NCBI GenBank assembly: GCA_963802945.1
Contig: CAWDKY010000015.1
Location: 448,001 to 512,000 of the forward strand
Direction of reading: 5' to 3'
Origin: an uncultured delta proteobacterium
GTDB taxonomy: Bacteria > Desulfobacterota > RBG-13-43-22
DNA length: 64,000 nt
Below the pieces are notes generated by a model. The model saw nothing but the letters and a program-made list of their open reading frames with translations, was not told the origin of the DNA and did not search any database. A program made the position numbers and the translations under genes. Positions within the stretch are counted from its first letter, which is position 1; every line of letters starts with the position of its first letter. This document shows positions 1 to 64,000 of the stretch, one piece after another.

Positions 1-44
1 AAACGGCCTTTTTCATCAAAAAAAGTTTACCAAGGAGAAGAAAA

Positions 45-611
45 ATGGATTTCAAAAAGTTATTAGAAGTCAGACGGGCCATTCGGGATTATGAGGACAA
101 AGCCGTATCCGCTGATCTCATCAAGGAGATCATCAAGGACAGTATCAAGGCCCCCAATGGCCGCAACCTCCAGGCCTGGCGTTTTGTCATCATCAACAGC
201 AGAACATTTATAAACCGAATCACAGAAGCGCAGAAAAAAATCATCCTGGAAGATTTGGACAAGAATCCCAATTCACCTTACAAGATGATCGAGGCCGCGG
301 TCAAGAGCGGGACCTTCAGCCCATTTTATAACGCCCCGGCCCTGGTTTTGATTGTCGGGCCGAAGGATGTCCGGACCCTGCCGATCGACTGCGGAATACT
401 GACAGCTTATTTCATGCTTTGTGCGTCAGCGCGGGGATTGGGGACCTGTTTCGCTTTCCAAGGAACATTGATTGAAGACAAAGCCATCCGCAGTGAACTG
501 GGCATTCCCGAAGATTACAGGATTTTCGGATCCATTATCATCGGCTATCCCAAGGCGATCCCGCCCATGCCGGAGCGAAAGGAACCGGTGATACTTAAAA
601 TTATATCATAG
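45..611 (+). CDS. Nitroreductase family protein
   Basis: RRAIRDY, KAPNGRNLQAWRF, ARGLGTC and IIIGYP nitroreductase motifs; AAGGAG RBS upstream. Confidence 0.9.
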   Translation: MDFKKLLEVRRAIRDYEDKAVSADLIKEIIKDSIKAPNGRNLQAWRFVIINSRTFINRITEAQKKIILEDLDKNPNSPYKMIEAAVKSGTFSPFYNAPALVLIVGPKDVRTLPIDCGILTAYFMLCASARGLGTCFAFQGTLIEDKAIRSELGIPEDYRIFGSIIIGYPKAIPPMPERKEPVILKIIS

Positions 612-657
612 CCGGGAACCGGGTGAGGGGTTCCAACCCAATCCGGTTAAACAAATC

Positions 658-1659
658 TTAATCAGAATTTTTCCCCAAGGGCGGATGGATTCCCCCTTTT
701 TCATAGACCGCTCTCAGACGTTCAAGGCCTTCTTGGGGCAAAGGCCCTTTGATCTGGGCGGCAATCGCCTCTTCGAGATGGTCAAGCTCGGCCAGACCAA
801 AAATGACGCAGGAGAGCTTCTTTTGAGCCAGGGCAAAGCGTATGGCCGTTTGGGCCCTTGTCCCATAATCGTTCCCGATTTCGGCAAAAATCTTTTTGGC
901 TTTAATCGTTTCACTTTCAACCGTGTCCCCCGGGGTGAGCGGCCTTTCGCGGCCTGTTCTAGCCTCGGTGGCAATGACGCCCGCTGAAAAAACCCGTATA
1001 CCCATTGCGGCCACGCCGTATTTCTCACAGGCATCCAGGATGCCGGAAAAATCATAGACCTCCCAGGCTTTGGGTAGGCGGAATCCTGCACTCGGGTTAA
1101 GAAGGTTATAATAAACCTGAGCGGAAGAAAGCCGTCCGCTCTCAATTACCTTGATGATGTTCGGCGTTTCACCCAGGGCCGTGATCCCGAAATATTGAAT
1201 GAGCCCCTGATCCTTCACCCTTTCAAAACCGTCAAGAATACCACCCTTGCGTAAAATATCGGAAGCCGCGATCGTATACCCCTTGGTTAGAGGTCCGATC
1301 CGGTTGTGCAGTTGAAGCAAGGTGACGGAATTGCGTTTAAGGCGCTCAAGGCTGGCCGCCAGGCTCCTTTCAATCTGCCCTGGGATATCGCTCAGGTCTT
1401 TGGTGTCTATGGTGACTTTTGTGGAGATATAGGGGGCATCGTCGATCTCCTTGAGGAGCCAGCCCAGCGCTTCCTCGGACCGGCCCATTCCGTATGAGGG
1501 AGCGGTATCGATCCAGTTGATTCCAGCCTCCATGGCCCGTCGGACAGCCGCCCGTTTTGTTGCTTCATCCGAATTGATCAAGATACCGCCGACCGCCCCG
1601 CCGCCGAAGACCAGCTCTGAGACTTTCAAGTCGGTTGTTCCGAACTTACGATATTCCAT
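658..1659 (-). CDS. Aldo/keto reductase
   Basis: MEYRKFGTTDLKVS, GINWIDTAPSYG, SEEALG, LLQLHN AKR motifs. Confidence 0.9.
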   Translation of the reverse strand: MEYRKFGTTDLKVSELVFGGGAVGGILINSDEATKRAAVRRAMEAGINWIDTAPSYGMGRSEEALGWLLKEIDDAPYISTKVTIDTKDLSDIPGQIERSLAASLERLKRNSVTLLQLHNRIGPLTKGYTIAASDILRKGGILDGFERVKDQGLIQYFGITALGETPNIIKVIESGRLSSAQVYYNLLNPSAGFRLPKAWEVYDFSGILDACEKYGVAAMGIRVFSAGVIATEARTGRERPLTPGDTVESETIKAKKIFAEIGNDYGTRAQTAIRFALAQKKLSCVIFGLAELDHLEEAIAAQIKGPLPQEGLERLRAVYEKGGIHPPLGKNSD

Positions 1660-1684
1660 CCTTTAACCTATTGTTCCTTTGCCT

Positions 1685-2752
1685 TTAGGCCGCCTTACCC
1701 CGCTTCAGAGCCGTCATCCTCAGGGTTTCCATGGCATTTTTCGGGGGTATATATCTTTGGCTTTCCGGCTTCCTCTCCAGATGAAGCGCCTCGGTTGGAC
1801 ATTGGGTTACACAAAGACCGCACCCGATACACCGATCAAGATTGACCTGAGCTGTGTTCCCATCTTGTATTTCAATAGCCCCCATCTGGCAACGGTCAAG
1901 ACAGGATTCACAACCCGGGCAGAGATCTTGATCCACAACGGCAAAATAATCGGAGATTACTACGTCCGCCGGGTGGGGCATCTTATTCAGGGCACGAAGG
2001 AGGGCGCAACAATCGCCGCAGCAGCAGCATAATCCCCCTGGATTCTGAGAGTTGGTCAGTTGAATCACCAGTCCGGCCTCTTCGGCCACATCCAGGACCT
2101 TCAACGCTTCCTCCACAGATATTTGGCGTCCCAACCCCTGTTCAATATAATGTTGGGCTGAAGCCCCGAATTGCAAACAAACCTCTACCGGTTTACCGCA
2201 ACCCTTATCTACCAGTCCCTGTTGAACCCGGCAGATACATTTGGTCAGGGATATGAGTTTCTTTTTCTTGACGAGTTCCCTGGAATCCTCATAGGTGGCC
2301 ACAGGATTAGAAACTTCCAGAGAGTGGTTGATGGGAATGGCCCGCATCAGGGGATCTACCGACGTCAGACTATCTAAGAAGGCTTCATTAAAATATTGCT
2401 CACACAGCTTGGCCAATTCTTTATCCATGGCATCGAGTTGAAACTCATAGAGGCCCAGGATATAAGGGACGGCCCCGTAGTTAACTGTTTCTCCCCTGTG
2501 CCAGGTGAAAATATTTCTCTTTCGATTCATTTTTTGCAGGATTGGCTCTACGGTTTCAATTGGGCGTCCAAGCCGCTTGGCAATTTCCTCGGCTGTTTCA
2601 ACTTGTAGGTTCAATCCTAAAAACATTTCAGCTTCCTCTTCGGTGAAAATCTTTTTCAGAATTTTGAACTCCACTCCCGATTCGGTAAGCGGAAAGCCGC
2701 ATGAATATTGATCTAGTTTTTCACGTAACTTTTGATAAACCTCGCTGGGCAT
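1685..2752 (-). CDS. 4Fe-4S dicluster protein with N-terminal winged-helix-like region (paralogue 1)
   Basis: CxCR, CCCCGDCC and two ferredoxin CxxCxxCxxxC motifs; GGAGG RBS favours start at 2752. Confidence 0.8.
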   Translation of the reverse strand: MPSEVYQKLREKLDQYSCGFPLTESGVEFKILKKIFTEEEAEMFLGLNLQVETAEEIAKRLGRPIETVEPILQKMNRKRNIFTWHRGETVNYGAVPYILGLYEFQLDAMDKELAKLCEQYFNEAFLDSLTSVDPLMRAIPINHSLEVSNPVATYEDSRELVKKKKLISLTKCICRVQQGLVDKGCGKPVEVCLQFGASAQHYIEQGLGRQISVEEALKVLDVAEEAGLVIQLTNSQNPGGLCCCCGDCCALLRALNKMPHPADVVISDYFAVVDQDLCPGCESCLDRCQMGAIEIQDGNTAQVNLDRCIGCGLCVTQCPTEALHLERKPESQRYIPPKNAMETLRMTALKRGKAA

Positions 2753-2972
2753 GGCCTCCTCCATTTAATTTGTCTTTATGAATTAAAAATATCCCCTGTT
2801 CATCCTAAAGTCAATGGATAAGGTTTTAGATAATTGTCCGTCGTCCTCAGTTATCAGCCATCAAAATTACCGACAAAAACCTTCTGCCTAGCCAAGCAAT
2901 CCAAGCTAAAAACTTTTGGAAAGGAGATAGGTGTAATATTAGTAATATTAGGGCCAAGTATTTTTTCTTGGT

Positions 2973-3035
2973 GTTAATCTTTGCTCTAATGACGTCACTT
3001 GTTGTAGATGTATGCACGCCTAGGTATCGAGACGA
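2973..3035 (-). pseudogene. Remnant resembling the C-terminal HTH of a REP-associated tyrosine transposase (copy A)
   Basis: Translates SRYLGVHTSTTSDVIRAK; clear nucleotide homology to 31226-31287. Confidence 0.4.
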
Positions 3036-3213
3036 TTCCACCTTTCTACTTGACTCTTTTTTTCTTCCCATTTTATAATCTCCCCTATAAAAAAATCTTT
3101 TCTAGTAGTGAAAAGTTGTGGTGAGGCATGATGGATGGAGTTGCCAGGAAGAATGAAAGGGTTTCTTCTGGATGGGCAATGACGAAAATGGTTAAAGAAA
3201 AGGAGATGCGAAC

Positions 3214-4449
3214 ATGACGAAATTGAAGGAAGTGGTAGTCGTGGATGCGGTGAGGTCGGCTATCGGCAAGTCGGGGCGGAAGGGAATGGAGAAAGGCGGC
3301 CAGCTTTGCCAGGCATCAGCTCAGGATTTCCTGGCCAACACCCTCCGGGGATTGTTGGACAGGGTTCACTCCCGATGTCCCAAGTTCGATGAAAAGGAAA
3401 TCGAAAACGTGATTATTGGGTGTCTGAGCCAGATCGGGGAGCAAGGCGCCAATATTGCACGCGTGGCCTCCCTCCTGGCCGGTATCCCTAACGAGGCGGC
3501 GGGCTGCACGGTGAACCAGTACTGTAATGCCGGACTCAAGGCCATCAATATCGCTGCGCACGAGATCATGGTCGGGGAAGGGGACATCATGGTCTGCGGA
3601 GGTGTGGAGATTATGTCCCACTATAATATGATGTCGGATATTCAAGTAGCTGTTGATGCCAATTATCCGGTTCGTTTATCATCTCGACTTGAGGAAGGCG
3701 GCCTGAGCGTACCTCAGGGGGTTTGTGCCGAGATGATCTCCGCGGACCAGGGTCACACCCGGGAGGACCTGGAGCGCTTCGGCATGTGGAGTATGCAGAA
3801 AGCGATTCAGGCCGAAAGGAAGGGATGGTTTGCCGATCATATTGTCCCCTTCGAGTTCACCTGGGAGGGAGTGACCCGAAAAGTGGAAAAAGATGAAGTT
3901 CTGAGGACAAAGGCGGTGGAGAACCCGGAAGGATACCTCCGGGATCTCATGGCCCTTTCCACTCCATTCAAGGAAAAAGGGCTGGTCAGCGCAGGCAACT
4001 CCTCGCAGATCGTAGATGGAGCGGCGGCGGTCCTGCTCATGAGCGCGGACAAGGCTGAGACACTGGGCATTGAGCCCCTCTGTAAAATTGTGTCCTGCGC
4101 CGTGGCCGGGGGCGAGCCGGTGCCCATGCTCCTGGCGCCAATCCCGGCCGCGAGGAAGGCCCTCAAGCGAGCCGGCAAGACCATCAAGGACATGGACATC
4201 ATTGAGCCCAACGAGGCTTTCGCCTCCCCATTGCTCCAGTTTGCAGATGAGCTCGGCTACGACCGCTTCGACCCCAGAGTGAATCCGACGGGGGGGGCCA
4301 TTGCTTTGGGACATCCTATTGGTGCGTCCGGGGCCGTTTACTTCGGGGAGATGGTCCATCACCTCAAGCGCACTGGCGGGAAGGCCGGCCTCCAGATGAT
4401 CTGCGGTGGTGGAGGTATTGGTATCGCCACCGTGGTGGAAGCGGTTTGA
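3214..4449 (+). CDS. Thiolase (acetyl-CoA C-acyltransferase)
   Basis: NQYCNAG, NEAFA, GHPIGASG, ICGGGG catalytic motifs. Confidence 0.92.
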   Translation: MTKLKEVVVVDAVRSAIGKSGRKGMEKGGQLCQASAQDFLANTLRGLLDRVHSRCPKFDEKEIENVIIGCLSQIGEQGANIARVASLLAGIPNEAAGCTVNQYCNAGLKAINIAAHEIMVGEGDIMVCGGVEIMSHYNMMSDIQVAVDANYPVRLSSRLEEGGLSVPQGVCAEMISADQGHTREDLERFGMWSMQKAIQAERKGWFADHIVPFEFTWEGVTRKVEKDEVLRTKAVENPEGYLRDLMALSTPFKEKGLVSAGNSSQIVDGAAAVLLMSADKAETLGIEPLCKIVSCAVAGGEPVPMLLAPIPAARKALKRAGKTIKDMDIIEPNEAFASPLLQFADELGYDRFDPRVNPTGGAIALGHPIGASGAVYFGEMVHHLKRTGGKAGLQMICGGGGIGIATVVEAV

Positions 4450-4503
4450 TCTCCGGAAGATTACTTTTTAACTTGAAGAAGGTGATAAGTGAGCCGGGTT
4501 AAG

Positions 4504-6222
4504 TCATTTTTTTAAGTTGCTCAAATAGGATTGTACCTGCTCGCTATCCAAGCAATTAAAAACATCTTCTTTAGACAGCCAGCCCTTGCGGGCCATGCCC
4601 ACTCCATAGGAAATATCTTCCAGTCCGTCCAGGTGATGGGCATCGGGATTGATGGCGATCTTGATACTCAGCTCTTTGGCCTTTTTCATCAACCGCCAGT
4701 CCAGATCCAGGCGATGGGGGTTGGCGTTCAATTCGATGATGACTCCATTATGCGCCGCAGCCTCAAGGACTTGATTCATATCCACCGGATATGGATCACG
4801 GGCCAGAAGAAGGCGGCCTGTCGGGTGCCCTAACATCGTGGTGTAGGGGTTTTCTATAGCTCGAATGACCCGACGGGTCATCTCCGCCTCGGTCATGTTA
4901 AAACGGGAATGGACCGAGGCGATGACAAAATCGAATTGGGCCAATTCCTCGTCGGAATAATCGAGCGATCCGTTCGGCAAGATATCGGATTCGATCCCCC
5001 AAAACAAATGCACCTTTTTTTGTTTCTGATTTATAGCGGCTATCTCTGCCCGCTGCTTTTCCAACTGATCCGTCTTTAATCCCCCGGCATAAGCGGCCGA
5101 CTGGCTGTGGTCGGAAATACCAAGATACTTTAAACCCGCTTGGTCAGCCGCCTGAACCCATTGAGAAAGGGTTGGAGTTCCGTCGCTGAAATGGGTATGG
5201 AAATGAAAGGCCCCCCGGATATCCTTTTCCTCCACCAGGACCGGCAGGGTATAATTTTCTGCGGCCTCGATTTCCCCCCAGCCCTCACGAAGTTCCGGCG
5301 GTATATAATCAAGTCCCAATAGGCGGTAGATATCCATTTCATTTTTACAGGGAAGGATGCTTTCTCCCTTAAACAACCCATATTCATTGATTTTGTAGCC
5401 CAGATCCTTGGCCCTGGGCCGTAAGATCATATGATGCTCTTTGCTGCCAGTGAAGTGATGGAGGGCATAAGGAAATTGTTTTGGCCTTACAACCCTGAGG
5501 TCTGCTTGGACACCGCTATCGAGAAGCACCGAGGATTTGGTTGAACCTTTGCTCAGGATTTGATTGACCATCGGCAGGCTGATAAAAAAATCCATGACAT
5601 CTTCCGGATGGGCGCTTTCGGCCACCAGGTCCATATCCTTTACGGTTTCCATCCTGCGGCGCAGGCTTCCAGCCAGAGAGCCCCGGAGGGTCTTGGGGTG
5701 TTTGTTGATCTTCTCAAGAACTTCTGAGGCCAAGGGATAGATCCCTCCAAAAAGAAAACGCCCTTGAAATCGCTTGAATTGCTCGATCCCCTGCAGAATT
5801 TTTTCCTGGGATTTCGGGCCAAAACCCGGCAGGGTGAACAATCTATTCTCATGGCAGGCATACTCCAGTTCGCCTACGGACTTGATGCCCAGTTTCTCAA
5901 ATAACTCTTTGACCTTCTTGGGACCAAGGCCAGGCACTCGGAGCATCTCCCGGACACCTTCCGGGAAGGTTGCCTTGAGTTCTTGAAGCAAAGGGATGGA
6001 GCCGTCTTGGATCAGTTGGGTAATCTGAAGGGAAAGGGTCTTGCCGATACCTTTGATCTGGGAAAGGGTTCCGGAACGAATCAGTTCCGAGACAGAAGAC
6101 TCTTGGGCCTCAATGATCCGGGCCCCTTCGGCATAGGCCCTGATCTTGAATGGATTTCCCCCGGACAGTTCCAGGAGCAGGGCGATCTCGTTGAGGATTT
6201 GGGCTACGTCCTTATTGTCCAT
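4504..6222 (-). CDS. polX: DNA polymerase X / PHP 3'-5' exonuclease
   Basis: HhH repeats, GSLRRRMETVKDMD, HFTGSKEH, PHP motifs HFHT..SDG, DHS, HPTGR, NPDAH. Confidence 0.95.
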   Translation of the reverse strand: MDNKDVAQILNEIALLLELSGGNPFKIRAYAEGARIIEAQESSVSELIRSGTLSQIKGIGKTLSLQITQLIQDGSIPLLQELKATFPEGVREMLRVPGLGPKKVKELFEKLGIKSVGELEYACHENRLFTLPGFGPKSQEKILQGIEQFKRFQGRFLFGGIYPLASEVLEKINKHPKTLRGSLAGSLRRRMETVKDMDLVAESAHPEDVMDFFISLPMVNQILSKGSTKSSVLLDSGVQADLRVVRPKQFPYALHHFTGSKEHHMILRPRAKDLGYKINEYGLFKGESILPCKNEMDIYRLLGLDYIPPELREGWGEIEAAENYTLPVLVEEKDIRGAFHFHTHFSDGTPTLSQWVQAADQAGLKYLGISDHSQSAAYAGGLKTDQLEKQRAEIAAINQKQKKVHLFWGIESDILPNGSLDYSDEELAQFDFVIASVHSRFNMTEAEMTRRVIRAIENPYTTMLGHPTGRLLLARDPYPVDMNQVLEAAAHNGVIIELNANPHRLDLDWRLMKKAKELSIKIAINPDAHHLDGLEDISYGVGMARKGWLSKEDVFNCLDSEQVQSYLSNLKK

Positions 6223-6346
6223 GAGGAGAAAAGAAGATGATGAAAGATATTTGACAGTTTTTTTTATATTAAATTACCATTGAAAGGGAAGTCAAGGATA
6301 AAACCAGGGAGCAGAAACAAGGAACAAGGTCCGGGTAATGTCAGGC

Positions 6347-7036
6347 TCATATCTTGATTTTTTTCCAGTCGCCTCTGGAAAAACGCCACCAGAGTAAAGC
6401 TCCTCGTGTATTGATATCCAATACAGCCGCCGACCATGCTCCAACAGGGCCAAGCTGAATAGCGAGGGCCAGAAAATAAGCCAGCGGAAGTCGTAAGAGC
6501 CAAATGCAGCCGGTCATGATCAACAATACCCACCTGGTGTCGCCGGCACCTCGGAGACCGCCGGCCAGGGTATTGCTCGTTCCCATCATGGGCATGGCCA
6601 AGGCCCATATCTTCAGGCTCAAGGCCGACAGGGTAATCACCTGCAGATCGGATATGAAGAGAGAGGCCATCCCGGCGCCGAAGAAAAACATGATAACTCC
6701 GACCATAGTCATGACCATCATAGCGTATTTCCGCGCAAGACGGGCGGCCATTTCACCCACTTCCGGGCGCCCTGCCCCCAGGGATTGGCCGACAGCGGCC
6801 AGGGCTGAAGCGCCAAGACGGCCCACCAGAATAGTATTGATGAGTCCACCGAGGTCGAAAAAAGTCGTCTCCAAGACAACGGGCCAGGCCAAACGAAGCA
6901 CTGTCCTCGGCAGATCCGCTTTGGTCAGCGTTTCAATAAGTATGGTTTTTGCCCCTTTGGGGGCGCCGTTTTCAGGCATATCTGTTCTTTGTCGATTCTC
7001 AGTATCTTTGGAAGATAAACTGGAAATGGTTTGCAA
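6347..7036 (-). pseudogene. MATE family efflux transporter with large in-frame internal deletion
   Basis: N-terminal LAWPVVLE...VGRLGASALAAVG joined directly to second-half QSLGAGRPE...GLRGAGDT; 229 aa versus the usual ~450. Confidence 0.7.
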
Positions 7037-7289
7037 GACCTGGATTGGAAAAGAAGCTGCTTTTTGATGGGTAAAGTATAGGCAAAGAAAAAAAATGGGT
7101 CAAGGGGAAAAGTTTAAATAGGCGTTGTCCCAAGTTTCTTATTTAAAGATTGGGAGTTGATGTCATTGAACCGCATGCGCCTGCTTCCGTCTTCTCACCA
7201 TCATGGAAGCCAAGGAATGTTCAGTGTCGTCACTCTTCTGTATTACTAGTGCCTGACCCCGTTTACCCACTCATCTTTTGTTTTGGGAT

Positions 7290-7369
7290 GGATGATAAAG
7301 CGATGTAGAATAATTGGGTTAGATCAAAAAAAATCGGCCCAATGGGAAAAAATAAGTTGTTTTAGAACC
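7290..7369 (+). repeat. Dispersed ~80-110 bp intergenic element, copy 1
   Basis: GGATGATAAA...GGGTTAGATCAAAA...AATAAGTTGTTTTAGAACC shared with copies at 53941, 55742, 57298. Confidence 0.75.
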
Positions 7370-7557
7370 AACGTCCACTCCTACGGAACATCAACCTGTG
7401 AAATTTCAGCAAGAGTAAAGACGTTGAAAACCTGGGGCGGTTCTAACACGTCTATTCCCTGCAAGAAAAAAATTGCTCTTTCTTGCATACGGAGAACCTT
7501 TTTCTCTTGACAGGGCCTTTTAATGGGTGACCCCAAAAACCACTAAACCAAATTTTT

Positions 7558-8233
7558 TTATTTATTTCTATTAAATTTCCAGCCTTTTTTAATGAATATG
7601 AAGGACCAATCTATAAAAATTATATCAGCAAAAGAGCTCAGCAATAAAATAATACTAAGGTATATAACTTTCGTTTTTGGTTGGTCTAGGCACAAGTAGC
7701 TATCATAAGGACCAATAATAGAAGGAAACAAAATCAAAATAATTATCATGGTAGAACAATTTATCTCAAACCATGGCCAAGGGATTGACTTCCTAACAAA
7801 TTTTGGATTTGTTTTTCCAATTAAATACATCGAAAAAATCCAAAAGCAGTCAACAAAAAGGAGGGTTATTATTAGTTTGAAAAAGAGATCAATATTATTA
7901 TTTTTAAAAGTCAGCGCATAAAAGTATAGAATTGACAATTCCATGATAATAAGGCTGAAATCATAACCCCAGCTGAAATTTAGGGCGTTAGGAGGATTTT
8001 CTTCTAAGGTTTTTAAATACAATAACCTACCAATGTAAAAATCTGATAATAAAAGATAATAATACAAAAAGTGGACTCCATATCATTAGAAATTTCGAGT
8101 CCAGAGATACAGGAAAACCAAGATTATAAAATAATTCAAGGCCTTTTTGAAAAGCTCCCCCTGCCAGTATAGAAATAAAAAAGGTCGTTATTATTGCTCT
8201 GCGGCCAAAAATAATCGATTTAGAATCTATCAT
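7558..8233 (-). CDS. Hypothetical multi-pass membrane protein (~224 aa, ~6 TM), split by one extra base
   Basis: ORFs 8027-8233 and 7558-8067 join (IIRF|YIGRLL) if one base is removed from the run at 8037-8041; hydrophobic segments throughout. Confidence 0.65.
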
Positions 8234-9267
8234 TAAAAAAGCTTTCGTTTGACCGAAATATTAATTCTATAAGAAAATGTTTCTGGCTCTCCATCAAGAT
8301 ATTTTTTCCCTGTATAAAATTGGAATAGTTCCATCGGACCTGTATCATCAGAAACAAAAATCTCTGGAAATGGATCCACTTTTTTTAAATCACCGGCTTC
8401 TGATATTCTCAATAAATCTATACCCCGTTTTAAGCTTATTAAAATTCTATAATCGGATATGATTGTTGACGTTTTTGGATTTTCTAAACCATCTCTAAAG
8501 ATTTTTTTATCCATCGAGTTCAATTGGTCTTTATAGGCTGCCAACTCACTTCGAGGGAGTTTTCTGTTTTCAATTTGTTCCGTAAAGGTTTTGAGTTCCT
8601 TTATAAACTTATTTTTTACCTCAAATGGATCAATAATTGAAAAAAAAAGAGGAACCCCCTTAACCGTATCAAATAATTTTTGAATTTTGTTAAGTTGTCG
8701 TTTTTTCTCTTTGAGAATACAAGTAGTTATAGGATTAAAAAAAAGCTTAAACGCATATATCATTCCAGGTTGGATTGATTCTTTACAATTTATAGTCACA
8801 AAGGTAAATTTGATCTCATCCAGAATTTTAATCTCTTCCCAATCAAAAACTTCATCGTCAAAAACATTAGTTTTATATTCGGAAACAATTCCCTTATGTT
8901 CAATTCTCTGATTTTTTTTGCCAGGGTAATCTTCTTCAATGATTACTTCTGGGGGAATCCATTTTATGGATTTTGAAGGAACTTTATTATAATGGTTATT
9001 TACCTTACTTTGTGGCTCCTTAAAATCTGAGGATAAATCTTTAAGTCTTTTATTATCATCAAGAAAATAAGAAAATTCATCATATCGCCACTTCTCAATG
9101 AAGGAGTTTGGATAGATTAATATTAGCTTTTCAATTGGAGACGGAGAACAATTCTGGACAAAAAATTCCGTACGAATTTCAGAGGAACCTTGGGCAAGTA
9201 TTTTTATATCTTCGTAAGCATAAACGATATCAATTTTCGCGTATGGGGCAAATAAATAAAAACACAT
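8233..9267 (-). CDS. Hypothetical protein, 344 aa, no recognised family
   Basis: Long ORF in AT-rich DNA; stop overlaps the next start by 1 nt. Confidence 0.7.
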   Translation of the reverse strand: MCFYLFAPYAKIDIVYAYEDIKILAQGSSEIRTEFFVQNCSPSPIEKLILIYPNSFIEKWRYDEFSYFLDDNKRLKDLSSDFKEPQSKVNNHYNKVPSKSIKWIPPEVIIEEDYPGKKNQRIEHKGIVSEYKTNVFDDEVFDWEEIKILDEIKFTFVTINCKESIQPGMIYAFKLFFNPITTCILKEKKRQLNKIQKLFDTVKGVPLFFSIIDPFEVKNKFIKELKTFTEQIENRKLPRSELAAYKDQLNSMDKKIFRDGLENPKTSTIISDYRILISLKRGIDLLRISEAGDLKKVDPFPEIFVSDDTGPMELFQFYTGKKYLDGEPETFSYRINISVKRKLF

Positions 9268-9284
9268 TTTTATTTTTGAAGGAT

Positions 9285-9458
9285 TTAACGGGACATCGGA
9301 GCATTTATAATATGACCGTTCTTTGTTTTGTCCTTAATTTCACCCACAACCGTGTTTATTTCTTTATCTATTTTCTTAATACATTGTTCGTTTGACAAGC
9401 CTTCTTTCTTACAAACTTCCACTATAAAACCCTCTTTTGGCTTTTTTTCGATTAGCAT
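9285..9458 (-). CDS. Small hypothetical protein, 57 aa (below ORF-track cutoff)
   Basis: AAGGAGGG RBS then MLIEKKPKEGFIVEVCKKEGLSNEQCIKKIDKEINTVVGEIKDKTKNGHIINAPMSR; ends 17 nt before the 344-aa ORF. Confidence 0.6.
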   Translation of the reverse strand: MLIEKKPKEGFIVEVCKKEGLSNEQCIKKIDKEINTVVGEIKDKTKNGHIINAPMSR

Positions 9459-10033
9459 AGTCCCTCCTTGCCATTTTTTTATAGGATCTGTTTGTTATTA
9501 CATCCTATATTATTTATCGGAAATTTTAAAAAATCCTTTAACTTTAAATAATAAAATCCCTCCTAGTTTGAAACTTATAAAATTTAAACGGGTCAAGTCT
9601 GCTCTTGACTCTTTCTCTCAGTTATTCAATGACACAAACTTATTATAATAAAAAAAGGCTGAATATTTATTCGTTCGAAAAAAGGATGACCTGTTCACCT
9701 ATCACTTCAACCGGCCATTTGACCGGGCAACTTACTTCAAAAAGCAAGGAAATGTTACCTTCACAAACAACGGGTGAAGAGGTGTTTAAAAAAAAGGCCC
9801 TAGGGAAATTGGGTAATAATTGGTTTATAAAGGCAAAAAAGAGGGAAGTCAAGGAAAAAGTAGAAAAAGTTCGGAGTTGTTGTTCGGAATTCCGCCTTGG
9901 GGTAACCAAAGACTTGGAGGGACAACCTATTTATTTTGTAAAATATTTCTTGATTTTTAACTTCCGATATTTTAGGTTATATTATGAAATATTATGTTTT
10001 ATTAAGAAATGGCGGACTTGGGGAGATAATGCA

Positions 10034-10255
10034 ATGCCTAAGTGGATGACGGTAAGGCAGATAGCTGAATATTTACAAATGAGTGATGATAAAATCTATG
10101 ACATGGCTCAAAAAAGAGAACTCCCCGGTTCAAAGGTGCGCATTCAATGGCGATTTGACCAGGATGAAATTGATTTATGGATGAGAGCCCAACGTCCGGC
10201 GGCCGGCATCACGTTACAGAAAAACAATAAAAAGTTAAAAAGGAATGTTAAATGA
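10034..10255 (+). CDS. Excisionase-like (HTH_17) DNA-binding protein
   Basis: MPKWMTVRQIAEYLQMSDDKIYDMAQKRELPGSKVRIQWRFD; GGGGAG RBS; ATGA overlap with the MTase. Confidence 0.85.
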   Translation: MPKWMTVRQIAEYLQMSDDKIYDMAQKRELPGSKVRIQWRFDQDEIDLWMRAQRPAAGITLQKNNKKLKRNVK

Positions 10256-11643
10256 AAATTTCACAAAATAAGAACAAGTCAGGCCATGATATTGCCGGAG
10301 TCTTATCATCCAACATGTATCACCATTTATTTCCCAAACACCTTGAACTTGTTCCGCAACTAAGCGAGGTGTATGAGCTCCAGTTGGCTTTTTATGAGAG
10401 TCAGATTCTTAAAGATGAAGAACTTATTAGAAATGGAGCATATTTTGCCAGCGTTGATAATAAGTTTACGCGTCATTTTCTAATGTGCAGCGGGGAACCA
10501 GTTCAATTGCCACAGCACTCATCATCAAGGTTACGTTCCTTTTTCCAAACCAACCAGTTTAAGACCGGATATGGAACCCATGGTTTATTCCCTTACCGTG
10601 GAAAGTTCCACCCTCAAATGATTAAAGGGCTAATCAATATAATGGGACTAAAACCGGGAGATACTATTCTCGATCCAATGATGGGTTCTGGAACCGTTCT
10701 AATTGAAGCGCGATTAATGGGAATTAAGTCGGTTGGTATTGATGCCAGCCCATTTTGCCGGTTTATGGTCCAGGCGAAAATAGACGGTCTCACTGTTCCT
10801 CTCCCCCCAATCCGGGCGGCCTTGAAAAAATCTCGGGAAGTTTTCGAACATTTTAAAGCTTTGGCTGGGCAACCGAAACAAGGGAAAAAGATGCGGGTTG
10901 AACCGGTCTATGGAGAGTTGTTTTCCCTTATGGAACCCATGGCCGACTATGTGCCAGGTCCGGCAGGGGACAGTAATCTCCCAGAAGGATGTGAGGCCAA
11001 AGAAGTTTATAATTTTCTTCTTTTGGCTTACTTGGACAGTGCCGGTTATTCAGAAAGGAGTAATCGAAAATCCCCATATGATCAATTCAAGGCCATCCTA
11101 GAACGGTATCTTTTTGTTTCCGAAAAAATCCAGAAGGTTTTGCTTGGGGTTGAAAGCGAACTGGCCGAGGCGAAACCTTTAGCGGGTGATGCCCGATCTT
11201 TAAATTTTCCTGATTCAAGTATAGACGGCATTTTATTTTCCCCCCCTTACAGCTTTGCCATTGATTATTTAGAGAATGATTCTTTCCATTTGAACTTTTT
11301 AGGGGTGGATATCGACAAGTTAAGAGAAGAAATGGTCGGTCTTCGTGGGAGAACTCTCCGCCAGAAATTTGATAATTACAAATTAGATATGGAAAAGATT
11401 CTTTCCGAATGCAGCCGGGTGTTACGTCCCGGTCGAATCTGTACTATTGTCGTTGGAACCAATAATAATCAGCTAAGCAAAATTCTCGGAATATCTCCTG
11501 ATCATGTCCAAGGGATTGACGAATTGTTTATTGAACTTGGTGTCAACCATGGTCTTCATCTTGTCCGAAAAATTAGTCGGCAAATTACCGGGATGGCCAA
11601 TACCATGAGGACTGAATATATCGTCATGTTACAACGCCGGTAG
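10252..11643 (+). CDS. Amino-DNA methyltransferase, probably N4-cytosine, alpha motif order
   Basis: Motif I DPMMGSGT precedes catalytic FSPPY; THGLFPYRGKFHPQM; RVLRPG. Confidence 0.85.
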   Translation: MKISQNKNKSGHDIAGVLSSNMYHHLFPKHLELVPQLSEVYELQLAFYESQILKDEELIRNGAYFASVDNKFTRHFLMCSGEPVQLPQHSSSRLRSFFQTNQFKTGYGTHGLFPYRGKFHPQMIKGLINIMGLKPGDTILDPMMGSGTVLIEARLMGIKSVGIDASPFCRFMVQAKIDGLTVPLPPIRAALKKSREVFEHFKALAGQPKQGKKMRVEPVYGELFSLMEPMADYVPGPAGDSNLPEGCEAKEVYNFLLLAYLDSAGYSERSNRKSPYDQFKAILERYLFVSEKIQKVLLGVESELAEAKPLAGDARSLNFPDSSIDGILFSPPYSFAIDYLENDSFHLNFLGVDIDKLREEMVGLRGRTLRQKFDNYKLDMEKILSECSRVLRPGRICTIVVGTNNNQLSKILGISPDHVQGIDELFIELGVNHGLHLVRKISRQITGMANTMRTEYIVMLQRR

Positions 11644-11647
11644 CTAT

Positions 11648-12256
11648 TTACTGCATGGCCCGACCGTCGGTTCCCTTAGGGATGCGGGGGACGGACAGGC
11701 TGACGGCATCATGTTCAATGGCAATAACAGCGAGTAACCCTTCTTCGACTTTCAAAGCCTTCCAAAGAGGAAAATAGGGCTCCAGTTCAGGGAAGTTTCC
11801 AATTCGATCAGTGAGGTATTTGTACATATTCCTCGTTGGGAGGATCAATACTCCACCTATGAGGACTTTTTTAAGAATCCCAAGGGCCATCTTGTTCACT
11901 GCCCGGTGGCTGGAGGATATATTTCCGGTCTCCCATTCAACACAAAAAAGTCGATTTCCAACAGGATAGGTAGCATCCATCGGCCCTGGTTTTTTTAAGG
12001 TGGCAATATCAACATGTGTTTCAAGCCCCCAACCCAAAGATTTCAGATGTAGCATGCAGGCATCCTTTATCGGCTTAACCCCATTTCCTTCCCCTCTGCC
12101 TTTTCCTGGTTGATCATATAGAGTAAATGAGTCGGAATCGAGTGGCCATCGGATGGTCTTAATTGCTTGTAAGATTTGCCCTTCAATCGTCTTCCATTCT
12201 TTGGTAGCCGAGAATTCTCCGGCGTCAATAAGTCGCTCCACTTGTATAATTTTCAT
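11648..12256 (-). CDS. BamHI-family type II restriction endonuclease
   Basis: NGVKPIK, GPMD..VEWETGNISSSHRAVNKMALG, YLTDRIGNFPELEPYF, VPRIPKGTDG match recalled R.BamHI blocks. Confidence 0.88.
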   Translation of the reverse strand: MKIIQVERLIDAGEFSATKEWKTIEGQILQAIKTIRWPLDSDSFTLYDQPGKGRGEGNGVKPIKDACMLHLKSLGWGLETHVDIATLKKPGPMDATYPVGNRLFCVEWETGNISSSHRAVNKMALGILKKVLIGGVLILPTRNMYKYLTDRIGNFPELEPYFPLWKALKVEEGLLAVIAIEHDAVSLSVPRIPKGTDGRAMQ

Positions 12257-12519
12257 CAGTCACGTCTCCTTTCCAAATAATCGTCTTTCAGCAATTTCTT
12301 GGCTTGAATTTCAATGTGTTGAAGAAGATCCGAGGGGTTGATCTTGAGTGATTTAGATAATTGAAAGATCGTTCTAAGGGTTGGATTTTTTTGACCACGT
12401 TCAAGAAGACTTATATATGTCCGATGGTAACCACTCTCATCGGCTAGGCGCTCTTGAGAAAAACCTTTTTCCAAGCGAATTTTTTTAAGGACCTGACCGA
12501 ATATGTTTTCCAGAGTCAA
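12256..12519 (-). CDS. XRE-family HTH RM controller (C) protein
   Basis: FGQVLKKIRLEKGFSQERLADESGYHRTYISLLERGQKNPTL; coupled upstream of the REase. Confidence 0.85.
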   Translation of the reverse strand: MTLENIFGQVLKKIRLEKGFSQERLADESGYHRTYISLLERGQKNPTLRTIFQLSKSLKINPSDLLQHIEIQAKKLLKDDYLERRRD

Positions 12520-12574
12520 GGGAACCCTCCTCGTAAGTGTAAATTGTTATTCTGTCGAATGTTAAGTTTTTGCA

Positions 12575-12600
12575 GATTATATGTCTACAGACTATAGTAT
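12575..12600 (-). promoter_or_regulatory. C-box operator (PvuII/BamHI type)
   Basis: Minus strand ATACTATAGTC-TGTA-GACATATAATC resembles GACT-N3-AGTC-TGTA-GACT-N3-AGTC, ~55 nt upstream of the C gene. Confidence 0.75.
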
Positions 12601-12778
12601 TCACTTAAAACTAGACTTACTGATCTTTAATTGTTTAGAGTGAGAAAAAGAGGAAACGTTTTACGTAGCCGAACTTTGAGGAATGGGTATTTATTAGGAG
12701 GGAGTCAAAAAAAGAAAGATCGGAGTTGAAAGTTCAGAGAAAAAGATAACAAATGAAATGTGACAATATATGCTTAAG

Positions 12779-14380
12779 TCAAGTCACAAAGAAATCCGCC
12801 TTATTATTATGCGTCCAGTACCAAAGGAAGCCATGTTCCTCTTGTTTGACTTTGATATAGCCGGCATCCCAAAAATGTTTTAAGGTCTTGTGGATCAGTT
12901 GGCTATCGAAGCCGGTCGCTTCTTCCATCTTTCTACACAGCAGATCAAACGTAGTTTCAGGCCCGCCGTTTGGCGAATCCATCACAAAGGCCCCGCAGGC
13001 TTCTAACAGGTCTTCTGAAAGGATCTTATAGACCAGCTGCATCCTGAAATGTCCCGCCACCCTTAAATTATCCTCGGGGGTATTGGTGTTATCATGATAC
13101 CCTTGAACCTGTTTTTCCCATGCCTCCTGAATTTCCTGGTCAAATTCAGCCACGAATTGATTCATAGCTTCAGGGGTTAGGGCTGATGTCCTGACTATGG
13201 CACTGTTGGCATCATAATGGGCCCAGTCATCCGTTAGGATTTCAAGATCGTACTGATCAATCTGTTCTCTGACCGTTGTACCGGGGAAAGGGGCCAAAAA
13301 ATGATATCCGAAGATCATGTCGAGACTCTTTGAAAAGGCCGCCGTATCTTTCAAGGTTTCAGGCGTTTCTCCCGGCAGGCCGACCATGAAAGAGGCGTGA
13401 GGCAAGATCCCTACTTCTTTACAAAGGCTGACGGCCTTTCTGGCCTGATCGAGAGTGATCCCTTTTTTAACGCGCTTCAACATGTCCGGGTTTCCAGATT
13501 CAATGCCGAAACTGACACAATCACATCCGGTCTCCCGCATCAACTGCAGGGTCTCTTTGTCCACGGTGTTGACCCGCGAAAAGGCCGTCCAGCTAAAGGA
13601 AAGCTTCCGCCTGCGAATTTCTTCACAGACCTCATGAACTTTTCCCTTGTCGGAGGTAAACAGGTCGTCGGCCAGGTTGATCCGGGAAAAACCATAAGAC
13701 AGAATCTGTTCGATTTCATCCACGACCAGAGAGGCCTTTCGGGAGCGGGCCTTGCTACCCACCATTTTTCTGCCCTGGCAAAAAATGCAGGAATAGGGAC
13801 AGCCCCGGCCGGTGATCATGGAAACCGGAAATCCGAGGGCTTGATAACGGGACATGGGCAGCAGATGCCGCGCCGGCATGGGAAGTGTGTTCAAATCTTG
13901 GATCAGCTCCCGCTTCCCGGTTTGAATGATCTTTCCGTTTTCCCGGAAGGCGATACCGTAGATGTCCGACCGATTCCCCTGACCTTGAAAATGATCTATT
14001 AATTCTGATATGGTTTTTTCCCCCTCGCCGATAACCAGGATGTCGATTTCAGGGTAGGTTTTCATGGTATTGACGACATCAAAGGATACGTGAGGTCCGC
14101 CCATCATGGTGATCAAGGAAGGATCGATTTTTTTGGCTGTTTGGACTATGCCGGCCGCTAATGGAAAATTCATGGTCACCGAGGTGGCCCCCAATATACG
14201 AGGTTGGAATTCCTTAAGCTCTCGCTGCAACTTTTCCGGGGTATATCGGGACACGATGAAGTCAATGACTTTCACTTCCGCCCCCGCCTGCTCAAAGGCC
14301 GAGGCGACGTAGGACACACCCAGCGGCGGTGAAGGGGCTTCTTCCAGAGGATACGGGGGGGCGACAATGGCGACTCTCAT
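12779..14380 (-). CDS. B12-binding radical SAM protein
   Basis: PPLGVSYVA and GGPH B12 domain; GRGCPYSCIFC; FGIESG. Confidence 0.9.
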   Translation of the reverse strand: MRVAIVAPPYPLEEAPSPPLGVSYVASAFEQAGAEVKVIDFIVSRYTPEKLQRELKEFQPRILGATSVTMNFPLAAGIVQTAKKIDPSLITMMGGPHVSFDVVNTMKTYPEIDILVIGEGEKTISELIDHFQGQGNRSDIYGIAFRENGKIIQTGKRELIQDLNTLPMPARHLLPMSRYQALGFPVSMITGRGCPYSCIFCQGRKMVGSKARSRKASLVVDEIEQILSYGFSRINLADDLFTSDKGKVHEVCEEIRRRKLSFSWTAFSRVNTVDKETLQLMRETGCDCVSFGIESGNPDMLKRVKKGITLDQARKAVSLCKEVGILPHASFMVGLPGETPETLKDTAAFSKSLDMIFGYHFLAPFPGTTVREQIDQYDLEILTDDWAHYDANSAIVRTSALTPEAMNQFVAEFDQEIQEAWEKQVQGYHDNTNTPEDNLRVAGHFRMQLVYKILSEDLLEACGAFVMDSPNGGPETTFDLLCRKMEEATGFDSQLIHKTLKHFWDAGYIKVKQEEHGFLWYWTHNNKADFFVT

Positions 14381-14386
14381 CGGAGG

Positions 14387-15109
14387 TTAATCCCCTTTCC
14401 TCGGGAATATCATGGATCGCAGCCATCCCCAAAGGGTATTGCCTTTGAGATTGTTCTTTTCCTTCTCTTTAACCTCGGCCGTAAGGTGGGATATGATCGT
14501 AAACCAATCTTCCCGGGTCTGCATGGGTCTGTCCGTATCGAGCTGTTTCAGGATGACGGCCGGATTACCGGCTGCGATCACATTGGGCGGGATATCCTTC
14601 ACAACCACAGCACCGGCTCCGATAATACTGTTGTCCCCAATGGTAACCCCCTTACAGACAATGGCGCTGTCCCCGATCCAGACATTGTTTCCTATCCTTA
14701 CCGGGGAAGACTGTCCCACAAACATGCTTCGATCATAGAGGTCATGCCAGTCCGCATCGGTGACATAGGCGCGATTGGCCAGCATACAATTGTCCCCGAT
14801 ATTAATTTCCGTGGCCGCACTGATCCGGACCCCGGCGCATATCAAACAATATTTTCCTATAGTGATACTCCCTTCTCCTGTCCTGTTAGACCAAACCGTC
14901 AATCTAACCTTATTGTCTGATGTGGCTATGATATTGGCATAATCACCCAGAGAGATAGGACCGCCATTCACTTCAACACACCAAGGCTTCATGATGGTCG
15001 TGTCCTTGCCTAACTCCTCAAATTGAGGGCGCAGGAAATGATTTACATACCATACTTCAAACCGGTGGCTCAGACGTTTGATGCTATAAGGACGATGATC
15101 TCTTTTCAA
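14387..15109 (-). CDS. Hexapeptide-repeat acyltransferase
   Basis: IGDNCML, DADWHD, VRIGNNVWIG, GVTIGDNSIIGAGAVV, GNPA. Confidence 0.9.
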   Translation of the reverse strand: MKRDHRPYSIKRLSHRFEVWYVNHFLRPQFEELGKDTTIMKPWCVEVNGGPISLGDYANIIATSDNKVRLTVWSNRTGEGSITIGKYCLICAGVRISAATEINIGDNCMLANRAYVTDADWHDLYDRSMFVGQSSPVRIGNNVWIGDSAIVCKGVTIGDNSIIGAGAVVVKDIPPNVIAAGNPAVILKQLDTDRPMQTREDWFTIISHLTAEVKEKEKNNLKGNTLWGWLRSMIFPRKGD

Positions 15110-15156
15110 CGGATATCTACCTTGTTTATTTCAGGAGGTCTTTGAAAATCGGGGGC

Positions 15157-16248
15157 CTATATTCTCTGTATTTGTTCGTGGCCAACGGAAGGCAAGTCCG
15201 GGGCAAGGGATTCTTCGGCTTCCCTGGTGTTCCAGAAACTATGACTGAATAGTCGGCTGGCCGGTGTCAACTCATTAAGTGCATCATAGGCCAGAAGCAC
15301 GGCAGCGGCCGTCCAGGATGTCTTTTCCTCGGGCCAGATGACTCCATCGGGAAAGGTCACTCCCATCCAATAGGAACCATCATCGAATTTCTTGTCCCTG
15401 AGCCAGCTGAAAACCGTTTCTGCCCGATTGTAGTCGCCAATAGCCGCTAGGGCTATTACCAGTTCGGATGTCTCGGCCATGGTGACCCAGGGCCGGTCGG
15501 AAACACACCGAACCCCCCACTCTGGCACGGTAAATTTATCCCAGAATTTATCCATCCTTTTTCTGGCCTCCATCCCAGTAACGGCGCCGCAAAGAACGGG
15601 GTAGTACCAATCCATAGAATAGCGGGATTTGATCATATTAAAATAATCGGGTTTATTCCTGATGGCGTCTCCCAATTTTTGGAGGGCCTTATCCCAACTC
15701 GGCAGAGATTTATCCAATAGTGAGGCCATGGAAAGGGCACACTTGAGGCTCATATAGATAGAGCTGGAACCCGTTAACAGCGCCATGGGATCGATAATCC
15801 CCTTGCTGTTTTTCGCCCAGTAAATCTCCCCGGTGGGCGCCTGCAGATTGAGAGCGAAATTAATACCGGCTTTTACTGTCGGCCACATGTGTCTGAGGAA
15901 GGCTTTATCCCCGGTAAGTAAATAATAATGGAAAACACCGACGGCTATATAAGAGGCCATGTTGGACTCTCTGGTGGTATCTTCAGGAAGGCCGTTACGT
16001 GTGGCTGACCACCAACTCCCGTCTTTGAGTTGTGTCTTTAACATCCAGTCATAGGCCAGGGCCGCTTCCTTTAAATACCCGGCAACACTAAGGCCCATGG
16101 CACTTTCCACATGATCCCAGGGATCTGTTTTCCCATTTAAAGACCAGGGAATTTCACCATTCTCTTTTTGAATCCCCGCTATAAAGGCTGCCATTTTCTC
16201 AATATCAACGGGTGGTTCCGAAATACTTCTGGAGACAATGAGTTCCAT
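15157..16248 (-). CDS. Prenyltransferase/squalene-cyclase-repeat-like protein
   Basis: DPWDHVESAMGL, QLKDGSW, ALLTGSSSIY, SRYSMDWYYPVL, WVTMAETSE, DGSYWMG. Confidence 0.75.
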   Translation of the reverse strand: MELIVSRSISEPPVDIEKMAAFIAGIQKENGEIPWSLNGKTDPWDHVESAMGLSVAGYLKEAALAYDWMLKTQLKDGSWWSATRNGLPEDTTRESNMASYIAVGVFHYYLLTGDKAFLRHMWPTVKAGINFALNLQAPTGEIYWAKNSKGIIDPMALLTGSSSIYMSLKCALSMASLLDKSLPSWDKALQKLGDAIRNKPDYFNMIKSRYSMDWYYPVLCGAVTGMEARKRMDKFWDKFTVPEWGVRCVSDRPWVTMAETSELVIALAAIGDYNRAETVFSWLRDKKFDDGSYWMGVTFPDGVIWPEEKTSWTAAAVLLAYDALNELTPASRLFSHSFWNTREAEESLAPDLPSVGHEQIQRI

Positions 16249-16254
16249 TTTCCT

Positions 16255-16378
16255 AATCCGTTTCTGCACTGGAGAACGATGCCCTTCGCCAATAAAGGGC
16301 TTGAATTGCTATCCGGCATTCTGGTAAATCAAGGGTGATTTATGACATCCCATTCAAAAAATTTTTATTATAAATTAT
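16255..16378 (-). pseudogene. Decayed C-terminus of a probable class I SAM methyltransferase
   Basis: Broken reading NLY..FFEWDVINHP*FTR...LIG..IVL resembles the tail of methyltransferases recalled to precede this prenyltransferase family. Confidence 0.35.
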
Positions 16379-16554
16379 TTTTTATTTTTTATCAATTAAT
16401 TAATAAGAATAGGGTGTAAAATTGAAGGGAAGCCTGATTGAGTAAAAAACCGTCCTGGTTTTTATGCAACCTATGGAGCAAATTTCAGATGAAAAAACCG
16501 ATCCCATTTACTTTTTATTAAACCTTCATGCCCCAGAGGGGCACCACGAAAAAA

Positions 16555-16666
16555 GGATTCAAGGGGTCAAGGACGCAGGGCGGCTGGGAAGGCGTGGAAG
16601 TAGAATCACTTGAACGGCTCGGTTGCACTCGTCGCAGGCCCTGAAATCCTCAAACCCTGGAATCCT
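16555..16666. repeat. Heptamer-armed palindromic element (GGATTCAAG...GAATCC), copy 1
   Basis: Inverted 7-nt-periodic arms around a core shared with 25338, 35315, 37701. Confidence 0.75.
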
Positions 16667-16675
16667 ATTTTCGTG

Positions 16676-18040
16676 TTAAAAGAGTATACCCAGACATTCC
16701 TGAAGGGATCCGATTCCGATCAATTCTATGGCCGGGTTCTTAGGCGTTTGTTCAAGGTTGTTTTTCGGGAGCAGACAACGGGTAAAGCCCAGTTTTTGGG
16801 CCTCTCTGACCCGTAGCAAAGATTGGCTGACGGCCCGTATTTCCCCGGTTAACCCCACCTCACCAAACAGGACCGTTTGGGCTGATATGGCACGATCCAG
16901 GAAGCTGCCGGCCAGGGCGGCGGCAATACCCAGATCGACGGCCGGTTCATCAATCCGAACGCCTCCAGCCACATTCAGAAAAATATCCTGGTTTAAAAGA
17001 TTAAGTCCGGCTTTTTTTTCCAAAACCGCCACCAAAAGGGAAACCCGGTTGGGATCCACTCCCATAGCTGTTCTCCGGGGGACCCCGAAATTGGTCTGAC
17101 TGACCAGGGCCTGGAGTTCCACCAGGATAGGCCGGGACCCTTCCAGACTGGGGACAACCACCGAACCGGGGACATTCAAGGGCCTTTCGGCCAAGAAGAG
17201 CTGGGAAGGATCTTTGACCTCTGCCAATCCCGAATCCTCCATTTCAAAGACCCCGATCTCATTGGTCGAACCGAAACGATTCTTGACAGCCCGCAAGATT
17301 CGAAAAGCATGCCCCCGTTCCCCTTCAAAATACAAGACCGTATCGACCATATGTTCCAAAACTCGGGGGCCGGCAATAATCCCTTCCTTGGTGACATGAC
17401 CGATCAAAAACAAGGAAGTATCCGAGTTTTTGGCCCAGACCATCAATCTACCGGCCACCTCCCGGACCTGGGAGACACTGCCTGGAGCGGAACTCATATC
17501 TCCCGAATAAATGGTTTGAATGGAATCTATGGCTACAAACCGGGGCTGGAATTCCTTCAAGATTTTAAAAACCGCATCCAACGAGGTCTCGGAAACAACC
17601 AGGACCTGACTTTGACCGGCCCCCAACCGCTCTCCGCGCATCTTGATCTGTTGGATGGACTCCTCTCCGGAAATATACAAGGCTTTTTGTCCCTGACCGG
17701 CCAGCCGATCCAGGACTTGAAGGATCAAAGTGGATTTGCCGATACCCGGATCACCGCCGACCAGGACGGCCGAACCGGGAACCACCCCGCCCCCAAGGAC
17801 CCGGTCCAATTCCTCTATCCCGATTAAGTGGCGCTTTTCATCTTGGCTGGAGACCTCTTGGAGAGGTTGTGGGACGGACTTCCTGCCAGGCCCTTCTTCC
17901 CAGGGATGATCTGTTACTGATCTGGAAAATGATTCTTCGAGCAGACTGTTCCACGTGCCGCAATCCGGACAGCGTCCCAACCATTTGGGACTTTGAAATC
18001 CGCATGATTGACAGGTATATACCGATTTATCGGTTTTCAT
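16676..18040 (-). CDS. radA: DNA repair protein RadA/Sms
   Basis: CQSCG..KWLGRCPDCG zinc finger, GGDPGIGKST, KNRFG. Confidence 0.97.
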   Translation of the reverse strand: MKTDKSVYTCQSCGFQSPKWLGRCPDCGTWNSLLEESFSRSVTDHPWEEGPGRKSVPQPLQEVSSQDEKRHLIGIEELDRVLGGGVVPGSAVLVGGDPGIGKSTLILQVLDRLAGQGQKALYISGEESIQQIKMRGERLGAGQSQVLVVSETSLDAVFKILKEFQPRFVAIDSIQTIYSGDMSSAPGSVSQVREVAGRLMVWAKNSDTSLFLIGHVTKEGIIAGPRVLEHMVDTVLYFEGERGHAFRILRAVKNRFGSTNEIGVFEMEDSGLAEVKDPSQLFLAERPLNVPGSVVVPSLEGSRPILVELQALVSQTNFGVPRRTAMGVDPNRVSLLVAVLEKKAGLNLLNQDIFLNVAGGVRIDEPAVDLGIAAALAGSFLDRAISAQTVLFGEVGLTGEIRAVSQSLLRVREAQKLGFTRCLLPKNNLEQTPKNPAIELIGIGSLQECLGILF

Positions 18041-18210
18041 GATTGCATTATTGTAATGCAAAAAAAAATAACTTCCAATTTTTATTTTTGAAATTCAACT
18101 TATTTTGACAACTCAATAAAAATATTCATAAATCAGCCACAACCCTAATACTAAGATCAATAGTCTGTCAGGGACCTGATTTTAAAAAGAATGCCGTAAA
18201 TAAAATTAGA

Positions 18211-18240
18211 TTGACATATTGTAGTGTTATCTTTTATTAT
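18211..18240 (+). promoter_or_regulatory. Sigma70-type promoter of the tRNA-Gly-rimP-nusA operon
   Basis: TTGACA-N18-TATTAT, 15 nt upstream of the tRNA. Confidence 0.55.
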
Positions 18241-18255
18241 ACGCTTCTTAAATTA

Positions 18256-18331
18256 GCGGGCATAGCTCAGCTGGTAGAGTACAAGCTTCCCAAGCTTGGT
18301 GTCGCGGGTTCGAATCCCGTTGCCCGCTCCA
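18256..18331 (+). tRNA. tRNA-Gly (anticodon CCC)
   Basis: Cloverleaf GCGGGCA..TGCCCGC-TCCA; anticodon arm CAAGC-TTCCCAA-GCTTG; GGTTCGAATCC T-arm. Confidence 0.97.
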
Positions 18332-18476
18332 ACTTGGCTGGAGCGGTAGTTCCCTTTTTGAGGTGGGTCTTCGCCTTTGAGCGCCAAAGAGGAGACCATG
18401 ACTTCGAATAGCGGATGAGTTGATATTTACCTGATTTTTTTTGCGAAGACAATATCAATGACTATTCTGCGTTACG

Positions 18477-18502
18477 AAGTGGGCCTCGGCCCATTTTTTT
18501 TT
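18477..18502 (+). terminator. rimP leader hairpin with U tract (terminator/attenuator-like)
   Basis: AAGTGGGC-CTCG-GCCCATTTTTTTTT just upstream of rimP. Confidence 0.7.
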
Positions 18503-18507
18503 GGTTT

Positions 18508-18978
18508 ATGAGCACAAAAGCTGAAGTCAACCTGGAACAAATAGAAAGAATGGTTGAAGCCCTTCTTAAAGCCGAAGGGCTGGAATTGATTGATCTGGAG
18601 TTTCGAAAAGAAGGGCGTGGCTGGGTACTTCGGATTTTTATGGATAAACCAGGTGGAGTGACCCTGGATGATTGTTCGGAAATAAGCCGGGAATTAGGTG
18701 ACCAGATCGAGGTTGATGAGTTAATCCCTCATTCCTATACTCTGGAAGTTTCTTCTCCAGGATTGGATCGACCTCTTAAAAGAGAAAAAGACTTTCTTCG
18801 CAGTATTGGGAAATTGATTCAACTTTCAACCAAGGTCCCTTTTGAGGGGCAGACCTTTTTTAAGGGTATTCTTTTGGATTACCGGACTTCCGATTGCCTG
18901 CGTCTGGCCGAAACCAAAAAAACCTGGGAAATCCCGGTCGCTTCTATTTCCAAGGCCCGATTGGTTTTTGAGGGCTGA
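18508..18978 (+). CDS. rimP: Ribosome maturation factor RimP
   Basis: LRIFMDKPGGVTLDDC, YTLEVSSPGLDRPL. Confidence 0.96.
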   Translation: MSTKAEVNLEQIERMVEALLKAEGLELIDLEFRKEGRGWVLRIFMDKPGGVTLDDCSEISRELGDQIEVDELIPHSYTLEVSSPGLDRPLKREKDFLRSIGKLIQLSTKVPFEGQTFFKGILLDYRTSDCLRLAETKKTWEIPVASISKARLVFEG

Positions 18979-19139
18979 AAATATTTCCATAATAGAGGCC
19001 TATGCTCATTTACGGAAAAGGTCACAAAATAGAAAAATTGGGCCAAGGATTCAAGGGAAGGGTTTTGAATTAAAAACCCTTGATCCCTGTTCCGCCCATG
19101 GCGGGAGCGAACCCTAATAAATTCAAGGAGTCAAAGACG

Positions 19140-20510
19140 ATGGCTTTGATACAGAAAAAGGAAAAAGAATTGGCCGGTATTCCTCCTTTGGAACTGAAGA
19201 GAGTTATTGATCAGGTCAGCAGGGATAAAGGCATTAACAAAGAGGTACTGATATCCACCTTGGTGGAAGCTATTGGATCGGCGGCCAAAAAAAAATTAGG
19301 CTTAAAAACAGAGATCGAGGTCAATTACAACGATGAGCTGGGAGAGATCGAAGTTTTTGAATTCAAGGAGGTCGCCGACAAAGTCAAGGACCCCAACACC
19401 CAGATTTCTCTTGAGGAAGGTAAAAAGCTGGATCCCGAATGTGAGGTCGGAGACAGCCTCGGGATTAAGATGGAGACCAGTTCTTTCGGTCGGATTGCCG
19501 CTCAATCGGCCAAACAAGTGATCATCCAACGGATGAAGGATGTGGAACGGGATATCGTCTTTGAAGATTTTAAAGATAGAAAAGGAGAGGTCATCAACGG
19601 CATTATCCAACGGTTCGACAAAGGGGCGGCCATTATCAACCTGGGTCGGACCGAAGCGATCCTGCCGATCAACGAACAGATACCTACCGAAACCTACAAA
19701 CAAGGGGATCGAGTCCGGGCCTATGTGCTGGAAGTGAAAAAAATCAGCAAAGGCCCTCAGATAGTCCTTTCCAGAACCCATCCCCAGTTTCTGGCTGCCC
19801 TTTTTGAAATGGAGGTTCCGGAAATTTCCCAAAAAATCGTCCGTATTATCAATGTGGTCCGGGAACCGGGGAGCCGTTCAAAAATTGCCGTGGTCAGTGA
19901 TGACAAAGATGTCGATCCGGTCGGGGCCTGCGTAGGAATGAAAGGGAATCGCGTTCAATATGTGGTTCAGGAGCTAAAAGGTGAAAAGATCGATATCATT
20001 TCCTGGAATCCGGATCCGGCCAAATTTACCTGTAACGCCCTGGCGCCGGCCGAGATCATTCGGGTTATCATTGATGAAGTCAATCGCTCCATGGAAGTGG
20101 TAGTGCCCGATGAACAATTGTCACTGGCCATTGGAAAAAGGGGCCAGAATGTCCGCTTGGCCTCCCGCTTGACCGGCTGGAAGATTGATGTCAAGAGTGA
20201 ATCGAAATATACCAAATCCATGCGAGACGGGTATCAATCTTTGCTGCAGATAACCGGGGTAGGAGAAGCCACGGCTGACTCTCTGTATAAGGGAGGGTTT
20301 GGATCGGCCAGGGAAGTGGCTGAATCCAATCTCGACGAGTTGGTGCAGGTTTCCGGAATAACCCCTAAAAAAGCTGAAAAATTACTAGAATCCGCTAAGG
20401 ACTATCTGAAAATTACGCAACCTAAAGACCCTCAGGTTGATCCTGAGGCAACCGAAGATAAGGGGTTGGGGACGACCTCTGTAAAAGGAGATGAGGTCCC
20501 AGTTGAATGA
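19140..20510 (+). CDS. nusA: Transcription factor NusA
   Basis: [38 protein letters not shown]; AAGGAG RBS before ATG 19140. Confidence 0.97.
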
Positions 20511-20791
20511 CTCATTTAATCGGGCAAAGGACTTGTCGGGTTTGCCGAAAAAAAAAGGACAAAAAGGAATTGTTGAGGATGGTCATTCTCGATACAAAAA
20601 CCTTAGAGCTTGATCCCAAACAAATCATACCGGGACGAGGGTGGTATCTGTGCCGGAGGGAGACCTGTCTGTCTGGCTTGAAGGCCGCCAAGAACCGGCA
20701 TAAGGCCTTTGGCCGTGACTTGGAGATCGGCCCCAGATTGAATAACTTTTTAATGGTTCCGCCGGCAGGGGGGGTAAATGGCCAAAATTAG
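20507..20791 (+). CDS. ylxR: YlxR/DUF448 RNA-binding protein
   Basis: RTCRVCR..K.ELLR, PGRGWYLC; lies between nusA and infB. Confidence 0.85.
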   Translation: MTHLIGQRTCRVCRKKKDKKELLRMVILDTKTLELDPKQIIPGRGWYLCRRETCLSGLKAAKNRHKAFGRDLEIGPRLNNFLMVPPAGGVNGQN

Positions 20792-23350
20792 AGTCTATGA
20801 ATTAGCCAAAGAACTACACATGGAGAACAAGGCCCTGATGGACCTTATTCATGAGCTAGGGATCGAAATCAAAAGTCATTCTTCGTCTCTAACTGACGAA
20901 CAGATTTCCCTAATCAAAGGTCATCTGAAAGGGACTAAATCCCTGGTTGTTGAAGAACAGCGGATCAAATCTACGGTCATCCGCCGGCGAAGAAAGATCG
21001 TAGAGGTCGAACCGGTCATTGAACCACCGGCAGAAGAACCGATTCCAGAACCTCAGCCGGAACCGAAACGGCCGAAGGGAAAGGTTGTCCAAGAGGAACC
21101 CCCCATAGGACCGATTACTGAAAGGGTTGTTAAAAAACAGCCAAAACCGGCTAAAGAAAAAGAAAGGAAATCGCCCAACCCATTCTGTACCAAACTCATC
21201 CGGGTAAGCCTCTTAAGCCGGCGAAAGAACCCCAGCCAAAGTGATTCGCCGGGCCGAACACCGGCCAAGTGATCCGGCCGGCGGAACCGGTCGTTAAATT
21301 GGTTCAACCTCATCGGCCTCCCAGTCCCGGTATTAAACCGGAAGAAAAAAGGGACGACAAGCCAGGTAAAGAGGTTTCAAAAGACAAAATATCCCCCAAA
21401 AAGAAGCAAAAAATCGGAAAAATTACAGCCGAGGAAGAAACCGCCAAAGCCAAAATCTTTAAAAAGAAGAGAGAGATTTTTGAACGGGCGGACCTGTATG
21501 ACGAATCGGGAAAAGAGGCCAGGGCCTACAGGCCCGGCAAAGGGGGAAAGTTACCGGTTAAAAAATTTAAGAAAACGGAAATTACCACCCCCAAAGCGAT
21601 CAAACGCCGTTTAAAGATATCTGAGGCCATCAACGTGGGAGAACTGGCCAAGAGAATGGGCATTAAATCAGGAGATCTCATTAAAAAAATGATCACCTTA
21701 GGACTTATGGTTACATTAAACCAATCGATTGATTTTGATACAGCCGCTATAGCGGCAGCTGAATTCGGTTTCGAAGCGGAAAAAGTTTATCTTGAGGAAG
21801 AACAAATATTAAAACTTCATGCCGATCGCCTGGAAGAACTCCAGACCCGGCCTCCGGTGGTCACCATTATGGGACATGTGGACCATGGAAAAACCTCTTT
21901 GTTGGATGTTATTCGAAAAACCAATGTTACCGCCGGGGAGGCTGGAGGAATCACCCAACATATCGGGGCCTATCATGTTCGTTTGGACAAGGGGGAAATC
22001 GTTTTCCTGGATACCCCCGGTCATGAAGCCTTCACGGCCATGAGGGCCCGAGGAGCCCAAATAACGGATATTGTCATCCTGGTAGTGGCCGCAGAAGACG
22101 GAATGATGCAGCAAACCAAAGAGGCCATTGATCATTCCCGGGCGGCCGGCGTTCCCATCATCGTGGCCATTAATAAAATCGACAAACCCGATGCCAATCC
22201 GGACCGGGTCAAGAGACAGTTGGCCGATTACGGATTGTCTCCTGAGGAGTGGGGTGGAGACACGATTTTTGCCGAAGTATCGGCTAAAACCGGTAAGGGT
22301 GTGGACAATCTATTGGAATTAATCCTTTTGCAGGCGGAGGTGCTGGAGTTAAAGGCCAATCCCAACAAATTGGCTATGGGAAGGATCGTGGAAGCCCGGC
22401 TGGATAAAGGCCGGGGACCGGTTGCTACCGTGCTTATTTCAGGAGGCGTTTTAAAAACAGGTGACCCCTTTGTCTGCGGGATCCAATTTGGAAAGGTCCG
22501 GGCCCTTTATAATGATTGGGGGCAGAAGGTGGATCAAGCCTTGCCCTCGATACCGGTTGAAGTCCATGGATTTAGCGGTGTTCCCTTAGCTGGAGATGAA
22601 TTTGTCGTTTGTGAAGATGAAAAAACCGCCAGACAGATCGCCTTTTACCGCCTCCAGAAAAAGAGGGAGGCCGAACTTTCCAAGACCAGCAAGGTTACCC
22701 TGGAAAAGCTTTATGAACAAATTCAGGAAGGACAGGTCAAAGAATTGAATCTCATTCTCAAGGCTGACGTCCAGGGTTCGCTTGAAGCGATCAGCGAGGC
22801 TTTGCAAAAATTGAGCACTCCAGCCATCAAGGTCAATGTAATCCACAGCTCTCCGGGAGCGATCACGGAGACCGATATCATGCTGGCCTCGGCATCCAAG
22901 GCCATTATCATCGGATTCAATGTCCGGCCGAACCCGAAAGGACAGGAGATGGTGGAGCAAGAACAGGTGGATGTCCGGTATTACGATATCATCTACCAAT
23001 TGATTTCGGATGTCAAAGACGCCATGGTCGGTCTGCTGGAACCGATTCACAAAGAAATTGTTCAAGGGCAAGCCGAAATCCGGGAACTTTTTCATGTGCC
23101 CAAAGTGGGGACGATTGCCGGAAGTTTTGTGATCGAAGGGAAGATTGAAAGAAATGCCAAGGCCCGTCTTCTGAGAGACCAGGTGGTGATCTATGATGGC
23201 CGAATCGCTTCCCTCAGACGGGTCAAAGACGACGTAAAAGAGGTCCTGGCCGGTTATGAATGTGGCATCAACCTGGAAAATTTTAATGACCTCAAAGTGG
23301 GTGATGTTGTTGAGGCCTATATACTTGAGGATGTAAAGCCGGAACTATAA
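20778..23350 (+). CDS. infB: Translation initiation factor IF-2 (frameshifted in the Pro/Lys linker, probable assembly error)
   Basis: [12 protein letters not shown]-terminus; [21 protein letters not shown]; break near 21170-21270 within PAKVIRPAE-like repeats. Confidence 0.95.
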
Positions 23351-23449
23351 TGTTGAGTGCGGATTTCGGATTAGGTATTGCGAAATATGGGAAAAAAACA
23401 AAAAAAGATAACCAATATCATTTGAGGTTCTTGTAAAAGCCTCTTGGAC

Positions 23450-23476
23450 GTCATTCCGGCGGAAGCCGGAATCCAG
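23450..23476. repeat. REP-like palindrome GTCATTCCGGCGGAAGCCGGAATCCAG
   Basis: Perfect ATTCCGGC-GGAA-GCCGGAAT stem. Confidence 0.6.
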
Positions 23477-23578
23477 TTTTTGTTTATTAATTAAACGCCC
23501 TTCGACGAACGAAATATTTGCCAATTTGGCATTGTGCTTCCATTTTTTTCTTAATCCCTTAAATGGGTAAGACGAACC

Positions 23579-23866
23579 ATGGTCATCGGTATCCTGGAAA
23601 TGATCCTTTATCTGCCGGAATCTCATTCCCTGAAGGACAAGCGCCAGGTCGTCAAAAGCGTAAAGGATAAAGTCCATCACCGATTTAATGTGGCCATTGC
23701 CGAAGTGGACGACCTGGATTTATGGCAAAAGGCCCGTTTGGGGGTTTGCAGCCTGGGTAATGATCGACGGCAGGTCAACGGTCGGTTGGATCAGGTGATC
23801 AATTTCATAGAACGGTTGCAGGTGGCGGTTGATATTGATACGCACATCGAACTGCTTGATTATTAA
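23579..23866 (+). CDS. DUF503 (YlxP-like) protein
   Basis: SHSLKDKRQVVKS, FNVAIAEV..DLWQ. Confidence 0.9.
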   Translation: MVIGILEMILYLPESHSLKDKRQVVKSVKDKVHHRFNVAIAEVDDLDLWQKARLGVCSLGNDRRQVNGRLDQVINFIERLQVAVDIDTHIELLDY

Positions 23867-23912
23867 CTGATGAGGGCTGAGTGGGGAATTTTTAGTTAGG
23901 AGATATTAGTTT

Positions 23913-23961
23913 AGAGTCCGGAGTTCGGAGTAAAATCTCACAACTCCGAACTCCGGACTCT
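23913..23961. repeat. Heptamer-periodic inverted repeat
   Basis: AGAGTCCGGAGTTCGGAGT...ACTCCGAACTCCGGACTCT perfect arms. Confidence 0.75.
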
Positions 23962-24002
23962 AAACTGAAGTTACAAAATCCTCTGACCCCAGGAAAACGA
24001 TA

Positions 24003-24380
24003 ATGCAGTCTAACTCTTCAAAGCCCAAAAGGACGATACAAATCGGGGGATTGATCCAGCAGGAAATTTCAGAGTTGCTGGTCCGGAAAATAAAAGATCC
24101 CCGACTGGAAATGGTGACCATCACCGGCGTTGAGGTTTCGCCCGACCTGAAGCTGGCCCGGGTCTATTTCAGCCGGTTTGGAAATCCGGATGAAGTTCGG
24201 CGAGGGCTGGAAGGCCTTCAGAGTGCCGCAGGTTTTATTAAACGGGAACTGGGACAGCGCATGAAACTGCGGCGGGTTCCCGATTTGGAATTTAAACACG
24301 ATACTTCCTTTGAATATGGAGACCGGATCGAGTCGATATTAAAAGATTTATATCCGGACAAAGAACCTGTTGAATCATGA
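24003..24380 (+). CDS. rbfA: Ribosome-binding factor A
   Basis: KIKDPRL, VSPDLKLARVY, LRRVPDLEFKHD. Confidence 0.96.
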   Translation: MQSNSSKPKRTIQIGGLIQQEISELLVRKIKDPRLEMVTITGVEVSPDLKLARVYFSRFGNPDEVRRGLEGLQSAAGFIKRELGQRMKLRRVPDLEFKHDTSFEYGDRIESILKDLYPDKEPVES

Positions 24381-25333
24381 GAACTATAAATTCTAAGCCC
24401 GTCCTAACCGCCTTTTCCGAACCATCGATCTGGGAAGGAATTTTAGTGGTGGACAAACCGGCGGGGATGACGTCCAACCGGGTGCTCCAAATCCTCCGGA
24501 AGATCGCCGACTTTCAAAAAATGGGCCATCTGGGAACGCTGGACCCGATCGCCACCGGGGTATTGCCTGTTTGTATCGGCTGGGCGACCAAGATCATCCC
24601 TTTTATTCCCGACCACACCAAGGGATATCGGGCCGTCATGGTCTTAGGAAAAAAGACGGACACCCAGGATGCGACCGGTCAGGTAATAATGACTTATCCA
24701 CTCGCACTGCCTGGTCGAAAAAGAATAGAGGATGTTTTTGAGGAATTCATCGGCCTTCAGGACCAGGTGCCCCCTTCATTTTCGGCCCTGAAATATAAAG
24801 GAAAACCTTTGTATCACTGGGCCAGGCAGGGGATAACGATCGTCAAACCGCCGCGGCTGATTACTATTGATTCCATTAAGATCCTGAACGTGGAAGGAGA
24901 ACGCGTGGCCTTTGAAGTTTTTTGTTCTCCAGGGACTTATATCCGGACGCTTTGCAATGATGTTGGGGACCGGTTGGGGTGCGGCGCCTATTTGGAGGAA
25001 TTGCAGCGGATTCAAAGCGGGCCTTTTATCCTTTCTCAAGCCCTGACTTTGGAAAAGATCCAAAACCTTTCTTTCCCGGAAGAAATCGAGGCCCATAAAA
25101 TCCCGATTGAGAAGATCTTGCAGAATCTTCCTCAAATCTGTGTGGAGTGGCAATGGAAAGAAAAAATTAAACAGGGAGGATTTTTGACCCCGGACCAGGG
25201 TATTTCCCCCTGGCCTCAAGTCGAACCCGGGGTGCCGATCTGTGTAAAAAGCCCTAAGGATGAATTGTGGGCCATTTATCAAAGAGAAAGGGATGCCAAA
25301 CTTATTTTTAAACCTATTAGGGTTATTATTTAA
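24377..25333 (+). CDS. truB: tRNA pseudouridine(55) synthase
   Basis: VDKPAGMTS, GHLGTLDPIATG, QVPPSFSALK, GTYIRTL. Confidence 0.95.
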   Translation: MRTINSKPVLTAFSEPSIWEGILVVDKPAGMTSNRVLQILRKIADFQKMGHLGTLDPIATGVLPVCIGWATKIIPFIPDHTKGYRAVMVLGKKTDTQDATGQVIMTYPLALPGRKRIEDVFEEFIGLQDQVPPSFSALKYKGKPLYHWARQGITIVKPPRLITIDSIKILNVEGERVAFEVFCSPGTYIRTLCNDVGDRLGCGAYLEELQRIQSGPFILSQALTLEKIQNLSFPEEIEAHKIPIEKILQNLPQICVEWQWKEKIKQGGFLTPDQGISPWPQVEPGVPICVKSPKDELWAIYQRERDAKLIFKPIRVII

Positions 25334-25337
25334 ATAC

Positions 25338-25449
25338 GGGTCCAGGATTCGAGGATTCAAGTGTGTTAATTTCTATGCCTTTCACTCCGCCCTGCGGTCC
25401 TTGACCGTCTCGGCTGATCTCGTCGCAGGCCCTTGAATCCTTGAATCCT
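25338..25449. repeat. Heptamer-armed palindromic element, copy 2
   Basis: GGATTCGAGGATTCAAG...TTCTATGCCTTTCACT...CTTGAATCCTTGAATCC. Confidence 0.78.
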
Positions 25450-25517
25450 ATTTTAGTTTGAAGCTGCCCGTCTTAGACAGGCAAGAACATTTATTTAATT
25501 TTTAAAGGAGGTATATC

Positions 25518-25787
25518 GTGGGATTATATGCGGAACAAAAAAAAGAAATTCTGGGCAAATTCGGGGTACACCCCACAGACACCGGTTCCCCAGAGATTCA
25601 AATTGCCTTATTAAGTGAACGGATCAAATATCTGACTGAACACTTTAAAACCCACCAGAAGGATCACCACTCCCGACGGGGGCTGCTCAAACTGGTGGGT
25701 CAACGCAAACGGATGTTGAGTTATTTAAGAAAGAAAGATGCCGAGCGGTATCGAAACCTCATACAAGAATTAGGGATTCGCAAGTAA
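25518..25787 (+). CDS. rpsO: 30S ribosomal protein S15
   Basis: [26 protein letters not shown]; GTG start with AAGGAGG. Confidence 0.98.
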
Positions 25788-25821
25788 AGTTTATTGCTTT
25801 CCTTATAAGGAGCATACAGCG

Positions 25822-27928
25822 ATGGTTCATGTAGTGACTACCGAAATAAATGGAAGGACCTTGAGTATTGAAACCGGCCGGGTGGCCAATCAGGCCGGCG
25901 GTGCTGTTCTGGTTCAATACGGGGAAACGATTGTCTTGGTTACAGTGGTATCCTCCAACGATATCCGGGAAGGGATCGATTTTCTGCCCTTGACGGTTGA
26001 TTATCAGGAGATGGCTTATGCCGCCGGAAAGATTCCGGGCAGTTTTTTCCGCAGGGAAATCGGCCGGCCGAGTGAAAAAGAAACCTTGACTTCCCGTTTG
26101 ATTGACCGCCCTTTACGTCCCCTTTTTCCCAAGGGGTATCGTAACGAAACACAGGTCATCGCCACGGTGCTTTCCGTGGATCAGGAAAACGATCCTGATG
26201 TCCTGGCCCTGGTCGGTGCTTCAGCCGCCTTAGAGGTCTCGGATATCCCTTTTGACGGGCCGATTGCCGGGATCAGGGTGGGCCGCCTCAATGGAGAATT
26301 GATTTTAAACCCCACCAATTCTCAGTTGATCGACAGCGATATCAACCTGATCGTGGCCGGCACCCGGGAGGCCGTGGTCATGGTGGAAGGCGTGGCCAAG
26401 GAGGTCCCGGAAGAAGATCTGGTGCAGGCTGTTTTTTACGGCCATCAGGGGATTCAAGCAATCCTCGATCTCCAGAAAAAACTGGGACTGGCTGTGGGCA
26501 CCACCAAAAAGGCATTTCCTGCTCCGGTGGAAGATGCTGCCTTAAAGGCTAAGGTTTTTGAAATGGCCCAGGCGCCTTTAAAAGAGGCTTTGACCCTCAA
26601 CGGGAAAAAAGAGCGTCAGGAACGTATTCATGAAATTCAGGAAGACCTCTTGAAAGAGTTAACCCAGGGCGACCCGGAAAACCCGGATACCCAAAAAGCA
26701 ATCAATAAATTCTTCGAAGAGCTGGAACGGCAGTTGATTCGCGATATGATCCTGAAGCAAAAAACCAGGATCGGTGGAAGGACCTATAATGAAGTCCGGC
26801 CCATCTCCTGTGAGGTGGCGGTTTTACCCAGGACCCATGGATCGGCCCTCTTTACCCGGGGGGAAACCCAGGCCCTGGCTGTAACCACTTTGGGGACTTC
26901 CTCGGATGAACAACGGATCGATTCGTTAAACGGGGAATCCTTCAAGTCTTTTATGCTCCATTATAATTTTCCGCCTTTTTCGGTCGGAGAGGCCCGGATG
27001 CTGCGGGGCCCCGGCCGGCGTGAGATCGGACACGGGGCCTTGGCCGAAAGGGCTTTGAAACCCATGCTGCCGTCCAATGAAGATTTTCCTTATACGATCC
27101 GCATTGTCTCGGAGATATTGGAGTCCAACGGCTCATCCTCCATGGCCACGGTCTGCGGGGCGAGTCTGGCTTTGATGGACGCCGGCGTACCCATTAAATC
27201 TCATGTGGCCGGAGTGGCCATGGGATTGATTCTGGAACAGGGCCAGGTGGCGGTTCTGACCGATATCCTGGGCGATGAAGATCATTGCGGGGACATGGAT
27301 TTCAAGGTCACCGGCACGGAAAAGGGGGTTACGGCCCTGCAAATGGACATCAAGATTCAAGGGGTAACTCAGGAAATCATGGGCCAAGCCCTTAGCCAGG
27401 CCAAGGAGGGGAGGCTGTCCATCCTCGGTTTGATGAACAAGACCATCCAGCAGCCCAGGACCAGCATCTCCGATTATGCCCCCAAGATCACCACCATAGA
27501 AATCAATCCGGAAAAGATCAGGGAAGTGATCGGCCCGGGCGGAAAGGTCATCCGGTCCATCGTTGCCGAGACCGGGGCCAAGATCGAGGTGGAGGATTCC
27601 GGAAAAATCATCATCGCCTCTTCTGATAGCAAGAGTGTGGATCGGGCCATTGCCATGATCAAAGAGATCGTTCAGGAGGTAGAGATCGGGCAGCTTTACA
27701 TGGGCAAGGTGATCAAGATCATGGACTTCGGGGCCTTTGTCGAGGTCTTACCCGGCACCGAAGGTCTGGTCCATATCTCCCAACTGGACAATCATCATGT
27801 CAAGAAGGTGACCGATGTGCTCAAGGAAGGCGATGAAGTCCTGGTCAAGGTCCTGGAAGTGGACCGGCAGGGCAAGATAAGGTTAAGTCGCAAGGCCGCC
27901 TTGGGCCAGACACTTCCCCAAAAAATGA
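25822..27928 (+). CDS. pnp: Polynucleotide phosphorylase (runs in frame into the next gene as assembled)
   Basis: [33 protein letters not shown] and S1 domains; would end CAA AAA TGA if A6 at 27920-27925 is A5. Confidence 0.95.
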
Positions 27929-29190
27929 CATCTATAGTCCAAAAAACCGTATTACCTAATGGGCTCCGGATCGTCACCGAGACCCTGCCATATCTATATT
28001 CGGTCTCGGTAGGCATCTGGGTGGAAAACGGCTCTCGTGATGAAAGCCCTGATGAAAACGGGATCTCCCATTTTATAGAACACATGATTTTCAAGGGCAC
28101 CCGTAATCGGACGGCCCTTATGATTGCCAAGGAGATGGATGCCATTGGAGGAATGTCCAATGCCTTCACCTCTAAGGAACAGACCTGCTTCTATACCCGC
28201 GTCCTGGATAATCATCTGGAGCAGGGGGTCGAAATACTCCTGGATATCTTTCTGAACTCCCTGTTCGATCCCGAAGAATTGGAAAGGGAACGGCTGGTCG
28301 TTCTCCAGGAAATCAGCATGGTCGAAGATACCCCGGATGAACTGATTCATGTGCTTCTGGGAGAAACGGTCTATCAGGGAAACTCTCTGGCCCAGCCGAT
28401 CCTGGGGACCCCGGAAACCGTTCAGGCGATTAATCAGCAAAAGATCCTGAATTACCTGGGGCGGTCCTATGGTCCGGAAAAGATAGTGGTGGCCGCGGCC
28501 GGAAAGGTGGATCATGAGGCCTTTGTAAATCTGATGGCCCCTGAACTGAACAAGATTCAACCCACCACCCCTGTGGTTAACCGACTTGATCCGATCCTGC
28601 GTTCAAAATCAAAGGTGTTTCCTAAAGATTTGGAACAGGTTCATGTGGCCTGGGCCGCCAAGGCCCCGTCGGCCATTGATCCCAGAAGATATGTCATCAC
28701 CCTGCTGAATGTCATTATGGGCGGAAACATGAGTTCCCGCTTGTTTCAGGAGGTCAGGGAAAAAAGAGGACTGGCCTATGCCATCTATTCCTTTCTCTCT
28801 GCCCACCAGGACACGGGTCTGTGGGGCATCTATACCGCCGTGGCCAAGGAGACCATGACCCAAACTCTGGAAGTGATCGGAGAAGAGCTGCGGAAACTCA
28901 AGAAGGGAGAACTCGATTCAACGGAACTTTCTGCAGCCAAGGAATTTGTCAAAGGCGGGATCCTCCTGGGGGCCGAAAGCAGCGATAACCGCATGACCCG
29001 TATTGCCAAAAATGAAATGACGTTCGGCCGGGACCTTACCTTTGAAGAAGTTCTGGATGATCTGAATAAGGTAACCACCGACGAGCTGGTTGCCCTGGCC
29101 GATGAGATTCTCCAGCCTGACCAATTTTCCCTGGTCTCTCTGGGGCCGGTGAACGATGGTGATCTCCCCACTCCGGCCATAGCCCTGTGA
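27925..29190 (+). CDS. M16 (pitrilysin) family zinc peptidase
   Basis: LPNGLRIV, inverted zinc motif [21 protein letters not shown]. Confidence 0.92.
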
Positions 29191-29645
29191 TGACCAAGCT
29201 GATCCTTCAAATCCGGCGTCTGAATCCTGAAAGAGATAGGGATATTTCAATTCCCAGATACATGAGCCCCGGCTCCTCCGGACTGGATCTGCCGGCCGCT
29301 ATTGAAAACGAAATAACCCTCTCTCCAGGAGAAATCCGCCTGATCCCAACTGGCCTGGCCATGGCCATACCCATTGGATTTGAAGGCCAGATACGGCCCC
29401 GCAGCGGACTGGCCCTGAAACACGGCATCAGCTTGATCAACACTCCGGGCACCATCGATTCCGATTACCGGGGCGAAATCGGACTGGCGGTCATTAACCT
29501 GGGGCGAAAACCTTATACCATACGCCGCGGAGACCGCCTGGCCCAACTGGTGATCCATAAGGTTTATCAGGCCAATATTCAGGTGGTCGAGGATTTGGAT
29601 CCCACCGACCGGGCCAACGGCGGCTTCGGCCACAGCGGCATCTAA
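29187..29645 (+). CDS. dut: dUTP diphosphatase
   Basis: [37 protein letters not shown]. Confidence 0.97.
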
Positions 29646-29664
29646 TCCCTCCTTAATTTTTTCT

Positions 29665-29888
29665 TCGAACTCCGAACTCAACACTCCGAACTTCTTCCCC
29701 GCCTCATCCCTCGTTCCTCGTGCCTCATCCCTCATGCTTTTTATCGCCGAACGCTAAACGACTATTGTTTTTTATTTTTCCTTGACTCCCCCCCTTTTTC
29801 CCTTTATTTACTTATAATTATTTTTGGGCCCTCAGTTTTGAAGTTCAAGTTTTTTTTCGCCGAACGACGAATGCTGAACGTCGAATGT
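29665..29888. repeat. Stack of different 7-nt-periodic repeat arms downstream of dut
   Basis: GAACTCC-type, CCTCATC-type and GAACG-type runs in succession. Confidence 0.6.
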
Positions 29889-30138
29889 CCTTTTAAAAGT
29901 TTCTCACCCATATTTGTGAAGCTAATATTTCCTTGCTTTTTGAAGTAAGTTACCCGACCAAAGGGCCGATTGAATGGATAGCTGAACAGATAATCTTTTT
30001 TATTAATAAGTATTCAGCCTGTTTGTTATTTTAACAAGTTTGTCCCATTGAATAAACGAGAGAAAGAGTCAAGAGCTGACTTGACACATTTTGACCAAAA
30101 AGAATCTACACAGACAAATTCAATAAGGAGGTGCTTAA

Positions 30139-31030
30139 ATGCCCAAAGTAAATGCCAACGGGATTCAAATTGAATATGAAACCTTCGGAAACGCATCAGG
30201 CCGACCGCTGCTTCTGATCATCGGGTTGGGCGGGCAATTGATCCACTGGGACGACGATATTTGCCGAGACTTCGCAAAACGCGGTTACTATGTCATTCGA
30301 TTTGACAACCGGGATGTCGGGCTCTCCACCAAATTCGAGGAAGCCGGCGTGCCGGACCTAATGGAAATATTCGGAAAGCTCATGCAAGGGCGAGAAGATC
30401 AAGCCGCCATACACAGTGGAAGATATGGCTGACGACGCGGTAGGCCTCCTGGACGCCCTTGGAATTCAGAAGGCCCACATCTGCGGTATGTCCATGGGGG
30501 GAATGATCGCCCAGACGATCGCGATCCGGCATCCTTCCCGCGTCCTGAGTTTGACCTCCATTTACTCAAACACCGGCAATCCGGAACTTCCTCAACCGAA
30601 GCCGGAGGTGATGGGACTGCTTATCACCCCTCCTCCCATCGAGCGGGAGGCGAACATCGAGCACATGCTTAATGTCTTTAAAACCATTGCCGGCCCTGGT
30701 TTTCCAGTGGATGAAAAGTGGACCCGCAAGATCCTGGCTGAGGGCTACGACCGCTGCTTTTACCCCCAGGGCGAAGCCCGCCAGCTCGTTGCCATTCTAA
30801 CGCAAGACAACAGGGTCCCCGCCCTTGCTTCAGTAAAGGTGCCGACCCTGGTGGTTCATGGAACCAAAGATCCTCTTGTCCCGGTAGAGGGAGGTAAGGA
30901 CACGGCCAAAGCGATCCCGGGAGCTCAACTGATGCTGATCGAGGGCATGGGGCACGATCTCCCGCACGGCGGGGCTTGGCCCCGGATCATCGAGGCCATC
31001 GTTGCCCACACGCAAAAGGCCGTTGTTTGA
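30139..31030 (+). CDS. Alpha/beta hydrolase (split by one extra G at ~30389)
   Basis: RFDNRDVG, GMSMGG nucleophile elbow, HG.KD, GMGH; rejoined length 296 aa. Confidence 0.88.
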
Positions 31031-31225
31031 TAAGGAAGTTGCTTTTTGACTGACACGTTATGACAGAGGTCTTAGGGTCACCCTTCAAGAGAGCTTTGAA
31101 AGGCCTCTCTCAGGGGGAAAGGCGACCCATTTGTATACGGGGTCAAGGTTCAGGCATTAGTCATTAAGTATTTCCCAGATTCCTTTTTTATCTCTCAATA
31201 TTAGAATCAATTCTTTTATCTTGTC

Positions 31226-31287
31226 GTTATCCTTCGGTCTGATGGTATCACTTGTTGTGGATGACTGCGCGCCTAGGGTCGAGGCGA
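31226..31287 (-). pseudogene. Remnant resembling the C-terminal HTH of a REP-associated tyrosine transposase (copy B)
   Basis: GYWFCGIASTLGAQSSTTSDTIR; homologous to 2973-3035; followed on the minus strand by CCTTGACCCC at ~31140. Confidence 0.4.
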
Positions 31288-31689
31288 TCCCACAAAACCA
31301 ATATCCTTTTATCGTTAGCCCGAAACACCAAGGCAAACTTTCTCAGGTGACGGGATCTGATAAATACCCCCGTGCTCCCGCACGGGGTATTAAAAATCAA
31401 ACACTGACTGTTTTGGATTTTTCTATGCGTCTTTGATGCTCATATCAAATTATGTCTGGTGTCATCTTCGGTATGACTGGTCCTTTTTATATTTATCGAA
31501 TTTCCTCTTGAAGAAGTTGTCACAAGGGAAGGGAGCCAAGCCTCCAACAGGTCTTGAAAGCCGATAAATTTGGTTTGTTTTTTCTTGAAAGAAGCATTAT
31601 ATTCCATAAAGAACTCCTGTTGCCCGCTTTGGAGTATCTAATCAACCAGTAACATTCATCAAGGTATTAAAATTCAAAAATAAGGGGGA

Positions 31690-33111
31690 ATGTCTTTGGG
31701 TTTTAAAACACCGAAAATCTCCTATTCGGGAAAAATAAACGAGGTGACCATCGGGAAAGCTTCTACCCTCACTGTTGGGGGAGAGAGTTCTTATCCCTTT
31801 CATTTATTTGAAGGGCAAATGCCGAATCCTCCTAAAATTGCCATGGAAATATGGGACACGCAGCCGGATGACTGGCCAATAACCGCAATGGAGCCTTTTG
31901 CCGATGGTCTGGCTGATCCAGCGGCTTGGGCCAAGAAATGCGTGGAGGAATTTGGAGCGGAAGCCATTGTTATTCAACTTAAAAGTACGGACCCCAATGG
32001 GTTGGACAAGGGTCCGGAAGAGGCCTCGGCCGTTGTCCGAAAGGTTTTAAAGGCAATAAAGGTCCCCATTATCGTCTGGGGATCAGCCAACGAAAATAAA
32101 GACACGGATGTCTTAAGAAAGATCAGTGCGGATTGCGAGGGGGAAAATCTAACCCTTGGGCCGGTGTCCGAAGGAAATTTTAGGCAGATCGGAGCCTCGG
32201 CCTTGGGTTATCATCATACTCTGATCGCTTCCACCCCGATAGATGTCAACCTGGCCAAGCAATTGAATATCTTATTGGAAAATCTGGGGATCCCCAAAGA
32301 AAAAATTATTATTGATCCGACTACCGGCGGACTTGGATATGGTCTGGAATATTCTTATTCGGTGATGGAACGGATCCGCATGGCTGCTTTGGCTCAGGAA
32401 GACGAAAAACTTCAATATCCGATAATCAACAACCTCGGCAACGAAATCTGGAAGTCCAAGGAAGCTAACCTTACCCAAGCCGAAGCCCCAACTCTGGGAG
32501 ATGCTGCCAAACGAGGAATCCTTATGGAAGCGGTAGGGGCAGTATCTTATCTCCTGGCCGGATCGGACATTCTGATTTTGAGACACCCCGAGACCGCTAA
32601 GCTGGTCAAAAGGTTAATGGCCCAATTGATTAGCGGGGATTTGGATATGGGCCCATTGGATCTGAAGGCAAAACTTGCTGCTTTAAATGTAAAACCCAAA
32701 GGGGATTATCCTGAAATAACCAAAAAAAAGGCGGCTGCTGTCCAACCAAGAAAAGAAGAAAAGAAAGCGGCTCCGCCTCAAGCCAAGGAGACGGCTCCCA
32801 AAGCTGAAGCAGAGAGAAATGCCAAAGCCGAGGAGAAAGCCATGTCCGAGATTGAAGCCAAGAAAAAAGTAAAGGCTGAAGCGGAGGCTAAAATAGAGGC
32901 CGAGAAGAAACCTAGGGACGAGGCTAAGGCCAAGGCCAAAGCTGAGGAAGAAGCCTTGCAAGCCGCCCGGTCAGCCGAAAGGGCAAAGAGGGTAGTTAGA
33001 AAAGAAGCCGTTTGTAACGAAGAACCGAAAGAGATGAAAGTGGCTGAAATCCAACTTTCTCCGGTGGACAAGCTCTTGGCCAAAATCAATCGGGTGAATA
33101 GAAGAAAATGA
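31690..33111 (+). CDS. acsD: Corrinoid Fe-S protein small subunit (AcsD/CdhD) with Ala/Lys/Glu-rich tail
   Basis: VGGESSYPF, PIDVNLAKQLN, DPTTGGLGYGLEYSYSVMERIR. Confidence 0.93.
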   Translation: MSLGFKTPKISYSGKINEVTIGKASTLTVGGESSYPFHLFEGQMPNPPKIAMEIWDTQPDDWPITAMEPFADGLADPAAWAKKCVEEFGAEAIVIQLKSTDPNGLDKGPEEASAVVRKVLKAIKVPIIVWGSANENKDTDVLRKISADCEGENLTLGPVSEGNFRQIGASALGYHHTLIASTPIDVNLAKQLNILLENLGIPKEKIIIDPTTGGLGYGLEYSYSVMERIRMAALAQEDEKLQYPIINNLGNEIWKSKEANLTQAEAPTLGDAAKRGILMEAVGAVSYLLAGSDILILRHPETAKLVKRLMAQLISGDLDMGPLDLKAKLAALNVKPKGDYPEITKKKAAAVQPRKEEKKAAPPQAKETAPKAEAERNAKAEEKAMSEIEAKKKVKAEAEAKIEAEKKPRDEAKAKAKAEEEALQAARSAERAKRVVRKEAVCNEEPKEMKVAEIQLSPVDKLLAKINRVNRRK

Positions 33112-33263
33112 GAAGGCAGGGGTCAAGGATTCAATCCCGCTGATGGCGGGACTCCTTTTTCATGCTTCGTGGCGCCGACCGCAGGCGGGCATGAGGGTTT
33201 AGATAGAAGTTAATGCGCACCTAAGGCAATCCTAAAGCCGGTTAGTCCAAGGAGGGCACTACA

Positions 33264-35306
33264 ATGGCATCAGAAGAAGTCGAAGAAACATTGACGGTTG
33301 GCGCAAAAGAAAAAAAGAAGATAAGACCTGAAGACCATAGTGTGGATCACGCCACCGTTAGAATGCTTTATAAGGCTCAGCAGGAAGGGGTGTCAACAAT
33401 CTTTGATCGGGCTGAAACCATGAAAGCCTGTAAAATCGGCCTCCAGGGGACCTGTTGTAAGATGTGCGCCCAGGGTCCTTGCCGCCTTCCTTTAACCAAG
33501 AAAGATCTGGAAGGAAAGGATACCCGTATGGGCTTGTGCGGGGCCACTCCAGAAACCATCGCTGCCCGGAATTTTTCCCGCATGATCGCTGCCGGGGCGG
33601 CCGCCCATTCCGATCATGGCCGGGGGGTGGCGGAAGTCTTCCTGGCCGCAGCTCGAAAACAAACTGAGGATTACAAGATTAAAGATGAAGTCAAACTGAA
33701 AGAAATCGCCAAAGATTTTGAGGTGGCCACTACCCTAACCGTCGACGGTGAGGAAAAAGATCGAGACCTTTACGATATCGCCGAAGAGGTCGGCGAAAAG
33801 ATATTAGGGGAATGGGGCAAACAAGAAGGCGAAATCTACTATGCCAAACGCGCTCCCCAGACGCGCTATGCGTTGTGGAAAAAATTGGACGTCATCCCCC
33901 GCGGGATCGATCGGGAGATCGTCGAGATGATGCACCGGACCCATATGGGCGTGGACCAAGACTATGAAAACCTGATGAAACAAGGCTCCCGCACCGCTTT
34001 GGCCGACGGTTGGACCGGCTCCATGATGGCCACGGATATGCAGGATATCCTTTTCGGGACCCCTTATCCGGTTCAAGGTGAAATCAATTTGGGGGTTTTA
34101 AAAAAAGATCATGTCAATATCATCGTCCATGGTCATGAGCCCCTGTTTGCGGAGATGATCGTCGTGGCCTCCCAGGACCCGGAGATGCTTAAGTTGGCCG
34201 CTTCCAAAGGGGCCAAGGGGATCGTCCTGGCCGGTATGTGCGGTACGGGCAATGAGATCCTGGTCCGCCACGGCATGCCCATTGCAGGTAATTATTTACA
34301 GCAGGAACTGGCCATCATTACCGGGGCCGTGGAGGCCATGGTGGTCGATGTTCAATGCATCATGGAAAATCTGGCAAATGTCGCTGCCTGTTACCATACC
34401 AAGCTGATCACGACCAACACTCGCTGCAAAATCGCCTCCGGAAATACGGTCCATATCCAGTTTGATGAACACCATGCCCTGGAAGACGCCAAAAGGATCG
34501 TCAGAACAGCAATTGAGAATTTCCCCAATCGAAGGGCCGAAGTCCTAATCCCCAACGAAAAGGAAAAGATGGTCGTCGGGTTTAGTTATGAAGCCATCAA
34601 TTACCATCTGGGCGGCACCTTCCGCGGTTCTTATGTCCCATTGAATGACAACATCATTAACGGACGTATCAGGGGCATCGCCGGAGTGGTCGGCTGTAAC
34701 AATGCCCGGACTATACATGACAGCGCCCACCTGGTCGTCGTTAAGGAACTTTTAAAAAATGATGTCCTGGTCCTGACCACGGGCTGTAATGCCATGGCCT
34801 GTGGTAAGGCAGGTCTGCTTGCACCCGAATCAGCCAAGGTCTATTGCGGCCCGGGCTTGGCTGAAGTCTGTGAGACCGTGGGTCTCCCGCCGGTTCTGCA
34901 CATGGGCTCTTGCGTGGATAATTCCCGGATCCTCATGGCCGCCACCGAAGTGGTCAAGGCCGGGGGATTGGGAAACGACATTAGTGATCTTCCGGCTGCC
35001 GGCTGCGCCCCGGAATGGATGAGTGAAAAGGCCATCTCCATCGGGCAGTACTTTGTGGCTTCCGGAGTCTATACCCTTTTTGGGGTCGACCTCCAGGTTG
35101 AAGGGGCGCCGGTCTTTAAAGACTATCTATTTAACGGGATGGAGAAGTTGTATGGCGGAAAATGGGATCTGGTTGAGGATCCCTATGAGATGGCCCGCAA
35201 GATGATCGCCCACATCAATGCCAAGCGCAAGGCCCTGGGGATTGATAAGGCCCGTGAGCGTGTGCTCATGGATATGTCTGACCGGCAGAAACTGGAAGCG
35301 GTTTAA
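33264..35306 (+). CDS. cooS: Anaerobic Ni-CO dehydrogenase catalytic subunit
   Basis: CCKMCAQGPC, AAHSDH, VHGHEP, GMCGTGNE, GVVGCNN, HMGSCVDN, EWMSEKA. Confidence 0.95.
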   Translation: MASEEVEETLTVGAKEKKKIRPEDHSVDHATVRMLYKAQQEGVSTIFDRAETMKACKIGLQGTCCKMCAQGPCRLPLTKKDLEGKDTRMGLCGATPETIAARNFSRMIAAGAAAHSDHGRGVAEVFLAAARKQTEDYKIKDEVKLKEIAKDFEVATTLTVDGEEKDRDLYDIAEEVGEKILGEWGKQEGEIYYAKRAPQTRYALWKKLDVIPRGIDREIVEMMHRTHMGVDQDYENLMKQGSRTALADGWTGSMMATDMQDILFGTPYPVQGEINLGVLKKDHVNIIVHGHEPLFAEMIVVASQDPEMLKLAASKGAKGIVLAGMCGTGNEILVRHGMPIAGNYLQQELAIITGAVEAMVVDVQCIMENLANVAACYHTKLITTNTRCKIASGNTVHIQFDEHHALEDAKRIVRTAIENFPNRRAEVLIPNEKEKMVVGFSYEAINYHLGGTFRGSYVPLNDNIINGRIRGIAGVVGCNNARTIHDSAHLVVVKELLKNDVLVLTTGCNAMACGKAGLLAPESAKVYCGPGLAEVCETVGLPPVLHMGSCVDNSRILMAATEVVKAGGLGNDISDLPAAGCAPEWMSEKAISIGQYFVASGVYTLFGVDLQVEGAPVFKDYLFNGMEKLYGGKWDLVEDPYEMARKMIAHINAKRKALGIDKARERVLMDMSDRQKLEAV

Positions 35307-35314
35307 AAAAAATA

Positions 35315-35404
35315 GGGTCCGAGGATTCTAGGTTTCAAGGATTCAAGGGTTTTAACTTCTATGCCTTTCACTTGAAATCTTGACCCCTCGACCCCTTGAA
35401 TCCT
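35315..35404. repeat. Heptamer-armed palindromic element, copy 3
   Basis: GGATTCTAGG..GGATTCAAGG-AACTTCTATGCCTTTCACT-..CCCTTGAATCC. Confidence 0.78.
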
Positions 35405-35473
35405 AAAAGTAATTTTCATTTTTCCTGGTGCTTAGAGAGCTTAACACTTTATAAGAAAGCAGGAACGTGTGTT

Positions 35474-37689
35474 ATGTCTAAATTTATTGCCGATGCCGCT
35501 ATTCAAGGTGCCTACAACATCGTTTCCAAAGCGGAGGAGACTTTAATAAAGGCTTTGGGAAAATACGGGCCGGATCAGAAGATCGAGTTTCCCAATACCG
35601 CCTATTATCTGCCGATCATTTATTCCATCCTCGGTTTATCGGTAAAGACCCTTGGCGAAGCCCAAAAACCCATGAAGGTGGCCAGAAAACTCTTGCCTGC
35701 ACACATCAAGAACGAGTATCACTTGCCTTATTTGGGGCCGTTACTCGATGCCGGTATGGCCGCTATTTTTGCCGAAGAGATCTCCGAGGTCATCCGCTAT
35801 CTTGAAGATCCAAATTTTTATCTGGTCAGTGAAGATATTGACGAGGCCTCAGGCAGGATCTGGCTGGGTGCGGCCGAAGATACGGTCTTCCGAAAACGAG
35901 GGGTGGAATTTGTGGACGGCACGGCCCCGGGTTTTGCCGCCATTGTCGGTGCCGCCCCGGATCCGGAAACGGCCAAATGGATCGCCGAGGAATATCAGAA
36001 AAAAAATCTCTATGTCTTTATGTGCGCCAACCAGAACGGCACCACCTTTTCTGAACAACTTCTGGAGGCCGGTGTGCAGATCGGCTGGAATACCCGTCTG
36101 GTCCCCTTTGGCCCGGATATCTCGGCTGCGGTCTTTGCCCTGGGTTTTGCCAATCGGGTGGCCATGGCCTTCGGCGGAATCAAACCCGGCGACTATAAAA
36201 AAATGCTGCTCTATAATAAGGATCGTATCTTCGCCTTTGTCAATGCCCTCGGCGCCGTCAGTGCCGAATGGGCGGCCAATGCCGCCGGTTGTTTCAACTG
36301 GGGCTTTCCGACCATCGCCGATACGGACATCCCGGAAATCCTGCCCACCGGGGTCTGCACTTATGAACATTTAGTGGCCAATGTGCGTCATAAGGAAATG
36401 CCGCAAAGATCTATTGAGATCCGGGGACTCAAGGTCAACGTGGCCAATGTGGATATTCCTTTAGCCTATGGCCCAGCCTTCGAAGGGGAACGAGTTCGTA
36501 AGGAAGACCTCTATCTGGAAATGGGCGGTGGAATAAGCCAAGCCACCGAACTAGTCCGGATGGCTGATATGAATGCCGTTGAAGATGGGAAAGTGGAGGT
36601 CATCGGCCCGGATGTTGGTGATATCAAAAAAGGGGCCTCTCTACCATTGGGGGTTATGGTCCAGGTGGCTGGCCGGCAGATGCAGGAGGATTTCGAGCCC
36701 ATCCTGGAAAGGCAGATCCATCATTTGATCAACTATGCCCAGGGTGTTATGCACATTGGGCAAAGGGACATTGCCTGGATCCGTGTCGGCGAATCGGCCA
36801 TACAAAAAGGATTCACTCTAAAAGATATCGGGGTCATCCTTCATGCCAAATTCCATCAGGACTTCGGGGCTATCTTGGATAAGGTCCAGGTCACTCTTTA
36901 CACCAAACAAGGAAGATGTGGAAAAACTGACTCAGGAGGCCCGTCGGATCTACCGCACCCGGGATGAACGGGTGGAGCAGATGACCGATGAGAGTGTGGA
37001 GACCTATTATTCCTGCACCCTGTGTCAGTCCTTCGCCCCCAACCATGTCTGTATGATCAGCCCAGAACGGACCGGACTCTGCGGGGCCTACAACTGGATG
37101 GATTGCAAGGCCTCTTTTGAGATCAACCCCACCGGCCCGAACCAGCCTGTTTTGAAAGGGGAATGTCTGGATCCGAAGCTGGGCCAATGGAAAGGGGTCA
37201 ACGATTTCGTCTACAAGGCCTCCCGCCAAAACATTGAAGGGCTATAATTTATACAGCCTGGTCTATGATCCCATGACCACCTGCGGCTGCTGCGAATGCA
37301 TCGCCGCGGTCTTGCCGTCCTGTAACGGGGTTATGACCGTCAACCGGGAGTATACCGGCATGACCCCTTCGGGCATGAAGTTCACTACCCTGGCCGGGAT
37401 CATGGGTGGCGGGGTCTCCACCCCCGGGTTTGTAGGCCATGGTAAGTTCAATATCACTCAAAAGAAGTTCCTTTCCGGGGACGGGGGTCTGCTACGCATG
37501 GTCTGGATGCCCAAACAGCTTAAAGAAGAACTACGTGATCGATTGATTAAACGCGGAGAAGAGCTGGGCTGCCCTAATTTGATAGACCTAATCGCCGACG
37601 AAACTGTTGGCGAGACCGAAGACGAAATCCTGCCCTGGCTTAAGGAAAAAGGACATCCGGCCCTGTCCATGGAATCGATTGTAGGGTAA
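35474..37689 (+). CDS. acsB: Acetyl-CoA synthase subunit (two +1 breaks at ~36906 and ~37240)
   Basis: FPNTAYYLP, YSCTLCQSFAPNHVC, GLCGA, PMTTCGCCE; rejoined 737 aa. Confidence 0.93.
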
Positions 37690-37700
37690 TGGAAAAAGAA

Positions 37701-37798
37701 GGGGTCTAGGATTTGAGGATTCGAGGACCGCAGGGTCGGAGTGAAAGGCATGGAAGTTGACCCCCTTGAATCCTTGACCCCTTGTCTCCTGGAATCCT
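37701..37798. repeat. Heptamer-armed palindromic element, copy 4 (core inverted)
   Basis: Core reads AGTGAAAGGCATGGAAGTT, the reverse complement of the copy 2/3 core. Confidence 0.78.
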
Positions 37799-37865
37799 GG
37801 TACAGTATTTAGAAAAAAATCCACTCGTGTTTTCGGGTGACACCAATAAAGTTAAGGAGTTTTTC

Positions 37866-39232
37866 ATGGCATTAACGGGAATTCAAATCTTTAAACTTTT
37901 GCCCAAAACCAACTGCGGGGAATGCGGGGTGCCGACCTGCCTGGCCTTTGCCATGAATCTGGCCGCCGGCAAGGCGGAACTGGCCTCATGCCCCTATGTT
38001 TCCGAAGAAGCCAAGGCCCAACTGGCCGAGGCTTCAGCCCCACCCATTCGCCCCATAACCATCGGCGCCGGAGATCAGGCAGTAAAGATAGGGGGGGAGA
38101 CGGTTCTCTTCCGACATGAAAAGACCTTTTCTAATCCTACCGGCTTTGCAGCCCTGCTGACCACCGATATGGAAGAGGACGTTGTTTCGGCTAAACTGAA
38201 AAAATGGGACACCTATCAGTATGAGCGGGTCGGCCTGACCTTACGTCCCGAAATGGTGGCCATAAAAGATATGACCGGTGATAGCGCAAAATTCAAAAAG
38301 ACGGTTCAACAGGTTTTTGAAACCAGCAATTTTAATCTCATCCTGATGAGCGAAAAACCTGAAGTCCTGAAAGAAGGCCTTTCGGCCTGTCCCGGCGGCA
38401 AACCCCTTACTCTATGCGGCAACCCATGAAAACTGGGAAGCCATGGCTGAATTGGCCAAAGGGGCCAAATGCCCTCTGGCCGTCAAAGCAGACGGTTTGG
38501 AGGGATTGATTTCCCTGACCGGAAAGCTGACTCAGGCCGGCCTGAATGATCTGGTCCTGGATTCCGGGGCCAGGAGTATCAAGCAGGTTTTTGAAGACCA
38601 GATCGCCATTCGCCGGGCCGCCCTTTCGGGAAAAGAAAAAGGCCTTGGGTTTCCCTACGATCTGCCTGCCTTTTGAAATGGCCAAGGATTTGGAAATGGA
38701 AACCCTGATGGGTGCCGTGATGGTGGCCAAATACGGCGGGCTGGTGGTCTTTTCCGATTTTGAAGGCGAGACTATCTTTCCCCTTTTACTGGAGCGGTTG
38801 AATATCTTTACTGATCCACAGCGCCCCATGACCGTGACCGAGGGGATCTATGAGATCAACGGGCCGGACGAAAATTCCCCGGTCTGTGTGACCTCCAATT
38901 TCTCCCTGACCTATTTTATCGTTTCCGGGGAAATTGAAAGCAGCCGGGTGCCTACCTGGTTGTGTATCATGGATACGGAAGGCCTGTCGGTCATGACGGC
39001 CTGGGCGGCCGGTAAATTCGTCGGCGACGCCGTGGGGATTTTTATCAAAAAAAGCGGGATCGCCGATAAAATCAAACACCGCAATCTGATTATCCCCGGA
39101 TATGCAGCGCCCATCGCCGGGGATCTGGAAGAGGAATTGCCGGGCTGGACGATCAAGGTCGGTCCCAGGGAAGCGGCCCATATTCCCAAGTATCTTAAGA
39201 GAGCTGAAATAAATTTTAAGGCTAAAGGCTGA
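37866..39232 (+). CDS. acsC: Corrinoid Fe-S protein large subunit (two +1 breaks at ~38405 and ~38625)
   Basis: LPKTNCGECGVPTCLAFA, IFTDPQRPM, TSNFSLTYF, GPREAAHI; rejoined 454 aa. Confidence 0.93.
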
Positions 39233-39302
39233 AGACTGAAGGCTCGAAGCTCAAGTCTAAAATGAAAAACTTTTGAGCTTTCTGTGGAAAAACTCATTTT
39301 TA

Positions 39303-39491
39303 CAGGTTGCTCAAAAAGGTACAGATACAAGGCGCCCGAAGTCCCGAGGAATGAGTCGTACATGGAAGTACGTCGCAATGACGAGGGACGAGGGCAATCC
39401 CGCCGTTGGCGGGATAGATGGGCCTTTTTGTTCGCCCCAAATCTCGGCTCACTCCCACTCCTTCGGAGCGGTGCCCAGTTTCAGCAAACTG
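39303..39491. mobile_element. MITE-like element, copy 1 (with nested insertions)
   Basis: Ends CAGGTTGCTCAAAAA / TTTCAGCAAACTG; near-identical to 52106-52230. Confidence 0.75.
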
Positions 39492-39506
39492 ATAAGGGAA
39501 AACAAT

Positions 39507-40386
39507 ATGATTACCATCGGAGAGAATCTCAATCTAATCAATAAAGGGATCGGCCGGGCCATAAAAGAAAAGGATCCCAAGCCCATTCGAGAAATGGCCG
39601 AGAAGTTGGCTGCCGCCAAGATGGATTTTATTGATATCAATCTCGGGCCGGCCAGAAAAGGCGGGGAAGAGCTGATGACCTGGGTGGTTCAGACTGTTCA
39701 GGAGGTGACCGATATCCCCTTGTCCCTGGATACCTCCAATATTGCCGCTATCGAGGCCGGCCTTAAAGTCCACAAGGGCAAGGCCATCATTAATTCCATC
39801 ATGGCCCGGCCGGAACGGTATTCGGTCATGATCCCCATTTGCAAACAATATGAGGCCTACATGATCGCCCTGATGTGGGGGCCGGAAGGCTTACCTCGGG
39901 ATGAGAACGAGCGAGGGGCCTTGGCTGCCGAGCTTTTGTATGCCGCCAATGAAGGCGGCATTCCCAACGAAGATATCTTTGTGGATCCCATTATCACACC
40001 GGTCAACATCCAGCAGCAACAACTGATGAGTACCCTGACCTTTATGAGTATGCTTCAAGACATCGCCCCGGGAGCCAAGTCCACCTGCGGCCTTTCCAAT
40101 AACTCCAATGGGGTCCCCGATCATCTGCGGCCTATTCTCAATCAAACCTACATGATCATGCTGGAAAGAAACGGCATGTATTCCTGCATCCTGGACGGGT
40201 TTGATGCCAAGATTCTGGAAATCGCCCGCGGGCAAGCGACCGGACATTGTGGAGATCGTTCATAAGGTCATGGACGGGGAAAGTTTGGATATGGGCGGTC
40301 TTAGCCAAGAGATGCAGGATTATGTCAAAACGGCCAAGGTCCTTCTGGGCCACACCCTTTTTTCCGATTCCTGGCTGGAAATATAA
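39507..40386 (+). CDS. acsE: Methyltetrahydrofolate:corrinoid Fe-S protein methyltransferase (+1 break at ~40231)
   Basis: MITIGENLN, DINLGP, LSLDTSN, IINS, CGLSN; operon position. Confidence 0.88.
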
Positions 40387-40569
40387 ACTATCCTTCTGAT
40401 TTCGAGGAAAGTTAGGATTTAACTCAAGCAGATTTTGTTAAGAGTGATGGAGACTTCTTCCTTGTACTCTTCAAATTTCCCTTTTTGAAAAAATACAAAA
40501 GTACAAACTGACCTTCCCCCGAAAAAATGGACACCACTAAGAATTTGTATTATTAGGAAGGAGGTGTCT

Positions 40570-40866
40570 ATGGGGGAAAGTCATCGTTATTTTAGCCGTG
40601 AGTTCAAACGAGATGCCGTACAGTTGGTCACCGAGAAAGGGATGCCGGTGGGTAAGGTGGCACGAGAGCTGGATATTCATCCTAATCTGCTTCATGGATG
40701 GAGGAGGAGGTATTTAGCCAACGGGGATCAAGCCTTTGTCGGGAAGGGTCGTGTCAAGCCAGAGGAAGTGGAAATAAGGGGACTCCGGAAGGCCTTAGGA
40801 AAGGTAAGGGAAGAGAGGGACATTTTAAAAAAAGCCTTGGCCGTATTCTCCAAACAAAACCCATGA
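40570..40866 (+). CDS. IS3 transposase OrfA
   Basis: FSREFKRDAV..VARELDI..ERDILKKA; A7G slippery site near 40826. Confidence 0.9.
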   Translation: MGESHRYFSREFKRDAVQLVTEKGMPVGKVARELDIHPNLLHGWRRRYLANGDQAFVGKGRVKPEEVEIRGLRKALGKVREERDILKKALAVFSKQNP

Positions 40867-41718
40867 AGTATCGGTTTATAGAAGAGCAGCGGGAGGGTTA
40901 CAAGATCAAGAGTATGTGTAAAGTGTTGAAGGTATCCCGAAGTGGTTATTGCCTGGGAGAGACGTCAGCCGAGCCTGCGCCAGAGAGGCCATGAGGAACT
41001 GCTGAGGCAGATACGGGAGATCCACCATCAAAGTCGAAGTCTTTATGGGAGTCCGCGGATTACCGCGGAACTGAAGAGACAGGGGTATCGATGTGGGAAG
41101 AAACGGGTTGCCAGGGTCATGAAAGAGCACTCGATAAGAGCCTCGGTGAAGAAAAGGAGATTCAGACGGACCACCGATTCACGGCATCCTTATGCCTTGG
41201 CTTCTAACTTACTGATTGACCGGAGGCAGACCGATGGGGTATGGGCATCGGATATGACGTTTGTGCCTACTTCTGAAGGATGGCTCTATGTGGCCGCGGT
41301 GATGAAGGTGAAAAGTAGGAAGATCATCGGGCTTTCCATGAGCGACAAGTTGTCTCAGGAGCTGGCTTCTGCTGCGCTCAGGGATGCTGTGGGCAGGCAA
41401 AGCCCCACGGAAGGGTTGATTCATCATTCCGATCGAGGCCGGCAGTATGCCAGCTATGCCTATCAGGAGCTTTTAAGAGAATACGGCCTGATCCCGAGTA
41501 TGAGCCGAAGCGGCAATTGCTATGATAATGCCTATGTGGAGTCGTTCTTTGGTACCCTGAAAACGGAACTGGTTCATGGGGAGCGGTACCGTTCAAGGCT
41601 GGAGGCCAGGCTAAGTATTTTTGAGTACGTGGAAGTATTTTATAATCGTCAGAGGAGTCATTCGGCCTTAGGGTACAGAAGCCCCGAGCAGTATGAAAGG
41701 CTCCTTAATGAAACTTAA
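40863..41718 (+). CDS. IS3 transposase OrfB (DDE); frameshift near 40950
   Basis: YGSPRI, WASDMT, HHSDRGRQY, CYDNAYVESFF, YNRQRSHSALGY. Confidence 0.88.
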
Positions 41719-41774
41719 CCATGTGTCCACTTTTAGGGGGAAGGTCAAACGGTAATCAACAAATATAACCAACC

Positions 41775-41880
41775 AGCGATCCCCACCCAAATGGCCTAAA
41801 TCTTGTCGATACTCGTTTGCCCTTGGGGCTCTCGACAAGTTCCTGGTCCTCGATGATACTGATAATCCGCATAGCCTCTC
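41775..41880 (-). pseudogene. IS91-like transposase C-terminal remnant
   Basis: MRIISIIEDQELVE...LGHLG resembles the IS91-type tail MRIISFIED..VI.KIL.HLG. Confidence 0.45.
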
Positions 41881-41892
41881 CAGGAAGCCGCC

Positions 41893-42137
41893 GACCTCCT
41901 GGCCGATGAACATCTGTGGGCCAGGAATTTTTCCCTAGAAATCGATCACCCGGAAGTGGGTCCCATAAAATATTGTGGCCTGCCAATCAAATTTTCAGGT
42001 CAACCGGTTTTTCCAAGCAGACACCTCCTGACCTTAGCCAACATGTAGAATATATTATGAAAAAACTCCTTGGTTTTTCAAAGGAGGAAATCGCCCAATT
42101 TATAGAAAAAAATATTATCGGAAAAATACCGAATTAG
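41893..42137 (+). pseudogene. CoA-transferase family III (CaiB/BaiF) C-terminal fragment
   Basis: DEHLWARNFSLEIDHPEVGPIKYCGLPIKFS...PDLSQHVEYIMKKLLGFSKEEI with a frameshift; no N-terminus. Confidence 0.7.
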
Positions 42138-42159
42138 AAATTCCCTAAAAAATTTTTTC

Positions 42160-42195
42160 TTGACATAATATAAAAAAGATACTATCTTATTTATA
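42160..42195 (+). promoter_or_regulatory. Sigma70 promoter overlapped by a palindromic operator
   Basis: TTGACA-N17-TATCTT; AAGATA-C-TATCTT palindrome spans the -10, upstream of the HxlR gene. Confidence 0.55.
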
Positions 42196-42218
42196 CTAAA
42201 TCTTGAAAGGCGAATTCC

Positions 42219-42965
42219 ATGACTCAAACCTATGGGCATTTTTGTCCGGTGGCCCGGACCCTGGAAAAAATCGGTGACAAATGGTCTTTGCTCATTATTC
42301 GCGATCTCTTAACCGGACCGCAGAGATTCACAGACCTGCTGGGTTATTTAAACCATATCACCCCCAAATGGCTCACCCAACGTCTTCGAGAATTGGAATC
42401 GTCTGGGATCATAGAACGGGACAAAAAGGCCGGACGGCGTCAGGTCTGGTACAAGTTGACCACCGCTGGAGGCGAGTTGGGTCCTATAGTGGACGCTCTG
42501 GCCACCTGGGGATTTCGTTATGCCATGCGGCCTCCGATCCCGGGTGAGGTTGTCCATCCAGATCTGCTGATGAGAGCGCTGACTTCATCACTCAACAAAA
42601 AAGGTAAACGTTTACCACGGCCGGCCAAGTGGTTGATGCAGTTCCCTCAAGCGCAATATTCCCTATCTTTTAATAATGACTGGTCAAGTTGCCGGGAAGA
42701 GGACCCCAATTCCGACATAAAAATTACCACGACTCCTGAAATTTGGGCCACCGTTTTTACAGCACCGCGGTCGGATCGAAGTCGCTTGGCCAAGACCATC
42801 CAGATTGACGGGGCTCCGGATCGGATTGAGGAATTTCTGCATACATTCGGAATTCAAAACCAAGAAGACAAACCGGTTCCTGATTCTATCGATACAGGCA
42901 ATAAACGAAAAAACCCTAAGCTTACTAAAGAAGGAAAGAAACATGAAGGTATCAGACAACAATAG
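42219..42965 (+). CDS. HxlR-family winged-helix regulator with C-terminal extension
   Basis: YGHFCPVARTLEKIGDKWSLLIIRDLL.GPQRF. Confidence 0.88.
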   Translation: MTQTYGHFCPVARTLEKIGDKWSLLIIRDLLTGPQRFTDLLGYLNHITPKWLTQRLRELESSGIIERDKKAGRRQVWYKLTTAGGELGPIVDALATWGFRYAMRPPIPGEVVHPDLLMRALTSSLNKKGKRLPRPAKWLMQFPQAQYSLSFNNDWSSCREEDPNSDIKITTTPEIWATVFTAPRSDRSRLAKTIQIDGAPDRIEEFLHTFGIQNQEDKPVPDSIDTGNKRKNPKLTKEGKKHEGIRQQ

Positions 42966-43941
42966 ACCGGGCAAGCTCTATCCCTCGGGAACCATCAAAG
43001 AAATCTGCATCAAAGCAGGGGCCGATGATGCCGGCCTGGTGGAGATCAATCGTAATCCACTCAAAGGGGAAAGGGAAGGTATTTTACGCGTCTATCCCCG
43101 CACAAGGAGCATTATTTCATTGGTCAAGGTCAATAATCGGGAAAATATTCAGAGCCCGGCCCGCTACGTAGCCAATGAAGAATATCATCACACGGGAGAT
43201 AAAATTTCCAGCATTTCCAGGGAAATTCTCCATCGTCTGAACGAACTCGGCCTTCGGGGGGTCGCTGTCAATAAATCCTGGCCCATGGATTTGGGACGAT
43301 GGCCGGGCAAGATCTGGGATGTCAGTCACAAAATCATGGCCGTGGAAGCCGGTCTCGGGCAGATGGGCCTTAACCGATTGGTCCTGCATCCGAAGTACGG
43401 TAGTTTTATCCAATTGACCAGTATCTTGGTCGATGGTGAAATAGACGTCTACGATCATCCCATGGAGGAAAACCCCTGCCTAAACTGTAATCTGTGTGCG
43501 GCCGTCTGTCCAACCGGAGCCATCACCAAAGGGGAACCATTCGATTTATTGACCTGCAGCACCCATACCTACCGGGACAACATGGTGGGCTTCCTAAACT
43601 GGGTGGAGTCTATGGTGACTTCTCAAAACATGGAGGAATACCGCTCCCATTTCAACGATCGGGAGACGTCTTTTATGTGGCAGTCCCTGATGTTTCGAAT
43701 GAGCTATCGCTGCAGTTATTGTATGGCCGTGTGTCCAGCCGGGGAAGAGATCAAAACGGATTACCTTAAAAATAAGAAGGGCCATGTTGAAAGAATATTG
43801 AAGCCCCTCCGAGACCGGTGTGAACCGGTTTACGTTATGGCCGGATCCAAAGCGGAAGCGAGGGCCAAACGCAATCCCAATAAAGAAGTGAGAATTGTAC
43901 CTGGGATAATACGGACGCCACCAAAGGTAAAGCAAACTTGA
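42943..43941 (+). CDS. QueG/reductive-dehalogenase-like 4Fe-4S protein
   Basis: GADDAG, SHKIMAVEAGLGQMG, HPKYGS, CLNCNLCAAVCP, CSYCMAVCP. Confidence 0.75.
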   Translation: MKVSDNNRPGKLYPSGTIKEICIKAGADDAGLVEINRNPLKGEREGILRVYPRTRSIISLVKVNNRENIQSPARYVANEEYHHTGDKISSISREILHRLNELGLRGVAVNKSWPMDLGRWPGKIWDVSHKIMAVEAGLGQMGLNRLVLHPKYGSFIQLTSILVDGEIDVYDHPMEENPCLNCNLCAAVCPTGAITKGEPFDLLTCSTHTYRDNMVGFLNWVESMVTSQNMEEYRSHFNDRETSFMWQSLMFRMSYRCSYCMAVCPAGEEIKTDYLKNKKGHVERILKPLRDRCEPVYVMAGSKAEARAKRNPNKEVRIVPGIIRTPPKVKQT

Positions 43942-44046
43942 TTTACATTTAGGCCTAAAAGAGAAGAGGGATATCCGGTCGAACAATTGGTTGGTTGTAG
44001 GAAATTAAATCACTTCAACCTATTAGAAAATAAAGAAAGATGAGCT

Positions 44047-44604
44047 ATGGAAATGAATTACAAAAATTTTATGAGGGAAATAATAAAAAAAAATCCGGTT
44101 ACCGTCAGTCCGGAGGCAACATTTTTTGAAGCTCGGGAAATTATGCAGGACAAAGAAATCAGGCATCTACCCGTGGTCGATAAACACAATAACCTGGTCG
44201 GCATTGTGACCGACAGAGATATTCGGGAAGCAGGGCCCTCGGATGCTTCGTCTTTGAGCATCCAGGAAGTCAACTACCTGTTAGTGCGCCTGAAGGTGTC
44301 CTCCTTCATGACCCCTCAGGACAAATTAATCACCGTCAATCCCGAAACCCTGGTCGAGGAAGCGGTCCAACTGATGCATGATCATAAAATCGGGGGGCTT
44401 CCCGTAGTCAAAGACGGAAAGCTTTACGGTATTTTTACCGAAACGGATGCCCTGGGCATACTGGTCGATTTGTTCGGTAGACTGCCAACTCTGAATGAAC
44501 CTTCCCGCACCAAAATGCGGGAGGGCACCTTAATAAAGATGAAAGTTTCTAAAAGGTTATCCAGTACTAAATCTTTGACCGATTCATTTTTGAGCGATTT
44601 TTAA
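44047..44604 (+). CDS. CBS-domain protein (AcuB-like)
   Basis: IRHLPVVD..LVGIVTDRD, IGGLPVV..GIFTETD. Confidence 0.85.
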   Translation: MEMNYKNFMREIIKKNPVTVSPEATFFEAREIMQDKEIRHLPVVDKHNNLVGIVTDRDIREAGPSDASSLSIQEVNYLLVRLKVSSFMTPQDKLITVNPETLVEEAVQLMHDHKIGGLPVVKDGKLYGIFTETDALGILVDLFGRLPTLNEPSRTKMREGTLIKMKVSKRLSSTKSLTDSFLSDF

Positions 44605-44637
44605 AAACCTTAAGTGAAAAATAAGGAGGAAATAAAC

Positions 44638-45717
44638 ATGAGTCAGGAAGTGTATAAACAATTGTTGGAAGTCATGAAAAAACGGGGAGGCGGTTATGCC
44701 GGAATGGATATACCCGAGTTCTTCTCTTTGGTAGAAGAACTATTTACCCCAACGGAGGCCGAAATCAACAATGCAATGCCCAAGGGTTTTTTTACAGCCA
44801 AAAACTTGGCTACAGCCATGGGCGGGGATGAAAAAGAAATCGAGGCTATTCTGGAGGCCATGGCAGACAAAGGCCTATGCCTGGCCCTAGATATGGATCA
44901 AAACCGGGTTTATCAGTCGGCCCGGTTTATGCCCGGCATATTGGAATTTCAATTCATGCCGGGAAAAACCACCGACAGGGATAAAAAGATCGCCAAACTG
45001 ATTTACGCTTATGAAAAGGCTTTTGATCAAGTGACAGATCGATCGGCAATGACCTTTCCCACCACCCGGGTCATCACGGTGGACGCCCTGATAAAAACAG
45101 GCAATTCAGTTCATACTTATGATCAGGTCCAGAGCTTTATCGACCAAACCGAGTCCATTGCCGTAACTACCTGCTACTGTCGTCATGCGGCCTTCCTACG
45201 AGGTGAAGACATCCACGGGATGCCCAATGATGTCTGTATGCAGTTTGGCCAGTGGGCCCAATTTGCCATTGATCGATTGGGGGCCAGGAAAGTGAGCAAA
45301 CAAGAAGCCCGGGAGGTCTTGAACCGGGCTGAAGAAGCCGGCCTGATTCATATGAGTCAAAACATGGCCGAAGGCATCAGCTTCATATGCAACTGCGACC
45401 GCTGGCACTGTGGTGCTGTACAAAATGCCCTGGCCAAACCAAAACCCGGATTGTTTTTCAACTCCGGTTTTGAACCGTGCATTGACCCCGATCTATGCGC
45501 ATCCTGCCAAACCTGCATTGATCGCTGCCCTGCTGAAGCCCTAATCATGGGGGAAGAGGATCATCCCGTGGTTAATCTGGATCGCTGTTTTGGGTGTGCC
45601 GTATGTGCCACTGGCTGTCCTTCCGAAGCCATTGCCATGAAAAACAAACCCGACTTCCCCATGCCTCCAAAAGACGCCCAGGCATTGGGGGAGGCTATAA
45701 AAACCAGCAGGGTTTAA
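44638..45717 (+). CDS. 4Fe-4S dicluster protein with winged-helix-like N-terminus (paralogue 2)
   Basis: CYCRH, ICNC, two CxxCxxCxxxCP motifs. Confidence 0.8.
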   Translation: MSQEVYKQLLEVMKKRGGGYAGMDIPEFFSLVEELFTPTEAEINNAMPKGFFTAKNLATAMGGDEKEIEAILEAMADKGLCLALDMDQNRVYQSARFMPGILEFQFMPGKTTDRDKKIAKLIYAYEKAFDQVTDRSAMTFPTTRVITVDALIKTGNSVHTYDQVQSFIDQTESIAVTTCYCRHAAFLRGEDIHGMPNDVCMQFGQWAQFAIDRLGARKVSKQEAREVLNRAEEAGLIHMSQNMAEGISFICNCDRWHCGAVQNALAKPKPGLFFNSGFEPCIDPDLCASCQTCIDRCPAEALIMGEEDHPVVNLDRCFGCAVCATGCPSEAIAMKNKPDFPMPPKDAQALGEAIKTSRV

Positions 45718-45870
45718 CGGTAGAGATTATTTATCGAATCCAAAACAAGTTTGGCATTTGTTGATTCTTATTTTAATGAAACCGGTCGGGTGAGACCTGA
45801 AAAAGGGGGCCAAGGACCAATTTTAAGGATATCAAAAATACTTGAATAATTGTTCAAAGAGGAGATTTTT

Positions 45871-46290
45871 ATGAACGAAAAGCTAATGAAATATTTTAAT
45901 AAACAGCCACGCCTGGGCACTCTGAGCACGGCCGGCAAAGACGGTAAGGTTAATGTGGCCTATTTTGGTTCCCCGATAATGACCGATCCCAAGACCATAT
46001 TTATGGGTTTGGGGAATAACCGAACCTTAGCCAACCTTAAGGAAAACCCATGGGCCGCCTATCTGATTATGGAACCCGGTAATACACTGCCCGAATGGAA
46101 AGGGGTTCGTCTGTACTTAAAGGTCACTGAAATTGAGACAGGAGGGAACAAGTTGGAAAAGATTCGGACGCTCATCGCTGAAAAAGCAGGTCCCAATGCT
46201 GCAAAAGGTATCCAAGCGGCTGTGACTTTTGAAGTGCAGGAAATTAGACCCTTGGCTGATTTTGGCCAGGGTTGGGAAAAATCCATTTAA
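45871..46290 (+). CDS. Pyridoxamine 5'-phosphate oxidase-like FMN-binding protein
   Basis: LSTAGKDGKVN, RTLANLKENP, GVRLYL, IRPL. Confidence 0.8.
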   Translation: MNEKLMKYFNKQPRLGTLSTAGKDGKVNVAYFGSPIMTDPKTIFMGLGNNRTLANLKENPWAAYLIMEPGNTLPEWKGVRLYLKVTEIETGGNKLEKIRTLIAEKAGPNAAKGIQAAVTFEVQEIRPLADFGQGWEKSI

Positions 46291-46454
46291 AAAGAAAATA
46301 GGATTCGAGGTCATCCTTCGATCAGCTTATTTTCATGCATCGCGGTGTCACGCCCCTGGCCGAGTACCGCCATAGCCCTTGGTACAGTGGTCCTTGAGGT
46401 GCTTGGTAAGCAGGAGGAAATGAAGAACTTCTTACCTTAGGAAAGGAGCATGTT

Positions 46455-48681
46455 ATGGGAGAATGGAAAAAGACATCCTGTGTATTATGAGGCAATCGGT
46501 GCGGGCTCGAGGTTCGAGTCGAAAATAATAAAATCGTAAAAGTCCGCGGAGGCAAGGACAACCCGATCAGTGAGGGATATATATGCAGAAAAGGTACGAA
46601 TGTTGCCTACCATCAGCACAATAAAGACCGGGTGCTCTTTCCGCTTAAGAAGGTTGGAAATGGTTTTCAGCGGGTCTCCTGGGACCAGGCCATCAGTGAG
46701 ATTTCCGAAAAACTAAAAGCTATCCGCGACCAGCATGGCCCCCGCGCTTTAGCTTCTCTGGTCGGCGGCGGTGAATTTGCTTTTCTGAGTGCGTCTTTCC
46801 CTATTCGATTGGTGCGTAGACTCGGTTCACGCTATAACTATTCCGCTGCAAACCAGGAGTTTGCCGGTAGGTATTGGGCACACGGCTTGACCTTGGGAAG
46901 TCAAAATATTCAGATGGAATCTGATTTTGAGAACTGTGACATGCTGATGCTGGTTGGGAAAAATTCCATGATGAGCCATCATTTCCCCCAGGCGCGGCGA
47001 AGATTGACGAAGATGTCCAAAGACCCTGACAGGCTTCTGGTCGTAGTGGATCCGCGGGTTTCCGAAACCGCCAGAATTGCCGATATTCATCTGGCGATTC
47101 GCCCCGGCACCGATGCCCTCCTGATCAAGTCGATGATTTCTATCATCCTCAATGAGGGTATTTATAACAATGAATATATTGACAAACATGTGGACGGGTT
47201 CAACGAGATCTTGCCCTGGTTTTCCGGCTTTGATGTCAAGATCGCGCTAAAGGTTTGTGATCTTGATTATAATCTGGTGTTTAAGGTCTGCCGGGAACTC
47301 GCCACCCGACGTTCGAGCATTCTGGATGATCTCGGGATATTGATGAACCGGCACAGTGCGTTGGTATCCTATCTGCTGGTCATGTTGCTGGCCCTTTGTG
47401 GTCGTATTGGCGTGACGGGCGGAAATTATTTACTCGGGGGGGGATTGGGGCCGGATCCCAGAGATCCTAAAGTCTGGAGAACACTATTGACGGACATTCC
47501 CGCCATCAATGGCAATTTTCCGCCTAATGTTTTGCAGGAAGAAATCATGTATGATCATCCGGACCGACTGAGGGCCGTGCTCTGCTACGCCTCGAATCCA
47601 TTGCGTTCCTACGCCGATACGACGGCCTATGAAAATGCCTTTCAACAGCTTGATCTGCTGGTGGTGGCCGACATTGCCATGAGCGAGACAGCAGCCCTGG
47701 CCCATTATGTCCTCCCCTGCAAAACCGCTTTTGAATCCTGGGAAGGGGATCCCGGTGGGGGTTTTTCGAAGGTCTACGCCCGGATGAGGTCTCCGGTATT
47801 GGAAGCGGAAGGAGAGCAGAAAGAAAATGCCGAGATATTCACCCTGCTGGCCGACGCTATGGGGCTGGTTCCCCCCATTCCTGAACCACTGTACGAGGCG
47901 GCCGGAAGCGGCAACCTCAAGGAATACGGTCAGAAATTAGGGGAATATATGAGGACTTCCCCGGAAAGTGGGAAGGTCCTAAACTTTATTATAGCGAAAA
48001 CCTTGGGCAGTGCCATGGGTTCGGCGCATCTGGCCAGTATCTTCCCCTTGTTTATGCAATTATCTTCGGATCGCCAGGAAGAGGCAGCCAAAGCAGGTTT
48101 TCCCGTAGGACCGGACCAAGGCCTGTCTATGTATCAAGCCATCATGAGCCATCCTGAAGGGATACTGATCGGCATACGCGATCCAGAGAAGAACCTGGAG
48201 GTCAATATAGCAACCAAGAACAAGAAAATACAACTTTTTAATCCGGAAGTGGTTGATTGGATAAAGAAAATAAATCCTATGGATGAAGAAGAACCAGCTC
48301 AAGCCCGATGAGCATTTCCCTCTGATCCTGATGGCTGGAAGGCATATGGACATGAATGCCAATACAGGCATGAGAGACCCGGCTTGGAACAAAGACAAAA
48401 GAGCCTGCACCCTGGCCATAAATCCTTCTGATGCAGAAACGCTGGGCATAGTTGACAAACAGATGGTCAGGGTCATCACAGAAGCAGGCGAGGAAACCCT
48501 AGAGGCCGAAGTAACCCAAGATGTCAGAAAAGGCCAGGTCATTATACCGCAAGGGTTTGGCCTGGTCTACGATGGTGTTGCCTACGGCGCTAACGTCAAC
48601 CGATTAGCTAAAAACACCAACCGGGACTTTGTCGGAACCCCTATGCACCGTTATGTTCCCTGCCGGGTGGAGGCGGTTTAA
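46455..48681 (+). CDS. Molybdopterin (DMSO-reductase family) oxidoreductase with in-frame UGA at codon 12; +1 break at ~48290
   Basis: MGEWKKTSCVL(UGA)GNRCGLEV..DNPISEGYICRKG in frame with ORF 46632; RVSWDQA, VVDPRVSETA, IRPGTD, ETAALAHYVLP; GAAAGGAG RBS; ~741 aa. Confidence 0.88.
46504..46520 (+). promoter_or_regulatory. Putative bacterial SECIS hairpin
   Basis: GGCTCGA-GGT-TCGAGTC stem-loop; G-led apical loop 20 nt after UGA 46488-46490. Confidence 0.6.
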
Positions 48682-49349
48682 TGAACATCCGGAATTATAC
48701 CTTCGAAGAATTTGTGGAACGAGTAAAGGCGTTTCACGGCTATGAGGCGCCCGGCGTCATCATTGGAGGCTTTATGATTGACCTTGCTTATCTCCACCTG
48801 CCAGAAGTAGGGCTTTTGGATGCCCTCAGTGAGACTCCGAAATGCTTGCCTGATGCGATACAGCTATTGACACCTTGTACGGTGGGTAATGGCTGGCTCA
48901 CCGTGGTGGATGTTGGGCGGTATGCCCTGACTCTTTATAATAAGGAGAGTGGGGAAGGGGTAAGGGTGTTTGTGGAGACAGAGAAACTGGATCCCTGGAC
49001 GGAATTAAAGACCTGGTTCTTCAAGCTGAAACCGAAGAAAGAGCAAGATACGGCCCTGCTTTTATCACAAATTAAAGAAGCAGGATCTGGAATCTGTGGG
49101 GTGCAGAAGGTGAAAGTAGCAGACCAATTCATCCAACGTCGCCCCCGTGGCAGCCTCACCGTTTGTCCAAAATGCCGTGAAGGATATCCGCTGGATGATG
49201 GACCTTTGTGTTTGATTTGTTCCGGCAAGGAAATTTTATATTTATCCTTTAGTTCGAAAATAATGCCCGCTCACTTAATAAGCACTGTTTTCATTTCTGA
49301 TGGTGCCACGCCCCAACAAGCGGGGCAGGGCGGTTTAACAAGAATTTGA
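48681..49349 (+). CDS. FmdE/FwdE-family protein
   Basis: FHGYEAPG, ETPKCLPDAIQLLTPCTVGNG, CPKCRE..CLIC. Confidence 0.85.
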   Translation: MNIRNYTFEEFVERVKAFHGYEAPGVIIGGFMIDLAYLHLPEVGLLDALSETPKCLPDAIQLLTPCTVGNGWLTVVDVGRYALTLYNKESGEGVRVFVETEKLDPWTELKTWFFKLKPKKEQDTALLLSQIKEAGSGICGVQKVKVADQFIQRRPRGSLTVCPKCREGYPLDDGPLCLICSGKEILYLSFSSKIMPAHLISTVFISDGATPQQAGQGGLTRI

Positions 49350-49378
49350 CTTACATTTAATAGAGAAGGGGGAAAGTT

Positions 49379-50252
49379 ATGCTGCAAACGAAAATGACTG
49401 AAATTTTGGGGATAAAATATCCTATTCAATGCGGGACCATGCAGGGCATTACAACAGCCGAGTTGGTAGCCCCGGTGGCCAATGCTGGCGGATTATGCTG
49501 TATTCCCGCCGCAACCTTTCAGACCAAGCAGGCCTTCATGGATGAGATTAAAAAAACTAGAGACCTGACTGACAAGCCCTTTGGGATCAATGTGGGGCTG
49601 TTTCCAGAAATGACAACGACTGTCACCGCAGAGGAAAGAATAAGCTGGGTGATTGAATCGGGCGTTAAAATCCTGGAAACCTCAGGGCGCAGTCCGGCCC
49701 CTTACCGGGAACAAATTACCAAAGGGGGATTGATTCATATCCATAAATGCGCCCGAGTGCGGGACGCCGTGAAAGTAGACGGTCTGGGGGTGGACATTGT
49801 TTCCATCGTGGGCACGGAATGCGGCGGTCACCCGAGTATGGAAGAGGTGGCAACACTGGTTTTGGTCCCGGCGACACTCGACCGGATCAAAAAACCTTTG
49901 ATTGCCGGAGGTGGTTTTGCCGATGGAAGGGGTTTGATGGCGGGTTTGGCCCTCGGGGCAGTCGGTGTTAATATGGGCACCCGTTTTATGGCCACCCAGG
50001 AATGTCCCATTCATCCCAATATCAAACAGAAGATGATCGAAATGCAGGAAACGGAAACGGTCCTGGTAATGAAATCATTAAATAACCCCAGCCGGGTATT
50101 CAGGGCTCCGGGCTCGGAAAAGATCTTGGCCTTGGAGGCCAAAGGGGCCAACTTGGAAGAACTCGCACCTCATATCAGTGGCCGAGTTGATGCAGCGGAT
50201 TATTGATGAGGCCATGGAGGTGAAAAAAAAGATAGACAGCTTTTTTAAATAA
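49379..50252 (+). pseudogene. Nitronate monooxygenase/FabK-like flavoprotein with an apparent deletion near the C-terminus
   Basis: YPIQCGTM, ECGGHP, AGGGFADGRG, MGTRF; terminal helix AELMQRIIDEA..FFK* is in another frame after ~50180. Confidence 0.7.
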
Positions 50253-50641
50253 ATAAGAAACTATTAATTTCCCTCTGACCCTCCTCAAGGAAGGAGAGGA
50301 TTAGAGGAAAAGGTAATATCAATTAAATCTTAAATCTTTCTCTAAAATTTAAGTCTTTATCTTATTAAAAAACCTGAGGCAGTGTCAAATGGCTCTGTCT
50401 TTTTTATGCACATTTCAAATGGTAATCGGCTATTTTTGTTGCCAGTCTTTTTGCATAGTAGTAGGTGAAGTCCACGAGCAAGAAAGATCTACCGGTTATT
50501 TTCCCTTTATCACTTTCCGTTTTTCTTCTTGATCCTATCTTTTCCTTTCCTTATACTCTAGCCATTAAAAAGCCATTTCCTATTAAAAGGTGTAATCATA
50601 ACTAAGGTCGAAGAAAGAAAACATATTCCCAGGAGGATAAA

Positions 50642-52081
50642 ATGGCCTTAAAAAGTCCGGAAGAGTATATTTCCAGTTTGCGTCAGATGAAGCCCAGAAT
50701 TTTTGTTCAGGGCAAAAAAGTGGAAAGTGTCGTTGACCATCCCTTGTTGCGGCCGGCAGTCAATACCTTCTGCTTAACCTACGAGATGGCTCAAGACCCC
50801 GAATACCGCGAGCTGATGACCACCACCTCGCACTTGACCGGCGATCTCATCAATCGATTCAACCATCTTTATCTCAGTCCGGATGATCTGGTCAAGAAAC
50901 TCGAAATGGTCCGAACCTGTTCCCAAAAAGCCCTTTGTATCCTGCGCTGTATGGGAGGTGAAGCGCTGAACGGCATTGCCGTCGGAACTTTTGCCATTGA
51001 TAAGAAAAAAGGGACAAATTATTACCAGCGCTTTGCTCGCTTTGCCAAACATTTTCAAGAAGACGATCTGATATGCGCCCAGGCCCTGACTGATGTCAAG
51101 GGGGATCGATCTCTGCGCCCCTTTCAGCAGGCCGACCCCGACCTTTTTGTAAAAATCGTTGACCAGCGTTCTGACGGCATTATCGTGCGGGGGGCCAAAG
51201 ACCATATCACCGGGGCCGCCGCCTCGCACTATATCTTTGCCATGCCGTCCCGCACCCTTACCGAAAAAGATAAAGATTATGCCGTGGCCTTCGTTGTACC
51301 CTGTGACGTCAAGGGACTCACCCATATCGTCAGTCCAACGCTCAAGACCCCGGACCTCAAGGAGGATCGTCCGGCCAGTTCAAAATACAGTACGGTGGAA
51401 TCCATGCTTATCTTTGATGATGTCTTCGTGCCCTGGGAAAACGTCTTTATGTGCGGCGAATGGGATGCCATGGAACCGATGCTTTTGTCCTTTGCCACCA
51501 CGCACCGCCACAGCCGTTGCGCTTGCAGCAGTGGGGTAACCGATATTTTAACCGGAGCCAGTTCTCTCATCGCCAAGTATAACGGTTTGGAAAAGGTCAG
51601 TCATATCCGGGACAAGCTGATTGAACTGTCGGCCGCTGCCGAGACCTATTATGCCTGCGGCCTGACCTCTTCGATTCTGGCCACCAAGACGGAATCGGGC
51701 TATTATTCACCCGATATGCTTCAGGCCAATGTCGGAAAACTTTGGACCTCCAAACTTTTTCACGAGTCGGTGAAAATGGTTCAGGAGATTGCCGGCGGTT
51801 TGATTGATACGGTGCCTTCGATCAGTGACTGGAGAAATCCGGAATTGCAGCCCTTTCTTGAAAAATACCTTAAGGGCAAGGCCGATGTCCCCACGGAATA
51901 CAGACTCCGCCTTTTCCGCCTTCTTCAGGACTTGACCACCTACGGCATTGCCTGCTACTGGCTGACGCTTTCTGCCGTGGGTGCCGGTTCTCCTCAAGGC
52001 GCCAAGATCATGATCCAAAGAGAAACAGACTACGGCTTTAAAGAAGGATTGGCCAAGGCCCTGGCCGGTATCCCGGATTAA
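50642..52081 (+). CDS. 4-hydroxybutyryl-CoA dehydratase/HpaB-family protein
   Basis: CILRC, LTDVKGDRS, GAKDH, FDDVFVPWE, HRHSRCAC (AbfD-type Fe-S ligand spacing). Confidence 0.82.
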   Translation: MALKSPEEYISSLRQMKPRIFVQGKKVESVVDHPLLRPAVNTFCLTYEMAQDPEYRELMTTTSHLTGDLINRFNHLYLSPDDLVKKLEMVRTCSQKALCILRCMGGEALNGIAVGTFAIDKKKGTNYYQRFARFAKHFQEDDLICAQALTDVKGDRSLRPFQQADPDLFVKIVDQRSDGIIVRGAKDHITGAAASHYIFAMPSRTLTEKDKDYAVAFVVPCDVKGLTHIVSPTLKTPDLKEDRPASSKYSTVESMLIFDDVFVPWENVFMCGEWDAMEPMLLSFATTHRHSRCACSSGVTDILTGASSLIAKYNGLEKVSHIRDKLIELSAAAETYYACGLTSSILATKTESGYYSPDMLQANVGKLWTSKLFHESVKMVQEIAGGLIDTVPSISDWRNPELQPFLEKYLKGKADVPTEYRLRLFRLLQDLTTYGIACYWLTLSAVGAGSPQGAKIMIQRETDYGFKEGLAKALAGIPD

Positions 52082-52105
52082 GAATTTGCAGAAAAACCCT
52101 TTTTA

Positions 52106-52230
52106 TAGGTTGCTCAAAAAGGTACAGATACAAGACGCCCGAAATCCCGAGGAATGAGTCGTACAGAAAAGTACGTCGCAATGACGAGGGATGAGGGCAA
52201 CGCAGTAGATGTGCCTTTTTCAGCAACCTG
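52106..52230. mobile_element. MITE-like element, copy 2 (125 bp)
   Basis: Terminal IRs AGGTTGCTCAAAAAGG / CCTTTTTCAGCAACCT. Confidence 0.78.
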
Positions 52231-52254
52231 TTAAGCATAGTACGGAGGAAAATA

Positions 52255-53820
52255 ATGAAAATGCAGGAAGCCATCAATGAACTGGAATCACGTCGTGAAA
52301 AAGCAAAACGGATGGGTGGTGAAAAGCGGGTGGCCAGACAGCACGCCCTGGGCCGACTTACCGCCCGGGAACGGGTGGATAAATTATTGGACCCCGACAG
52401 CTTTATGGAACTGGGTCTGCTGGCCCATGCCGATATCCCTGAACTGGAAGAGCAGAGTCCCGCAGACGGCAGGATATGCGGCACCGGAACCGTCCAGGGA
52501 AGACCGGTGGGCATTGTTTCTCAGGACCGGACGGTACTCGGTGGAAGCGGAGGGGCCGTGGGATCCCTGAAGGTCACCATCCAACATGAATTCGCCGTGG
52601 AAGGGGGATACCCTTTAATCGAGTTAGGGGATGACCTCGGTGGTGTCCGGATTCAAAATGTTATGGGTTCAAGAGGATGGGTGGGGGAATATCAGGGACG
52701 CGTTTCACGGTCCCGTCCAGTCCTGCCCTGGACCCGTCAGGTTCCTCGCATTGCCGCCATTATGGGAGAGTGTTTCGGTGAACCCTCCTGGAATGCGGCC
52801 TGGTCTGATTTTAATGTGATGGTCAAAGGCACGGCCATGGGGGCCGCCGGACCCAAGGCCCTGGAAAAAGCCATTGGTCAGAAAATAACCCCCCAGGAAC
52901 TTGCCGGCTGGGAGATTCAATCCCAAATCACCGGACAAGCCGATGCCATTGCCGAGGACGATGAGCGCTGTCTCGAGATCATCAAAGAGTTTTTGAGTTA
53001 TATGCCTTCGAACTGTCAGGAAGAGCCGCCGATCCTTCCCACCAAGGATGATTCCTATCGAAAATTGGACCGGGTGGAAAAAATTGTCCCGGTGGAATTG
53101 AACCGCGGCTACGACATGTATCGGTTTATTAAACACCTGGTGGACGATGGAAAATATTTCCCCCTGAAGCAGGCCTATGCCCCTTCTTTGGTAACCTGCC
53201 TGGCCCGGATGGGAGGAAGAGTGGTCGGCATATATGGCAATAATCCTATGTATAATGCCGGCGCGCCGGATGTCCCGGCTTGCGAGAAAGGGACTCAGTT
53301 TCTCTGCCTTTGTGATTCTTTCAATATTCCTCTTATTTCCCTCATGGATATTCCCGGTATGTTTCCCGGGAAGGAAGCTGAAAAATTAAAATTGCCCACC
53401 AAGATCATCGTCTGGCTGCAGGCGCAAAACATGGTTACCGTACCCAGAATCCATGTGGTCATGCGAAAATATTTCGCTATGGGTATTGTGGCCATGCATG
53501 GTTTTCGAAGAAGGACGGACATCACCGTCGCTTGGCCGAATGCTAAGATGAGCTTTGTAGATCCGGATATAGGTCTGAACCTGGCTATGGAAAGCCGGAT
53601 CGCCGGGGCGGCCGATCCGGAGGTGGAAAAGGCGCGGGTCCTTCAGGAATGGACGGAAGGAAGTGCTCCCTGGGGTGCTGCCGGTCTTTACGGGATACAC
53701 GACATCATTCATCCGGCCGACACCAGGAAATTCATTTGCCAGGCCCTGGATAGGCTCAGAGGGGCGAGAAAAAAAGTGCTTAGTGAGCATCGATTGCAGA
53801 ACTGGCCCGTGGGTTTCTGA
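52255..53820 (+). CDS. Acyl-CoA carboxylase/decarboxylase carboxyltransferase subunit
   Basis: GRLTARERV, GGVRIQ, LCDSFNIPL, DIPG, IIHPADTR. Confidence 0.88.
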   Translation: MKMQEAINELESRREKAKRMGGEKRVARQHALGRLTARERVDKLLDPDSFMELGLLAHADIPELEEQSPADGRICGTGTVQGRPVGIVSQDRTVLGGSGGAVGSLKVTIQHEFAVEGGYPLIELGDDLGGVRIQNVMGSRGWVGEYQGRVSRSRPVLPWTRQVPRIAAIMGECFGEPSWNAAWSDFNVMVKGTAMGAAGPKALEKAIGQKITPQELAGWEIQSQITGQADAIAEDDERCLEIIKEFLSYMPSNCQEEPPILPTKDDSYRKLDRVEKIVPVELNRGYDMYRFIKHLVDDGKYFPLKQAYAPSLVTCLARMGGRVVGIYGNNPMYNAGAPDVPACEKGTQFLCLCDSFNIPLISLMDIPGMFPGKEAEKLKLPTKIIVWLQAQNMVTVPRIHVVMRKYFAMGIVAMHGFRRRTDITVAWPNAKMSFVDPDIGLNLAMESRIAGAADPEVEKARVLQEWTEGSAPWGAAGLYGIHDIIHPADTRKFICQALDRLRGARKKVLSEHRLQNWPVGF

Positions 53821-53833
53821 CAGGCCATATTTT

Positions 53834-54020
53834 CCCTCTATAAAGGGAAAAAATGAAAACCGGCAATCCTCTGTAAAGAATTGACCCTTTATGACACCTT
53901 CTGTTTGAACGTCCCGTTCCACTTTCTTTTATTTTGTATTGGATGATAAAAGGGATGAGAAGGATCGGGTTAAATCAAAACCAATTGGACTAATGAAAAA
54001 ATAAGTTAAAAACAACATCC
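53834..54020 (+). repeat. ~190-bp duplication of 57191-57405, containing dispersed element copy 2
   Basis: Shared CCCTCT.TAAAGGGAAAAAATGAAA.CCGGCAATCCTCT.TAAAGAATTGACCCTTTATGACAC..GAACGTCCCGTTCCAC. Confidence 0.85.
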
Positions 54021-54089
54021 CATCTTATTAGAAAAACTCTTTGTATAAAAATGAAAAGGAAAACATGATAGACCTGATCCCCTTCTACC

Positions 54090-55607
54090 ATGAAAGAACA
54101 ACCAAAAAAATCTCCTGATTCCCATTTACCGGTCATAGTCGGCATCGGGGAAATCAGCGATCATCCCCCGGATCCAACTGCCGGGCTTGAACCTCTGGCC
54201 TTGATGAAGGAAGCCTTAAAACGGGCTGAACAGGACTCCGGAAAACCGTTGCTGGCGCGGATCGACTCTCTGGATGTGGTCTGCTTGGTGAGTTGGCGTT
54301 ATAACGACCCCGTGGGTGAGTTGTCCAAACGGCTCGGCCTTAAACCGGCTCACGCCGCTTACGGCCCGGTGGGCGGTGAAACCCCCCTGCGTCTTCTCCA
54401 TGACGCAGCCCAACGCATTGCCGCCGGCGAGAGCCAGATTGCCGCGATCTGCGGCGCCGAAGCCCAAAGCACTGTGAACAAAGCCATGAAGGCCGGCCTC
54501 AAGTTACCGTGGACACCCTATGCCTTCGATGCACCCGATCCCACACGAAACTCAGTTTATCAACGGCCTTTGGCCCTGGCCCTCGGAGTGGCCCTGCCGA
54601 CTACCGTCTACCCTTTTTACGAAAACGCCTTCGTTGCTCATTGGGATCAAACGCCGCGTGAGGCCCGGCGTGAATCTGGTATCCTCTGGTCGACCTATTC
54701 CAAGGTTGCCTCAAATAACCCGAATGCCTGGCTGAAACACTATTTTCAGCCCAAAGAAATCATCAATCCCACAACGGACAACCGGATGATCTCCTGGCCA
54801 TACACCAAGTTGATGGTGGCCAATCCGACTGTCAATCAAGGAGCGGCGGTTCTCATGACCAGCCTGGCTAGGGCGCGGATCGCCGGCATTCCTGAGGACC
54901 GCCTCGTCTATCTTCACGGCGGTGCCTGGGCGGAAGAGCCGTTCGACTATCTCGAGCGCGACGTTTATTTCGAGAGCCAGGCCCAGAATGCGGTGCTCGA
55001 TTCCGTACGGGGGTTTGTCGATGGCCATCTGTCCTTATTTGAGGCGATTGAACTCTATAGCTGTTTTCCTTGCGTTCCAAAAATGGCCCGCCGGACACTG
55101 GGACTGGATGACCATGTCCAGCCGACGGTAACGGGAGGACTCACTTTTTTTGGGGCGCCACTCAATAATTACATGACCCATGCGACTTGCGCTATGGTCC
55201 GCTGTCTGCGCGCTGGAATTAAGCTTGGACTGCTCTACGGACAGGGAGGGTATGTCACCAAACATCATGCCCTGGTGCTTGCCTCTCAGCCTCCTCCAGG
55301 AGGTTTGATGCAGAACAGGGACGTACAGGCCGATACCAACCGTCGACGGCGTCCGGTGCCTGATTTTTTGATGGAGGCAACCGGTCCGGGCTCTGTCGAA
55401 ACCTTCACCGTCGTTTACGATCTCAAGGGAGAAATCGATCACGGGGTCGTGATTCTTCGCTTGCCTGAAGGGGCAAGAACGATAGCCCGTGTCCCTCGGC
55501 AAGATCAAGGAACGATCCGGCGTCTCATTGATCTCGACCGGACTCCGGTTGGAACCTGTGGCCGGATCAGCCGGGCGGATGACGGAATTCTGGAATGGAA
55601 GATATGA
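54090..55607 (+). CDS. Atypical thiolase-like acetyl-CoA acetyltransferase
   Basis: PVIVGIG, YPFYENA, NRMISWPYTKLM, ELYSCFP, TGGLTFFGAPLNNY. Confidence 0.8.
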   Translation: MKEQPKKSPDSHLPVIVGIGEISDHPPDPTAGLEPLALMKEALKRAEQDSGKPLLARIDSLDVVCLVSWRYNDPVGELSKRLGLKPAHAAYGPVGGETPLRLLHDAAQRIAAGESQIAAICGAEAQSTVNKAMKAGLKLPWTPYAFDAPDPTRNSVYQRPLALALGVALPTTVYPFYENAFVAHWDQTPREARRESGILWSTYSKVASNNPNAWLKHYFQPKEIINPTTDNRMISWPYTKLMVANPTVNQGAAVLMTSLARARIAGIPEDRLVYLHGGAWAEEPFDYLERDVYFESQAQNAVLDSVRGFVDGHLSLFEAIELYSCFPCVPKMARRTLGLDDHVQPTVTGGLTFFGAPLNNYMTHATCAMVRCLRAGIKLGLLYGQGGYVTKHHALVLASQPPPGGLMQNRDVQADTNRRRRPVPDFLMEATGPGSVETFTVVYDLKGEIDHGVVILRLPEGARTIARVPRQDQGTIRRLIDLDRTPVGTCGRISRADDGILEWKI

Positions 55608-55741
55608 TAATGAGGCACTAAGTTAAATAGTCGCTCATTTAAGATATAATTTTGCATTTGTACAGGTTAGGAAAACCTCACCATCTTATCTGGAAATTCT
55701 CTGGTCGTGCGCAGTTTATTGAACTCACCTTTTTTTAGGGT

Positions 55742-55839
55742 GGATGATAAAAGAGAAGGGAATGATCGGATTTTTTCAAAACCGAGGGTTAAATCAAAAA
55801 CAACCGGCCTAATGGGGGTAAATAAGTTGTTTTAGAACC
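55742..55839 (+). repeat. Dispersed intergenic element, copy 3
   Basis: GGATGATAAAAG..GGGTTAAATCAAAA..AATAAGTTGTTTTAGAACC. Confidence 0.78.
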
Positions 55840-55855
55840 CAAAGGCCTCGTTTTA

Positions 55856-57148
55856 CTACGGCAGTTCAGATTGCAACAGCCATTTCCATAAGGGAACGAT
55901 TCGGATTTTGTTTTTGCCGGTTACGATTTCATCCTCCACCTCTGCGGTAATAAGGAGGGCAGAATGATTTCCCGTGGCAGCCATAGCCTCTACCAGACCC
56001 TGCACCTCCCTTTTTTTCACAGCCGGATCACTTATGTCATAACAAACATTGATGAGGGAATGTTTCCCCTGATCTGTAAAAAAGAAATCCACTTCTTGTT
56101 TTCCCTTAAAATAATATATTTCTTTACTCTGCCTCCTGAGTTCAAGGAAAACCAGATTTTCATAAACATGGCCGATATCAAGGGTCGGAGAGGGGTCTAA
56201 AAGTCGCTTAAATCCGTGATCGACACAATAGATTTTTTTGGGATTTCTCATCCCCTCCCGAATGGACTTTGAATGAACGGGAACGGTAAAAAGGGCGTAG
56301 GCATCTTCCAGATACCCCATGTAATCGTATATCGTATTCTTAGAAAGTTGAAGCCCCTGAGAACGCAGGTCATTAAAAAATTTATTATAACTTAACAGGC
56401 TGGCCAAATTAACAAAACAGTATTTCATCAGAAACCGCAGGACAAAGGTGTTTTTCGCTCCATGTCTTTCAACAATGTCCCGGTACATAATCAGTTCCAT
56501 ATATTCATGCAGGACTTTATCGCTGAATTCCGGTTTCAGTCCGATGGTTTCCGGGAAACCGCTATGGGTAATATATTCGGAAAGGGCGTGTTTGATCTTC
56601 GCTTCCGACCGGGAGGTATGGTCGTAATCCGGAATTTTCCAAAAACGAAGGAATTCCCTGAAGGAGAGCGGGAAGATCTCCAAGGGGATGGTGCGGCCTC
56701 GGAGCGAGGTGGCTATCTCCTTACTCATAAGTTTTGAGGAAGAACCAGTGATAAAAATCCGCGATTTCTCCGTATCGGCAAGCCGTCTTAGAAATTTTTC
56801 CCAGTTCGGAACATTTTGGATTTCATCAAAAAAGAAAAAGACCAGCTTATCTTTCTGGTCCGGATAGAGCTCATAATAACTCTGTAAAAATTCGTTCATA
56901 TCGGAAAGTTGGAGGGGGAAAAGCCGGTCATCCTCGAAATTGATATAGACCATGGAATGGGAGTCTATCCTCTCCCTTAACCGGCGAATAAGGGAATATA
57001 AGAGGTGGGTCTTTCCGCTGCGACGAACTCCCACGAGAGAGATAATTTTTTTAAGATCGAGGGGGATCTCTATATCACGGGGAATCACGTAAGAAAGTTC
57101 TTTTCCCTGGAAATCGGCAATCACCCTTTTCCAAATATCTTTTTTCAT
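55856..57148 (-). CDS. AAA+ ATPase (AAA_14 + DUF4143 type)
   Basis: GVRRSGKT, FFDEIQN, ITGSSS, GFPE, KKIYCVD, EVDF. Confidence 0.9.
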   Translation of the reverse strand: MKKDIWKRVIADFQGKELSYVIPRDIEIPLDLKKIISLVGVRRSGKTHLLYSLIRRLRERIDSHSMVYINFEDDRLFPLQLSDMNEFLQSYYELYPDQKDKLVFFFFDEIQNVPNWEKFLRRLADTEKSRIFITGSSSKLMSKEIATSLRGRTIPLEIFPLSFREFLRFWKIPDYDHTSRSEAKIKHALSEYITHSGFPETIGLKPEFSDKVLHEYMELIMYRDIVERHGAKNTFVLRFLMKYCFVNLASLLSYNKFFNDLRSQGLQLSKNTIYDYMGYLEDAYALFTVPVHSKSIREGMRNPKKIYCVDHGFKRLLDPSPTLDIGHVYENLVFLELRRQSKEIYYFKGKQEVDFFFTDQGKHSLINVCYDISDPAVKKREVQGLVEAMAATGNHSALLITAEVEDEIVTGKNKIRIVPLWKWLLQSELP

Positions 57149-57297
57149 ATTATTCTCCCTTTCTATAAAGACAATTTAACTCATTATTGTCCCTCTGTAA
57201 AGGGAAAAAATGAAAGCCGGCAATCCTCTTTAAAGAATTGACCCTTTATGACACGCTCTGTTTGAACGTCCCGTTCCACTCTCTCTTATTTTGGGGT

Positions 57298-57405
57298 GGA
57301 TAATAAAAGGGAAGGGAATGATCTGATTTTTTTAAACCCATTGGGTTTAACCGAGGGTTCAATCAAAAACAATCAGCCAACCGGGAAAAAAGTTGTTTTA
57401 GAACC
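57298..57405 (+). repeat. Dispersed intergenic element, copy 4
   Basis: GGATAATAAAAG..GGGTTCAATCAAAA..AAGTTGTTTTAGAACC. Confidence 0.78.
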
Positions 57406-57431
57406 AGCGTACCGTCCTATAAGATTTATGA

Positions 57432-58481
57432 TCAGACCTTGAGATCACCCTCATAAAGGGACCGGAGTTCCGGATCCATGGCGGCTAAACGGTTTTTGGC
57501 CTCTTCCGGAGACACTGCTTCCAGAGTCCCATCTGTATTCTGAACAATGACCCCGCCCTTGGTTAGAAGTTTGAGCCGTCTCTTCCTTTCTGCCTTATCC
57601 GGAACGCAGACGATCTGACAGTTTCCGCAGGTGGTGTACAACTTATGATTCATCATGGAATGATAGCGGCCGCCTTGACCTTCCGGCCTTTGGCCATAGG
57701 GGACACTGGAGGCGATTAAAAGATTCAGGAAAGGGGCATCTTCTTCCGGAATTGGGAAGCGCCCCGGAGACCAGGTAGACCATTTCCCTGAGCGATGAAG
57801 GCCGGTGTATCCTCCGCAGACATATTGGCACCTGGTGTAGGCCCGTCTTGCCGAATAGTAAAAGGTCCGGCCTCCGAGATGCAATTCCGTCATTTCTTCA
57901 GGATTCATCAGCCCCGAGGCACATACGGCCATACATAACCGACATCGGTCGCAATAATTATCCTCCTGGTTCAGCGGCGGCGTTGGGCTAAGCTCGGCAC
58001 TGGTGACCACGGCACCTAAAATGATAGCGGCGCCAAATTGATTGTCGATCACATTTCCGGACCAGCCGAAAGAGGCCACACCGGAGGCAACGGCCAAATA
58101 TCGAAGGCTGATGGGGGGAAACATATCAATCCGGCCCATTGGGGTGTCATCCCGATAGACATCATTTGCCGCCAGGGCGACAGCCGGGAAGCCTCTCTGG
58201 GATAAATTGTTGGCCAGTTTGACGGCAATACCGCTTGAAATGCTGTTGACCCTATTGTACTCTCGCTCGTAAGAAAGACGGTCCTTCTTGGCAAAGTAAT
58301 TGGGAATTGTTTTCTGGTCCAGGGTCAGGGAAAAAACGATGGCCGATTTGGCCTCCGGTAGAACATAGGTTAAATCAATAGACGGCGGTCCCCCGGCCAG
58401 GGTCTCCAAGGTGGCGATCCCGGATTTGTGGGCACCTTCCAAAAGAGGATATTCCAATACCAGAGATTGTAAATCTTTCAT
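57432..58481 (-). CDS. QueG-like (epoxyqueuosine reductase family) Fe-S protein
   Basis: LPEAKSAI, SLRYLAVASGVASFGWSG, CDRCRLCMAVC, CGNCQIVC. Confidence 0.72.
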   Translation of the reverse strand: MKDLQSLVLEYPLLEGAHKSGIATLETLAGGPPSIDLTYVLPEAKSAIVFSLTLDQKTIPNYFAKKDRLSYEREYNRVNSISSGIAVKLANNLSQRGFPAVALAANDVYRDDTPMGRIDMFPPISLRYLAVASGVASFGWSGNVIDNQFGAAIILGAVVTSAELSPTPPLNQEDNYCDRCRLCMAVCASGLMNPEEMTELHLGGRTFYYSARRAYTRCQYVCGGYTGLHRSGKWSTWSPGRFPIPEEDAPFLNLLIASSVPYGQRPEGQGGRYHSMMNHKLYTTCGNCQIVCVPDKAERKRRLKLLTKGGVIVQNTDGTLEAVSPEEAKNRLAAMDPELRSLYEGDLKV

Positions 58482-58909
58482 TTTTTTCTCCTGCTGCCAA
58501 ACTTCTCCGCGCAGGCAATACCCGCGCGCAATGTGCTCGAAACGAAGCTCTTCTTGACTGGGGGTCAGGTCAATTTTTTTAGGTGGCGAATTTCCTCCTT
58601 AAGGTTTGAAAAGAAATGTACCTAAAGTAATTGGGTAACAATCAGTTTATAAGAAGGTAAAGGGGGGGAAGTCAAGGGAAAAGGAAAAACGTTCGTCGTT
58701 CAGTCTTGGTAAATCTGGGGGTACTATGTTTTTTCAGGTTCAGGAAATTAGTATGTCCCCGGATTCGACGGATTTCGAAGTTTGACGAAATACAATAACA
58801 AACCGCCCCAGTTGGGCGGGTCGGTCTTCACGACATAGGCCTTGGCGTTGGTAAGTTTCATTTTTTCACCCTCTGATGGAAATAAGGTGTTTTAGGAATC
58901 GAAGCGGGC

Positions 58910-59680
58910 TTATCGGCCCTTGAACACGGGAGGCCTCTTCTCTATGAATGCTCTAACCCCTTCTCGAAAGTCTTCCGTTACTGCAGTGACGATTTCACCT
59001 TCATCGGCACTCTGAAGACCCGTTTGGAAATCAGACTCAAGCCCCTCGTAGACCCGGCGTTTGGTCTCCCTTATGGCTACAGGCGGGCCCTGGGCTATCT
59101 TGGTCGCCAGGGCCATCGTCTCCTTCTCGAGTTCATCAGCCGGGACAAGCTTATTAAGCACACCGATACGCTCCGCTTCTTTGGCCTCCAGAATATCACC
59201 GGTAAGCAGAATTTCCAGGGCTTTGCCCAGACCCATTATTCTCGGGTAGAGCCACGGTCCTGCCCAGCCTGAAGACAGCCCTCTTTTGATAAAAGCATTC
59301 ATGAATCTGGAATTCGGCGAGCCCACCCGCATGTCGCAGGCCAGCGCCAGTGCGCAGCCGCCCCCTACGGCGGCGCCGTTGACCATGGCGATAATGGGTT
59401 TGCGGATCATATGCAGTCTCCGAATGATGGTCGAGCCCATAACGTCTTGCCGGGGGGCACCGCCGCCGGGCATCTCGGTGACATCAGCCCCAGAACAGAA
59501 TCCTTTCCCGGCCCCGGTGATGATCACGACTCTCACCTCATCGTCTCGATCAACCTCCTCAAAGGCCGAAACCAATTCTTCAAGCGCCTTCTGGCTGATG
59601 GCGTTCATCCGGTTGGGCCGATTCAGGGTAATGACAGCGATGTGGTCTTTACAGGATAGAATGATGTCTTCGTAGTTCAT
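58910..59680 (-). CDS. Enoyl-CoA hydratase/isomerase
   Basis: TLNRPNRMNA, FCSGAD, VNGAAVGGG, EGVRAFIEKRPP. Confidence 0.92.
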   Translation of the reverse strand: MNYEDIILSCKDHIAVITLNRPNRMNAISQKALEELVSAFEEVDRDDEVRVVIITGAGKGFCSGADVTEMPGGGAPRQDVMGSTIIRRLHMIRKPIIAMVNGAAVGGGCALALACDMRVGSPNSRFMNAFIKRGLSSGWAGPWLYPRIMGLGKALEILLTGDILEAKEAERIGVLNKLVPADELEKETMALATKIAQGPPVAIRETKRRVYEGLESDFQTGLQSADEGEIVTAVTEDFREGVRAFIEKRPPVFKGR

Positions 59681-60302
59681 TTGATCCTCCTGGAATAAAG
59701 GTTTTATGGGTTCATGCTTACTTAATAGGAACTTATATCAAGTATAGTGAAGTATATCTAGAAGGCTACTTACTGGCAAGAGGAATTGTCCACTTTAAGT
59801 TGTAAGTCGGTTAAGCAAATTCTTTTTAATTTTTGCCAAAACAAGACCAGACCCCATTTTATTTTCAGTGGGGTACGAATCATTTTGGGTTCTGGGTGGA
59901 TGGGGATTTCGACAAGTTTGCGAAGAACACAATATCGATTGGCGTGTGGTATTAGTGTCGCGCTTAACAGCTTTTTTTTAAGGATAAAAAAGCCAGTTTA
60001 AGCCCATTTTTACCACGCATTTATCAAACAGTTCCCTATGAATCCAGTTTTTTCGTCTGGTAAGACCCCAATCCCTTTGTCCGGTCCAACCCCCATTCAA
60101 CCCAGGAAGGTTGATCCCCTGACCTGACCCGAATTCCGAGGAGATGATTGAAAAAGATGATTGACAGAGATATGAGGAAATGACACATATAAAAATATAT
60201 TCAGTCCTTAAAGCATCTATGTCTTCGAAAGGATGGATAGGGTGGAAAGGCGGTATTTGCCGTATCATTGAATTTATTCATAACCCATGAAAGGAGGAGA
60301 GC

Positions 60303-61076
60303 ATGTCACTGACACTTCGTCAAATCTGCCTGGTGGCCAGAAAGCTTCAACCTGCTATCGAAGACTTAAAGTCCATACTGGGGATCGAGGTCTGCTACGT
60401 CGATCCAGGAGTCGGGAAATTCGGTCTGGAAAACGCCCTGATGGCCGTTGATACGAATTTCATCGAGGTTGTTGCGCCAATTGCTGAAAAGACAGCCGCT
60501 GATCGGTATCTGGACCACCGGGGAGGAGAGGGGGGATACATGGTTATAACCCAGGCCGATAATGCCGAGATACAGGGCGCCTGCCGTGGCCGGGCCGAAA
60601 AGATGGGCATCCGGGTGGCCTGGGAAAGACAGCATGAAACAGGTCGTACCATGCAGCTCCACCCTGCTGATACGGGCGGAAGCTTTTTTGAGATTGATTC
60701 GGACGAGAGCAATGATCCACGGGGCAACTGGGCGGCTGCTGGAGGGAAGACCTGGATGAAACATATACGCCGGGATGTGGTTGAGGCCATCAAGGGGGCC
60801 GAACTCCAGTCGGATGATCCAACTCGCCTAGCCGAAAGATGGAGTGCCATCGCCGGTATTGCATTACAAAAGGATGCCTCCGGCCTTCTGGAAATGCCGT
60901 TAAACAACGCCGTGATCCGTTTTGTCCAGGCGATCGATGGACGGGGAGAAGGCCTGGGCGGCATCGACATCAAGGCTGTGGATAAAGTGAGATTACTCAA
61001 GGCCGCGGATGAGCGAGGTCTTAAAGTGTCAGAGGCACAGGTGATGATCTGTGGCCTTCGGTTTAATCTGGTTTGA
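60303..61076 (+). CDS. VOC/glyoxalase-like protein
   Basis: LRQICLVA, DPGVGKFGLEN, GGEGGYMV, QLHPADTGG. Confidence 0.75.
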   Translation: MSLTLRQICLVARKLQPAIEDLKSILGIEVCYVDPGVGKFGLENALMAVDTNFIEVVAPIAEKTAADRYLDHRGGEGGYMVITQADNAEIQGACRGRAEKMGIRVAWERQHETGRTMQLHPADTGGSFFEIDSDESNDPRGNWAAAGGKTWMKHIRRDVVEAIKGAELQSDDPTRLAERWSAIAGIALQKDASGLLEMPLNNAVIRFVQAIDGRGEGLGGIDIKAVDKVRLLKAADERGLKVSEAQVMICGLRFNLV

Positions 61077-61139
61077 GGGAATCATAATGTCAAAACATTG
61101 GATCATTGAACCTGGAAAAGATGAGGAGGGAATGGAACC

Positions 61140-62222
61140 ATGTCGGATGAGATTTATTACCAGTTGAGGGATATTCTGGACAAGTTTCCCAGGGGATTTC
61201 AGCAAACAGAATCCGGAGTAGAAATCAAAATCTTAAAGAAACTTTTTTCTGAAGAGGATGCCAGACTGGCGGTTCAACTTTCTACGGCTCCCGAAGAACT
61301 CGGGGAGATCGCCAGCCGCCTGGAAGGGAATATCGATGATCTGAGGCAAAGGCTGGAGGAAATGGCCAATAAGGGATTAATATTCCGACTAAGACGTCAG
61401 GGTAAGACTTACTATCGGGTCGCCCCCTATGCGATCGGGCTTTACGAATATGCGGTCAAACGGATCGACAAGGAACTGGCTTCCCTTTTTCGGGGATATT
61501 ATGAGGAATCCTATCTCAAGACCCTGGGATTCCATAACATTCCAGGATTCAAAGTCCTTCCGATTGAGCGAGGGATCAAGCCGGATAGCGTACTTCTGCC
61601 TTATCAAATGATTGAAGAAAGCATTCGGGGGGCAAGAAAGATCGCCGTTGCCGACTGTATGTGTCGTAAAGAGGCCAGACTGCTTGGGGAGTCATGTCAA
61701 CATCCGATTGAAAACTGCCTCAGTTTCGGCGCTGCCGCCGAGTATTATATCGAATCAGGGCTTGGCCGTGAAATAACCGCAGACGAAGCGATTAAGATAT
61801 TAAAAGAGGCCGACGACTCAGGGCTGGTTCATGCCGGGGCCAATTCAAAGCATCTTTCCAATATCTGCAATTGCTGCCCCTGCTGCTGCCTGGGGTTAAA
61901 GACCCTTACTCAAAAGGGAAGCTATCGGGAAAGACACTTCAATCCTATCTTTGAGCCCCTGATCGATGCGGATGCCTGTACGGCCTGTGAGGTCTGTGTT
62001 GAACGCTGCCCGGTTAAAGCCATATCCGTGGAAGAATTTGCCAGGGTGGATAGAGATAAATGCCTCGGATGCGGGCTATGCACCGGCCCCTGCCCGGTGG
62101 AGGCCATCAGCATGATGGTGAGGAAAGACGTTCGGCATCCCTTCGACAACGTGGCCGAACTTGGAGGCGCAGTCCTTAAGGCCAAGGGAAAAGCACCGCT
62201 GACCGTCAAGCAAAAAGGTTGA
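61140..62222 (+). CDS. 4Fe-4S dicluster protein with winged-helix-like N-terminus (paralogue 3)
   Basis: TESGVEIKILKKLF, CMCR, ICNCCPCCC, two ferredoxin motifs. Confidence 0.8.
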   Translation: MSDEIYYQLRDILDKFPRGFQQTESGVEIKILKKLFSEEDARLAVQLSTAPEELGEIASRLEGNIDDLRQRLEEMANKGLIFRLRRQGKTYYRVAPYAIGLYEYAVKRIDKELASLFRGYYEESYLKTLGFHNIPGFKVLPIERGIKPDSVLLPYQMIEESIRGARKIAVADCMCRKEARLLGESCQHPIENCLSFGAAAEYYIESGLGREITADEAIKILKEADDSGLVHAGANSKHLSNICNCCPCCCLGLKTLTQKGSYRERHFNPIFEPLIDADACTACEVCVERCPVKAISVEEFARVDRDKCLGCGLCTGPCPVEAISMMVRKDVRHPFDNVAELGGAVLKAKGKAPLTVKQKG

Positions 62223-62344
62223 TGATAAAGGGGCCACCGCTATTGTTCGCGGTTAGAGGACAGAAGAATAGGTTAATGAGAAAAACGGAATAGAGTGGGA
62301 TACGGATTATTTCAAGTTACGAGTGGATGGGGATTTCGATAAAC

Positions 62345-62845
62345 TCAATTCCTTCGCTTGGTCCGACCCCCTTTAATCCAAAACTTCCCTTGTGAAAAGG
62401 GGAGTCGCGCATTGATTTGAAAGGCGATTTCCTCCGGCAGCTTCAATTTTTTAATCATCCGCACACCTGGCCGCCACTGATACCGATTCAAATCAATGGT
62501 CCCATCCAGCCTAAATAAAACTCCTTCTTCTTCCAGCAAAACCCATTGCAATTCCCCGTGGCCAACCTTATAGGTCGAAATCCCGCCGTAATGATTAATG
62601 ACCCGCTGCCAGGGCACTACATGCCCATAAAAGAAGAGAACACGCCCTACTTGGCGCGCTGCTCTCGGTGTATCGGCCAGCAAGGCCACCTGCCCATAAG
62701 TCAGAACATGTCCGCGAGGGATGGCCCGTATAATCTCCAACACACGCTGCTGAAAAGAATTTATTGGTCGCTCCTGATTATTTATTTTCGGATGCCGTCT
62801 GCCCCGACTTTTTTTTAGGATAAAAAGTGGGGTGTTTTTTTTCAT
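62345..62845 (-). CDS. Alkyltransferase-like (MGMT/ATL family) protein
   Basis: IPRGHVLTYGQVA, AARQVG, VPWQRVIN (Trp in place of the catalytic Cys). Confidence 0.85.
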   Translation of the reverse strand: MKKNTPLFILKKSRGRRHPKINNQERPINSFQQRVLEIIRAIPRGHVLTYGQVALLADTPRAARQVGRVLFFYGHVVPWQRVINHYGGISTYKVGHGELQWVLLEEEGVLFRLDGTIDLNRYQWRPGVRMIKKLKLPEEIAFQINARLPFSQGKFWIKGGRTKRRN

Positions 62846-62952
62846 ACACCAAAATTATACAAAGATCTTGAACAAAAGCAAGGACAGCGGCCTACTGGTT
62901 TGGCAGTTTGGCAATAAAACAGGAAGGGCAGTGATATGGTAGTGATCAAAAA

Positions 62953-63114
62953 TCAAACCTCCTCTTCTTCCAACATAAGCTGATAGGCTTCACGGATATT
63001 TTCCTCTAACTCTTGAAGTGACTCTCCCTGACTGAAAACGCCGGGGACCTCTTTGAGCCTGCCCACATACCAGTTATCATCAACCCAATATTCCAAACTG
63101 AAAACCCTGTCCAT
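62953..63114 (-). CDS. hicB: HicB-family antitoxin, 53 aa (below ORF-track cutoff)
   Basis: MDRVFSLEYWVDDNWYVGRLKEVPGVFSQGESLQELEENIREAYQLMLEEEEV; GGAGGG RBS. Confidence 0.8.
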   Translation of the reverse strand: MDRVFSLEYWVDDNWYVGRLKEVPGVFSQGESLQELEENIREAYQLMLEEEEV

Positions 63115-63232
63115 TTTAATCCCTCCCTCCAATTTTATCTTATTCTAACGATAAAATTTTTTTAGCAAGACGAGAAAATTTCATAAATTCCTTTCTCCTG
63201 GTCCGCCCCCCATTAAAAATGGTTTTATGAGG

Positions 63233-63994
63233 TTAAAGATACCCGTAGGCTTCCCAGCCGCCGTCGATATTGACCACCGATCCCGTCATAAACCCGGCCT
63301 CATCGCTGGCCATGTAGACGGCCAGACCGAGCAGTTCCGGAACCTCGCCGATACGCCCCAGGGGTGTCCGCTTCTCGATGGCTCCGATGGGGAGCATGCC
63401 GCTTTCAATCACCTTGTCGACGAGTTCGGTGCGAAAGTATCCGGGCGCGATGGCATTGACCCGGATGTTCTTCTTGGCCCATTCGATCGCCAGGACTTTG
63501 GTCAGCATGTTCACGGCGGCCTTGCTGGCGCAATAACCCGCCCTTCCCGGCGCTGCCACGATGCCGTAAACGGAGCTGATATTGATGATGCATCCTCCTC
63601 CCTGAGGGATCATTCGGCGCGCCGCTGCCTGGCATCCGTAGAAGACTCCGGACAGGTCCGTATTGAGAGCCCGCTGCCAATCCTCGGGAGTAAGTTCTTC
63701 GGAGGGTCGGGCCATGGAGATCCCGGCGTTGTTGACCATAATATCCAGGCGGCCAAAATGGGCCCCGGTCTTCTCGACCAGGTTATTGACGCTTTCAGGG
63801 TTGGCCACATCTAATTCCACGGCCAGGGCACTTCCTCCTGCCCGGACAATCTGCTCGGAAATGGATGAGAGCAGGTCCATGGACCTGCTGGCGACAACAA
63901 CTGCCGCGCCCTCCTCGGCATACCGGACGGCGATCCCCTTTCCGATGCCTTTGCTGGCGCCGGTGATGACGGCGACCTTCCCTTTCAATTGCAT
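63233..63994 (-). CDS. Short-chain dehydrogenase/reductase (FabG-like)
   Basis: TGASKGIG, NNAG, YCASK, VNAIAPG. Confidence 0.93.
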   Translation of the reverse strand: MQLKGKVAVITGASKGIGKGIAVRYAEEGAAVVVASRSMDLLSSISEQIVRAGGSALAVELDVANPESVNNLVEKTGAHFGRLDIMVNNAGISMARPSEELTPEDWQRALNTDLSGVFYGCQAAARRMIPQGGGCIINISSVYGIVAAPGRAGYCASKAAVNMLTKVLAIEWAKKNIRVNAIAPGYFRTELVDKVIESGMLPIGAIEKRTPLGRIGEVPELLGLAVYMASDEAGFMTGSVVNIDGGWEAYGYL

Positions 63995-64000
63995 GTAAAA

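Follow-up and report, generated by a model that had tools for sequence, protein, structure and literature searches.

A molybdopterin oxidoreductase gene with an in-frame TGA

The window, a 64,000-nt stretch of DNA from an uncultured sediment bacterium, carries a molybdopterin oxidoreductase gene at 46455-48681. Its reading frame starts at an ATG (46455-46457) that lies 6 nt behind an AAAGGAG ribosome-binding site and runs in frame into the listed ORF 46632..48311, interrupted at codon 12 by a TGA. The preliminary description of this DNA had joined the two frames in the same way, and direct reading and translation confirmed it. Codons 13-59 hold no in-frame ATG, GTG, or TTG. The N-terminal translation reads MGEWKKTSC-VL-U-GNR-C...C44, in which C9-x2-U12-x3-C16...C44 forms the full 4Fe-4S motif found at the N-terminus of molybdopterin oxidoreductases. 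Pfam searches placed Molybdop_Fe4S4 (PF04879) at residues 4-55 (E 1.1e-14), in agreement with the earlier claim that the upstream frame completes the [4Fe-4S] domain, followed by Molybdopterin (PF00384) at residues 59-467 and by the C-terminal domain, Molydop_binding (PF01568), in a second frame. This is the domain order of the MopB/DMSO reductase superfamily. The features of the locus are as follows:

46422..46560 (+): putative gene-conversion tract, approximate, from sliding 30-nt windows
46442..46448 (+): ribosome-binding site AAAGGAG, read from the sequence
46455..48293 (+): first frame, codons 1 to ~613, with the Fe4S4 and molybdopterin domains; as assembled, it continues to the TGA at 48309-48311
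46479..46481 (+): Cys9 codon, first ligand of C-x2-U-x3-C...C, from sequence and motif alignment
46488..46490 (+): in-frame TGA, codon 12, probably read as selenocysteine (Sec); homologues have their second Cys ligand (TGC/TGT) at the aligned position
46500..46502 (+): Cys16 codon, third ligand, from sequence
46504..46520 (+): SECIS-like hairpin, 7-bp stem (46504-46510 / 46514-46520) with a GGU loop (46511-46513)
46584..46586 (+): Cys44 codon, fourth ligand, from sequence and Pfam
48285..48295 (+): one extra base in (GAA)3 then CC, giving a +1 frameshift, from comparison with orthologues, P0130, and contigs
48294..48681 (+): second frame with the Molydop_binding domain, stop TAA at 48679-48681; listed as ORF 48283..48681
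48681..49349 (+): FmdE-family gene with a treble-clef zinc finger, directly downstream, from domain search

The FmdE-family gene likely encodes a helper of the oxidoreductase. At another locus (L108), a Sec homologue is followed by an FmdE-MoCF_biosynth fusion. Upstream of the oxidoreductase gene, the window contains HxlR and Fe-S protein genes. The kinds of genes found next to the oxidoreductase (HpaB-like, NMO/FabK-like, carboxyl transferase, MarR/HxlR regulators, and, in L106, CoA transferase) hint at a role in acyl-CoA or aromatic-acid metabolism.

The +1 frame break near codon 613, which the preliminary description did not mention, splits the gene as assembled. Orthologues from the same genus, 82-88% identical, have 739-766 codons in one uninterrupted frame. 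P0130 (682 aa, encoded in a different assembly) begins at codon 60, as the listed ORF does, and reads straight through the break; it differs from the window gene at 2 of 552 residues in the first frame and at 0 of 129 in the second. In four sequencing runs, which gave no more than fragments, the site was covered only by contigs of relatives, which have one base fewer there, and by no same-strain contig. Frames in this assembly are broken about once per 5-7 kb: an alignment of 118 kb to a related genome (G005) contained 44 clean indels with lengths that are not multiples of three (17 break the frame in this assembly, 7 in the other), and acsB, also in the window, is split into three ORFs. Given the single frame in a near-identical strain and an indel-prone assembly in which both acsB and selB (see below) are split, the extra base is probably an assembly error, a strain-specific lesion being the other option. 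Because P0130 and seven orthologues read through this site in a single frame, we rejected a programmed frameshift as well as a C-terminal domain naturally split off in the manner of FwdB/FwdD.

An error-prone assembly could also have turned TGC into TGA at codon 12 by miscalling a base in an ordinary Cys gene, and the closest orthologues indeed have TGC with the same flanks. We regard this as extremely improbable: the errors seen are indels and include no substitutions, P0130 is likewise called from codon 60 in its own assembly, and a 183-nt contig of run X2, which may be the source sample, covers 46325-46507 with zero differences and the same TGA. Among the sequencing runs listed, none contained more than 18% of the sampled words, and no RNA run was among them.

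Recurrence of the TGA and of the hairpin among homologues

Among the 27 homologous loci of the order, codon 12 is TGA in 3 and TGC or TGT in 24, which is the Cys/UGA alternation that the preliminary description proposed to look for. Of 401 genomes sampled evenly across the phylum, 80 had a match; among the matches listed, only three had any stop in the first 148 residues, in every case a TGA at codon 12. Scanning species genomes with a degenerate pattern gave 12 matches, 10 of them true homologues with TGA at codon 12 (six with 743-750 open codons downstream, two running off the locus, and two interrupted after 56 and 250 codons). The same scan of metagenomes gave 12 matches, all of them true homologues with TGA at codon 12 (seven with 743-744 codons, three running off the contig, and two interrupted after 454 and 167 codons); these 12 contigs represent 10 distinct sequences, one of which is identical to a genome match. 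Interruptions further downstream, found in 4 of the 22 other TGA genes, count against the Sec reading. Judged by the recurrence of TGA at this very codon in 10 further genomic genes and 12 metagenome contigs, the TGA of the window gene is no chance nonsense mutation.

Two diverged TGA genes, L042 and L043, each span 752 codons with no other stop and have 80% of residues in common (dS 1.21, dN/dS 0.11); purifying selection maintains the diverged, intact homologues that carry the UGA and the hairpin. The dN/dS between the window gene and its orthologues is 0.12-0.17, compared to 0.14-0.17 for intact pairs. Within its own clade of eight (seven Cys and one Sec), the window gene is the only TGA gene found, and neither the genome nor the metagenome pattern scan returned another from this clade. 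Further UGA copies may hide in the genes of two clade-A-like proteins, P0100 and P0118, which begin at Met48 and have no Fe4S4 domain.

Downstream of the UGA, the arms GGCUCGA (5') and UCGAGUC (3') form seven pairs, including one G-U. The preliminary description had the 7-bp stem, the GGU loop, and the start of the stem 13 nt past the UGA right, but it placed the loop at +20, whereas the loop lies 21-23 nt past the UGA. A 33-nt stretch folds at -9.0 kcal/mol (z = -2.0), with 7 of 200 shuffles folding as well, and the 63 nt after the UGA fold no better than shuffles (z = 0.07). Since the hairpin taken alone is thus only mildly unusual, the weight rests on comparative data. We scored a hairpin as present when it had at least 6 of 7 pairs in register 17-23/27-33 with a GGU loop, or at least 8 of 9 pairs in register 12-20/24-32 with a GGA loop; by this criterion, set post hoc after the TGA genes had been seen and applied to related sequences, all 11 genomic and all 12 metagenome TGA genes have it, as against 3 of 45 Cys genes. 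The hairpin, whose conservation the preliminary description had suggested checking, therefore accompanies the UGA and is rare where the UGA is absent. Mean hairpin energies were -8.65 kcal/mol in TGA genes vs -5.29 kcal/mol in Cys genes (Mann-Whitney p = 0.0002, a value that overstates the difference because the criterion followed inspection of the TGA genes and relatedness links the sequences compared). Energy by itself fails to tell the groups apart, since 6 of 45 Cys genes fold at or below -9.0 kcal/mol. Base changes within the stem include a C-G to U-A double change in L101 and a G-U to A-U change in L106.

In E. coli fdhF, the SECIS is a short hairpin within the reading frame, immediately downstream of the UGA, and its small apical loop begins with G. 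The hairpins described here resemble it in having a small G-led loop (GGU or GGA), which lies some 20-26 nt past the UGA, but they have no sequence relation to it and occur in two alternative registers within one protein family. Searching 46400-46700 against Rfam, SECIS families included, gave no match at E up to 10.

Decoding of UGA in this genome

The genome (G000) encodes SelA (627 bits), SelD (392 bits, its gene itself holding one TGA), and a canonical tRNA-Sec with discriminator G (74 bits). A selB gene is present at a single locus (within C30:178900-180900), but in three frames, owing to three one-base insertions relative to the intact selB of G005, G011, G004, and G001. Of the four components of the Sec machinery that the preliminary description had named for a search, selA, selC, and selD are present; selB is present too, but its integrity is less certain in this indel-prone assembly. 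On exact look-up, each selB fragment was alone in its cluster; their longer relatives include an intact 638-aa SelB at 98% identity, which may come from another strain.

The preliminary description had also offered UGA-to-Cys recoding. In recoding of the tRNA-ReC type, a tRNA-Sec-like tRNA is charged with Cys and delivered by SelB, which leads one to expect a second UCA tRNA or Cys identity, and often a second SelB. The alternation of Cys and UGA at the site among homologues would fit such decoding, as would a second selB-like gene (279 bits) in one relative, G004. However, among the 51 tRNA/tmRNA genes that ARAGORN found in this assembly of 72 contigs, a single one has a UCA anticodon, with the shape and discriminator G of tRNA-Sec, and the sole tRNA-Cys has GCA; one selB locus was found, and selA and selD are both present. 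With no second UCA tRNA in these 72 contigs, from which a tRNA gene may be missing, Cys recoding lacks support, and we consider it very unlikely.

The broken selB bears on another explanation, according to which the window copy is dying, having acquired a TGC-to-TGA nonsense mutation and a +1 frameshift, while its function is carried by the intact Cys copy on contig C65. The frame break and the selB insertions are what one would expect of a lineage on its way to losing the Sec trait. There are two lesions in the gene, its TGA is the only one in the clade, and the copy on G000:C65 (86% identity) has TGT and 740 open codons. On the other hand, the nonsense codon would have fallen exactly where more than 20 other genes have UGA, above an intact hairpin identical to that of other UGA genes. 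P0130, from the near-identical strain, has no frame break and yet has the same truncated start at codon 60, implying that the stop upstream is there in that strain as well. Frame breaks are common in this assembly, dN/dS is not raised, selD retains its UGA, and C65 may belong to another strain, given a contamination of 6.7%. Decay of the window copy is hence unlikely, though it is better placed than Cys recoding.

Sec as a predicted ligand of the [4Fe-4S] cluster

Probably, 46455-48681 is one gene that encodes a MopB/DMSO-reductase enzyme with Sec as a cluster ligand, its UGA being read by SelB and tRNA(Sec) via the hairpin. Support for the Sec reading comes from the UGA in diverged, intact homologues, a hairpin almost confined to UGA genes, the Sec machinery of the genome, and a protein that has no Sec/Cys-His at the Mo/W-ligand position. 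These data favor the proposal of the preliminary description that, in an uncharacterised subfamily, Sec stands in for Cys as the second ligand of the [4Fe-4S] cluster, with a SECIS 3' of the UGA; the simple nonsense mutation that it had allowed for sits poorly with the same TGA in the X2 contig, the Sec machinery, and the UGA of homologues.

The predicted product is a cytoplasmic enzyme of ~741 residues, with no signal peptide and a cluster motif that begins at residue 9. Directed by the hairpin, SelB with Sec-tRNA(Sec) would insert Sec at codon 12, and U12 would ligate iron together with C9, C16, and C44, so that selenium takes the place of sulfur in one of the four ligands. The cluster would pass electrons to or from the pterin cofactor, and the selenium ligand may tune its potential or stability. 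The frame break would be no part of this design.

The protein belongs to the same superfamily as the FdhA/FdhH formate dehydrogenases and FwdB and shares their order of domains; its best matches among solved structures are formate dehydrogenases, including HDCR FdhF (E 1.8e-40). As with the FdhA/FdhH/FwdB selenoproteins, the gene combines a UGA with a downstream hairpin, and it adjoins an FmdE-family gene. The Sec of those selenoproteins belongs to a U-H-x-P motif and coordinates Mo or W (PMC13188914, Table 1); here, in contrast, Sec lies in the cluster motif C-x2-U-x3-C, and E135-F136 occupies the Sec/Cys-His position, placing Glu where the Mo-ligand Cys or Sec would be. All NCBIfam scores are far under the cut-offs (TIGR01591, Fdh-alpha, 224 vs 666 bits; TIGR03129, 55 vs 328 bits). 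Substitution of Sec for a cluster-ligating Cys has counterparts in the predicted Fe-S binding motifs of HdrA (CxxU), FrhD/VhuD (CxxU), NF005503 (UxxC), 2Fe-2S-binding CopZ-like proteins, and the ferredoxin HgcB, all with folds unrelated to this oxidoreductase.

About 20% of selenoprotein families are predicted metal or Fe-S binders, nearly all from their Cys homologues (PMC13188914). Among the 119 families and subfamilies in Table 1 of that inventory, as far as the table goes, there is no molybdopterin oxidoreductase with Sec in the N-terminal cluster motif, and this selenoprotein type thus appears absent from it. Full-text literature searches found no such enzyme either. A preprint (10.64898/2026.09.15.751765) mentions, in the portion available to us, SECIS-like features at "other molybdopterin oxidoreductases" with no detail, which might include the present family.

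The 5' end of the gene differs in its affinities from the clade to which the gene belongs. In sliding 30-nt windows, ~100 nt, beginning ~33 nt ahead of the TGA and ending ~70 nt beyond it, are 90-96% identical to Sec genes of a distant paralogue clade, which suggests gene conversion from a distant Sec paralogue. Such a mosaic suggests a route by which a Sec codon could pass from one paralogue to another together with its SECIS. We give even credence to a wider scenario: a portable "Sec cassette" of ~100 nt, comprising start codon, UGA, and SECIS, would be copied between paralogue clades by gene conversion and swap the sulfur ligand for selenium in a second enzyme in one step, sister species would have reverted by a single TGA-to-TGC change, and for the first time a molybdopterin enzyme would be seen to have selenium as a ligand of its [4Fe-4S] cluster. 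If true, the cassette provides a natural Sec/Cys pair for asking what selenium does to the cluster.

To our knowledge, Sec is catalytic or an active-metal ligand in nearly all well-studied selenoenzymes, and a role of selenium as a ligand of electron-transfer clusters has hitherto been deduced only from Cys homologues. The present family supplies natural, closely related Sec and Cys versions of one [4Fe-4S] site; in the clade of the window gene, some are one base apart with the hairpin retained. With such pairs, the effect of selenium on the cluster is open to expression, EPR/redox titration, and Se K-edge spectroscopy. The family also matters for annotation, as gene callers shorten such genes and the whole cluster domain is lost: the recorded proteins have 559 aa for the window gene, 682 aa for P0130, and 723 aa for L106.

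An in-frame TGA in the cluster-binding domain

The molybdopterin oxidoreductase gene spans window 46455-48681 and is composed of the following features:

46442-46448, + strand: AAAGGAG, upstream of the start codon
46455, + strand: ATG start codon
46488-46490, + strand: in-frame TGA, codon 12, predicted to be read as Sec (U12)
46504-46510 and 46514-46520, + strand: arms of a hairpin 3' of the TGA
46632-48311, + strand: listed ORF, closed by TGA 48309-48311
48283-48681, + strand: ORF in the +1 frame, carrying the C-terminal Molydop_binding domain
48285-48295, + strand: (GAA)3-CC run at which the frame breaks

From the ATG, the frame reads MGEWKKTSC-VL-TGA-GNR-C and, past the TGA, meets no other stop up to the listed ORF, which starts at GTG 46632 because codons 13-59 contain no in-frame start codon. 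If the TGA is translated as an amino acid, Pfam recognises a whole Molybdop_Fe4S4 domain (residues 4-55, E 1.1e-14), and the Molybdopterin domain (residues 59-467) comes after it. The preliminary description had been right about the ATG, the TGA, the join to the ORF and the hairpin. C9, U12, C16, and C44 occupy the four ligand positions of the N-terminal cluster motif, and in phmmer alignments the first three fall on the C-x2-C-x3-C of solved formate dehydrogenases. In that family, these cysteines bind the [4Fe-4S] cluster. Since only 8 residues precede the motif, an export signal is absent, and the protein should be cytoplasmic.

Recurrence of the TGA and the downstream hairpin

A 183-nt contig from sequencing run X2 is identical to window 46325-46507, TGA included; because X2 could itself be the source sample, the match is no independent proof, and the comparative evidence for a real codon is the stronger. 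Across 27 homologous loci from 21 genomes of the order, codon 12 is TGC/TGT in 24 and TGA in three, namely the window gene and two paralogue-clade genes in the relatives G004 and G010. We also sampled 401 genomes evenly drawn from the phylum (80 with a match); among the matches listed, a stop within the first 148 residues occurs only in those same three genes, and TGA is therefore absent at the other three Cys codons and elsewhere. A search of species genomes with the degenerate pattern C-[VA]-x-TGA-x3-C-G-L-E-V returned 12 places: ten homologues, all in Thermodesulfobacteriota/'Deltaproteobacteria' MAGs, and two chance matches (Burkholderiales, Alphaproteobacteria). With a stricter pattern, a metagenome search yielded 12 contigs, all homologues, which represent ten distinct sequences, one the same as a genome match. 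Past the Cys9 codon, six of the ten genomic homologues have 743-750 open codons, two reach the locus edge, and two are broken off; among the metagenome genes, seven have 743-744 codons, three reach the contig edge, and two are broken off. The interrupted genes (4/22 others; L104, L105, L131, and L134, after 56, 250, 454, and 167 codons, respectively) may have decayed, or their breaks may stem from errors in assembling the MAGs or metagenome contigs.

In the 8 codons upstream of the TGA, the residues W-K-K-T-[ST]-C-V-L are conserved and the synonymous bases vary; therefore, translation begins before the UGA and continues through it. Between G004 and G010, the TGA genes (752 codons each, no other stops) share 80% residue identity, with dS 1.21 and dN/dS 0.11, indicating that the UGA has been retained over a long divergence in working genes.

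The hairpin of the window gene has seven pairs, one of them G-U, and a GGU loop; its stem starts 13 nt past the UGA, the same distance as first reported. For a 33-nt stretch, the folding energy is -9.0 kcal/mol (z = -2.0; equalled by 7/200 shuffles), the folding of a 63-nt stretch is unremarkable, and an Rfam search with E up to 10 gave no match; the evidence from this one gene alone is weak. For the family, two registers were defined, counted from the U of the UGA: register 1 (5' arm 17-23, GGU loop 24-26, 3' arm 27-33; at least 6/7 pairs) and register 2 (5' arm 12-20, GGA loop 21-23, 3' arm 24-32; at least 8/9 pairs). By this criterion, which was set after the TGA genes were seen and compares related rather than independent sequences, a hairpin is present in 11/11 genomic and 12/12 metagenome TGA genes and in only 3/45 distinct Cys genes, two of which are the closest orthologues of the window gene. 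In one TGA gene, L101, a double change from C-G to U-A preserves the register 1 stem at the price of an Arg-to-Gln substitution, and in another, L106, the G-U pair is replaced by A-U. Over +10..+42, folding energies average -8.65 kcal/mol in TGA genes vs -5.29 kcal/mol in Cys genes (Mann-Whitney p = 0.0002, kinship ignored), and -9.0 kcal/mol or lower is also reached by 6/45 Cys genes. As the TGA recurs in diverged, intact homologues together with the hairpin, sequence comparison supports with high confidence, at the family level, the original proposal that Sec replaces a cluster-ligand Cys.

Decoding machinery and the frame break

The assembly containing the window, G000, encodes selA (627 bits; open frame of 502 aa), selD (392 bits; one internal TGA), and a single tRNA-Sec (74 bits, anticodon UCA, long extra arm, discriminator G). 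Of the selA/selB/selC/selD set whose presence the preliminary description had proposed to check, selB is the interrupted member: its single locus (C30:178945-180834) lies in three frames, with three one-base insertions relative to the intact selB of the relative G005, which would reflect either error or decay. In 4/5 relatives searched, selB is intact (641-656 open codons); it was not found in G010 (85% complete). Where G000 SelB is unshifted, it matches intact 638-aa SelB proteins at 98% identity. G004 has a second full-length selB-like gene (C29:147749-149641; 279 bits, 650 open codons; main selB, 386 bits) and also the Sec form of the oxidoreductase. The 51 tRNA/tmRNA genes of G000 include no second UCA tRNA, and its tRNA-Cys has anticodon GCA; thus, UGA-to-Cys recoding, raised earlier as the alternative, has no basis in G000.

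The preliminary description did not mention the frame break. Seven same-genus orthologues have one base less in the (GAA)3-CC run and single frames of 739-766 codons. Together with the selB insertions, the break raises the possibility that this copy, in this strain alone, might be decaying, but the protein of a near-identical strain (P0130, from a 1.09 Mb contig of a different assembly) argues against this. P0130 differs from the first frame at 2/552 compared residues and from the second at 0/129, and it is continuous over the break site (MDEENQLKPDEHF), a comparison that is decisive for the frame-break question. It starts at codon 60, like the truncated call of the window gene, as expected of a gene caller if there is an upstream stop. 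Decay is also countered by the assembly itself, which is generally indel-prone: an alignment of 118 kb with G005 contains 44 clean indels whose length is not a multiple of three; 17 shorten the G000 frame, 7 shorten the G005 frame, 12 fall between genes, and the effect of the other 8 is unclear. No same-strain reads over 48285-48295 were present in the sequencing runs searched. Because P0130 and the orthologues are in a single frame and the assembly is indel-prone, the break is probably an assembly error, a strain-specific lesion being less likely. With the break set aside on this ground, Sec at codon 12 of this copy is predicted with good confidence.

Elsewhere in the window, three overlapping same-strand ORFs (35396-36967, CdhC; 36843-37247, ACS_CODH_B_C positions 1-96; 37234-37689, ACS_CODH_B_C positions 97-245) are pieces of one split acetyl-CoA synthase (ACS/CODH beta) gene; two frame breaks in such a core gene are a sign of assembly indel errors.

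A distinct selenoprotein subfamily and a proposed origin of the Sec codon in the window gene

In the available text of a 2026 inventory of 119 prokaryotic selenoprotein families/subfamilies, only FdhA and FwdB come from this superfamily, and both have Sec in U-H-x-P at the Mo/W site (PMC13188914), whereas Sec of the window family lies in the N-terminal cluster motif. The same text lists Sec in predicted Fe-S motifs of several unrelated proteins, with metal-ligand roles nearly all inferred from Cys homologues, and assigns proteins of one architecture to distinct subfamilies when their Sec positions differ. By that rule, the window family is a new selenoprotein subfamily, although the principle itself is not new. 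No closer precedent appears in the available text of a 2022 review (PMC9312934) or in the full-text literature searched.

The best solved relatives, at ~30% identity, are HDCR FdhF (E 1.8e-40), other formate dehydrogenases, and acetylene hydratase (E 2.6e-36). Every NCBIfam match is far under the cut-off, and databases name the family 'molybdopterin-dependent oxidoreductase' or use a generic COG name. Where formate dehydrogenases have Sec/Cys-His as the Mo/W ligand, the window family appears to have Glu-Phe (E135-F136, window 46857-46862; alignment of moderate confidence), within a YNYSAANQEF conserved in all homologues looked at.

We built a tree of 49 sequences, each at least 450 codons long, after trimming the first 30 columns of the alignment (L104 and L105, too short, and metagenome loci were left out). 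One clade (support 100) holds eight Sec and two Cys genes, and the window gene is the sole Sec member of a clade of eight (support 100); a minimum of three Sec/Cys changes is needed, and the starred branches force at least two. From ~33 nt before to ~70 nt after the TGA, the window gene is 90-96% identical to the same-genus Sec genes of the other clade, with 27/27 bases shared upstream of the TGA, and beyond this tract the identity drops to ~55%. Compared with its own clade's TGT members, it is 63-73% identical in exactly that tract vs 83-93% elsewhere. SECIS constraint was ruled out as the source of the upstream identity because the upstream codons vary among other Sec genes. The simplest account is that the Sec clade donated the tract to the clade of the window gene by gene conversion. 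In G011 and G012, the sister genes share this tract, with TGC in it and the hairpin still intact, and in G005 and G001 they have TGC and a decaying hairpin, a pattern that fits later reversion to Cys by single-base changes, the direction and order of events being our inference.

G000 also contains an intact second copy (C65:5600-7928; 86% identical, TGT at codon 12, 740 codons), which may belong to another strain (contamination 6.7%); G005 likewise has two copies.

The neighbours of the window gene encode an HxlR regulator, two Fe-S proteins, a CBS protein, and PNPOx-like, NMO/FabK-like, HpaB-like, and carboxyl transferase proteins, and an FmdE gene adjoins it downstream. Sec homologues elsewhere have a MarR regulator upstream and an FmdE-MoCF_biosynth fusion or CoA transferase downstream. 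At window 42219-43941, the HxlR-family ORF (248 residues, domain at 18-103) shares ~160 nt with the Fe-S protein ORF that follows on the same strand, an overlap that may reflect an over-long ORF or a further frame error. An IS-type transposase ORF (HTH_21, rve, rve_2/rve_3) lies at 40942-41718, ~5 kb upstream of the gene cluster.
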